Below are positions 1 to 64,000 of a stretch of 64,000 nucleotides of DNA, one piece after another (within the stretch, counting starts at the first letter, position 1; each line of letters opens with the position of its first letter). The DNA is from Amoeboaphelidium protococcarum X5 (Eukaryota > Fungi > Aphelidiomycota), in assembly GCA_023515725.1 (NCBI GenBank), contig JALDTO010000057.1, forward strand, positions 186,001 through 250,000, given 5' to 3'. Both the position numbers and the translations under genes were made by a program. The notes below the pieces were generated by a model. It ran no database searches, was not told the origin of the DNA, and worked only from the letters and a program-made list of their open reading frames with translations.

Positions 1-1470
1 GGATTAACTCTACTTCTTACCACTCGATTTGGATGGCTACTACTACTACTGCTACTACTTGGTCTAATGGTAAGATGACATAGAAGACTTGAGACTCTTA
101 GAACTGTAAAAGCTGTCTTTGCTATACTTCTCAGCCACTACGCGCTTCGCCTTACGTTCATTGACAATGCGAGTCCACTCTCTCAGCTCTTCATCCACAG
201 TGAGCGGGCGTACTTTAAACGGAAGAGAATCTTCTTTCTATAAATCTGATTACTATAAAGAATTAATAATCTGCTTAGTGTAAGCGGGATGTAAGAATCT
301 GATATAACACGACAACTATTCGGTCGAATTCATATCAATGTAAGCAATGCAATCTTTAGAATCAGTTTTAAGAGCATTCATCACAGACTCTGCAATCGCC
401 AACTTCTTAAACATTTTCAATGGAATCTCATAAGCAAGTACAATCGTATCCTTGACAAAGTCGATAGTGGACAGATTCTAGATAGTAGTGGCTGAAGATG
501 GATCATCACCAGTTCTAGGGCGACTTGTACCATCATAATGATGATTCTTCATCTACTACAAGACACGCTATTAACATCGTTTATACAGCTGATAATCCAG
601 ATACTGCTTCTTCAACAGAGACCACGTAGGCTTTTTCATTACGCAAACTTTCATCATTCGAGCAATAATAATTAGCTCTTCCGGTTACAAAGACTATTAC
701 AATTCAGTCAGTAATTCAACATCTGCTGGCTCTCTATCAGATTACAACTTGTCAAGTTTGTGGATCCATTCTTACACTCTATCCAAAGTCTCTTTAGCGT
801 AAATTTGAGTAGATTACTCGGTTGATTACTACTAAGTATTCTAATCAGAATCAGCGGGCTTGAACAATTCCAGACACTCATCCACCAGATAGTAATCTGT
901 AAATTCAATAAACGCGAATCCTTTATTCAGTGCTCTTTTAGCAGCGGTATTACTCACAGACTCTGATACCTACTACTTTTAATCGCTACTTCTGCCATGC
1001 TTTGTATCATTACTACTTTTATCATTATAGTCATTCTTGGGCTGAACGTATTCAATGTGAATGTGTGCAATTTTATTACAACAACCAAGTACAGTCTCGA
1101 GCATAAACTTCAACGCGTATCTAGTCCATTTACGTGGAAATCCTTCAATATAAATAGAGTTGCGCGCATACTAGTTCCCAATACACAGCTTCTAATAATC
1201 ATTCACATCACCAATGGGTAGATATTTAATGCAATCAGTAGCTTTATCATAATGAAATAAGACTTCAATATTATCTTCATGTTTACCACCATCTGGATGC
1301 AGTATGCATTAACGCAACTATTGTGCAGATTTAAAGTAACTCTTTACCTTGTCCAATTTCATCAGATCACCCACTGAAATATATCCATCCACAGAAGCAG
1401 ATTTATCCAATAGATTAAGTAACTACCGATCGCTCTCTATATTCTTGAACAGACTATTCAAATGCTCCAT
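1..1470 (-). CDS. La-related protein, LARP7/Pof8/p65-like (La-motif-like N-terminus, RRM, C-terminal xRRM); 3' end runs off the window
   Basis: With TAR=Gln there is a continuous frame from ATG 1470. It contains SIYIEGFP (RNP2), KGFAFIEF (RNP1) and CIAYID...CYIRF...LTVDEELREWTRI, which resembles the LARP7 xRRM. Confidence 0.6.
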
Positions 1471-1829
1471 CACTACTATACTTTAATATCAATTAAAGCG
1501 ATCACTGTATACTGGTGACGCCGCAATCTAACTGGAAATGAGAAAAGAATCTCTTTTTACGCGTTTCTTCAGTGCTCTCTTATTTCTCTCCCGTAATCTC
1601 TTCTTCGTCTTCTTCGTTATCTCTTCTTCGCCGTAAATATCGTCGCGTTTCAGTTCAGTTTCGCCATTTCTCTTTCTCTTCTCTTCTCTACTCTTACTCT
1701 TCGTCTAAAGGAACGCTTTGTCCGTTAACTTGCTCCTTATTATTACTGCCTGTTTAGTGAGGTGCATTTTAGTTCTTAAAGTCGACGATAAATCTAGAGT
1801 AGAAACAAATCGTATCTGAGTGTATAATT

Positions 1830-3428
1830 ATGGTCAAGGTTAGTGTAAAGTGGAGCGGTAAAAAGTTTGATGATCTTGAGTTGAACTTGAATGAGAGTGG
1901 TGCATTGGAGTTCAAGGGTGTCTTGTATTCCCTGACTGGAGTGGAGGTGGAGCGTTAGAAGATTTTGATCAAAGGTGTCGGTTAGCTGAAGGATGATACT
2001 GATCTGACTAATGCCAAGATCAAGGATGGTGATACTTTCATGATGATGGGAACTCCGGCAGAGAAGCGGTTGAATGAGAGTGAGGTGTAGAAGGTTACAT
2101 TCATTGAAGATCTGAGTGATAGTGAGATTGCCACGGTGGTTGAGAATCTGCCGCCTGGCCTGGTCAATCTGGGCAATACTTGTTATATGAATTCCGTGTT
2201 GTAGTGTCTTTCATGTATGCCCGAGTTGAAGTCTGCTTTGAATTAGGCTACCAATGGTAGTGGTGGTAACAACAACAACTAGACTACCAAGATGCTGGTG
2301 GATAGTATGAGAGACTTGTTCAACTAAATGTCTCCCGCTGGCTCTATTGCTTCAAGTGGTAGCGCTATGAATTAAAAGAGAGAGGCCAAATTGACTCCGC
2401 TCTTCTTTCTGAATGCTCTGCGCATGTATAATCCTCAGTTTGCCCATTAGGAGTCTCTGAGTGGAGCTGAGCGTCAGGTGGCTGTGGCAAAAGGGATGGC
2501 CACTTAGCATTATTCTCAATAAGATGCTGAGGAGTGTTTTGGCTCTATTACTGGTGCTCTGATGGCTCACGGTGGTGCAGTGGGTGAATTTGTGAACAAG
2601 TACATGACGGGCAGTGTTAAGTATACTCTCAAGTCACCAACGGGTGAGGAGGAGTATAGTATGGATACTTTTACAAAGCTCGCCTGTCACATCACTGGCA
2701 CCACGAATAATCTGCAGCAGTCCATAGAGTCATCTTTAAAGGAGACGGTTGAGATGAGAGGACAGGAATGGTAGAAGGTGGGCCGTCTGACCAAATGTCC
2801 ATAATACCTCACCGTGAACATGGTTAGATTCTTTTGGAAGGTTGGCAGCAATGTGAAGGCCAAGATTATGCGCGCTGTCAAGTTTCCATTAGAATTGGAC
2901 ATGTTTGAATTCATGGATAGTGGAACTAGTACTAATAGTAGTGGTGGTAGTGGCAATAACAATAGTAACGAACTGCTACAATTGAGAGAAGTTGTAAAGG
3001 CACAGCTGAGGGCAAGATCGGATTTAAAGCTGGAGAAGGAACGTGCTTTGAAGAGCGGTAAGCCATTCACATAGACTAGACCAGATTATAAGAGTTTTGG
3101 CATAAAGACTTTGGATGATCTCAAGTAGGATCCTTCTATGGTGGCAATGTTGAGCAGCGATGATGGCGCCAATCATCATGGTATTTATCAACTCTCTGCC
3201 GTTCTAACTCACATTGGACGCTCGGCAGATTCTGGTCATTACATGGCATGGGTGCGTGATCAGTCTGCTGTTCCTGGCAATGGCGATGATAGCGATAGTG
3301 GAGTATGGCACAAGTTTGATGACGATGTCGTGTCCAAAGTGTCTGAAGATGATGTTATTAAACTATGTGGTGGTGGAGACTGGCACATGGCTTACATGTT
3401 ATTGTACTCCACCGTCAAACTGCACTGA
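1830..3428 (+). CDS. UBP6: Ubiquitin carboxyl-terminal hydrolase Ubp6/USP14
   Basis: N-terminal UBL (MVKVSVKWSGKK), Cys box GLVNLGNTCYMNSVLQ (Q=TAG), QQDAEE, His box LTHIGRSADSGHY and GGGDWHMAY. 533 codons, ends in TGA. Confidence 0.95.
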
Positions 3429-3569
3429 GTTAACAATTACTCTATCTCTATTGAATCATCATAACTAATTGAAAGATTAAAATAGTTGTATTCACTTTAA
3501 TCTCTTCACAATCTTTTAGTTTAAATTATTTATCTCAGTTTATATAAAAATTCACCCCGGATCAGTCAA

Positions 3570-4742
3570 TCAGTATAATAAGGACTTGATACTTAAAGCA
3601 ACAAAATCTGGCTGCAGATTACCTGCATTCTTCAAAGTCTGTTCATCAGTGACACCGCTCATCACCAGTAGAGTCTTCACTCCACCGTGTTGACCAAATG
3701 CAATATCAGTATCAAGACGATCGCCAACCATAAGACAACGCTTTCTATCCACGTGAAGATTTTAAGTCTCCTCCAACTCTTCCAGAATACAATCTAGCAT
3801 AGCGGCATGAGGTTTACCAAAAATGTGATCAGGCTCGCGTCCAATAGCTGTGCTTATAGAATTAACAGCGCATCCAGTTCCGGGGAATAGATACTATCCA
3901 GTTGGGTACTGAGCATCGGTATTAGTGGCAAAGTAGTGACACGGTTCTGCTGTTGTTGTCGAGGGAGATGAACTATCTACATGAGACTACGCCACCAGGT
4001 GGTTGTAACGCAGATACATATGCGCCTGGGCAATCTTTCGATAGCTCAGATTAAAGTCTGCACCAACAACCACGGCATTTATTTGGGGATCCGGTTTGAT
4101 TAAATCAAATTCATGAGGTGAAAATTCGTGCAATGCATTGTTGGAATCCGCCATCTTAGCACTTAAATCAGTCATTGTAACGGTGGGTATACCCTCTGCA
4201 TGCAACTCATCAATCAGACCACTCTCGCCAATTACGAAAACCTTCTTATTGTTATCATGATGACTATTCTACTCTTGACTTGAAGAAGTAATAGAAGACT
4301 AATTGGTCAGGCAGTAGGGACGGACGTGCTTCTTAATGTAATACGCAGTGGCGAAAGCAGAACTAAAGATGTCAGTCTCCTCCACGAAATCCAGACCGAG
4401 CATCTTGAACTTTTTCATATAATCTCTTCTACTCTTGGTACTATTATTTGAGACGAAAATCAGTTTCTTATTCTACATATGATAGATGGATAGTTTATAA
4501 TATACATTCACCATAATCCTAATGAAATGTCAATCATACTAGGGATCTAAGCATGAGCATGACGTCTTTGGCTCCATCAATCAAATTGTTGCCATTCCAA
4601 ATCACGCCTACATTATAACTAATGACATATTATGAATTGCGTAAATACATATAATAGATTTAATACCATCACAATCGAAAAGGATCAAGTCAACATCATT
4701 GACTAGACGCGTGACTTCTGTAGTGTCTTCTACTCTGATCAT
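3570..4742 (-). CDS. HAD-IIA phosphatase (4-nitrophenylphosphatase/phosphoglycolate phosphatase, Pho13-like); introns at 4608-4666 and 4473-4539
   Basis: FDCDG|VIW motif I is restored across a GT-AG intron. Also VSNNSTKSR, FATNTD, FGKP and MVGDRLDTDIAFG...TLLVMSGVT. Confidence 0.9.
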
Positions 4743-4949
4743 ATCTGATCTGATCTTATCGCAATCGCGTTATCAACTAAATGTATTAAGAGAATATCAA
4801 AAAATTCAATCTAATCTAGTTATGAAAAAAACTTTAATTATTAATTACTTTATTACTGGTTTAATCAATCAACTCAGTCACCTTGGTTAAGAGATGGCAT
4901 CAAATTGTCAGGTTGTAGATCCACCAAATACAAATTATTCTTCATATTC

Positions 4950-5705
4950 TCAATGCTAAAAGATCAAGTTGACCTCATCAAAATCTGGAGGACACCCTTT
5001 TCTGTCAGGCCTCACAACGGTTTCATTCTGACAGCTCTTTGGCAACTGGAACAACGCGTCGTTCTGCGGGCCGATCGTAAAGTCAAACCAGTCGGTGGCG
5101 CCCGGATCATTCGCCTGATTGGTCGTTCTCAGCGGAATACGCAGCTGTTGACCATCCAGAGTAGTGGCGGTCGTGGAATACTCGTACACCGTGTCACCAT
5201 CACCCACCTCACCCAGACGCCACTTCTCTGCCCGTACACCCCTAAACTCTTGAACACCTTCAAACACTGCACCTTGGAGCCAATTAGGAGCCAGCACTGG
5301 CAGGAAAGAATGAGACATAAAGCACTCGGGATCCTGTTATTATTATTTTTCAGCAGATTTGCCTTCAACATCACGCACCACCTCCTTTTCTGAAGTTGTT
5401 GTAGGAAACAGAGAGTAAGTTACACCATCACGAAAGATTATGGAGCACATTATGTTCCACTCATTGTCTAGATTAAGATAGTGATCATAGAAATCAAATC
5501 GATGCTAACTTTCCAACGGTTTCTTTTCATTGTACGCGTAATAAGTCTTGGTCCACCTGGAAGGAGATGCACTCGACTTGGTACCAATTTTGAGCAGGGT
5601 CGCGTTGAATTGCAAAGGTAATACTGGAGGCTCTTTTTCAGAGATAACACCAAGACTCTGAATGGCCTAGATTAGACAAACAGCACCAAGTACAAAAGAT
5701 ATCAT
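4950..5705 (-). CDS. Secreted protein, ependymin-related/At4g14100-like fold candidate
   Basis: Signal peptide MISFVLGAVCLI, then PPVLPLQFNA, PVLAPNWLQGAVFEG...AEKW and C-terminal LFQLPKSC. 252 codons with TAR=Gln. Confidence 0.5.
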
Positions 5706-5900
5706 GACTCAAAGTTTAATGCTGTTAGTTTTCAAGAGAATAGGGAAATTCTTTTTCGTTCTGACAACCCATTTGACCCCTAGAATCGATGAAATGCAGG
5801 AAACCCGGTCAACAGTCAATAAATCGCGCCTAAAATCGACCAAGTAAAAGTTGATGTAATGAGAGGTAACGTAAATTTTTAATATCACACATACATCTGC

Positions 5901-7214
5901 TCACGCGCGTAATAGTTTACTTTTGAGGAACAGAGAGTCTACAGCACCATCCAGCTCTTTCAGTGCCAAAAGTACATTCTCATACAATTCGATGCCTTGA
6001 TCGCCACCCAACTCTTCAGCATTATTATTATTCGCAGACTTTTTTGCCGTTTGATCAGCAGCAGCAGCCACGTCGTCTTCAAACATCACCAAAGTGCCAT
6101 CTGACTGATCCAGAACGCCCTTCAACTCTCCATCCAGAATCAACATGGACAACTTTCTCTCAATCAGAGCGTGGTCAAGACCAATCAACTTGGCTACATG
6201 AGAAATCTGCACTCTGCTATACGGCTCAACCACTCTCAGGATATGAGAGGTTAACAGCATCTCATACAGCTTCTGCAGATGATTCTTCACCAGAATGTCA
6301 GCCTGTAGCTCTTGTGGATACTTTTAAATAGTATCCGTAAATGAATGCAGAGAGCGCTACTTGCTAGCTGTAGAGATAGCCTGCATGGCCTCAATATGAG
6401 TAGACTTGTACTTGTTGGCAATCTTACCATTCACAATGTTAATAACGTCATCCACCTCCTGCAACATAATCTTGGCCAATATCATGTACTTGACACCCAG
6501 CACAGCATTATCTTGATCACCATTACCGAAAGCTCCTTCAGCCACCTCGTAGAAGTAAGAGTACGAAGTCTTGTAATCACGTTCTTCAGCGTGCAAAGTA
6601 CCGGATTGCTTATCCAATTCCACTTGCAATTCTGGTGGACAATAGATGGCATTAGCACTGGTTCTAGCACTGGTCAGCGATGCTCTAGCCTTTGGCAGAT
6701 TTCTCAGCTGCAGAAAGCACTTGCTCTCCAGTAGAAATACATCCACCAACGCTGGTTTATCATCGAGCTTCTTGAGCACTTTCAGCAAGTCATTGATCAG
6801 TGCAAGAGCTTCGCTGTAACGCAGAGACTCTAGATAGATGGAGATTAGCTTTGTCTCCAGAGCTCTAGTTAGAAATTGGAAATTCTCCTTGTTGGCATAG
6901 GCGATCAACTTCTACACGGTTTCAATGACGGCACTGTGCTCTCCCGTGGCGGCCAAGATATCGACCAGTGAGCGAATGATCTTTGACAACTTTGCCTTGG
7001 ACGTACTAGTATACTACTGAGGTACCTGTTCAACCAGATGGACCAAGTCAGCAGTAGCTTTATTATCAGCAAGCAGCTGAGCCAGTTCAAGTAAAGCCTA
7101 CTCCCTCACACTTTCGCTCTACTGCTCGTCAGACACAATCTTTTCATACGCAGCCTTACACTTTTTCCAGTCTCCTGCACTTCTCGCTGCCAGTAAGATA
7201 TCGCTCAAAGTCAT
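5901..7214 (-). CDS. RPN6: 26S proteasome lid subunit Rpn6/PSMD11
   Basis: RASLTSARTSANAIYCPP, LHAEERDYKTSYSYFYE and PCI domain EPYSRVQISHVAKLIGL...ERKLS. 438 codons. Confidence 0.95.
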
Positions 7215-8061
7215 TATATTTTATTTTAGTAACTGGTGTATTAGCTAATAGTTAGAATCAAGTTCACCGTATGCGATGTATGTAAGATTAGCGAACAAGA
7301 AGAAGGGACGGCGGATAGGAATTTGAGTAAAACGAGCACAGCGAGCCGCCTAAGGAAGTTAGAGATCAACTTAATATCGAAAATAATCTTGCTGTCTTAT
7401 CCATTTTATTGAGCAATGAAGCAACACGATAGAATATATATACTATGATTTTTATTTGTCAGAAATTCTAGATTGAAGAAGATAAATTTTGTATGTGCTC
7501 TTTTCAATTGATGCCGTCGGCACGTTTCATATAGTCGCCATATTTTTCAAAGATAGATCGCGGTTTCGAAACTGATGGATCAGAGAGTAAGCGTTTTAAC
7601 CTACGATTAGTATAGAGCTAGGCAGTAATAAAGGGAAAATGGAACTGTCGCCCTATAACAATCTTTATGAAAATTGAAATTTCATTTCTTGACATAGTCT
7701 AAACTTCAATGTGCGGTTACTGCTTGCTACCTATACCCAAGTAAATGCATCGCACTTTGTGACGTGTTTCGCTAAAGTAAATCACACTTTTTGATGTATG
7801 AGTAACTACTTGGCAACAAATGTTCTGCACTTGCGATTACTTTTAAATGATAGAGGAGGTTCAAATATACTGGTAGAGTTAAATTTAATGCAGTCAGATC
7901 TTATTTTATCGCTTTACGGCAATGCCGAATTGAGTCGTCAGCGTCGTTTCAAAGTATTCGCGCGTTCGCTGCACTTTACAATAAGAAAAAGTCTTCCCCA
8001 TCAAATCCACCATTACCGATAGTTATTTATTACAGACAAGAAACAGAGAACGGATAACATC

Positions 8062-8898
8062 ATGTAGAGCATCATCAAGCGTTCTGCTAGACTGTACACC
8101 AGCTAAGCGTCTAGCGCCAATTATCAATACATCATTTCTAATGTGCATGCTGACAAGAAGGTTGGTGTCATTCAGCTGAACCGTCCAAAGTAGTTGAATG
8201 CTCTGTGCGATGGTTTGATGCGCGAAGTTGACTAGGCACTGAAGTCTTTCGACAAGGATGATAATGTGCATGCAGCGATCCTGACTGGAAGTGATAGAGC
8301 TTTCGCTGCTGGTGCTGACATTAAGGAGATGGCTGACACTAACTTGCCTCGCAACTACAAAACCAACTTTCTCGCCCATTGGTCCAATGTTACCCAGTTC
8401 CGTAAGCCTCTGATTGCCGCCGTCTCAGGATTCGCTCTCGGTGGTGGATGTGAACTGGCTATGATGTGTGATATCATAGTCGCTGCGGATAATGCAATAT
8501 TCTCCTAGCCTGAGATCAAGTTGGGAACCATTCCTGGTGCTGGTGGCACGTAGCGATTGTGCTAGAGTGTTGGCAAGAGTAACGCTATGTGGTTGGTGTT
8601 GAGTGGTCAGAACATGACTGCGCAAGAGGCCATGTAGAGAAATTTGGTTACAGCAGTGTTCCCTCAGGCCGATCTGATGAAGGAAGCTACCAAGATGGCC
8701 GAGAAGATTGCCCAACAATCTGTTCCTATCCTGATGATGGCCAAAGAGGCTGTAAATTATAGCTACGACGTTGCCGGTTTGTAACAAGGATTGCAGTATG
8801 AGAGACGTCTGTTCCAGTCCACTTTTGGATTCAAGGATCGCGCTGAAGGTATGAAGGCTTTCGTGGAGAAGAGGAAGCCAAATTTCACTAACGAATGA
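8062..8898 (+). CDS. Mitochondrial enoyl-CoA hydratase (crotonase, ECHS1-like)
   Basis: [47 protein letters not shown] (both Q=TAG) and [14 protein letters not shown]. Confidence 0.95.
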
Positions 8899-9434
8899 TC
8901 TGATTAATTATTAATATATATTACTGGTCTAAAATTTGATTTCTTTTATCTATAGCTTGTCGCAACTACTGTATGTGGTTGGTGCTTCACTACAGTAGAC
9001 GCGCTTTTCATCTCGCGTCAAACTGATCGCTAACGTTCGAATCTTTAAAAACAACCTTAACCGTCGCAATCGCTGAATCTTTTGCCCTCGTTAACTGGAG
9101 CAATTTCTGAGTATTTCTATCGGTAGTGCTGAGGAAATTGACATAAACTCTTGAAATATAATAATAGGTATGATCTGAATGCACGCGTCTTTAATAGGTG
9201 GTTGTATGACGCTGGGTTGAGTGTGCGGATGAGCGATTAGAAAATGTAGAACAATCTACGCGTAATTTCTAAATCATCAATCTACTACATAGACTTCTTT
9301 GGGCTGGCTGCACTTGTGAAGTATAAGCACTCATTAACCAGCCACACCCCTTTGAAGATGCGTTCTCATCGTGTAAAACGTAGACGCTTATCCTCATCAT
9401 CGTTGATTGTAGTTATCATTCATAGTATAACAAA

Positions 9435-9891
9435 ATGGTTCGTATCAGCGTATTAAATGATTGCTTGAATGCCATGTGCAATGCCGAGAAGAGAGGCAAG
9501 AGACAGGTGATGATCCGTCCATCATCCAAGGTGATTGTCAAGTTCTTGTCAGTCATGTAAAAGCACGGTAAGATTAGAATTGTATTGTTACATTTATAAT
9601 TAATCTATAATTATTTTGAGCACTAGTGTAGGATATATTGGCGAGTTTGAGATTATCGATGATCATCGCTCAAACAAGATTGTGGTGCAGTTGAATGGTC
9701 GTCTTAACAAGGCTGGTGTCATTTCCCCTCGTTACTCTGTCCAGGTGAAGGATATCGAGAAGTGGGTGAACAATTTGCTGCCATCCCGTCAGTTTGGCTA
9801 TCTCATCTTCACCACTGATGCTGGTATTATGGATCACGAAGAGGCTAGACGTAAGCACGCTGGTGGTAAGATCTTGGGTTATTTCTATTGA
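9435..9891 (+). CDS. RPS15A: 40S ribosomal protein uS8 (S15a/S22); intron 9568-9631
   Basis: [11 protein letters not shown]...[14 protein letters not shown] (Q=TAA), then a GT-AG intron, then [12 protein letters not shown]...[12 protein letters not shown]. Confidence 0.97.
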
Positions 9892-10066
9892 TCACTTCAT
9901 CTTTATAAAGTTTCATCACTCTTAACATCGCTTTATCTTTTATTTTCATTTTCAGACGCTCTTTTAGTGACGCGTATTTCTCGCTCCTTTCTTTGAACGT
10001 TCATCGGCGCGTTTCGGGCCTCTTTTGTTGGAGACTTTCCACATCATAGTCGCAAATACTTAAGTA

Positions 10067-11065
10067 ATGACACCTGAGGAGCGTAGAGAACGGCGAAGGT
10101 AAAAGATTTTGGAAGGCGGATAGGACAGGTTGTAGCAGATTAGCTCCACACTTTACAAAGGTGGTTAAGCTCCTTCTGATGATGAAATACGGAATGCCGT
10201 TAAGAGCTAGAATACTGATTACAATGTTCAGTCTATAGTAAACAGCGATGAATTGACGCCTAAAGATTAAATCAAGTCGGAGTTTAAGTAATAGTCTTCA
10301 TTGTATGCATAAGAAGAATCCAAGATAGCATCATAATCAGCTCCAGGAAGTTTAATCGATGAATAATCTGATAAACTCAGTGCCATAGATTAATAGTTAC
10401 CTCCATCTTTGCAAGGATCTTAAGAGTTTTTCGCTCCCATCAATGCTAAATAGAATGAAGTCTAAGGTGTCAGATAGAGTTAAACTAAATCTGTGATTCT
10501 AATCTTATGGATGACTCTGTCTGGAATGCTCTATACTTTGCAATAGTTTATGAATGTTGTAGTTGCTGTTCAGAGCCTCGCTGATAGTCCCAAAAGTTTA
10601 CATGCTGATGTTAAACTTCTTGGTGGAGTTGTTGAATGTTCGCGTGATTAATTGAATTATGCTGTTTAGTAATGGAAGTAAGCACTATGGTACGGTGAAG
10701 GTTTAAGCGATTTCCCATTAACGCATTCAGCCTAGTACTTGCACAGGGAATTTCTGTTGAATAGATTACTGCAGTTATGGGGAAGTAAGGTGGAAATGGC
10801 ATTGTCGCGCCTTGGTCTGTTGTCAAAAGGATTTACAACATTCTATGAGCAGATCCTATTAGTGTTTGAAAGTATCCTTTTAGAGGTTATGGCCTTGTAA
10901 GGATGGTAGTTTCTGCTATTATGGTTTGTGGCATCTGCTCTGTTTATTACTGTACTCTCTGTTACATCATTGAGGCTATCATTGACGCATGGTCTCCCTG
11001 CTTTCATAGTTGGCGCGATATTCATGATTTATGCACTGCCCATCATGGCGCTAGTATTGCATTGA
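10067..11065 (+). CDS. GET2/CAML-like tail-anchored protein insertion receptor
   Basis: N-terminal MTPEERRERRRQKILEGGQDRLQQI resembles the Get2/CAML basic motif. A disordered middle is followed by C-terminal hydrophobic segments. 333 codons. Confidence 0.6.
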
Positions 11066-11149
11066 ATATCAAATTATTTATATCTATTTACACTTTAGTT
11101 TATCTGAAGATGTTGATACTTTTCTAATGTTCCTTAAGGGAGAACGTAA

Positions 11150-12040
11150 ATGAGATCACAGCCTTTCACATCATATAATTTGCGCAACGCTTCGTTACGA
11201 CTTTAGTACCAAGCAGAATCCGGAGAGAGATTAATTTACATTTATCAAATATTAAATGGCTGGTGGAAACTATTAGCTTCTAATCTTGCTTTGACATTCC
11301 TATTAACATCTGTGCTCATCATACTTCTGTTGGGGTCTCTCTTGAACTCTTCTGTTTGGTTAGTATGTTATCATTGTGCCCTTTGTGTATATAGTCTGTT
11401 TTAAAGTATCGCCAATCCAATGCTGGATAGTTTGGCTGGATTCGTGAATGAGTTTATATTTAAAATCGTGCATGCCGCCGAAAAAGACAATGTGGTGTCT
11501 GATGGTTTGTCTCGCCAATGTGAGAAGTGGATAGTGTTCCCCTGGAAGGAAGTAACCCGACGTTAAGAGTATAGCAATGGCTTGGAACATTTGTAGGAGG
11601 TTTGGCTCCTCTTCTGTACTACTATCTAACCGGTGTTTATCATAAAATCGGGAAAGGACATGATTGATAGCCACCTCTGTATGTACAGTAAAGATCAACT
11701 ATTAGACACACTCAGCAGCAGCTCTGCGTAATTGATAAATTGCGAACAAAAGCTGAAGGATTCATTATTTATACAATTTAAATGTCAATGTGGCACGGTA
11801 CATCAAAAGAGTTTTCGCATGTTATAATAATGTGGCGCTCATTGCACTCTATGCCAGAAACTTGTTTTGATGGATAAGATGTAGAAGACTTGCATGGAAA
11901 AGTGCCGCGTGACGATACCAAAATAAAATCAATCAGTATGGCAAAAGCATAAAAATAGCATAACATAAAAGTATGGCGTTGATTCTGTATTTAAAATTAA
12001 GTGCGTGAAGGATGGTGCTAATGTCAGAGAGCAAGCGTGA
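11150..12040 (+). CDS. Hypothetical membrane protein with Cys/His-rich C-terminus
   Basis: 297-codon TGA-free frame with N-terminal hydrophobic stretches and later CQCGTVH...CGAHCTLC. Not visible in the standard-code track. Confidence 0.45.
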
Positions 12041-13037
12041 AGATGGCAATGAGGCGCTGTTATTTTATGAAGATCATGAACGAATGGACTTTATTCGACT
12101 GGTTAACTCAATATTTTAAAGTATATGGTGTAAGCAACTTAATTTGGCAACACTTAGACTCTAGTATGGTATGTTCTCTAGTATTGAAAAGTCAACAATA
12201 TACTATTTGATGTAATAAATCGACGTTTGTTACAACGCTAAGTACATCTATATCTCCATTCTAACGCGTTTTCCTAGTTCACCTGTTATTCCATTGGATG
12301 TCTCAAAAATTGGCAATCCTGATCATTGAGCTATGAGGTATTTTATGGTCGAAAATAATGTATTTTGAATGGTAGCTGAAAAAAAATTCAGAAATCAATA
12401 TTCACCATACCTAAACACGTCTTTTAGTTCACGAGTGTCGCGATAGTTGAGCATGATTGAAAGGACGCGTTAGGCTCAATACACCGCGTAACAGTAGCAG
12501 TTCATAAAGTTTAAATTTCATACATTATCGTGTTAAGTTAAGAATTAGGGGATGTTGCGGCTTGAGCATGATCATTTCTCTGGGCCGCGCTATTGCTTCA
12601 GTCAAAAATGCATGTAAAGGAGAAACTTACAAAGCCGTTGACCAACGGCCAAGACTGTATGGTCGGTTAGTGAAGTAAAATCAGCATTAAAGAGCCCAAC
12701 TATCACCGCTAATCCCCTTAAACGTTGTTATAAGCTGTTGAAAAGCTATTGTCTAGCCCGAAAACGCGTACGTTAGAAATTGACGTTGATATTGCGAATC
12801 CCCAAGAAATGGTAGAAAATTTTCCGAAACGAAAAAATAACAGAGCTCCCGGATCACAGTTGCTTGCACCATTATCAAACAGCAACACTAGTGCTATTTC
12901 CCGCAAGTACAACTGTCTAACAGCATTATACATGGGGCGGTGGACTATAAAGCCTTAAATATTCGTCTCCTTGTATAAAGGAATAGTATTATCAAAATCT
13001 CCCATTTTCAACTTTCCATCTTGACACACACATAACT

Positions 13038-13958
13038 TCACAACTTTGGCTCATATGCCTTGCGCAGATCCGTCTAATTATCTTGGATGCGGCAGCTCAG
13101 AACATGATTAACATCTCTGTGCGCAGCTTCATCGAATCTGATAGCCATTACAACGTCTGACAACTTTGCCTAGTCATACAAGTTCCAGTACCAACGAGCC
13201 AGCTCTGGCGCAGGCACATCTTCAATGTTCCCCTTCTTCAACTCTTCCAGGAAACTGGTATAACTAATCACAGCCTCCTCTTCTAAGTACCCGGTAAATC
13301 TATGGGCCAACCGGGGAAAAATACAATACATGATGGAGTAGAGCCCGACAAACACCACTTATACAGTAGCAATTAGGGTGCGCTCATAGATGGACGGACG
13401 CAGAAGCTGGACAAACGTCATCAGGTGCATGCGCTCATTCGTAGCCTCCTCCAACAGATGGGCAATCCAGCCACCGTCATGAGACATAATACGGAGCGAA
13501 GTAAGATGTCTCATCATGGCAGCCACAAATCCTGGCACCGCAGCTACAGTTTCTAACATAACTGCTCTGGACAAGTAGCGCTTCTTGAAAAAGATATCAG
13601 TGGGCAGTCTCAGCAGCTTCACTAGACGATACGCTACGTGATCAGACAGATTTCTTGGCTGATAGTGATAACCAAGACGGACGGGCAGCGCCTTCAGATC
13701 TTCAGTGGTCAGCTTCTTCGGACCAGTAAACTCGCTTCTCACAGGCTTAGGATGAGCCAGCGGTAGGTCACCCAGGTGATGTAGGATGCCCACCGGCTTC
13801 ACTTCCGGAATCTTGCCAGAGAATGCTGTATCGGAAGCAGGAGGGGCGGCAGAGGACAAGTGTCTATTCAGGGGCACACACAAGCTGAAACGACCAAAGT
13901 TAATACGATTCAAATTTGCTCTGTTGAAACCAGCAGATTGTTTAATCAAACCCAACAT
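13038..13958 (-). CDS. AOX: Mitochondrial alternative oxidase
   Basis: [30 protein letters not shown] and [12 protein letters not shown] di-iron motifs, with a mitochondrial presequence. The track ORFs join through TAA/TAG. Confidence 0.97.
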
Positions 13959-14239
13959 TTTTATTATCTATAGTAAGTAGTGTTGATATCACTGACGATT
14001 TCAAAAATAGACAAATCGGGGATTTCGTGCCGAGCGGCTGTTTAGGGTCGAGGCGCTCGTGATTTTTCGTTGGCAACGATCCTATCGACGGACTGACTGT
14101 TCACCCATGTGATCTGCAAGTCTTGCTGTAAATTATTTATTTAGATGTTCATAAAATTAAAATTTAAAATCCGGCCACTTGCAATTATTAATATAAATGT
14201 CTTAATGTACGAGATGAATGTATGTAAATGAAGTGTCAC

Positions 14240-15424
14240 TCAAACATCAGAGCCCCTGCTTTTCACCAATGTTTATCGCTTATTGAATTTGAACACGCGA
14301 TATCCAACGTAGAACGTGAACAGAATTCCTATTGAGCCACTGATTATGCGGATGGCAAATGCCAAAGCGTTAGTTTAAGCGCGAGTTACCACACTGAGAT
14401 AGACAACGTAGAGAAATTAAGGTGTTCTGTCAACGAAATCCAATAGTATCTGATATTTTGCAATGAAGCGACGTTTCGCTGGGATGACAACGTCTGTTTC
14501 ATCCACTTCTTGCGTGGAATACTCGAGATATGTCTACTTTACCAGATGCCTGTAGAACTTGGAGAATAGAATAAATTGAGGAAGCAGTATGCCATTAGTG
14601 CAGAACACAAACACTGCTGGTCGGCGACAACACTACCAGAAGGGAGCTAGTAGTAAAATAACCGTCTTTAGTAATTCACCAGCGAGCGACAATGAGGATA
14701 GAAATATAACCATTATAAAGACAGTGTTCATATCGAGCCGAGTTACATATGGCACATATTCTCGCGATGTTACATTCGCAGACTCTCTGTTAAAATATTT
14801 TCTGAAGCGCTGATTAATGCCAACGGGAAGCTGAGACTCGATAATGTCGCACTATTAATCCAACTGATTAGGATAGTAAGTATTCGCAGCCTCAACGAAA
14901 GTGATGGAAGCCTGCTCATTCCACGCATGAGGATTGTCGACGAATGGAATGCATCGAGTTTGATTAGTGTTCAAGTAGCGACATCGGACTCTACCAGTCT
15001 ACTGAGCATACGAAATGCAATCTTGAGAGAAGGAGCCACTCTTATCGGGAAGTAAAAGACAACTAGATGCACCAAACATACAGTATCTATCCCTAAATTC
15101 ATTTTGAGGGACACAGGACAGTTTCACAGCGCGAATTACACCTCGCTCGTCAGTGACATTGCTCAAACATTGGCTCTCATAGTTTGCAATAGCATTCTAG
15201 TTGGAAGGATTATACAGCATGGACGAGGACACAAGCCAGTATATGATTCCCAGTATATTTACTAATGACGTCAATGACACAAAGATGGCGCGCACCACCA
15301 CAAATTTGCGCATAAGATAGCGCTTCTATTCAATGTTCAAATTAAGCAATTGTCGCCAGCCGTCGTATCGAGCCTCACTTTGCGCTGTCGATACTGTCGG
15401 TGATTCAACAAGAAGTTGATCCAT
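14240..15424 (-). CDS. Hypothetical multi-pass membrane protein with large Cys-rich loop
   Basis: 395-codon frame: TM helix, Cys-rich loop with several N-x-S/T sites, then further hydrophobic helices near LDFVDRTPQFLYVVYL. Confidence 0.6.
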
Positions 15425-15678
15425 GATGAACGATATTAGACTATTTAAATGGACGAATTGTAGTTGATAGAGAATAAGGCAAAGTAAATCGGATGTGTAA
15501 TGACATAGTGGCAAGTTAAATATTTCCAATCATCGGATTTAGAAGTTCCTGTTGCCATGGTATCCAATCAGATCACCCTCTAATTAGCATACATCACAGA
15601 TTATGTTCATTCTTGGCACTAGTGGTTGTTAAGATTGAATAACTTACAGGCAATCTCTGGTTGAAATATAATATAATC

Positions 15679-16854
15679 ATGATTTTTAATCTTTCTCTGT
15701 AGTTCCCTGCTACTTTACCCGAGTAATTGCATCCTTCAGATAACTGGGTGACTTGGGAGAAGGATGATGCTGATATTGGCGTATTTGATCCTACTGTCCA
15801 TCTTAATGTATCTACACCAGATTACTTGGTGGATTTGGCATTTAAATAACACACTTCTGATAGAAAATATAATACCATCTTGGATTCTATAAATGATATT
15901 AAGGGGATCAACGAATGGCCTGGGTTAGCGTACACCGCTCCGTTTCGATTGCTTTCCGATAAAGGTGTAAAGGCATTGCGCAAGATTATCGACAGACAGG
16001 CGGCTGAGAATCTTCTTATTAAGTAGAGTGATGCTAGAACACCGATGTGTCTTCGTGGACTTGGATATTCATCTCGGTTTATTCGAGATTTCTGTAGATC
16101 AGCGGCTATAGACAATCTGTTGAGTACATTCGCTTCTGGCTATAATCGTGATGGAAATATTGACAAGGTGGCTGCTCACACTATGCCAATGAATTATGCT
16201 CAGGTAAACGTTGGAGCTATTGGTGGTGATAAGCCTGTAGATAAATGGCATGTGGACTCTGTTGATTATGTGATGGTTGTGATGTTATCTGATGTATCAG
16301 AAATGGTTGGTGGCGAGTTTGAGCTCATTCCAACGGATACCAAGTTGGCATTTGAACAACTGTCGTCAAACGCGAATGACTTGCAAACCGTCAAGGTGAA
16401 GTATCCTAGTGCAGGGTACGCAATGTTTATGCAAGGATCTAAATTGGTGCATCACGTTACGAAAGTCTTGTCTGCCAAAGAGCCGAGGATGACCCTGGTT
16501 AACAGTTACATTAGCATGCAAGTGGACCGCTAAGCCGATAGTACTAAATATGCCACCTTTGCTGAGGGAGATCCAAAGCATGTCACTCCTCTAGAATATG
16601 CAAGACATAAATGCTGGCGTGTCCAAGGATTCTTGAAGCATATAACTGATGGAGTTGCTTTTCCCAGTGCCCGAGAAATGGCTGATGGGTAGAGCCGTAC
16701 TGATTGGCTGCAATCAAAGATATTTTCAAAGATTGATCAATCTATTGCTGAGTTGTAATTGCTGAAGAATGTTTTGGCTGGTACTTAGCAGGATTCTGTT
16801 GGCTACTATGATGAAGAATCCAAAACTGTCAAGTATGATTTTAAGCAGAACTGA
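15679..16854 (+). CDS. Fe(II)/2-oxoglutarate-dependent dioxygenase family protein
   Basis: FDPTVHL, APFRLLS, WHVDS (HxD), VMLSD...GGEF, LVHHV (distal His) and PRMTLVNS. 392 codons. Confidence 0.8.
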
Positions 16855-16965
16855 GTTATCGTTCTCAATGAAACTATTGAGTATTGAACGAATAGTACTA
16901 ATAACAATTTTTCCATTTTTCATCATAATCATCAATCAGTTAAGGCATACCCAAATAATAATCAA

Positions 16966-17652
16966 TCATTGCTACTAAATTATTGATCTATCAATTATGG
17001 GAGGTCTTATGCTTGTCGCGTATCGATCTTTGTTATGCTTTGTAGGCATTTCTTTGAAGAAGTCATCGAGTTTAATCTAATGACGATGTGGATTAATGCG
17101 TCTTTCAGCTTTATTGCTTTATTCTATACTGGCGACCAAAACTTTGTTATCCACTTGCGCTGTAGCTATTTACGACAATGACTTGAGCTGATCAAACTCT
17201 TTCACCACTGTAAATGGACTGCTGACAGCCTTTTCTGTCAGTTCTGAATGTCGCGCCATACCAGATTCAGTTTTAGCAATCAATTTATACTTGACACCAG
17301 AGTTGTTGACATCAGTAACAAAAGCATCCAGTGCATCCTAAAGATTGATTGCAAACTCAAAACATTCATGAAAGGAGGCGAGGGAGCCATCAGCTGGGCC
17401 AATATACTTGACCGCGCTAGTCTCGACTTGGACCTCTTTCTTTACCGCGCGCCGCATAAATCCCAATGGACCTGCATATTTCTTTATCACAAAACGGAGC
17501 CTATTAGGATTATATTCAAAATTACGGGAGCAATACTTTATGATGACTGGTGAATCTCGGATTACGACAGACGGCACCTCTGCGAAACTGCCAGCCTAAA
17601 TCAGTTGCGACAGCAAGAGAGATATGAATCCTAACACACGCAAATGCTTCAT
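16966..17652 (-). CDS. Secreted two-Cys family protein, copy 1
   Basis: Signal peptide MKHLRVLGFISLLLSQLIQA. Aligns by eye over about 160 aa with the gene at 19590-20468. Confidence 0.7.
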
Positions 17653-18077
17653 AGACTAACGATTCGTAAATATAAGAGATCCAAATAAAGTAATTTCTGC
17701 AAGAAAAACCTTGAATTCTAATATCTTTTCTGAAAATATTAAAATAATCGGAGTTGCATAAGGTTACACATATGATATGGCCAATCAGTGGTCGCAACCG
17801 TCGTGACGAGCTAAAACACATTACTAATGTAACTTCATAAGATGGGATCGTTTAGCTTCATTAGTTGGCGCATTCTCGTATTGTATAGCTAACTCACGTG
17901 ATATCACTCTTGAAACGTAAGTTTGCAAGATAAGTTTCGTTCTGTGGTTGTTTGGTAGCAATTCCCCTGTAATCAATCGCTGGGATTCTTCCTTACGCTA
18001 TACAACTGCTGAGTAAATTAATAACATTTAAGTAAAGTCTTGTCTGGTTTTGTATACTGCGGCCAATTGTATGAGAT

Positions 18078-19391
18078 ATGGACAATTAGAAAACTCTATT
18101 TGATACTGTGCTAGCCAATGGAAAATCTAATAATGCTTAAAAATACATCAATTTCTCTATAGGTGCTCCGTCTAATGATTTGATGCCAATGGAATTGGTG
18201 AGGAATGCGTGGAAGGAGTCGATTGATATAGGCGACGAAGAACTTTGTCAAGCTCTGCAATATGGGCCATCTAGAGGAGATTCAGATATTCTAGAGTAGT
18301 TGGCCGGTTTTCTTCGTTACGAGTACAGCGATGATAAAGTGGAGGCTGACCATCTTGTGCTCACTTCCGGTGCTTCTCAGTCCCTTAGTAATCTGATTAT
18401 CACGTTTGCAGATTACCGCCACACTACTATATTCATTGAAGATCCGGCGTATTTTTTAGTCTATAAGCTGTTTCAAGATATATCGCCTGATTTTAGTATC
18501 ATATTGATTTAGTAGGAGGAGGATGGTTTGGATGTAGATCTGCTAGCCCGCCATTTGTCATCATCTGCTGACCATAGATCAATCTAAGATGGCAAGTTCC
18601 AATTCATCCTGTACACTGTCCCTTCATTTAATAATCCAACAGGGATAGTAATGTCTGATTCAAAGCGTTAGTCTCTCAGTCGCCTGGTGAATGATTACAA
18701 TCTCCTTGTCATATGTGATGATGTTTACGAAATGCTGCGTTTTAGTGATAATTAAACGTCTCCTGTTCCAAAGCGATTACTTAGTTATTGTCCTGAAGGT
18801 AAATAGACGCGGGGTGCTGTGATATCCAACTGTACATTTTCTAAAATTCTATCTCCTGGAATCCGGCTGGGGTGGATAGAGTGTCGCAATACCCGTATTG
18901 TAAAAGCCATAGAAGATTGTGGAGTCGCTGGAAGTGGCGGCGGTTTCAATCACTTTAATTCTGTCACCATGCTTAAATCAATGCTCTCCGCAGATGATAG
19001 TTGTGGTATTCCGCGTTTGTCATCACATCTGATACAACTTCGGTCTTCTCTTAGACTTAGATCTTAGGTGATGCTCGATAGTCTGTATACAATTGTCGAG
19101 GATTTGAATTAGAAGCTACACATTTAATTTAATGGAGGTGGATATTTTGTCTGGGTGGTCGTTAAAGATGATAAATTTGATGCCGGTAGATTTTAAGAGT
19201 ATTGTCTGGCTAATCCCAATGGAGAGTCCATCATCTCTTCCTTTACTCCTGGCAGTAGGTTTACGCTTTAACAGGACAATTTTAAGAATGCCTTGAGGTT
19301 ATGTTTTGCTTTTTATGATAAAGACTAGATAATGTAAGGCGTGCGTTATCTGACGAAGAATCTGGTAGCCTTTTTGGCACAGAAGAGTTGA
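18078..19391 (+). CDS. PLP-dependent class I/II aminotransferase (aromatic/2-aminoadipate transaminase-like)
   Basis: INFSIGAP, LQYGPSRGD, TSGASQ, IEDPAY, YTVPSFNNPTG, DDVYEML, TFSKILSPGIRLGW (PLP Lys), GGYFVW and LRLCF. 438 codons. Confidence 0.92.
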
Positions 19392-19589
19392 ATACGACAT
19401 ATCGTTACTAGTTGGGATAATCTAAACTTGAGCATCAAAGTAATTTAATAATTATGATAATTATAATGCTCGCTTACTTTCTTATTTTATTATCTAAACC
19501 ATGTCTGCTCATCATTTCTCAAGACATTAAATCGTAGCACTTCGTCATCTTTCATAGCCATCCCAGATCAATTGATCACCTCTCGAGCT

Positions 19590-20468
19590 TCATCCTCTTT
19601 AAGAACTTTACATCCAAGAAGGAAGCTGCTGGGATTCTTGTCCTCCCAATCTAGGACTGCCTCTACCCATGGATCCTTATCTAGATGGCATCTCTTCTTC
19701 ATAACCAGAATCCTGCTGAGGATCTTCTTCAATTTCAGGGAAGTCGCCCATTTGATCTTGTGGAGACATTTATTGCCCGTATTGAGACTGCTCATAGCCA
19801 TCAGGCTATTCAAACTACTACTGAGGACTTCCCTGGCCACGAGGCATTTGCTATTGATGATGCGTTTACTACTGCTGCGGTTAACCAAAGTAATTGGCAG
19901 CTCCTGGTTTCTGACGAGTTAGCATGTTCTTCTAGGCGACACGAGCCTCCAGCTGACGCGAGTCAATCTATGAATTGCCCAGTTGGCTCAGATCACTCAG
20001 TTGCTCAAATTGTGGAACAATTTAGAAAGGCTTGCTGGTAGACTTGTGGCCAAAGGTAGTGTCTCCAGACAGCAATCCATCTGCAGTCTTAGCTTTCAGC
20101 ACATACTATGAATCGCTCTCGTAGTTTTTCTTTTCATTAGACTAATACGGAGGCAATAACTTTGGTTTGAATGCCAGCAGGAAGCACTGATTTCTGGACA
20201 TTGCTACAGAATTGTCAGGTCCGAGGTATTTGATCTCACTGTTCTTGATCACCTCCTACTATGGAGCCTTTCTACCAAAGAAGCCACGGACGTGCTTCTC
20301 AATGACAAAATTCAACCTGGATGGATTAAGCTGCAGATTTTTGGTGCAGTAGGACACGATCATAGGCGATCCTTCAATAGCCACAGGAGGGACGTGATGG
20401 AAACTACCAGCTGCAATGGACTGAGACAGCGCAGCGACGACGGCGATTACGGCGGCAGTGATTTTCAT
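19590..20468 (-). CDS. Secreted two-Cys family protein, copy 2, with Q/acidic-rich tail
   Basis: Signal peptide MKITAAVIAVVAALSQSIAA, then AGSF..VP...YC..N...NP.RL.FVI...KY.GP...CF...S.PF. Confidence 0.7.
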
Positions 20469-21172
20469 TTCTAATTATCTATATATCGAGGATGCTTCTA
20501 GAGGGAATGCTTCAATTGATTGTAGAAAGAAGGAGGAGAAGTAGCTAGTGACTTGCAATGTGATAAAGCTCCACGATGTTCTACGTGTTCCATCCAATGA
20601 GGGTGCACTAATAAGCAAATGCTCATCTCGAGGTTACACAATCACGCGCGCTGCGTCACAGCAATGTTACACAAACTTCACATGGCTTCAAAAGAAGACA
20701 TCGGTACGAGATATAGTAGCAGCTAAATGCTTATATATATATATATGTATGAAGTATAAGTAAAATATAAGTGTAATGTGCACTGTAATAAGCCATCATT
20801 ATAACAGATGAAACCGCCTTCACAACGTATGCATTACAACATAGGGATTGAATGCTTTATATTGTTCTTCGTTTCTCTAAGTTTACAACAAATCCATCTT
20901 TATAATAATCAATTTCTAGATATAAAAGATAATAGATGAGTTTAAAAAGCACTTAAGCTTTTATATCGTGCACACTGTATCGTCAGTTTAACATGCACTT
21001 TTGAGACTCGTCAGGGACGACAAGGACTTGATGCTATAAAAGTGAGTCAAAACTGCATATCATTTTAGCTCAATACATATGGTATCTATTTGATAGTACC
21101 TCGAATTCCTTATCAACACGTTCATTTTAATAGTCTTTAAAGTATGTACTCCGCTTGGCTACAATCACTAAA

Positions 21173-21184
21173 ATGTCTGATTGG
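21173..21184. promoter_or_regulatory. 12-mer ATGTCTGATTGG (inverted CCAAT box) upstream of CAP gene 1, repeated at 22603-22614 upstream of CAP gene 2
   Basis: The same 12-mer lies 150-240 bp upstream of two paralogous CAP genes. Confidence 0.3.
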
Positions 21185-21337
21185 AAGGCCAATGCCTCAA
21201 AAGATGGTGATCCGCTAATCAGCGCGTCCTCTTCAAAAGTTTGTGTCCCTCATTGATCAAGAATACTTGTGCACCGTGCTGTGTGATAGTGCGCTACTTC
21301 TTCTTTTTCATCATTTGCAATTAATGTATAACACTGC

Positions 21338-22087
21338 ATGATGATGATGATGTCCTAAAAGTTTTTAGTAGCAATGGTATCTTGCTTTCTGGTGCAAGTC
21401 TCGTTGGCGGCGGTTTCAAGTGAAATTCAACAGTTGCTACAACTCGCAAATGCTGAACGCGCAGCTAAAGGTGCCCAACCGCTGTGCTTGAATGACAAAT
21501 TAAACCAAGTCGCACAGCGCTATGCCCAGGAGATTGATGCTTCAGGTTCTATGTCACATGAAGGAGCTGATGGGACAAATTTACCAATGCGCTTGAAAAT
21601 GGCCGGATTTCGTTTCACCTCTGCAGGAGAAAATTTGGCAATGGGTTCGCAGCCTCAACATGCAATCTACGGCTGGGTTAAATCTCCTTCGCATTATAGT
21701 TCTATGACTGATCCAAGACAATCCTTAGCTGGTATCGGACACAGCGGGGAAAGATGGGTTATGTTATATGCAGCGTCGCGTGATGAGAAGTGCTCGTCTG
21801 AGTAATCTGCTCCAGCTGCAGCAGATACGCCGGCGCCATCTAATCCTGATCCGCCTCCTCCTCCTCCTCCTGCTATGTCTTCGCCTACTCCATCTTCTGA
21901 GAGCGCGCCTACTCAGATGGAAGCTGTCATCGATCTCTCTAGCTTCGCTAATCCCGATGCATTGAAATCGATTATAACCAGTTTGATACCGGGCTTATCA
22001 GACGCTCCTGAGAAGTTGGATGAAATAATTCAAGCTTTAGAGCGCCACGGAATTGGCAAAGGCGGAGTCACGTATATGGCTGGTTGA
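21338..22087 (+). CDS. Secreted CAP/SCP (PR-1-like) protein 1 with Pro/Ser linker and conserved C-terminal tail
   Basis: Signal peptide, NAERAAKGAQPLCLNDKL, MSHEG, GENLA and WVKSPSH. Track ORFs 21374-21805 and 21875-22087 join through TAA. Confidence 0.9.
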
Positions 22088-22842
22088 TTTGTATTGGCTG
22101 CTGTACTTAGCTGGAATGTGTCCTACTGACACCTGTTGTTACCAATTTTAATGATAAATTTGTAATGTAATAAATGCTGTAATTAATAATACGTTTTACA
22201 ACAATGTTGTCTGTTAAATCAATGTGCGGCTTATAACGTGATAAAGTCCCATCATGGCTACATTATCACAAGTAAAGTATAAACAAAATCAAATTTATCT
22301 GTGGAAAGGCATTTTATAGCTATGAATCATAGAAGCATCTTGAGCAATGGGAACTTTTTCACTAGTGTTAATCAATAATGTTAAGTTGCATGCCATTATC
22401 AATTTCATCATCAATGAGGGAAAATAAAGCTGCACTAAACAGTCATAAAACGCCACTGCCAATAAGAGATCTTGCTCGCGATGTTTCAACTCTATAAAAT
22501 TAACAACAACGCTGCATGAATTTATCGATGCACTAGTACATGTTGCTCTACAATGACAATATTATACCAGCTTCATCTACTGTAAGCTTTCATTTTATAC
22601 CTATGTCTGATTGGTTAATGGTGACGTAAGATTACTCGAATCAATTAAAGCTGCGTTACATTAATAAATTGAATTTGATGCGTCACGTTGTTAGATTCGA
22701 AGCACTAGAAAATTGTACTAATCAGCGTCAAGTATTTGATCACATTGCAGTTTTACAACATCTCGCCTGTGACCCACCTAGAGGTACCAGGATGTCCTCC
22801 TTCTCTGCTCAAACTTAATATTACGCACAAAGACATTTGACA

Positions 22843-24021
22843 ATGTATATTAAATCTCTGCTAAGTATCGCTATTGCTTCGGTCAGTTTAATCTCATTCA
22901 CGTGTGCCGATCTTCAAAATCTGCTGAAGGATGTGAATTCTGAGCGTGCTAAAAAGGGAGCTCAAGCCCTTTGTATGAATGACAAACTCAACAAGGTTGC
23001 GCAGAAATACGCGTAACTTCTTGATTCCTCTGGTACCTTAAGTCACACCGGACCGGATGGTAGTGTTATTGGTGAACGTCTAAAAGCTGCTGACTTCGTG
23101 TTCAGCTCTGCTAGTGAAGTGCTTGCTAAAAGCAAAAAGTATCAAGAAGCCGTGGGTGGTTGGGTTAGCTCTCCCTCACACAGCGTGGCAATGTTTGATC
23201 CAAAGTATTTATTGACTGGAGTTGGTAATTCTAATGAGATTTGGGTGATGGTGTACGCTACGGCTGATAACGAGAAATGTACACCTGGGGGTGGTCAACC
23301 AGAGCCTTTACAATTTAATTAGTAACCAGCTCAGCCTACTAATGCTATGCCCAATGCATAAGATTAGCCGAGCAGATAAGCCGCATCTCCTTCTCCTGCT
23401 CCTCCTAGTGTTCCTCCTTCTCCCCCTTCTCCAAGTCTTAGTCCTACTCCTTCCTCTCCAAGTCCTAATTCTTCTCCTCCTTCAATGGAGAATTAGCCGA
23501 TGGATGCACCTTCTGAGAAGCCACCTGTGTCATCTCCTATAAAGGAGGCCGCTCAGTCCCCTTAGTCGTAAAAGTCGGCTGCATTGCCTCCGCTTAATAA
23601 GATTCTCTAAATGCTGCGAAAGGCTTAGTCCATGTTACCGTCCTCCGCTCAAAGTAAGATGCAAGCATTGCCCGAGAAACGTACTGCTGCATTGCAAGAG
23701 AATAGCGCCACTCCTTTGATGTCTTAGCCATCTTAATCCTGGGCTGGTCTACCGTCGATTCCGGTCTCAACCGCTGAGGACGCTCCAGCTCCCGAGCTAT
23801 CATCCGTCAAGAAACAGAGCAGTCCCGACCCTTCTGTACCTAATGGCGAACGATCATTGTCTCTTGATCTTTCGAAAGTTGATATCTCAATGCTTTTTAA
23901 AAACATTGTCGGTGGCATTTTGCCTGCTCTTTAAAAGTAACCGGAAATTCTGTAAACTGTATTTCAGACGTTGTCGCGTCGCGGTGTTGGCAAAGGTGCC
24001 CTCAAATTCATGTAAGGTTGA
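22843..24021 (+). CDS. Secreted CAP/SCP protein 2 with long Pro/Ser linker
   Basis: Signal peptide, NSERAKKGAQALCMNDKL, LSHTGPDG, ASEVL (degenerate ENI) and WVSSPSH. 393 codons. Confidence 0.88.
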
Positions 24022-24115
24022 AGTTGCATGTTCACATGTTTATTAAAATATCTGCTGATTTACCCTCTAATTGTTTATAGCTTAATGTATTTATATGATG
24101 TACTTTGGATGTATT

Positions 24116-24269
24116 TGTTAAGATGAAACCAAAAAGGTAAATTATATCTTTCGATAATACTGACTTTATTCTCAATTGAGATGAAAATATTTTTCACACT
24201 TCAACCTAAGCCACTCGGATCAGTGACCCCTGAACCGACAACCGAAGCTCTGGAACACCAACCTTCACA
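24116..24269 (-). repeat. 3' LTR (154 bp)
   Basis: Identical by eye to 28821-28974. Preceded on the minus strand by the purine-rich tract ACAGGAGAGTG (24270-24280). Confidence 0.97.
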
Positions 24270-24280
24270 CACTCTCCTGT

Positions 24281-27200
24281 TCAAGAGCTTTTAAGACCAA
24301 AACGACAAACATGCTGAACAAAAGCCTTGGCGACAGTCATCGGCTTTGTAAGAATGTCAGCAGCTTGAGCTCCAGTTTTACAATACACTAACTTGATAAT
24401 ACCACGTTCAACCATCTCGCGTATGAAGTGGAATCGCACTTCAATGTGCTTTGTGCGACTAAAGCTTTCAGGATTTTTACTTAAGGCAATACACGCTTGA
24501 TTATCCTCCAGCATGACAGTTGCTTTCTCTTTAGGATTAGTTTAGGTGATATCGACCAAACTGGGATAGCCCAACAATTCTACCTATTCGTTACTAAAAT
24601 CAAATCCAATTTCTTTCAACAGTTCTCTGACCCATGCAACTTCTTGACTAGCAAATGTACAAGCATAATACTCTGCTTCGGTTGAACTGAGTGAGACTTT
24701 AGGTTATAACTTAGACTTCCAACTGACGGCAGCACCAGCCATCAACAAAGCATAACCAGTTTGAGAACGACGCGTATCTTTATCGTTCGCATAATCTGCA
24801 TCAACGTAGACAAACGGAGTCAGATCATTATGACCATTGTATACCAATCCCATATCTATAGTACCTCTCAAGTAGCGCAGGACGCGTTTAGCAGCTTGCC
24901 AGTGTCTTTAACTGGGCCGACTTACAGCACGTGAAAGTTCACTTACAGCAAATGCGATGTCAGGTCGCGTAGCTACTAGTAAATACATTAAACTTCCGAC
25001 TACAGATCGATACACATCAGGCTGTTCAAAGTCGACATCAAATTCAGGTCTTTCAACCATGGGCAAACTCACAGGTGTACTTTTATCCATATCAAACTTC
25101 TTCAATATTCTATCACAATAAGCAGTTTAGTCGAGAGTAATCGTTTTGTTCACTCTATCTCTACGAACTCTTATGCCAACAATGAACTCAAGGTCACCCA
25201 AGTCTCTCATATCGAACGCTTCCTACAATAAGTTCTGCACCTCACATAGCTACTGTTGGTCCTTTGTGATAAACATAATGTCATCGACATACAAAGCAAT
25301 TATGAACAGCTTTTCACCTTCACCTTTAACGTACACACAATTGTCAGCTGAACATCTCGTAAATCCGAGATTGATACGCAGAAATTAGTCTATCTTATTA
25401 TTCCAGCACCTTGGGGCTTACTTAAGACCATACATACTCTTCTTCAACTTTAATATCTTACATTCAAACTCAGTATGAGAAGGTCCAGCCATATAAATTT
25501 CTTCATCCAAATCTCCATTTAAAAACGCGGTGCTAAAATCCATCTGCTTTATTTCAAGATCATACTTAGCTGCAATAGCCATCAGCAACCTGATCGTGCT
25601 GATTTTAGCCACAGGAGCGAAGGTTTCGTTGTAATCAACACCACTCACTTACTTAAATCCTTTCACAACCAATCTACTCTTGTACCTCTCCAATGAACCA
25701 TCACTGTTCAATTTTATCTTAAACACCCACTTACAGGGCAACAACTTCCGACCCACTGGTAACTCACCAACGACTTCCCACGTCTCATTCTTGATTAAGC
25801 TCCGAAGTTCAGAGAGTAATGACTCTTTCCATTACGGCCACTACTTACTTTTACGCGCCTCTTCAACACTCTTTGGTGTAGATGGAATAAGAGGATCAAC
25901 CAACAATACATACTTATCAAACTCTTTGACTTTATCATTTATGAGAAGATTAAGTAATAATGAATGAAGCTCAGCAAGTGATTCAGGTAATGGCCATTCT
26001 TCATCCGCCTCATCAGCACTGTGACTACTTTCACTGTCACTACAGACATTGGACTTTACACTTTCACTATCACTAGTGACACTTAACAATTCAGTCTACT
26101 GAACACTTTGCACCTATTCACTCTCCTGTTCTGAAGGCTGAAGTGTCCTTGTTTAAATCGGAAGAGTTGTACGCGCCAGAGATGATCTAGTGTTACTCCT
26201 TGTTTGGACTTTACGTCCCAGAGTAGGTGCTTACTATCTCCTTGTTTGCACGACACCACTCTCCGACTCCAGACAATCGTCAGACATATCCTCAGACAGG
26301 GACTACTCCATTTACTCACAACCAAACGATGGCTAATTACATTTATCAGAACTGGACATTGGAACTTGATTCTCGTAGAATTCAACTTCCCCAATGGGAA
26401 CATCAATGATCTTACGTCTATCTGCCGTCAATATACTGTAACTCGACGGTTTATAGCCGATAAAATATCCATCTTCAGTCACTTTGCCAAACTTAATCTA
26501 AGACAAGCGAGATGCCTTGGGAACATAGTATGTAACTGCGCAACCAAAGCGATGAATTCTTTCCAGCGGAGGACTACTGCCATAATACACCTCATAAGGA
26601 CTTTGCTTAGTCTGACCGGCATAATTCCTCCCATTAGATTAGCAACGATTGTGTACATGCGTAAAAGCACGCAGAGCATACGGCCATAGATTACCAGATA
26701 TTTTACTGGAATGCAATAGAACTTTAGTACCTTCAACAACAGTTCTGTTGGCTCTTTCAGCTACACCATTCAACTGGGGTGTTTTTCTCGGTACCAGATC
26801 CAGTAATATACCTTAAGAGAGGCACCATTCCTTGAACTCATTAGAGATAAATTCTCCACCTCTATCGGAACGAATCGTGTTAACGCGTTCATTGGTTTCC
26901 AAACATATTCTTGTGTGCAACTATTAGAACGCAGAGAACGTTTCGTTCTTGGACTTCAGCGGTATAGTCCAAATACAACCACTGAAGTCATCTACCACAG
27001 TCAGAATATACTTTTCATGATGAATAGATTACGGCTTAATATCGGTGATCAAATCCATATGCAGTAATCCTAACAGACGATTAGAGCGCAATTTTGTCAC
27101 ATTAGAAGCTCTAAAGGACTACCTTGTCATCTTCGTTTGCAAGCAGTCAGGACAATCACGCCAACTAAGATTCTTATTCTTAAAAGCATTTTCAGCTACG

Positions 27201-27808
27201 GCTATGTCTTCAAAATGCCCATCTCTGTGCATCTTCTCGAAAGTTTTGAAACCTTTGTGACCAAATTTACAATGAAGATCCAGTGCAGAGAGCTTGGGGG
27301 ACACGTTATTTAGCTTGAGAGCAGCTGTTGAGACAGATTCGCTCTTAGACACTTGACAGTCTATGACATACAGCCTGCTTGGAGTGAGGAATCCAGATCC
27401 AACAGGTTTACCATTCTTTTTAATCTTGACCTTTCTGTCTCCATACGATATCTCATACCCTTCGAGATCAAGCAGTAAGACAGGAAACAGATTATAGCCA
27501 AAGTTAGGAGAGTAAAACACGTTTTCTATCTCCATATGATGAGGGACACCATCATAAAATAGAGAGCAAACCAACTTTCCTTTACCAGTTATGAGTATCT
27601 TCTAACCATCATCAGCTGTACTACAAAACGCTTCATATGGTTCGAAGTCTTACAACCAATCCTTCCTATTCACAACACATGCAGTCGCTCCACCATCACT
27701 GATCATGATATCTCGGTTAGACATGCCTGGAACAATTTAGGAAGTATTCTCCATCAAAGAAGATAAGATAATAGGATTAGAAACCTGTATATTTGTACCA
27801 CTCGCAAG
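24281..27808 (-). CDS. Copia Pol (protease, integrase, reverse transcriptase, RNase H)
   Basis: Protease ISDGGAT; integrase HCKFGH...CPDC, LHMD, VVDDFSG, IRSDRGGEF, TPQLNGVAERANR; RT ETFAPVA, QMDFSTAFLNG, GLKQAPRCW, LYVDDI; RNase H YVDADY, STEAEY, EDNQ, RTKHIEVRFHF, ADILTK. All track fragments are in one frame. Confidence 0.95.
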
Positions 27809-28807
27809 TCATTCTTGCTTGACGCGTTTATCTCTACCGCGGATACTGTCAAACCAGGATGGGCGCCTCGCTTTGTTCTTCTCTAAATTCCAGCACTCAT
27901 CTTCTACATGATTGCCATATCTCTTACAGTTAGAGCAGAACACCTCATTATCCTTGCGAGATCTCTTTTCACCTGACTTTCCATCACGCGTCATTAATGC
28001 TTTGATACTGCCAGTTAGTTCACCCAATCCTTTGCTGAACATCGCGACCAAGTCACTTTGAACTGAATGAGGTACAGAATTAACTACTTCGACCGATTAA
28101 GTCGCAACAGCTTCTTCACCTCTCTCACTTGACTCCTTGTCCTGTTGTTCGCTCACCTCAAAATTCGTTAACAGCTTCTTCAATCTCTTACAGGTCAGTC
28201 TCTTCTTCGTATTTAAGGCATAATAAGTCCTCACGGATTTCACTAACTCGCCATATCTCTACTTTGGCAGCTTGTTTAAACACTTCAGAGCCAAAGATTC
28301 TGAGGTTATACTCTTGTCGCCGCACTCTCTCAGATCTCTCTGCAGATCCTCCATCTTGAGAACAAATGTTATAGCACTAACCGTATCAAACTGCAGATTG
28401 TTAATTTTAGCGTTGAGTAAGTTAATGTTCTCAATTGACTTTTGATTAAACAGATTTTTGATGACTTTGATACATTTATAAGCAAACTTCTAACTAGAGA
28501 TGTGGATCTTCAGATCCTCCTTCACAGTTGATTGGATAATCCCAACGGCTTTACTGTTCATGATCAGGAGTTAATTCTGCAGCTTAGCCACACGAGATTG
28601 GCGTTTTTACTTCACTTCGGCGAGTTCTAACTCTTTAAGATACAGATGAGACAGTGATGGTAAATTCTAAATTTTCTTGTAGAATTCCCTCTCCACTGCT
28701 GCATCACACTCTTCTTTACGCAGTAGCATCATAACGTACCGCAACCAAGAGCGGAAATTGGAGCCATTGAACAATACGCGCATAGTATCCGTATCAGACA
28801 TTACCAT
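27809..28807 (-). CDS. Copia Gag ending in a single TGA in frame with Pol
   Basis: ATG 28807, FNGSNFRSW, zinc knuckle CSNCKRYGNHVEDEC, TGA at 27811-27809. Confidence 0.9.
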
Positions 28808-28810
28808 TGG

Positions 28811-28820
28811 TGAGAATAAA
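28811..28820 (-). promoter_or_regulatory. Primer-binding-site position, TTTATTCTCA, complementary to the element's own LTR
   Basis: Abuts the 5' LTR, lacks TGG, and is the exact reverse complement of sense-strand TGAGAATAAA at 28879-28870. Confidence 0.6.
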
Positions 28821-28974
28821 TGTTAAGATGAAACCAAAAAGGTAAATTATATCTTTCGATAATACTGACTTTATTCTCAATTGAGATGAAAATATTTTTC
28901 ACACTTCAACCTAAGCCACTCGGATCAGTGACCCCTGAACCGACAACCGAAGCTCTGGAACACCAACCTTCACA
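28821..28974 (-). repeat. 5' LTR (154 bp)
   Basis: Identical to 24116-24269 and flanked by TSD GTATT. Confidence 0.97.
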
Positions 28975-29660
28975 GTATTTTCTGTGGCCTTTAAAACTTT
29001 CATTTTCAACAGTTTCCCTTGCCGACACTTGCTTAGTTTGGCAATAATTTTGTGACAAGCATGCATCTGCAATATTTACACTTTAGAGTATTTACTGAGC
29101 GTCGCTGATGTTTTAAACTGTCGGAACATAAAAAGAAGAGAAGAGATATGCTTTATAAGTGTCATACCATAATAATGGTGGTGGTTTGTCCTTTAAAGGT
29201 ACGGTAATATACGATGCGTTAATATGGTTTGATTGAAAGTGCGGCAAACTTATAAATGGCCACGTTCGCGTAAAGTGTCACCCAACTCTAAGCGCTTTTT
29301 CTGTCGAGCTTAATGGAAGCACATTACATCTTCCCTGACGTCATAATTTGTTAAAGTGGGGCCCGAATGGCCATCTCGAAGTTTTAAGGTCGAATGATGT
29401 TTGGTGTAACGTCAGGCGTCGAATGTGACTGGCGTATGATCTTAGTCAGTCGTTACATGATGTGACCTTAAAAAGTCATTTGTCAACGCTCTTTGGTTAA
29501 TTTTTGGTCATACGTTGCATTGCTGGCGTTACTTGATCATCTTATGTTACAGCATGTCAGCAGGCTGGTAAGACATGACATGGAATGTGTTCGATATCGT
29601 ATTTCTCTTTCTATTCAAACATCTAATAATAATCGAATCGCTCTTATACATAGAATTAAG

Positions 29661-30773
29661 ATGTAATTATACAAGTATTTAGAATAAATTTTGCTGCTAG
29701 TCGCCACAATGTCAACTGTCTCTGTCATGGCTTAAGACGAAGCTCAATTTGCTTAGCGCGTGCTCGACCTGTGCAATGAGCGGCGCGTGTCTAATGGCAT
29801 CCCTCCTCTCTGTCTCAACGACAAGCTAAACTCTGCTGCTGATACTTATGCTTCCGTGATGTCGTCTACTGGTCATTATGACCACACTGGCCTTGATGGA
29901 AGCACCATTTCCAGCAGAATATCTGGCGCTGGTTTCCAATGGAATGCTATCGCAGAAAACATCCATAAAGCCCAAAAGACCCCAGAAGACGTGTTCAATG
30001 ACTGGATCAAATCTCCAGGTCATAGAAAGAACATTGATAGTGCCAATTACAAGTACATGGGCTTTGGCTATTGCTCTGGTTTTTGGGTGCAAGTATTCGC
30101 GTCATGCCCTGGTGAGCAAGAATAGTGCTCAAGTGGATACGCTTCATCGCAGTCTGCTCCGTCTGGTGATGCACCTTCTGAGGAATCAGTACCATCTGGC
30201 AATGCTCCAGCTTATGAAGCTCCTGCTGAATAAGCACCAGCACCAGAACCACGTGCATGGAATGCTCCTGCATATGAAGCTCCTGCTTAAGAAGCGCCTG
30301 TCGCCAATGAACCTTCGTACGAGGCTCCTGTTCAGGACACCCCTTCGCCAAATGCTCCTGCTTACTAGGAACCTACCACAAACGCTCCTGCGTAAACTCC
30401 TCAATCTCCAACACCTTCTCCATCTGCCTAGCCTGCTCAGCCCAATTCATCAGCTGCTCTTCAGTCTAATCCTTCTCCCCCTCCGACAATGTTTAAGCCG
30501 GCTTCGGATTCTAATGTCGTCGAGTCTCATAGCTCTTATATAAACTCTTTGCTCTCTGGAGCGATGGACAGGTATAGAATCAAGAACCCATTGGCTGGTG
30601 CTTAAGCATCTGCATCCGCATCTGGATAGTCCCCTAAATCTACTGCTCCATAGTAAAAGTCTATTTCTCAGGGATCAGGTTAAGTCAGTTCTCTTTTGGA
30701 TTGTGATAAACGAAAAGGCACTGGTAAGGGTGGTATTCCATTCATGAGCGGTCTCGGCAACTTGCTGGGTTGA
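29661..30773 (+). CDS. Secreted CAP/SCP protein 3 with Pro/Ala/Gln-rich linker
   Basis: Signal peptide, NERRVSNGIPPLCLNDKL, HYDHTG, AENI, WIKSPGHRKNI and FWVQVF; linker with NAPAYEAPA repeats. 371 codons. Confidence 0.92.
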
Positions 30774-31348
30774 ATTTATTTGGTCTGATTTAAAATGATT
30801 TTCACTGCGTGAATTTAAATTATGATAGTCATGAAGATACTGTATGGTATTAAGAATTAAATTTCATGATGTTTTACAACTACTAAGACTGTAATTTTTA
30901 TATCGATAACCAATCCTGTTGGTGCATGAAAATGCACCGTAGTCGCATTGTATAAAACTTTTCAACACCTAGACGTTTCAACCAAGATCGCCGTTTAATC
31001 AGTTGTTACACGTCCTTTACATCAATTCCACGAACATAAGACAATGCTTAACAGAATGGCTGTTGTGATTAGCAATCTTAATCTGCTAAAACCATGGTTA
31101 AACTCGTTCATCGCACCAAGCTAGTCCTTTTAACCCGCTTCATGCAACCAGAACTGTTTGTTTCGCTCTATATTTTTAGCTCTTGACTATGCCTTGGATA
31201 CCAAATCAAATCACAGTCAAACTGATTGATTACCACCATTCTCTGCCTGCGCTTCTTAATAAACACTGCTTTGTTTTCTTATAATAATAAATTCGATTAT
31301 AATCTATATATCTGCTGTGTACTCCGAGACAATACATCTCTGCGAAGA

Positions 31349-33937
31349 ATGTTTCTATTTAGCAGTAAGCCTAAGATATAAGTGCCAGAGATTGTTCAAT
31401 AAGCTGCTTCCGCCGAAGATTTGAGTAAGGTGAAGCAAGACTAGGATTTGGATATGGAGAGATCTGCCAGTGAGTCGTCACTAGATTCAACGTCCTCAAA
31501 TGAAGATGCTGTGGATGCTGGCGATGGTAAGCCGAAATAGATAAAACAAGAGTTTCCCATTTAATATCTGGAGGAAGAGATCCTGAAGAGCATCGTTGAC
31601 GGAGATTCGGATAGATTCCACGCTCTGGCATAGAAATGTAAAAGCTCTCTACTTCTGCAAGCGATATTGGCATACTCTCATTAGAACAACTAGCCAAAGG
31701 AGGATCTATCGCTGTCATCATTCGCGGCGCAACAATAATAGTCCAAACAGGGTCAGTCGTAGCTGTAACGATCGTCGTCAAAGGATGAAGACAGACATGC
31801 AAAGACTCAGAGAAGGCTCTCACTGTCTCCAACTAAGACTAATGCTTAAAACTTACTTCCTAGTGGCGGTGGTTAGACTGCAGCATCTGCTGCTTCCGGG
31901 AGCGGACTTACTAGTAATTGGCGACACTCGTTTATCATGCCTGATGTTTAGTACTTTTAGTTTGATTAGGATTTGCAAGAGATTGGGGCACAATTGCTTG
32001 GCACATCACTCTCTCCACTCTCATTCCTTCACATTGCTTTGATCACAGGCGAGTAGTAGGTGTCTTTGGATATTCTTGAATTTGTGTATAAACACACTGC
32101 CAAGCGAGGATAGAAGCTTCTGTTGATGGAGTTCTTGAACCGCGTTTGGGGTGATGGTAACTCGGCTTTGCATCTGGCTAGTTTTCAAGGTATGAGTGAT
32201 GTGGCGGATAGACTGTTGAAATGCGGCGCTAATCCACACAAGAAGAACGATAGAGGTTATCGACCTGTGGACTGCGCGGATGATGACCAGACTAGAAAGT
32301 TGTTCAGAGTCGCTATAGAGATGATGCGACTCTCTGGTAATGAGTCTGCTCTCAAACGCCAAGGATCAATTATGACCAGGACGGGAGGCCATAGTTAGCC
32401 TGTGGTTGAGAGAAAAGAATCTGCACCTGCTGTCGTACAGAATGCTGCCAAAACTCTTTCCATTGCTGGCGGTAAAGTATTGGATCGAATTAAGGAGTCT
32501 GATGTTGCATTGGATGCAGATTCTCCCGCTATGGATAATTATAGACGTTCATAATCTACGCCTGCAATTCCTGTAAGTTAGGTTGCTCAAAAGAGTCCCC
32601 AGGGATTATCGTCACAGGAAATAAGCACAGAATAGAATTCAGGTGGCAAGAAATAGACCGGCAAGACAAGAAAGTCTTTGAATTGGAATCAGAACGCTCT
32701 CCTTCTAGACTATAGCAAAAATGGTGAATACGAGCAAGTTGAAAAGCTTCTCAGCCAGTTCACCGTTGTCAAGTAAAATTATGGATCTTCAGTCATGGAT
32801 GGTCTTCAGTTTGAGTAGAATCACAACAAAATTGATGATAAACTGTATATTAATCGCCCAAATGGATAAGGATTGACAGCACTGCATTATGCGTGCGCAT
32901 ATGGACACTCTAATATCTGCGATTTATTACTTAGTCATGGTGCACTACCTAATGCTAAAGATCGCGAAGGCTTTACTCCATTGCACGCTTTGGTGACTGA
33001 GGTTCCGCTGCAGATTAGTCCAACGGCAGATAAGAGTAAAATTGCTCCATCCGTTTTGGCCAAGTCTGAGAGAAGGCCTTAGTTTTTGGCACTATTGAAG
33101 AGAATAGTAGCTATGGATGTTATAAATTTAGCTGCTCTCACCGAGGATGGAGATTGCGTACTGGATCTAGTGCGGGAGGATGTTGACGGCAATATTGATA
33201 GTGAAGTGGCAGACATTTTGGAGTAGACTGCCAAGGTTCGTGGAATCGATTTTGATAATTTGTCTATCAGCAATTCTGAAGTCAACTCACCAACTGCTTC
33301 ATCTAATAAGGGATCCCAGACTCTGAATAATCAGCAGTCAGCGGGTTCTCATGCAGCATCAAAGCAGATGAGCCCCATCGTGGAAGTGAAGGTTAGCCCG
33401 CTCTCATAAGCAGTGTAAGGCTTACCTGCGTCATTAGGTAAAGAGCAGTCAGGTGCTAGATAATCTACTTAGCAAGACCAAGGTTACGCTATGAAGGATA
33501 GTTTCAACAAGTTTGGTGCCTCAGCATAAGAAGGTATTAAGCTGAATCTGCCGCGTAAAGAGTCAGCCCCTGCCGTCTCTTAAAGCTATTCATCCAGTCA
33601 CGTAACTTAACATGGGAATGCTGCTAATGTTCAAGCTTAGAAAAATGCGGGTGGGATCAATGCACAATTGAAGTCTTCAGTATAACAAGGCGCTCAAGTG
33701 TAAAATAGCGCGTAGTTGGATAATAGTGCCACACTTGACAAACTGGCTGCAGCTGATTCGTCTTAGTCTAAAGTCTCGGGTATTGTTAAAAGTGCTGCTA
33801 CTGACGGTGCATCTGTAGCAACACAATTTGCCAACTCAACTTCCTTATCTAGAAATGGTACCACTGGTGGGCGGGGCCCTGGCCGATTCACGACGAAAAT
33901 GATGTTTGACGCACCGTACAGTGCTTCTAAGAAATGA
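31349..33937 (+). CDS. Ankyrin-repeat protein, possible PP1 regulatory subunit
   Basis: GNSALHLA, GYRPVD, GLTALHYAC and GFTPLH ankyrin repeats. RKSLNW (RVxF-like) precedes the second ankyrin block. 863 codons. Confidence 0.8.
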
Positions 33938-34174
33938 AGTAAATAGATTTGATATAATATTTTATCTCTTCTATTCTACTCAAATTTTTTTATATTCAAA
34001 CACATACAGTGTTAGATGTGATAGGCATGCAAGTTGTTGCATCAGTCAGGCTCCAGTCACGTAACTTTTGCATAAATTTCAGGAGTAATACGACATGATT
34101 GATATGATCTCCTTAAAATCACAATTACCCATTCACTTCTCGAAATTAGAATCGCCAATAGGAAATTAAGGCAT

Positions 34175-35284
34175 ATGATGTAAGGAACAATACTGCTCTT
34201 CCTTATAACGGTGCTGTGTGTGCCAATATTTGGTGCTCCCACGATCTAGATGCTGAAAAGCAGTCAGTGGATCACGCCGAATGTTGTCTATCAAGGTCTT
34301 CACGCGAAAGCTTCTACTGCTTTCCTCATGATGCCCAGAGCAGTCATAGATTCTATTATAGAGAATATATAATAAAAGGCAAAGAATGAGGCGGAAGCTT
34401 TGACTTTTACTCCAACTTGGGCCTTAAAAAAGTATTTTGGTATTGGAATGACACGTAAGATACCATTTTTGATTGAGCGCTTTAATCTGGCGCTTGAATA
34501 GTCTACGGGAAAATATCTCCATCGTGGAGTATTGGTGAATGGTGATCTGTATAAAGACAGGTCGTTGTATGTTGTTCCTGGCACATTTGCTGTCCATCAG
34601 GTTGATTTCATTGAATCTGATGAAGTTGGAGATTAGCTGTTTGTGGTGGATGATTTTTACCAGCGGTTTTCGCCGCAATTCACTGCATTGACTGAGTCAG
34701 AGTAAAGATTATTTTCTGAGCAATTGGATGAGCAATTCGCAGCCGCATCCACTGCTGAGTATTATATATTCATGATCAAGTTTAAATTGGCTCCTAGCAT
34801 GACGAGAGTGGCATTTGACAACGTGAATCTGGTCTTGTATCCAAAGTTTGAAAAGTCTTCCTCCGTGTATCAGAAGTACATCGTTGCGCAGCGTAATTCT
34901 GTGAAGAGTAGAGCGATGGAGGTAAGGCTAGGCTCGTCAATGAAGCATAAGACGTAAGGAGTTTTCGACGCGATTGTCAGTGATGCCAATGCTGTCGGTC
35001 AGTTTTGCCGTCTATTCTGGACGCAGGCTGAAGAAGGTTAGCGGCTAGTTAAGCGATGCGGTGATGAGTTGAAAAGATGGGAGAATGTTCCAGTAGATAA
35101 GAATTATGCAGGAGCACGCGACAACGCAGGCTCAAGTGAAGGATTTACAACTTAAGGTCTGGTAGACGAGGATGATGTTGGTAATCACACTGAAGAATTG
35201 GACGTTGATTACGCGTCTGATTTTGAAAATCCAATGCGACCTCCCACTGTAGTTGGCGCTGAATTTGCGCATTATGACAACTGA
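34175..35284 (+). CDS. Hypothetical secreted protein
   Basis: Signal peptide MMQGTILLFLITVLCVPIFG, 370-codon TGA-free frame, acidic tail. Confidence 0.65.
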
Positions 35285-35924
35285 TTTTGATATAAATGGG
35301 ATTTTTCGGATAATAATTTTATATTTTGTGTATACATTATTAAATTGTCAAAGAAAGTAAGACAAGTAAAATCAGAGTTTTCGACTCGATCACATTGAAA
35401 GTCGTTAAACATCTTCCAGTATTTGATCAATTAATTATGGATGAGGATGGATCCTGAAATGCAGGCTGATAGTCAAAATTAGGACACAAGGCGGCTGGCT
35501 GAACAGTTGCCATCATGTCTCATTATTCTCTTTATCCCCTTTTGGGCCTACGTGCACGGCGATAAGGTTTTGTGTGCAGAGATCAGCGTCTTGACAGCGA
35601 AATGATAACGAGCAGACGGCGACGACAATACTTTCGAGGGGAACATTAAACAATATCATATAATAATGACAGAGAACGACAAGAGTAGAAGTTTTAGGGA
35701 TTTGGCGCATCAACTCTGCATGGTTATATCTGTACAAGTGTATATCATCATGGTAACGAATATAGAGCCACAACATCAAACTTTCCAACCATGTAAATTA
35801 ATAGCCATGTTTGCTAGTACATTGCGTATGTGGTGAATGACTCTGATGCGACTTAACGGAGTGAAAAGATAGCAAAATTCTAATAAAATTTCATTTCATT
35901 ATTTCATTCATCGTTTCAACCAAA

Positions 35925-36687
35925 ATGACAGCGGTACAATTACACTATTTACATAGCAAAGATCACAAAGCAACGCGGCGAGCTATGCTGATACCACGTT
36001 TTTTCAACCCGCTACGTCCAGGCTGTTTAGGAGCAGTTTATTTAGGAGCATTAGCTTATTTTACAGGCTTTGCAGCTGTTTTAGCTCCATCGGTACTTTT
36101 TTTGGCTGCAGACGTTTGAGGCGAAGATTGCTAAACTTTCGCAGGTGCAGGCTTAGGGGCAATTCCAGCCTAGCTCTTTATCTCAGCGTTATGTTTTTAC
36201 TGAGCCAACTAGCCTGGACTCGGACCTCGAGGCTGAGCTTGTTTTGCAGCAGCAGCAATACCTTCCATTTACTTATCATGACGCTATTGATCCAGTTATC
36301 CTGGACTTGGACCCTGAGGCTGAGCTTGCTTTGCAGCAGCAGCAATACCTTCCATTTACTTATCATGACGCTATTGATCCAGTTATCCTGGACTTGGACC
36401 TTGAGGCTGAGCTTGCTTTGCAGCCGCCATCATGTTGTCCATCTCTTTATCAAAACGCTATTGCTCCAGTTGACCCGGACTAGGACCCTGAGGTTGATTT
36501 GCACCCGCTAGTAAAGCGTTAATTTCTTAATCAAAGCGCTATTATTCCACTTAACCTGGCGATAGCTGGCAAATCACAGACTGAACAAAGATATATAAGG
36601 CAGCTGATTTCAGATTCGCCATACTATCAATTATGTTTGAAAAGATTACTCAAGAAAAGGCTATTGAAGAAAAGAAGATTGCAATGA
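35925..36687 (+). pseudogene. Repeat-containing ORF with apparent frameshift in a T6 run
   Basis: The ATG 35925 frame stops at 36119. Removing one T at 35999-36004 joins it to a long Gln-rich frame that carries the 29-aa repeats and ends at TGA 36687. Confidence 0.4.
36214..36500 (+). repeat. 87-bp tandem repeat, about 3.3 units
   Basis: Units start at 36214, 36301, 36388 and 36475 (partial) and encode LDLDPEAELALQQQQYLPFTYHDAIDPVI. Confidence 0.9.
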
Positions 36688-37041
36688 CCGTACCGTGAAT
36701 TTATAGTTTAGATGCATCTTCGATGGGCTTGTGTTCGCTCAAGCGATTAACACAACGGTGACACTAATTCCACTACAGCCTTTAAAATAGATCAAGTGAT
36801 TACATACAACGAATGGAAATCAATCTAGGCGGATACAGATTTAATAAGTGTTAATCGAGTACCACTTGATGATAAACCCGCACTACCATGTGCCATGAAT
36901 AAGATCGGCAAGGCACTGACGGTTTTATCATCTCAGGCGATAAGCCACACAGACAATCAATCAATCATTCGAAAACAAACTTTCGACATTAATTATAACA
37001 AGCAAAAATAATAATACTACTTAAACACAATATAATACAAT

Positions 37042-37407
37042 TCAATATTTCATCTTTCTAATCAGGCCATCCTTTTTCGCAATCTCCTAAGCCAATATCA
37101 GGTTATCAGTCTTGTACGCAGCAATCAGATCCTTTTCAACTTTTTGTTTCAACTGGAACATTTTCAGTTGCTACTTCAAGTCCTCTGGTAAAACAGAGCA
37201 TTCATCAATATCATTCTTGTTACGAATATCCTTATTCTTATTATCCGCGGCTTTTTAATTGGACGAGTTCTCAATGACTTAATAATTAGAAGTGATAATC
37301 AAAGACTTTAATCCCTCATCACTGGAATGTAAATCAGATTCTGATTGCCCATACTGCAGAACAGTGGTAAAGGATTCGTCACTAGTCGACTAATTTAATA
37401 TGGACAT
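37042..37407 (-). CDS. Small hypothetical protein
   Basis: 122-codon ATG-TGA frame with a helical C-terminus and no recognisable motif. Confidence 0.4.
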
Positions 37408-37591
37408 TTTAATTATACTCTGTAAAAATTGCAATTCTCTATTTTGTTATACAATTGCGTTATGGACGGCAACCCCTTAGTAATTAAGATGTATTGAAAC
37501 AAAAGATAAAAAGAAAGGGTGTCGCTACTGATCGTTTAATGCTGATTGCGACGTCGCTCTAATGAGCAACAAGTCGCAATTCTGATCATCA

Positions 37592-37850
37592 AACAACGAC
37601 ATAATTCACATGTGCGGATTTCGACATAAATTACACTGGTATTTTGACGCGATAGTCTATAACTGGCAAGCAAAGAAACTTGCCGCGCTATATCATGATA
37701 AATTGCGTTCATCAGATTGCCACACATCATCAATAGCTTTTACATCCATGACTTATTGTTTTAGGTTGCAAAAAGGTCTTTAGTATGAGTTGTAGATTTC
37801 AGTTGCTGCCGAGACTTTCAGAACATCGCTACCTCCAGAAAGACCGCTCC
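37592..37850. repeat. Dispersed non-coding repeat, copy A (homologous to 42565-42830)
   Basis: Colinear shared blocks including an identical TTGCGTTCATCAGATTGC, AAACTTGCC, TGACGCGA and TGCAAAAAGG. Confidence 0.75.
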
Positions 37851-38021
37851 GTATACATCGGGAACTTATTAGGAGGTTGATCTCGCTTGACCTTAACCGA
37901 TTTTCTTGATTAAAGGAGCGCGCGACCATCGAATTGAGCATTAAATTCAGCAGCACTTCCATTTAGCATCTAGTAAAGCATTCTAATTCAATACTCAAGA
38001 CTGATAATACTAATAATAACA

Positions 38022-39287
38022 ATGACTCAGAGCAATTCTGTTGGAAAGATTTACAACTATCCTAATGGTGACCGCCTGTACATGGCTTAGATTACCGCCG
38101 CTTATGCTGGCGTTGATGTCGAATTCCAGGCTACTGATATGGAGAAGGTGAAGTCGAGTGAGTTTATGAGCAAGTTTCCATACGGTCGCGTGCCTGCAAT
38201 GGACACCTAGGATGGTCCTCTGTATGAGTGTGCTGCCATTGCTCACTACATTGCACTGAAGGGTAAGAATCCTGCTTTGTTGGGTACCAGCGAATACGAG
38301 AAGGCTTTGGTCACCAAGTACATCTCCATTGGTAACATGGACATTGAAGGTAGCTTGGGATTGCGTAATTTGATGTACCTTAACTATGTTCCATACAACA
38401 AGGAGGCTGAGAAGACCTGCGTTGAGAACTACACTCGTGCTCTGAAAGTGTTGGACGTCGAGTTGAGCACCCGCACCTTCCTGGTCGGTGAGCGTGTATC
38501 TTTGGCTGATATTGTCGTCTGCTGTCTGCTGCTGAGAGGGTACTAGAAGTATTTCGATGAGTCTTTCCGCTCCTCGATCCCTAACGTCACCCGTTGGTTC
38601 CTGACTGTTGTTAACCAACCAAAGGTGAAGAATGTGATAGGCGAGGTGAAGCTCTGTGTTTAGCCAGCCAAGTATGAGAAGAAGGCTGCCCCAGCCGCTG
38701 CTGCTGCTCCAGCTAAGAAGGACAAGAAGAAGAAGGATGATGCTTTTGAGGATGATGCCGGCGATGATCTGGTGCCTTAAGAGGAGAAGAAGAAGTCTGT
38801 GCTAGACTCTCTGCCACCATCTACGTTCATCATGGATGCTTGGAAGAGATTCTACTCCAACAATGAGCCTCCACAGTCTTCCAAGTTCTTCCAGGACAAT
38901 TTTGATCCCGAGGGATTCAGCATGTGGAAGTGCGAGTACAAGTACAATGATGAGTTGACCCAGATCTTCATGTCCAGCAACTTGATCGGCGGCTTCTTCC
39001 ACCGTCTGGAGCGTGCCCGCAAGTACGCCTTCGGTTCCATGATTGTGACTGGTGAGAACAACAATAACAAGATTTCCGGTATGTGGATCTTCCGTGGTCA
39101 GGTTGTGCCTGAGGAAGTGACCGATGCTGCCGACTATGAATCCTACGCCTTTACTAAGGTTAATGTTGGCGGTAAGGTTGGTGCTCTCGAGATTTCCGCT
39201 GAGGACAAGTAGTTATGGGACGAGTACTTGGCTTGGGAAGGTGCTCACCTGCCTGGAAAGTTTGCTGATGGTAAGATTTTTAAGTGA
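38022..39287 (+). CDS. EEF1G: Translation elongation factor eEF1B gamma
   Basis: GST-like N-domain (KFPYGRVPA, TRTFLVGERVSLADI, NVTRWF) and C-domain WKRFYSN, YKYNDELTQIFMSSNLIGGFFHRLE, DGKIFK-TGA. Confidence 0.97.
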
Positions 39288-40026
39288 TCGCGGTTTGCAC
39301 TTAAGTGGTTAATATCATGATCATTAATTAGTATTATCAGCATATTTTTGTAAGGAAACGTTTTCTTCTTTTTCAATGAAACAAAATTTATCTCTATTTA
39401 TTAAAACTCTAGTATTAACACCCAATCGCGCATTTCTATTGGGTTTCAACAGTACAATATAAATACTCAATCGCACATCTTTATCGTTTGTATCAATCAA
39501 ATCAGTGTAGCTATGTGCGAGTACAGTCAGAGATAGTGGTACCGAAAGAGCATGTGTGATATACCGTTGGTTTCAGTGTGAAAAATAGTATAATGAAGCG
39601 CGGAATAAAATGGGGCATCAGAGTGTAGTATGTCTGGTAAAGTGAGTTTTGTCGGTGCGGTGGTCGACCACCCGTTGTTTGGCTGTGATTGGGCGAGCGC
39701 GTATCTGCTTACCGAAAATTTGAACAGGCTTTGGCGTGAGCGTCGACGGCAGTGAAGAAAACCAACTCATGGCACGTCAAAGTAAAATCATTGTCTTTTA
39801 TACATGAAATTTATGTCTCTTAACTCAGGGACTTCAATTAAACAATCTTCTTCAGTACTAAAATAGTAGAAAAATCTAACATTCTCAATTACTAAAAAAA
39901 TAAGAAGCCAAGATTCTGACGTGAAATGTAATAGAAAATATTCTAATTAACGGTGTACTTAGGGTCCGTATAACTACTTTAATTGTGACAATTTTAGAAT
40001 CAATAAAGAGGATGTACATGTGTAAT

Positions 40027-41943
40027 TCAATTGGCGAGACTTATCTCGATTGGCGCAGTATTCTCACCAAAAAGGCATTGTGCAACTGAGTAGTCATCAG
40101 TGTCGAATAACACAGAGACTCGGTTTGGGTGCTTTAAAATACCGGTGGGTTGGTCGGTCGCATTTCTACGGAAATCCACAATCGCGTAGTCATTAACAGC
40201 AAGTAATACGTATTTTCCATCAGGCGGAGAAAATCTGATAAGATGTTCACCAACGCCGTCTCCATTCACGAGTAATTCAATGCCCCAACGTAAACTGCCA
40301 TTCAGATAAAAGTCAATTTCACCGGCAATCACCTGCTGACTGTCGATATTATAGTTCGGAGGAAAGATTTTCGACAGTTCCGGGCAAATAGAACAGTGAG
40401 GAGGTGTATGCAATGCCAGCCCTTCCATAAACAGATGTTGAAAGACAGCTTCCTTTGGAAAATCTCCCGGAAGAGTAGAATTACTTAAGACAGTGAGAGA
40501 CATACTATAAACCACTTTCCTAATAAGTTCTCGGAGGGAGGATGGAGAAGTTTGTGAACGATTTGAGAATATCCGCTTGAAATAACATCGCTTTGCCAAC
40601 CGAGAAGAGAAACAGAAAGACGAGTCAGGAAGCTCCACCAATATGCCAGCCTTCTTGAGCGAAGAGTAGGAATCATCATCTAGTGGATTAGTAAAGCCAT
40701 CGCACCGAATCTATTTGTTTTCGAAACAACCTTTAAGAAACCTCTTGAAGTCATTGCCAGATGGATAGGAATGAGCGCTCCCAAAACAACGAGCCATGTT
40801 TTGAACAAATGGGTCAGAGAGACAATACTGAAGACAACAAAGTCTCTTCAACATCATCATTCTTGAAGGAGAAAAATTCTCTCTCAAGAGCATCGATAGA
40901 CGAGCGCAAAGCTCCAACAAGATCTCCACATTCTTTGACAAGAACATCCTTTAAGATTTTATGCTGCCTGATGCTTGCGGGCAATCCAATATCGCGGAGT
41001 TCAAGCAGCTAGTAGGCTTCTTCGTCAGTCAGTAGAAAATCCATTCTTGAAAGTCTGGGAAGAGATTTCAATTCGACAGGACTTAAATTTATCTCCAGAT
41101 AATGAATGAGTGGCAGAAATAATGAATTTGATGTTTTCTGGCATCCATAATCCAGTGGCCTTTATCAGGGATCCCCAGAATGGTCCTTCGCCATACTTCT
41201 ATTACGCGTCATCAACAAAAACAACAACTTTTTTTTAGCAAGGACTCTGGAGATTTTCCATTACTATAAGTCTATCCCAGCTTCGGACATGACGCAAATG
41301 GCGTTCTTTCATCCAGGAATGAGATCCCGAGGACTTCGACGTTTCTATTGGCAGCCTGATAGAGTTTGAACAAGGAACTCTTTCCAGAGGCAGCAGGTGA
41401 ACTCAATAAGACAATAGAGCTTTTAGAAACTAACAACTGAAGCTTTCCAACCAATTCATTTCTCTTAAGGTGCTCAGTGCCCAAGGCAATACCATCAATT
41501 CTGATGTTGATAAAAGCATTAGACGAACCAAAAGCATTTGCACCCGAATCAACTTCCATTTCATCACCTCTAAACGGAGAGCCGGCTGACGATGGGACCG
41601 CAACAATAAGGGCTTCTTTCTTCGACTTTCCCAGACCATCAACGAGAGAATCTTCTTCTAACGGCATTTCCTTGCCATCTTCAACGGAGGCATTTCTTTT
41701 GTCAAAAGCAGCTTTGTTCTTCTAGACGAGTAGGTTGGCAGCATCCACAGAAGACAGCTTGTTGGAATGCTTAGCCTTGACAGCATCTCCAAATTGAGCA
41801 ATGCAAGAGCCAGGTGGAAGATAGACACAACTAGCACGCGTCCCCTTGTATGGCTCCCCAGTAGCAGAGTCCAAGAGCAGAAACCAAATGAGAGGAGAAG
41901 TAGATGACATACAGGACTGTTGTTGTTGAGAGTTGGATGTCAT
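40027..41943 (-). pseudogene. Crinkler (CRN)-type gene: header domain, P-loop NTPase and restriction-endonuclease-like C-terminus; frameshifted
   Basis: Header WFLLLDSATGEPYKGT...DAVKAKHSNKLSSVDAANLLV...KEALIVAVP; Walker A SPAASGKSS; Walker B VVFVDDAQ; EAVFQHLF...CPELS...GEIDFYLNG..RWGIELL. At least four frame changes lie between about 41300 and 40830. Confidence 0.85.
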
Positions 41944-42564
41944 TTTTATTATTTTGGGGAACTAATTGTCATTACACAACTTGGTTGACGGTTGTAAACT
42001 CTGACGCTCGCGTCCCTGTCCTCGCGGACTTTTATGAAATTTGCTCTTATAAAGGCCGCCGCTACCAGTCACGCATGTTTGCGCGGGAACTTGAACTAGC
42101 AAGTCGATCCAAGTAGAAGCCAAACTTTGCTCTCGCTCGTAGGCTTTTAATCTCGGCTCGCAATTATTTTCTACGGATTTCACAAATCTCGAATTTGCGA
42201 TACTAATGTTGCGTTATGGACAGCAACCTCTTAGGAACTAAGATATATTGAAACAAATGATCAAATGTTATCTTTTATGATCGTTTGTCAGCTTGCTCGT
42301 AAGCGATCGATCTTTTTAGCTACAAGTCTGACCATCGATGTTAGACGAGTGGAATGTGTCAAGGATGCTAGAGTTGAGTCCATTACGATGTGATCAAGGA
42401 GACACGCCTCTTTCCCAGAGCAGCCGATCAACTTGACTTTAATGAATATTATGAGTAAATAAAATAATAATGGAAGCTGCGTCTTCTCTCCGAGCTTGTA
42501 TGCTCATCAGGACTGTGTTTCCTAATCCTCTGATGTCATTACTGCTGTGCTCAGTGACCCACCT

Positions 42565-42830
42565 AATAACTAAACAGAATTTACAAGTGCGTATTTCGGC
42601 ATACATTACACACTATCATGACGCGACATTAGTGTAAACCGATAAGAATTTAAACTTGCCTCAGTTGATCATTATTAATACATTGCGTTCATCAGATTGC
42701 GGTACATCAACAGAAGATTTCGTGGAAGGGACAAATGCTACAGGATGCAAAAAGGCCTTAAATGTAAGTACAAGATTTTGTTTATTGCAGAGGCTAGCAA
42801 AGAATTTATACCAATAGATTGGCCGCCCAA
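42565..42830. repeat. Dispersed non-coding repeat, copy B, immediately 3' of the Fanzor remnant
   Basis: Same orientation as and colinear with 37592-37850; 32 of 38 nt match in the leftmost block. Confidence 0.75.
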
Positions 42831-42899
42831 CGCACTGAAATTTAGCGCTTGCCAAGGTGCATAGATTCTTCCTTTCTTTGATTATTGTTGCTACTTTTT

Positions 42900-43650
42900 T
42901 GTTACACAAATAAGGGGTATTTCAAGTCCAGCATCTCGAGCTTTAGCCAAATTCACTAAATCCTCTCTGCGGCTATGATGTCACGGTGGAAAATTTCATG
43001 ATAGTGTCTGCAATATTTTACTCGTAGACCAAAGCTATCGCTCTTTGTGTCACAACACGGAGACATTTATGAGGTGAGATGCTCATTCAGATAGATCACG
43101 GGATAGCCTAGACTCTTGACCTTTGCCATGGAGTATTTCTCGAATGACTTGTGAGTTATCTACTTGCTATCGAATTACGCATCCCCAAGACCAAATATGA
43201 CTTTGCCGAGACATTTCTTAGTAATATTACCAGCAACCATTTTTAAAATTGCATTGGTAGCCCTTTCATACTCTGCTATTTCGCGCCTTTTTTATCGTGC
43301 CATTAAGCTCCTTTCCATCGATTACTACAGCAATATATTCTGAGTTCAGGATATGATGCTATACAATGAATCCAATAATTCAACAGCAACTCGTCGTTTA
43401 GACGTTCCAGAGTGCGTGCGGCTTCCTAAATCGTGAGAGACCTTTCATAGAATCACTTTCTAAATCGACCACCTGGCTCGTTCAACGCTGAAGACTTAAT
43501 AGCAAGTGACCGTAATCGGCGACTTTCGCCGGTACGTCTCTAGGCCACTGCACCTACTGCATACTTCTCCCCAATATCAGTACAGCATACCCAATACTCA
43601 GTGAGATCGACTGAGGACACGCGAATCCTACAATAATCTATATTAAGGGG
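42900..43650 (-). pseudogene. Fanzor1 (eukaryotic TnpB-like RNA-guided nuclease) RuvC-domain remnant
   Basis: VCCTDIGEKYAVGA (RuvC-I), SLAIKSSALNEP..RFRK*, AEYERATNAILKMVAG, VIFGLGDAQF, KSLGYPVIYLNEHLTSQMSPCC (RuvC-II plus Zn site) and LRVKYCRHYHEIFHRDIIAAE (RuvC-III). Has an in-frame TGA, frameshifts and no 5' part. Confidence 0.85.
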
Positions 43651-43838
43651 GAAAAGAAGCCATGTGTGATTCACTATCGCAGGAGATGCGCGTGAAGTTT
43701 TTGTTTCAACTTCAAAGCTCTCTTTTTTGTTCTTCTTGTTTCTCTTCAGTTATAGACCAAGAGCCATCTGTATTTAACAATTTCCTTTATTATTACAATA
43801 TCTCAGACTTATTGAGTCAGTGTTTTGTATCATCCAAT

Positions 43839-46800
43839 ATGATAGTCTTTTTATAATTTGTGTTGGATGCCAAATCTCATGAGGTGTAGAATCTAAAGAC
43901 TGTCATGTCAAGTGACGGTGAACAACAAAAACAATCATCTTCATCCTTGTCCGTCCAATCTCTGATTCCGTTTCTACGAGATGCAATTGCCAAGTTTTAG
44001 GATGAGTAGATATCTGCTGCCTTTGATTTCATACTGACTAATGAGGTGGGTGCGGTCTAGTATACTGCATGTAAGTTATATCTGTTGGATGACTCACATC
44101 TGGCTCAGGTCCAGTGCTTGGTGTCTGATTCTCCTCTCCCAACAACTATCCATCAACACTTACGGCTGAATAGTGAAAAGTTGGGTGATGTTAGAGCTTT
44201 GTAACAGTTGGATTGTGTTACTGCGACTTAATATCTTAATGCTGCCTCTGATGGTTTATCATATCTTAGGCGTATACCTCCGGCATTATTTATTAAGTAC
44301 TTACTGGCGCCTTTAGTATTAGAGAATAGTGTCGCTGTTATATCAAAATAATGTCCAATCATTTTAGTTCGGACTTTGTAGTCTCTCCATGGATTGCTAA
44401 TGGGACAGGCATTAACCACATTTATACCTTATTTGCCTGATTAAATGCTCGATGTAATTCATTCGCCGACTCTGTACCTAATTGGCTATTTCATCAACCG
44501 TTAATTGTAATAATAGTAAAGTATCGATTTGGAATTTCCTGAGGATGTTACAGTACTCGATTTGGATTCTATGGAGGTCATTTAAATTGGGCAACTTGCG
44601 GTTTAGTTGCCATATTAAGAGTATCTACTAGCAGGATTGGAACAACTTTGGTATGGGCTTCAGGGTTGTCCTTGTGGATTTGAACATTCTAAAATCTAAG
44701 CTTGTTATTTTAATTCCCAGCAGAAAATGTAATCAAGTATACATAATGTGTTTATTAGTTGGTACAGTAAGATATTTATAACTCTACCTCTGTGTTTTTT
44801 GAGAACCAAGAATAATTATAGATTTGATCACCTTAAATTCCTGAATGGTGTCGCCGATGACTTGAGGCATACTTACTCTAAATTGGTCGAGACATCTGCA
44901 TTTCATTAAATGGTGGACTTGTTGTGCACAATTAAATTATGTTTTGATCAAGTCCAGATCTAAGAGGATTTCATCGGTGGTATTTTTGTAGTTCTAAAAG
45001 CTGGGATTGAAGTTGGAACTTCTGTAATGTCCCTCTGCCTGGCAATGAATCTTTTATAATTATAGTCTCCATTATTCTGCAGTGATATCGATGACCTATC
45101 GTCTGATGATCAATGCGGTGATATCCTGGTGGACAAGATGGTTAAAGTTATATCTGGCTAGTAGTTGGTCACCTAAAGATTCTGCGATAGTCTGATGAAA
45201 GTCTGCGCAAATGACCATCAACGTCGCCAGTTGCTCTCAGCCTCAGTATAAGTTATTGTCAATGGCGATTAGTCGTACAATACTGATTCTACCGATTTAC
45301 CGCAGTGTTTTAAGGTTGCTGAGATGGTCAAGTTCTTATCTAATATTCAGCTAAGTTATCCCGATTATCTCCAACTTTTACCAGCCTCTGAGTAAAAGTA
45401 TTTGCTCGTTATATTCTCAAAGCTTGACAGCAAGAGAAATTAATCTTTAGAGTAGCTGGCATGCGGAAAGGACAAATCCGTATAAAACGATAAATATGTC
45501 CTTAATTGTAATCCTGTCACTTCTCTAAATAGCACAGACTCTCTGGATGAGTCCACATAGAGTGATATTCCAGCTTTTATGTAAAAGTTCATCGACCGCC
45601 CATAAGAATTGACTGCTCATATCGTTGGTATGGTGAGTAATATGATTAAAGTTTTGTCGTTGCAATCCAATCATTCCACTGGTAGTAGTGGTGATATATT
45701 TAAAGACAGTGGTAACAGTTCTCTAAATGATCTTTCCTCTTCCAACAACCCGCTGAGCAATTTGGTTTCCCGCAGAGCTTCATCTCAAGTTAATGGATCT
45801 AGTACCGCTGGCTCCGATAATTAACGTAAGAAGTCTGTGTTCGCCACATTTCTGCCAGAAGGTGATAGTCTGGACTCATTATCTCTGTCTGAAGATACGC
45901 ACATGCAATACTTTATCTTAACTCAGTCTTCCATGTTGAGGATGGTGAAGAAAATGCCAGCTTATGAAGACTTCAAGCGGCTTATTGTAATTTTGCGACA
46001 CATCAATTTGCAACACTTGCGGACGGATTGTGATAAGCTGGCTTTCTGGCTTAATATACGCAACTCTCTGATTATCCAGGCTGTCATTGAATTCGGTGTA
46101 CCTATGAATGAATAGCACTATATCAATTTCTTGTGCGAAAAGCCGTGTTATATTATATCTGACAGCAGCTTTAGTGTTAATGAGATAACGTACGGTATTT
46201 TGAAAGGCAGGTGTCCCATCCCCAAAGCTCTATCTGGTCATCAACAATAGTCATCGGGATCCAGCGCAGTGTAGTAGTTGACTCAGGTGATTGTGGTTAC
46301 GCACTCTCATTCGCGCGCGTCTACTGCTGGTAGTATCACTGGAGCTGGTCAAGACGGTGGCGGCGCTTTATCTCATAAATCTAGTGAATTAACAACCAGC
46401 GGTGGGAAGCTTAAGCCTATGCTGGAGGCTGATATTAAAATGAAGTCTGCTAATGAGATGGACCAGTACGTGAATAGACCCGCCGTATTGCATTTAAGAA
46501 TAACTACATCTGATCCACGCTCTTCGTACCTCCTTCTTGATAGTTATCCGTCAGTCAATTTTTGCCTAGTGGACTGTACCAGCACTGGATCTCCATTAAT
46601 CTGTTTTGAAGCTGAATAAGTGCTCGCAATGATTACACAGCTGGCTGTATCGTATTTAAACTCGAAAATATTACTGGTATCTGAGAGCAAGAAACAATTT
46701 ACTCCTTTGAAGAAGTAGTTGAAAGTTATTATCGTCAAGATTCCAAAGCTTATCATGAATCAGATGAAGGATTTTGGCGGTGCGTCTAATGCAGAATAAC

Positions 46801-47090
46801 TGTTGAAGTACTTTATTGCTGCATATCCTTAATGTAATCTTGCGACCACTCTTTTGAAGGAGAAGGTTGTTGTGAGATAAGGTCTTTTGTCATCTACAAC
46901 ATCGTCATCTGCAAAGTCTCTTACTCCTCAGTATATGCACGATAAACTGGTTGTATCAAGAATGGAGCAGTTGCAGTTGGATATGTCGCGTCTCAAAATT
47001 GAAGAGTATGAAGAACTTAGATTCATGCTTCAAGTTCCGATCGATAGGAATGTCACTAGTTCTAGTCGTGATCTTCTGAATATATAATGA
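43839..47090 (+). CDS. DENN-like domain plus C-terminal DUF547-like domain protein
   Basis: FDFILTNEVG, LVLENSV, FIPYLPDQMLDVIHSPTLYLIG and VTVLDLD (DENN); KLAFWLNIRNSLII, FSVNEITYGILKG and VNFCLVDCTSTGSP (DUF547). Ends TAA-TGA. Confidence 0.75.
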
Positions 47091-47287
47091 GTCGATTCTG
47101 ATCACATATACATCTTATCTAAGTATGGTAGTGTATTGTACCAGTAATAATATAAATGTTTACTGCTTTAATTTAATCCCATTTTATTTCATCTCACTAT
47201 TCATCATCATCAATTTAAACACTTTTTATTCAACTAACCCCAAACAATCAAATTAAAATCCTATTTCTCACTTTCTATTCAAAGCAT

Positions 47288-50200
47288 TCAAGCTTTAATA
47301 CCATCAACATGAGAGCCGACAATCTGGATAGAAATTTCAATCTAATCCAAGATGAAATTAACCTCAGATATAGCAGAAATGTCAGGCAGATGATCGTCTT
47401 CAATGTACAAGACCATCAGTGACTTCCAAATTCTCTTTAAACGGCCAATCATGTCCAGAGCCTCCATATCAATGACTTGTCTCTTGACTGCTGGCACACC
47501 AGTAACAGCATCCGGTAACTTGGTATGCATATCACTCAACTCGTCTTTCACTGCCTGCAATGCTGAACGCAACTTCTGATTCTCTACTTTACCACCCAAC
47601 TCTTGCTACTTCAATTGATCATTCTCATCCTCCAATTAGGAAGCATACTTGTCCAAATTCTGATTATCGTCCTTCAACTGTGCAATTTCCTCATCTCTCT
47701 AGTTTAACTCTTACTGCAACTTCTGATTCTCATCGCGTAGCTGCTTCAATTCTTCTTATTGAGGTGACTACTTCAATTTCTGCTGCTCAGCCATAGCACG
47801 TACAGTATTCTTGACATTATCGGGTATGAAAGGATTGTTCAAAACCTCCTATAACTACTCATCGGAAATCACTTCTTCTTCCTGTTGATTCTCCTTACCT
47901 TAAATTTATTCAATCTCTTTAGGAGGATTCTGATCAACAACTGCAGCTCTCTCAGTTTCAATTATGGCGTTAGATTTGGCATTATCTTCATTAACAACTT
48001 CTAGGCACTCGTCCAGGATCTTGTCTAGCGTCTTCAATTGACCTTTTATATCCTCCTACTGCCCTTCACCTTGACTTTCTACAACTGCAGGCAGAAACTT
48101 TGCACCGTCATCTTATTTACGCTCACTGAGATCATCTTCACTCTACTTGATAGAAGCCGACGTATAGTCTTGATTTGCTTAAGCCGAATCTTCAGCCTTC
48201 TCGGCCAACTCCTGAGATGACATAACATCACGATTATCCACAAGATCCTTATCTTGGATACCAATCAGCTACTATTCTTCTACTACTGGCATTACATTAA
48301 GAGATTCGCTCTTTTCAATATCATTCATCAACTGCGATAATGTCTTTCTATTCTCAGGCGTCTCCTTCAATTCTCTAGCCTCTTCAACTTGCCCCGGCTC
48401 AGCTCTAAAGCCATCATCACGTTGAGTCCCCACTTCAATCTAATCCTAGTTATCGACAGATACTTGCTAAACACCATCCACTTCCGATTCCTTCAGAGAA
48501 GCTATCAGGCCCATTTGCTCGACTGATTAATCTTTACCCTAGTCAGTCAAAATTTACTCAATTGGCACCTCTTGATCAGTCATCGCCGTCGCAACTTCCG
48601 CGGGTTGTTCACGTTGATCTTACTATACCTACATGGCGTCATGAGCTTCTTTAGAAGAATACTCTGGCAAAACTTCTGCAACCTCTTTATTTCCTTCAGT
48701 GGCATCTTATGCGACTTGTTACTAAGTTTCAACAGGCTTCCACTCTTCAATATTCTCTGCAAGATTCTTGATAATCTGCGTGCCCGACTTTTGCAGCCAA
48801 GGATTAGCCGAAGTTGTTTGCTCCTTAATTTCTTCCTAGACAACATCCATGCCAGAGACTTAATCGCCAACTTTAGATCCAGCATCCTCAATAACTTATG
48901 GGACAGTACCAACCACTGGACTCTCCTCAGCAATCTATTTGTCGGCACTGCTCTGTTGTAATTACTCGATAATAGGCGCATTACCACCAAAAGATTACTC
49001 CTAAGAAAAGTTTGCATTCTCATCTTCTCTAGCCTCAGCATCAGGCTTCTGAGATAAAGGTGCAGACTTTAGAATCGGAGCATTATCACGCAACTCATGC
49101 ATAACCTTGTCATAATCTACTGACTTTTTCAATCCATCACCTCCAATGTTCGTAGCGAACGCCTTCTTATCCTCAGCAGATTCTTTCAACTATTCCATAA
49201 CAGCATCGAACTGCGCACTCTTTGGCACATCTTCTCTGTCAGCGTGAACAACATTGGCATTCTCTTCTTTCAACTCAGACATTACTGAGTCGTACTAAGG
49301 AGAGGTAGTGACAGTTTACAGTTGCTTATCATTCTGCAAATCTGCCCCAGTCTCCTGCACCACTTCAGTCGATGAAGCAGTAGTCTTCTCATCATCAGGA
49401 ACTCCTTGCTTACTAGAATCCTTAATAATTTCATTTTATGCGACTCCACTGTCTTGATCTTGAGCAAAATTAGCTTCTTCAGAAGAGCCATTACCCACTT
49501 CAGCTTACTATTCTAATACCCTTGAAGCAGTCACCCCATCCTGCTGATGGGGAGAAGACTGTTTACCTTGAGTAGGCTGATACTAGGACTCCTGATCGCC
49601 AGCTACATCAACTGCTTAGACTTCATCGCGTGTGTCCTTCAGCTCAGACATGACCGCTTCGAATTTTTCATCAGATGGCATCTACAGGCTGGTAGACCCT
49701 GACTTATTAGCTGCATTCTACTGCAACTCTTACATAACTGTATCAAACTTGTCACTCTTCTCTCTCGAGTGCAGAGTTACAAAGGGCTCCTCATTCTCTT
49801 TCAGCTCTTTTAAAACTTGGTCAAATTCTTAAGATCTGGGCATTTATTCGCTATTAGATCGACCATCTTTCTAATTAGACTCAGTCTCTAACTACTTCAT
49901 GACCTCATCAAACTAAGGCGAATGTTCAATCTAATCAGACTCTAAGTGCCTAGGAGAAGATAAGGCAGCCGCATCCTACTGCTTAAGCTCACCCATCACT
50001 TGATCATAAGCTGGTGAAGTGACATGATCGATATCCTTCTCTCTAATCTGTTTATCGACTTCAGCTGGGACAACTGGTACGTTCTACTGCAGCTCTTTCA
50101 AGGTTTCTTCATACTAAGGGGATTTGACAACTTCAACCTTAATTTGCTTAAATTCTTATGCATCTAACTCCCTAGCATTATCAGCTTAGAAATCCTCTTT

Positions 50201-52266
50201 TTAAGGGACATCCTCAGTAACTTCATCTTAATTCAAAACAACTTGATTAGTACCAATTTCATTAGACTAGTTGCTCTCTTTGCTATCACCTTCAACTACT
50301 TTCTATAACTCAGGCTCTACTTACTTACTTTATTCATTATTTTATTCTTGTTCGACTTCATCGTCGACATTGGAGCTTATGCGTCTTCCAAGTAGAGGCC
50401 CGGCCACCCATTTATCCCAAAAGCTTACTGGCTTATCATCCTTATATCCTTCGGTCTCATTAGAAGTCTTTGATTCACCATTGTCATCTTAAGCAGCATC
50501 AATCTACTTGGACTCTTCCGGTAACGCCTGCTCAGTCTTGGCCTCAATATCACTCTGATTATTCTTGTTATTCTCGGCATCTGCATGAGGAACTTAATCT
50601 GTTTAAGACGCATCAGCTATTTCCACAGAAGCATTTTCAATAACATTTTCACGTGCTACAGATTCCTCTTCAACTACAGATGATGGGTGCTGCAACTCCT
50701 CTTGAATGTCTCTAGCTAATGAACTTGCAAAAGATTCTTTAACTGCCGCGTCATCTTACGCTGCATCTATCGTTTATGCGTCCTGCACATTATCCTTCTC
50801 GATTCTCTACTCAGAGACATTCTATACGCCAACCTCATCTTATTAACCAGCCTATAATTAATCATAAGAGTCGCCGGTCATTTCTGGTTTAGTCAGTTCG
50901 CTAGAGCCAAATGCTTCATCATCAGCGATTTCAACTTTAGCAATCAACTAAGTCGGCTCCTATACTACCGACTCGTCTTCCAAATGCTACTCATTATCTT
51001 ACTTTGCCTCTGCAGACTCACCATCGACTTCCTCAGCAATAGCTTTTCCACTCACAACATCAGCAAAAGTCTTCTTTCTAGGCTTTTTCTCTGGAACATT
51101 GTCATTCTAAGAGGGTGCTTCCAAAGAACTATTAGCTTCTTATGGTTGGCGAACATCCGCAACAGGAGCATCATTCTTCGAGCCTTCGATATTCTAGCTT
51201 TCAATCACGTTATCTTTTTCATCTTTCAAATCAGACACGTCATGTTATTCTGGAACACAGTCTTCAATATTCTTACCATCATCAACCACAATCACAGGAA
51301 TCTCATCCGACTGCTCCTTTGTTACAGCAGAATCAACAACCTAACTAGAATCAATCTCCTGTCTTTCATCAATATCAATGACAACAGAATGATCTTGATG
51401 AGACGGTGCAGGTTCATTCTGCTCTTGACTTATCGCCGGGACTTGCAGCTTTTCTTCAACATCATTCGCAATTTCTCGATCAATGACTTCCGCCTTCTAT
51501 TCAGGCAGATCGATATACCACGGTTTAATTTCCTAAACTACTTGATCAATCTACTTGTCATCTTCATGATAGACAGCAACACCCTTGTCTTATGCCGTTT
51601 CGGCTTATGGACCTTGTGATGCATCAGTTGGCAAGACAATAGCAACATCAGCTGGCGCAATGACTGCCACCTCTTGATCTAATAACTCGCACGGAAAAGG
51701 ATCCTTCTTTTGCTAATCCTTACTTGAACCATCGGTAGTATCAAAGCTATCACGATCTTGCTTAACAGCCATAGCCAAAGAATCAATTTCACTCTTGACA
51801 GACCCATCCTCTATTCTACGCCTGATATCATCCAAATGACCAAGATGTCCTTACAACATCAACACCACCTGACGCTTCAAAACTGCAGCACGTTCACTAC
51901 TCACAGCATCGATCTTTTCATCTACATTCATATTCAGTATTAAATTGCATTAAAAGAAAGTATAGAGATATATGACATACCACTAAGCTTCTGATCGGAG
52001 CAAACAATGCTAATCAACTGACGCAATCTGTCAACTTCTGCATGACAAACTTAATGCTTCTATTTGGCCATTTTGACCTCTTTTTCAATACCTGAACTGT
52101 ACTTGGCAAAAAGATTAGCCAGCTCATCAATGATACTGTTCAAATTAGCCACTTGGTCAGTCTGCTATGGTGATATATTTTGCACTTCCCCTTTCAAATT
52201 GTTCAAACAATCAGTAATCGCAGTGGACATGTTCCCAACTTGAACGCAAGACTCCTAATCCATCAT
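47288..52266 (-). CDS. Large acidic low-complexity protein with terminal coiled coils and an internal repeated helical motif; intron 51922-51980
   Basis: About 1640 codons, rich in E/D/Q/S/A/V. A GT-AG intron restores the frame. Spot-checked segments are in frame; the whole length was not read codon by codon. Confidence 0.7.
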
Positions 52267-53001
52267 AATTAAACTCAAAATGTAAATCTACACTCAAACA
52301 GCCAATGCTGATAAGATGTTAATCTAATATAGCCAATTACTTACTAATTGTACAGATTATCACAAATTTCTATCAAGTAAACTATAAGCGTAATACACAC
52401 GTGTGAAAGTGGTAAAACAAATAGCTGAAACAGAATTGAAATAATCAGATCGGTCGACAAAGAAGGAAAGTGAGACTGTCGAATCACTCAACGCCTGCTG
52501 GCAAACAAACGAGCAATCAAACATCAAGTAAACAAAATGATATTGGCTGACTGACTGTATCAACGCATGAAAAATCCATGTTTAGTTTAATCGCTGTTAT
52601 TCTACGGGTTAAATTTTTAAGTAATTCAAAGATCAATGGTAGGAATTCGCGATATACAATGATCATTTGCAGATATATGAATGCCCGATTAGATTGATCA
52701 GAATGACTCAGTAGCTGTGAGAATAAATAGCATTTACATTTTGATAGTAATTATTATTATGATTGATATAGGGAAAAAAGTCTCATCTACCTATAGAATA
52801 AAAAAATGTCAAGTTGAAAATCGATTAAACAGCACTGATTCTTAAAACAATGGTATTTTCGTTCCAGGAGCAACTTGATCGGAACGCGTCTCTCCAATCG
52901 CCCGCTCAGTTTGAAGCGTTCCCATCAACGTTCCACCTATTAAATTTGAACTATTACGATAGTTATTTGCGTAATTTCTAGATTGAAATTGCCGTGGAAA
53001 T

Positions 53002-54123
53002 ATGCTTCGCTCCTCCGCAGTGTCAAGACTTGCCAAGGTGCCTAGATGTACCGCTGTGAAAAGATTTGCGAGCTCATCCCAATCTGGTGGTAGTGGCAAG
53101 TATGGTAAACTTCTGTACCTGACTCCAATTGTAATCGGTGCTGGTGCTTACTTTGCAGTTGAGCCAATGTTTCATCGGGGTAGCCATAGCGGCGATAAGT
53201 CTGGTTCTTATGCTAAAGATTCTGGAGTTAATTTATAGTCGTAGAAGAGTATCGACTATGATCAGGTGCGCAAGGATATTGCCGAGGTTATGACTTCCGA
53301 TCCAGACTATGATGGCATTGGACATTATGGACCCATCTTGGTTAGACTTGCTTGGCATTCCTCTGGCACTTTTGACAAGAAAAGTGGTACTGGTGGTTCC
53401 AATGGAGCAGGTATGAGGTTTGAGCCTGAAGCCAAGTTCGGTGCCAACAATGGTCTCAAGATTGCACGGGATCTTTTATTTCCGATAAAGTAAAAGTACG
53501 GCGATGGCTTATCATTTGGTGATCTATGGACTCTGGCCGGTGTTGTGGCCATTGAGGAGATGGGCGGTCCAAAGATTGAGTGGATCCCCGGTCGTATTGA
53601 TTACAAGGATGGACTTAGTTGCCCGGCTGATGGTAGACTTCCGGATGGATCAAAGGATGCCAAGCATTTGCGTGATGTCTTTTATCGTATGGGATTCACT
53701 GACTAGGAAATTGTAGCATTATCTGGTGGCCACGCTCTTGGAAAGTGCCATACTGATCGCAGTGGATTCAAAGGGCCGTGGCAGTTTAGCCCTTCCACCT
53801 TCTCTAATGCATACTTCTAACTGCTGTTCAGCGAAGAGTGGATTGAGAAGAAGGAAGATCAGGTGCAGGTGAAGGAGATGGGTAAAGTTGTTACCAAAAA
53901 GATGCCTTGGTCTGGGCCTAAGCAGTATACTGACAAGAAGACTGGCGAATTGATGATGCTGCCAACTGATATGGAGCTGATAAGGGATTCTAGTTTTAAA
54001 AAGTGGGCCAAGTTGTACGCCGATGACGAAGAGAGGTTCTTTAAAGATTTTAGCAAAGCATTCGCCAAGCTGATCACGCTGGGAGTCCCAGGACAATGTC
54101 CATATCAGGCGCAAAAGCACTGA
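53002..54123 (+). CDS. CCP1: Mitochondrial cytochrome c peroxidase
   Basis: Presequence plus TM segment, [43 protein letters not shown] (Q=TAG), SGFKGPW and LMMLPTD. Confidence 0.95.
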
Positions 54124-54244
54124 CAAAGTGAGATAATGGAGATAAACTCTCATTGAAGTGTCAAAATTTAAATCTTATTTATTTGAATATTAATCTCATA
54201 TTTTTACTTTCTCAAATAATATGTATCCTTCAAATGATCTATAC

Positions 54245-55045
54245 TCAGTTGTTAGCAGAGCTGTAATAGTTTGGAGGATAGACGTCATTGACATCGCCAC
54301 CATCACGCAGCGGCTAATATGGAATTTCGTTGAAGCTCTAAGCCTTTTGCTGCTTAAAAGGTGGAATTTCTGCCTAACTGCCCTTACTCTTGGTTCTAGC
54401 GCCGGCCTGGGCGTACTTGTCTTTAGTCTAGCTAGTCTAGAATGGAGCACTGAAGCGCTGACGAGCACCATTAAACATGGTCTGAGAGTGGCGCGCCACA
54501 CTGCCAGCCATTGCCCCAGCTCTTGCCTACGCACCAGCGAACCCAGCATAAACAGAAGGCTGACGAGGAGGAACTGGTCCCTTGGTACCAGCGCCAAAGC
54601 CAGCACCAGAAGCTGCTGCAGTCTGGATCTCGCCACCCTTAATGATATAGATTGGCTCAGAGTACTTGCCACCCTTGTCATCATCCTTGTTACGAATCTT
54701 GATGTAGTACTTATGACCATCCAACTCCTGAGGCACCTGGAAGTAGACAAAGAAGCAGTCACCAGCAAAAGTTCTTATAGGATTTCTGAACATGTGTCTC
54801 TTACCAGGTTCCATGATCTAGTACGAGTAGTCCTTGATCTCATCCTCAACCAGAGTGGTCATACCCATGAAACGATTCTTCTGGAACAGGAAGGTCATCT
54901 GATCTGGAGTCTCAGAGCTCTTACCGCAGTAACGGAAAAAGCTCTGCTGGCCAGCCACTGCTTCTCTTGGAGCATAAGCCACGGACAGAGCGTTCAAAGA
55001 GCTAGCCAGCATGCAAGCAATCGCAGTGGTGATAAAGAATTTCAT
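54245..55045 (-). CDS. Secreted two-Cys family protein, copy 3
   Basis: Signal peptide, then APREAVAG...FRYCG...PDQMTF...DCFFV...KYYI...YSEPIYI and a low-complexity tail. 267 codons. Confidence 0.7.
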
Positions 55046-55331
55046 TTTTTACAGATATTTTGGAATCTCAGTAATTCAGATCAGATGCTAATCAATTATG
55101 ATGCAGATTGAAGAATGAAAAGAGTGGCGCCATTATTCGAATTTATTTCATACATTTTATATGTGATGTGGATTGCCCCTGAAAAGATCAAATCAAAGTA
55201 GCCCCTGATGATAGTAGTCACGAGAAAGCAGCGTGTTTAGTGATTTTTGATAAAGTGTACAACTAATAGGACAGGTACTGTTAAAAATAAGTATCTAAAT
55301 ATGTAAAAGATTGAATTATTATATTATGCAT

Positions 55332-56126
55332 TCACCATTTAAAGAAACCCGATATTTTACTACTTGTTGACGCGTCTTGACTATTAGAAGGTTACTGAGG
55401 TTAAACATTGGAAGCAGACTGATCGGCCGTTTTCCCATTCTCAGGCGCCGCATTATTTACGATTGGCGCAGGCTGTGGCTAAACAGTAGTAGCATCAGTG
55501 TTACTTTTAACATCGCCACCAGCTTATTACTACGACTATTACTACTTCTCTTGCTTGTGCTTACTAAATCGCTCTTTAAAGCGAGCAAACGCGCCTTTAG
55601 GCTCCTCCGCCTTTTCACCATCTAATTACTGAGTCTGCTAATTTGGAGGGGCGTTACTTCCATCAGCAGCGCCGTTATTACCGTCTGGCTAAACAGCGAT
55701 ACCGCCCACAGTTTAAAATTCAGACAAAGTGCGCACATTAAAGCTTTTACTCTTGGCCAGCACTTCGAAAGATTTTCTAAAGAAACCACTAAGCTCCTTC
55801 TCCAACACGTAATAATGATACTGACCAGGTGCTGCGGGCATCTTCATCTTTACAATAAAGCAGCTCTTGAATACAGATCTCCAGAAATTCTACCCGTCCA
55901 TTCTAATCTTGACGTAGGACACAATCTAAGGAGTGGCCATCTGTGCCTACTTGTCATCAGTCTCAATCACAAAATTGTACTTGTCCGGATTAATGAATCG
56001 ATTCATGGAGCAAATCTTGAGTATGGCATCAGAATTGGCCATCACGTCGCGCGGATACTCTGCAATCTTTAAACATGAGACTGAAGCGATTATGCAGATT
56101 ACCAGACTAAACACAAATGTCCTCAT
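55332..56126 (-). CDS. Secreted two-Cys family protein, copy 4
   Basis: Signal peptide MRTFVFSLVICIIASVSC, then YPRDVMA...KICSMN...NPDKYNFVI...SCFIV...QYHY...SKSFNV and a Q-rich tail. 265 codons; absent from the standard-code track. Confidence 0.7.
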
Positions 56127-56835
56127 TAATAGAATATAACGACTTGTCTTTTTGCAGTGGAAGCGATTTGAATTTAATTCACGGCCAATTAAGAAAATAG
56201 ATGAAAAGACCGATCGAGGGATGGATTGGTTAGCATAAAAACTACCCCTTGATCAAAAGAAACAGGTGATCCCATCACACTACACCTTTCGAAGTATAAA
56301 TCAGGCAAACTTTCCCCATACGTGAAGCCAGTTGGGGGCATCTTACGATAAATTCATTTAAATACAGAGTATAACCATTATAAGAAGATTTATTGATAAA
56401 AGCGAACCAGAATTAATCTAGTAATGATTCCGACTCATCTTTACTAAGGAAATCGCGGATATATTAGCGAATACTAATTTAATACGAAGATTTTCTCCAT
56501 GTGTGTACAGTGATTTTAATCTTTTCTTAAGTTATAAAATAATCATTGGCGTTTTAAATGAACATAAAGCTTAATAAATAAATCCCACGCGTTGTTTCAC
56601 CGTTCTTTTCCATCGAGATCACATGGCTGATCGTCGCTGACTCTGTTCGATCTTTCGTCGTTCGTTCCTTCTAGTCTTCAGCTTAGACAATCAATCAATC
56701 AAACCTCTCAGACAACAACATCATAGTGTGTCTGTCACAAGATTATCAAGTATTTCAACTAGTGATATATTGTGATTGAATCCATTTTATTGTCTACTTA
56801 AATAGCCTAATAAGTTTTAGTAAATTTAAAAGAGT

Positions 56836-58728
56836 ATGAGCTGGTTGTTTGCGGGAAATAAAGAGTTTGATGAGATTGTGGACAAGGCCACCAGTGAGAT
56901 GCTGCCCAATGCGTAGGAGGATATGGCTCTGAATCTGGAGATCACTGACAAGATACGAAGCAAGTCTGTGCCTCCCAAGGAAGCTATGCGGGCACTGAAG
57001 CGTCGTCTTACTCATCGCAATCCTAATGTGCAGTTGCTGACTCTAAAGTTGGCCGATGTTTGTGTGAAGAATGGAGGTGGTCATTTCCTTGCTGAGATTG
57101 CTAGTCGTGAGTTTATGGATTGTCTGGTGGGGCTGATTAATGGCACAGCTACTGCGAATGAAGTTAGATAGAAGGCTCTTTAGTTAATCTAGTTGTGGGC
57201 GAATGCTTTTAAGGGAAAGGAGGAGTTGCGTTATGTTAATGATACGTTTGCTTCGCTGAGAGCTAGTGGTGTCTCTTTTCCGCCTGCATCATCATCTGAT
57301 ACTCATGGATACTCATCATTTATGCTGGATACTACTGCTGCACCCGACTGGTCTGATAGTGATACTTGTGAGAGGTGCAGAGAATTGTTCACGCTGACCA
57401 AGAGAAAGCATCATTGCAGAAATTGTGGCAAGACGTTCTGTAACTCTTGCTCATCCCGCTCTATGAAGCTGCCCAAGTTGGGTATTAATGAGGAGGTGAG
57501 AGTATGTGAGAATTGCTACCTGAAGGCTCATAACAATAATAGTAATGGAAGTGACCAGGCTCTGAATAGTCCTGTTAACACTGGCGGAACTCCATCTAAT
57601 GCTCGCCGCGAGATTGATGCTGCTCGTAAAGAGGAAGAAGAGTTGCAGAGAGCTATTGCTCTATCAATGCTGGAAGCTGAGAAGAAGGGATACGGGACCA
57701 CTACGGCTGCTGCTGCTCCTTCTTCTGCTAAGAGTGATGGGTATTATCAGTAGCAAAAGTCTGTGGCTTCACCAAGTGGTGGTGGTGCCACAAGTGAAGA
57801 AGAGGATCCAGAGTTGGCTGCTGCCATTGCGGCTAGTTTGAAAGAAGTGTCTCTTAGAAGTGGTGGCGGCGGCAAGTAGTAATAACAATCTATTAAGAGT
57901 GAAAGTATATATCCTTCTGCATCTAGTCAGTACAATAGTTATGTTCCACCTGCCCGCCAAGCTGTAGATAAGCCGTCATCATCATCATCTTTTGGTGATG
58001 GAGCGTAGTATTAGTAGGTGCCATAGCAATAGAAATCATCAAGTTTCATATCAGATGCTGAGAAGAAGAATATCGATTTATTCAGTTAGTTGATGGAGAA
58101 AATTGACAATAACGGCGACGTGAATTTTAGAGTTTAGCAGGCACAGGATCCAGCGCTGAAGACAATGTACGATTCCATGATCAGTATGCATCCCAAGATT
58201 GTGAAGGAAATCGAAGAGTGTGTGGAGAAGCACAAGTCATTGATGGCTCTGCATGAGAAAATTACTGTGGGCGTGAGAGCTTTTGATCGCGTTCTTGAAG
58301 ATTAGAGATCGTTCGCTCTGTAGCAGTAATAGTAGTAATAGTACGGAAGACCATAAGTCGTTGGGGGATATCCGTAACCGGCACCTACATAGTATTATGG
58401 ACAGAGTAGTGTTGCACCAGGTACATAGTATTAGCCTTAGTAACAATCTTAGGGTGGTTATTATTAATAGAGCCAGCAAGTATCTTCTCCTGGAGCCTAA
58501 TCTGTGCCTCCACATGCTCAAAGTCAGTATAATTATGGTTCTCCGGCTGGTCAATATGTTTAGCCACAGCAGCCTTAAATTTACGGACAACCCTAGCAGT
58601 AGTAATAGCAGGCTTACGGCATTTAACGACCGGATTCTTCGCAATCTTAGTAGAATGCTGTTGCGTCTCCGTAGTAATAATAATAGCAGCAGCAAAAGTA
58701 GCCTGAGCCTAACTTGATTGACTTTTGA
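56836..58728 (+). CDS. VPS27: ESCRT-0 subunit Vps27/Hrs
   Basis: VHS domain ([20 protein letters not shown]), FYVE domain (RKHHCRNCG), two UIMs ([25 protein letters not shown]), Q-rich tail and terminal clathrin box LIDF. Confidence 0.96.
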
Positions 58729-59033
58729 ATTTTCGGAATAGTATTGATAGTAGTTGGATTGAATAAAAAATTATAAAGATTGTTAATGTAATTTGCTCTG
58801 TTTAACACCTTGTTATAGTTTCAGTCAGTATAAAAGTCAAGACAGTGTATCATGGCTAGGAGAACATCAAGAATACAAATAAATTGTAAATCACGGATGC
58901 TAAACACCAACCTAAAAGAGATAATCTACTTAATGTATATAACATGCAATTTCAAAAAGTCAACTCAGAGCATTCGATCAACAATTACAATACGGAAATC
59001 GTTCACTACATGGACACCAGATGCGGATTTAAT

Positions 59034-61526
59034 TCAATCGATAATTTCAATAACCTTTGATTTCTTTTTTGCCTTAGACGTACTGGAAGCAACTGGTCTG
59101 AATCTTTCATCATCATCGTCATCATCAATTACAATAGTGGGAATCCGCTTATAAACATTTTATGGCAGCACAACAACATTATTATTCTTTGCATTGTTGT
59201 TATTAGCACCCAAGACATTGTGGTTTTGCCGATGATCTGCTGGTACGATTGCATTTAAAGGAGGTTACAATTATGCAGCAGCTGGTAGTTGGCGCTGATT
59301 AGGAGCAGCTGGTTATTAACGATTTTGCTACTATCGCCTCAGCCGCTACTATTACTATTCTTGCAATAACTGACGCTATTACTGCTACTATCTTAACTAC
59401 TGCTACTACTGCTAAAGTCGTTACTACTACTAAAGCTGCTATTGCTGCCGTTGAACTTGCTACTAATGCTACTATTACTGATTTTATTACCGCGCAGCTT
59501 AGCCGTGATTTTGATACCGTCCTCGCCTTCTATGCTAATGTTAGTTTTACCTATTTTAATTCTAATTATTATATCGCATCACAGCGGGTGGTATATACAA
59601 ACCATCGCCTGCTACTTAAGGATATGGATTGTGAGCAATATTATGAACTGCCGGCGCTGCGTATTTAGGAGCGGCTTTCTTCTGAGCCTACTTTCGGAAA
59701 TCAGCCTCCAACTTGTCTCTTTCAGCATTAAACTGTACCAAAGTGTCATTATTCACCTACTTGGTCTTTTCCAACTCTTTGGCAGCTTCTTCAGCAGCTT
59801 TTAAAACTTCCAAGGCATTCTTCTACACAGTATCATCCCACAGCGGACACTTACCGTCCTTGCCATTCCCACTGCCAAAGTGATCGTAACCTTTCACAAC
59901 GCGACGGCAAATATAACAGATTTTGGTGCCACAACTACAAGTCATCTTATTACAACCTTCCTCCTTGAAAAACTTTTTATGACATTTGGGGCACTCACGT
60001 ATCAGGGCATCGGTCATAGCCTCAGCCACCTTGTGTTGGATATTAGCTACCGAAGACTCAGCCTCCACCTCTTTACAAGACTTGGGAATATGAGCCTCTT
60101 TTCCACACAGACGACACGACATCTTGAAGCATTTCGGATTGAGACATCGGAAGAGCTTGTCCACTTCCGCCTTGGAAGTCATAAGCGCGGCAAAATCACA
60201 AAACGGGCACTACACCAACTCTTCATAATCCTTGATAACTTCTTTATCCACCATGACGTCGTCCTCATTGTCTGCTCTCTTTTTGTCATCTCCATCCGCA
60301 TTGTCATTATCATCACCTTCAGTTGACGTCAAATCATTATTACGCATACTAGATAAAGGTTACAGTGCTTACTTTATCTCAATCTCCTATACTAGACGAT
60401 GGTAATTCTCTACAACTTTATTATCCACAAGAGTTGATAATTCTTTGAGAATAAAATGCCCTGGACAGAGACCATTAGAAGATACTTTTGAAGATGAATT
60501 TTGCGCAGAGGATGTAAGCTTGGAATCACTAAAAGATGCAGCTATACAGTTTAACTCAGTCTTGCGATTACCAACAGCCTCTTCCAACACTCTCTTACCA
60601 CAGTCACCACAAAATAAGTGTCCCCCTGTACACGCAATCATACCACTAAAGAGTTTCTCTCCGAAGCAGCACGAGCATTCCAAGAGATCTTATTATTATA
60701 AAGACAAGACATCCTGTGTTGAACCATCACTCGGGCAGAGCATATCAAAATTCAAATGGATATAATTAATTGCAAGATAGTCCAACTCCTTCTGCAAGTA
60801 CAAGTCAATAGTGTGTCCAGTAGATTCAATGTGCTTCTAACACGCTTTGAATACACACATTGAACGCTACGTAGTTGGATCGATATACCGCGGAAATGTG
60901 CGACTATTCTTATTTAGTTTGAATGGGAGCTTGGTAGTTATAAATTCAGCCTTCTACTTATACTCTTAGATTTACTTTATATCGAGCTAGTCTTTAATAC
61001 CATCCCAATGCTAGTAAATGGCCACATATGCAGGTACAAATAGATTCTTTTATGCAGATAGCTAATTACGTAAATACTACAAAGGAGCTTTGGGAAATAA
61101 TAAAGACACGACAATCAGTGCCTAATTCTTATACGCAGCAGTCAGTTTAGAAGATCTTTCAGCATGTACAGTCTCGAAATCTCCATTCACGTCATACAAT
61201 GGATGTCGCTCAGCAAACTTTGAAAATATTGAATTATTACTACCATTTCCAAATTTCTATGATGATGATTACGAATAGATGGCAAAGTCTTTATCGTGAC
61301 CAGATGCTCCTTTAACTGGATACTTGCCCTTCAGCCCAAGCAGCTCCTCAGCCAAATCCTCCATCATTGTATTTAAACTGTCACCATTATCATTCTTCTA
61401 CTATATATTCTTCTTTTGCATATACCGACTAACAGCATCCCTAATCACGAATGGTGGTGCATCTAGAAACATATCTTGCAACTGCTCGAAAGCTCTATCA
61501 AATATTGTCTCCACCTCTTACGTCAT
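59034..61526 (-). CDS. RBR-type E3 ubiquitin ligase, RNF216/TRIAD3-like
   Basis: RING1 ECSCCF...CTGGHLFCGDC, IBR CPFCDFA...FRCLNPKC..SCRLC..HIPKSC, RING2 CPKC..F.KEEGCNKMTCSCG..CYICR..YDHF, CPLWD; poly-Q tract and SIM-like C-terminus. Confidence 0.9.
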
Positions 61527-62323
61527 TATTACTATCTGCCTCAACTATTACAATCTGTGATGATGAATTCTTAGATACGTATAATGTAAATACAATAATG
61601 ATGTCTGTACAAACTGGTAGATTTCGAAATAGGGCCTGTTATCACAAGAATACTTTTTTGAATAAAGAGAGTTTCAAAAAAAGAAACAACGACTCTATTA
61701 GCCGTCAAAAAATTCTGTTGTCCACTAGTGGTCGAATCGCCGTGGAAATAAATAAAACGACAAAGAAGCGCGTTGAGCATTGCCTGAAACGGCGAACAAC
61801 TCGATCCGAGAAAGTACAGTATAACGTTTATCTGTTTCAGGCTGACTATCATATTCTATCGATTAACAGCGCCAATTCACTCTAAAGACCTTCCCATAGC
61901 GACAATAATGAACTTGTTTGCTGTTGTTTATCTTGCATCCGGTACAGCTCTGCTCATTAAGATTTGTCAGCGTGTCGCACCTCCTATTATTTTTCTTGAC
62001 TTTTTTTGCTTATATATTGATAATCTCTTCAACTTATCCATGATCTTAGTACTTGCACACTCTGCTTAACTTTCAAAGTTTATAGTACCGGTATGACGCA
62101 GTTAATTTGTATGATCACATGTGAACACAATGCCAGTCACGATACCTGTGACATGCGATTTCATTGGCTGAACACAAGATTACGCCCAGCCATCCACTAC
62201 CGTCTGCCAAGTACAATTATTTATCATCCATCCATTACGTATATATATATATATATTCCCTTTTCTTAATTTAATCAGTACATTCTTGATTATAGTCTAT
62301 TTAGTGATACCTGTTTTGTTAAA

Positions 62324-63511
62324 ATGATCATTGTTTCATAGTTCTAATTGTATATTGTCGCGTCAATGGTCATATTTGGCAGTGATGTTTATGCCCAAGA
62401 CGGTGCTGCACAACTTCCCCGTGCTGAAGATTTCCAACCTACTGCTAATCCTCAAGTGCCAGTAGCGGTGTCGGATATTTAGCCAGCTCCTGATGCTGAA
62501 ACTAGTGCTCAGCCTGCTGCACCGGCACCTGATACTGATTCCGCATCGTCTCAACCTGCTGACACATAGTCTTCGCGTCCTCAACTTCCACGTGCTGAAG
62601 ATTTCTAACCTGCGGCTAATCCACCAATATCATAGTAACCTGACTCTGGTACGACTGTAGGTCAGACTGCTTCCTCTCAATAAGGTTCAGCTCAGGGACC
62701 ATAGCGTCCCTAATATCCTAGCGGTCCAGAATATTTTGGCTAGCCCGCTGTCCCTGCTGCATAGTAGTAACCTGACTCTGGTACAGTTGCGGGTCAATCT
62801 GTTTCTCCTTAGCAAGGTTCTTCTTCAGGACCACCACGTGCATAGTATCCTGGTGGAGCAGAACTCTTTGGTTAGCCCGCTGTCCCTGCTGTATAGCCTG
62901 ATTCTGGTACAGCTGCGGGTCAATCTGTTTCTCCTTCATAAGCTTCTTCTTCAGGACCACCACGTGCATAGTATCCTGGTGGAGCAGAACTCTTTGGTTA
63001 GCCCGCTGTCCCTGCTGTATAACAGTAATCTGATACTGGTACAACTGCGGGCTAATCTGTTTCTTCACAGCAAGGTTCCTCTTCAGGGCCACCGCGTTCA
63101 TAATATCCTGGTGGAGCAGAACTCTTTGGTTCCGCGGGCCCTCCTGGCTCTCGCGCAACACCATCGGCACCTTAAGGTACAGCTGCAGGAAAATCTGTAT
63201 AGGGAAGCAAGCCAGCTACGTAATCATAGATGAGCTAGGCTTCTTAATCAGATAAGAAATCAAGCACCCCTACGAAAGGAACTGCCACTGCCTAAAATAA
63301 GTAGGCCGACTCTGCGAAGTCAAAGACTACCAGCGCGCCATCTAGCAAGAAAAGTGGACCTGGGAAATCCCAATCAACTGGGACCGCCGCGTCGAAATCT
63401 TCTGGTAGTAAACCGGGTGGAAGCGCTGGTTCCAAATCCTCTGGGAAGTCTTCATCCTTGGGAAAACGTGGTCTGTCTGGTAGAAGTATAGCTGGACGCA
63501 TATGGATTTGA
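62324..63511 (+). CDS. Secreted low-complexity tandem-repeat protein
   Basis: Signal-like N-terminus, two QLPRAEDFQP repeats, four 42-44-aa repeats and a Ser/Lys/Gly-rich tail. 396 codons. Confidence 0.75.
62633..63130 (+). repeat. Coding tandem repeat, 4 units of about 126-132 bp
   Basis: Unit encodes QPDSGTxAGQSVSPQQGSSSGPPRAQYPGGAELFGQPAVPA. Confidence 0.9.
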
Positions 63512-64000
63512 ATTTCAGGTCCTTATTAAAGATGCCTGTCTATGATGATTGCCAAAAGTCGCTGTTCCATCGTAAATGTAAGTTGCTGCTTCAACTCCGA
63601 AACTTGGTCTTTCCGCAATTGTGGCCTCTCATAGTAAGTGCTGATAATTTGGGTTATTTTAGGAGTTGAACTCTAACTTTCTCCGTGATATCCGTCTAAC
63701 ATCTCGCCTTGATAACGCTTTGGTTAGTTTGCATTGCCCAGCTTTAAGGTGGACTTTTTCGGTTGCTGTTGCAGATGGCATTCGGCAATGTCGATTGATG
63801 ATGATACCTGTTACTAAAATTTAAAAAATGTAATTATTATAATTGGTTTTTTATTTACAGGCAATAATCATAACGGAATTCATTGAATATGCCAGAAAGC
63901 AAGCTTTACTTTACTCTAGGGTTCATCCTAATTTCAGTGAACGTATACGATGCTGCTCTTATCGCAGCTTGGCATTGGCCTGCAACAACTCATGACTTGT

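Follow-up and report, generated by a model that had tools for sequence, protein, structure and literature searches.

The window, a stretch of 64,000 nucleotides of the genome of Amoeboaphelidium protococcarum X5, carries at positions 28974-24116 on the minus strand an intact copy of a Ty1/copia retrotransposon. Its two long terminal repeats (LTRs) of 154 bp, the 5' LTR at 28821-28974 with the ends TGTG...AACA and the 3' LTR at 24116-24269, show 0 differences, and a target-site duplication (TSD), AATAC on the element strand, lies directly outside both of them (28975-28979 and 24111-24115), so that the edge of the LTR is defined to the base. The interior consists of a gag open reading frame (27809-28807, from the ATG at 28807 to an in-frame TGA at 27809-27811, a stop that is closely preceded by a zinc knuckle), followed in the frame of gag by pol with protease, integrase, reverse transcriptase (RT) and RNase H (24281-27808, recognized by Pfam matches and closed by a TGA at 24281-24283), and of a polypurine tract, AACAGGAGAGTG, which adjoins the 3' LTR (24270-24281). 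As a gag-pre-integrase domain (PF13976) is located upstream of PF07727 (RVT_2, C57:211055-211789) in pol, and as PF22936, PF00665 and PF07727 are present in P0001, a database protein with 100% identity to this pol, the element is assigned to Ty1/copia. The closest proteins that bear an organism name come from A. protococcarum. The gag-protease-integrase-RT-RNase H order, the TG...CA ends of the LTRs, the 5-bp TSD and the polypurine tract before the 3' LTR are equally those of a Ty1/copia element, as the original prediction, made from the letters of the window, had proposed. Pfam scans of short stop-free pieces of gag gave almost no matches.

With TAA and TAG read as glutamine, gag and pol form a single frame of 1508 codons, the sole interruption of which is the TGA at codon 333, at the gag/protease junction; translated with the standard code, the interior of the element is full of stops. 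Within this frame (24281-28807), 36 codons are TAA or TAG versus 34 that are CAA or CAG, and the element is fully adapted to the reassigned code of its host. An RVT_2 search of the genome yielded about a dozen copia families, the LTR edges of which were set by comparison of the 5' with the 3' copy, and the element of the window represents family B. The single TGA that parts its in-frame gag from pol (27809-27811, minus strand) is the only stop codon in the code of this genome. The same TGA stands just before the DSGAS protease motif in family H (L079), and no TGA is found within the first 490 codons of families A and I, which suggests a candidate programmed TGA read-through in some of the copia families only. 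In family C (L057), the one copy that was translated has an in-frame TGA at codon 579 of the polyprotein, in the N-terminal region of the integrase, which may be either a defect or a site of read-through; the RT-side loci of the four copies of this family are near-identical.

Complementarity across the LTR edge

On the minus strand, the LTR ends with ...CTTAACA at 28821, and is followed without a spacer by 10 nt (28820-28811), TTTATTCTCA, that match the reverse complement of TGAGAATAAA, at 28879-28870 within the LTR, at every base; 49 nt separate the two arms. This perfect complementarity, 10 of 10 nt, had been the core of the original prediction and is confirmed to the base, as is the statement that neither a TGG match to a tRNA 3' end nor a half-tRNA-Met primer-binding site (PBS) is present. 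On these grounds, the putative PBS (28811-28820) can be read neither as the complement of a tRNA 3' end nor as a half-tRNA-Met site; more generally, it does not show the complementarity to an anticodon stem-loop (Met, Ile or Lys) which characterizes half-tRNA priming. Arm 1 (28870-28879), the putative self-primer and presumed 5' end of R, includes an AATAAA motif and is adjoined upstream by a pyrimidine-rich tract (28880-28893), which may represent the core-promoter and start region together with the end of U3. The copy of arm 1 in the 3' LTR is found at 24165-24174 (genome pattern match C57:210165-210174).

The 10-bp duplex stops at both ends, with no outward extension on either side. When LTR boundaries are placed at random in the same window, an anchored complement of at least 10 nt within the preceding 154 nt is encountered with P = 1.8e-4, and one of at least 11 nt in 0 of 5.5e5 draws. 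The duplex closes the minimum free energy (MFE) fold of this element (z = -2.2). Two smaller features of the original prediction fared less uniformly. The GU next to arm 1 does pair with the AC near the end of the LTR in the MFE fold, but only if the last base of the LTR bulges out, and the TATC-GAAA-GATA hairpin between the arms is present at 28861-28850, but, with its 4 bp, lies outside the MFE fold of this family and carries little weight. In families A, B and C, the 5' part of the arm is in addition one half of a short palindrome, the other half of which is located upstream in the LTR, and the RNA might therefore start further upstream than the arm.

Family B is represented in the genome by 22 LTR matches, among them solo LTRs with TSDs of their own. 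Five 5' LTR-PBS junctions are found, nearly all 100% identical; four of the five have the same PBS, and copy L004 shows a single mismatch to the arm. To judge by these copies, the family has been active very recently. A nest of transposons at G000:C264:1488403-1518157 (L001, L004, L034, L040, L041, L075, L077) contains a family E element that inserted elements of families H and B have apparently interrupted, and a 2461-bp tandem duplication that includes a family B 5' LTR-PBS, L004 being one of the duplicated copies. Four solo LTRs on C206 and C98 (L013-L016), 93-95% identical to family B, have common flanks and a common TSD, CAATG, and thus go back to one solo LTR that was copied along with a larger duplicated repeat.

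Related copia families and the tRNA-type controls

A phmmer search with the protease-integrase piece returned few relatives besides P0001, through which the relatives X, Y and Z were reached. The comparison of LTR-PBS junctions covers families A, B and C of this genome, family Z of a second A. protococcarum assembly (identical LTRs of 217 bp, TSD GATGC), and families X (identical LTRs of 196 bp) and Y, which derive from metagenomes, samples ERZ28654292 and JGI 3300072388, and use the standard code. The clade members D, E, F, L, P0039, the contig of which is partial and without 5' end, and P0007 stand outside this comparison; the 5' LTRs of D, a single copy, and F are located at C192:899675-899828 and C146:734727-734884, respectively. 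The copy of family D adjoins a satellite, the unit of which measures about 353 bp and long arrays of which are present on four contigs (C192:905393-906561, C235:650-8625, C244:387690-391541 and C211:4735-6341).

In all six families, a perfect PBS-LTR match of 9 to 11 bp begins 0 nt after the LTR and spans a loop of 41 to 66 nt, and the sequences involved differ: 11 bp with a loop of 41 nt in A, 10 bp with 49 nt in B, 11 bp with 48 nt in C, 11 bp with 53 nt in Y, and only 9 bp in two of the six, X (66 nt) and Z (46 nt). Counted by script from the edge of the LTR as common anchor, the six duplexes comprise 61 pair cells, none of which is a mismatch; 7 of the 11 positions covary, positions 4 to 10 each being occupied by two to four types of Watson-Crick pairs. 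The original prediction had looked to related copia families either for compensatory changes between PBS and arm or for a loss of the complementarity that would speak against it; the changes are there, and the complementarity is kept in every one of the six. Its boundaries are kept as well. The complementarity always begins at the first base past ...ACA, the arm always ends in AAA, and the pairing always stops exactly at the 5' end of the arm, just downstream of a CT-rich tract, an arrangement that would fit an RNA 5' end at this position. The MFE folds of all six contain or are closed by the duplex, with z between -2.2 and -4.1 in five families and of -1.5 in Y; a 4-bp hairpin at a similar site of the loop is part of the MFE fold of A, X and Y, but not of B. 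The gag ATG follows 3 to 47 nt past the PBS with no tRNA-type site in between, and AACAGGCGGAAG, similar to AACAGGAGAGTG, precedes the 3' LTR in X and Y.

In the RT/RNase H tree, the five self-type elements A, B, C, X and Y form one group with a support of 93/96, which comprises seven further members outside the junction reading, among them P0045, the protein of Z, while every element with a tRNA-type PBS is placed outside. Among 5.8 billion database proteins the group is small, and apart from the families of A. protococcarum only X, Y and one partial contig belong to it. The putative self-priming is thus a trait of a whole copia clade, made up of A. protococcarum families and a few environmental elements, and not the quirk of one copy. 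X and Y (L093-L097) are the closest relatives outside this genome and use the standard code, yet the RT tree places them in the midst of the families from A. protococcarum; related hosts that have not been sampled, or a transfer from host to host, are candidate explanations.

The copia families outside the group show the opposite arrangement, as in the tRNA-primed clades the PBS is fixed and the LTRs change. Families G (L055/L037) and H (L079) possess a common PBS, CGTTATCAGCAC, despite LTRs that are unrelated in sequence; it reads as a putative complement of a tRNA-Ile anticodon arm with inosine, the type described for the plant Bianca elements. Family I (L068-L071) has the half-tRNA-Met site GATTATGAGACC, and the PBS of family M (L054), GATTAAGAGTCC, includes a half-tRNA-Lys site, the one reported for the fungal FunCo1. 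A metagenomic relative with 45% identity (L098) possesses a PBS of the half-tRNA type, GGTTATGAGCCC, and elements of Lolium and Populus, inspected at their LTR edges, have the tRNA-Met PBS TGGTATCAGAGC; a Vigna locus holds a tandem array of RT fragments. The longest anchored LTR complement in the tRNA-type elements is 7 nt. Stems that connect the middle of the LTR with its end exist nevertheless in some of them. Families H and I have an 8-bp stem between mid-LTR and U5, the 3' arm of which lies within the LTR and is followed by the tRNA site. Family M (L054:1270-1401), for which no second copy was found in the genome and the LTR of which is therefore putative, displays a stem of 11 bp, one of them G-U, in which a TGAGGG... 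motif of the putative LTR pairs with the bases just before the half-tRNA-Lys-type site. This stem may represent a stage halfway from priming by tRNA to self-priming, and together with those of H and I suggests that the evolutionary path to self-priming may be short.

Priming of reverse transcription

The best reading of this recently active copia element is, in our judgement, that it probably primes reverse transcription with its own RNA in the manner of Tf1 and without a tRNA. Transcription would start at or just upstream of 28879, directly past the pyrimidine-rich tract, and the first 10 nt of the RNA, TGAGAATAAA, would, in line with sequence and predicted fold, turn back over the 49-nt loop and pair with the 10 nt adjoining the LTR. 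By analogy with Tf1, the RNase H of the element would cut at the 3' end of the arm, which the reverse transcriptase would then extend, with the last base of the LTR as the first base copied; the edge of the LTR and the start of the complementarity would for this reason coincide to the base. Should the primer be retained, as it is in Tf1, it would be copied back into the PBS during plus-strand strong-stop synthesis, a step through which the arms would remain perfectly matched and drift together. As the LTR edge marks the start of minus-strand synthesis, the primer must pair with the first bases past the LTR, and an arm that is the only complementary sequence found and covaries with the PBS shows the pattern expected of a primer.

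Alternatively, the stem between LTR and leader may be real and conserved but serve a structural role, such as packaging, dimerization, cyclization or presentation of the priming site, with another RNA, or the arm of a co-packaged RNA in trans, as the primer. The U5-IR and U5-leader stems of retroviruses are precedents for structural stems, and the tRNA-primed families H, I and M, the LTR bounds of M being putative, with their 8 to 11 bp between mid-LTR and the 3' end of the LTR, demonstrate that such stems exist beside tRNA sites and without self-priming. In H and I, however, the 3' arm is positioned inside U5 and a tRNA-type PBS comes thereafter, while the 3' arm of the six self-type families sits directly at the LTR edge, beginning with the first base past it, and is separated from the gag ATG by no tRNA-type site; as the 3' end of any primer must pair at the LTR edge and no complement other than the arm was found, we regard a purely structural stem as unlikely. 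Priming in trans by the arm of a partner RNA is a variant of self-priming and not its refutation.

In this genome, the neighbouring copia clades are as a rule primed by half-tRNAs, and a fragment of a host tRNA or another small host RNA might be the primer here as well, the copy in the LTR being incidental or a mimic. The arms of A and B in fact resemble an anticodon loop (T-GAG-R-A, readable as U33-GAG-R-A) followed by a weak stem, and the tRNA survey, in which 63 of 1171 tRNA candidates were scored and 100 of the 197 genomic matches to the 10-mer were compared, leaves room for such a molecule. On the other hand, ARAGORN finds no tRNA in the window, none of the 10-mer matches listed (100 of 197) falls within a listed tRNA, and the A/B arm combined with a T-arm motif is present at two sites of the genome, as many as expected by chance, neither of which is a listed tRNA. 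Moreover, a different host primer would be required for each of the six families and would also have been copied into the LTR of that family, the reverse of what is seen in G and H, and a host RNA primer hence appears very improbable. That the inverted repeat arose by chance in AT-rich sequence could be argued from the A/T-rich arm with its AATAAA and from the 197 occurrences of the 10-mer in the genome, about twice those of the reversed-pattern control. The P value of the anchored match for one element, the compensatory changes without a mismatch across six families and the limit of 7 nt in tRNA-type relatives effectively refute this reading, which retains next to no credibility.

Relation to known priming systems

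Most LTR elements depend on a host tRNA to prime reverse transcription, and to our knowledge exceptions that have been shown experimentally are few. The covariation of the putative primer duplex across six families makes the comparative case for self-priming in the second great superfamily of LTR elements an unusually clean one, in a host group the transposons of which are almost unstudied. One genome offers a natural series in which half-tRNA clades with an R-U5 stem occur beside putatively self-primed clades, and which could show how the switch happens. Self-priming would in addition free the element from defences based on tRNA-derived small RNAs.

The mechanism as such is not new, being proven in Tf1 and predicted in plant copia elements. 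The original prediction of self-priming gains from the six covarying families, their common RT clade and their half-tRNA neighbours, while its accompanying supposition, offered subject to a check of the literature, that self-priming was not known in Ty1/copia has to be given up and the element is not the first of its kind. Self-priming has been predicted for the whole plant Ty1/copia TAR lineage (Neumann et al., 2019; PMC6317226) and, as cited there, had already been proposed for the plant copia elements Houba and Osr-1 (Capy, 2005). The definition used for this prediction, a complement of at least 10 bp in the 5' LTR to a region that starts 0-5 bp past the LTR (Neumann et al., 2019; PMC6317226), applies to the element of the window with 10 bp at offset 0. 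Like the plant TAR elements (Houba, Osr-1, Fourf), the families described here are Ty1/copia without a tRNA PBS and follow the same rule of LTR complementarity, but their hosts are an aphelid, a relative of fungi, and environmental eukaryotes, and the best plant matches that were fetched, from Lolium and Populus, have tRNA-Met PBSs. We know of no experimental test of self-priming in the plant TAR lineage. In the literature searched, no report of a self-priming copia element outside plants and nothing on retrotransposons of aphelids was found.

With the half-tRNA-primed copia elements (copia, Ty5, Osser, Bianca, FunCo1), the families have in common the superfamily, a PBS that adjoins the LTR and the absence of TGG, but their PBS matches the LTR of the element itself instead of an anticodon stem-loop. 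The fungal GalEa copia elements, like those described here from the fungal side of the tree and without a tRNA PBS, are described as explicitly not Tf1-like, an LTR complement having been looked for without success (Donnart et al., 2017; PMC5445492); where GalEa possesses a palindromic Conserved Hairpin Site at the position of the PBS (PMC5445492), a plain LTR complement without PBS palindrome is present here. A more far-reaching scenario, possible although we would not call it probable, is that a monophyletic non-plant copia lineage of aphelids and a few unsampled eukaryotes switched from half-tRNAs to self-priming in an event separate from those in Tf1/sushi and in TAR, with the 3' arm of an ancestral R-U5 stem, such as neighbouring clades still possess beside a tRNA site, moving across the LTR edge, the primer arm doubling as AATAAA signal in some families and copy-back keeping the arms matched.

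The closest functional parallel would be Tf1, the RNA of which pairs with the PBS through its first 11 nt and is cleaved by RNase H between bases 11 and 12 (PMC7175516). As in Tf1 and Tf2 of Schizosaccharomyces pombe and in the Tf1/sushi elements, the PBS adjoins the 5' LTR, is complementary to upstream LTR sequence (11 nt in Tf1, 9-11 bp here, in a duplex that closes a structured loop) and is not accompanied by a tRNA site. Different from Tf1, LTR length is far smaller, at 120-217 bp, and the arms enclose a loop of 41-66 nt, and cleavage, start site and primer retention, shown for Tf1, are here only inferred. Tf1/sushi belongs to Ty3/gypsy (Metaviridae), in which RT precedes integrase and the RT groups with those of chromoviruses, whereas the domain order of the families described here, with integrase before RT, and their RT family (RVT_2) are those of copia and exclude membership in the Tf1/sushi lineage; with this domain order, an evolution of the trait independent of Tf1/sushi is plausible. 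The element thus probably works like Tf1 without belonging to the lineage of Tf1.
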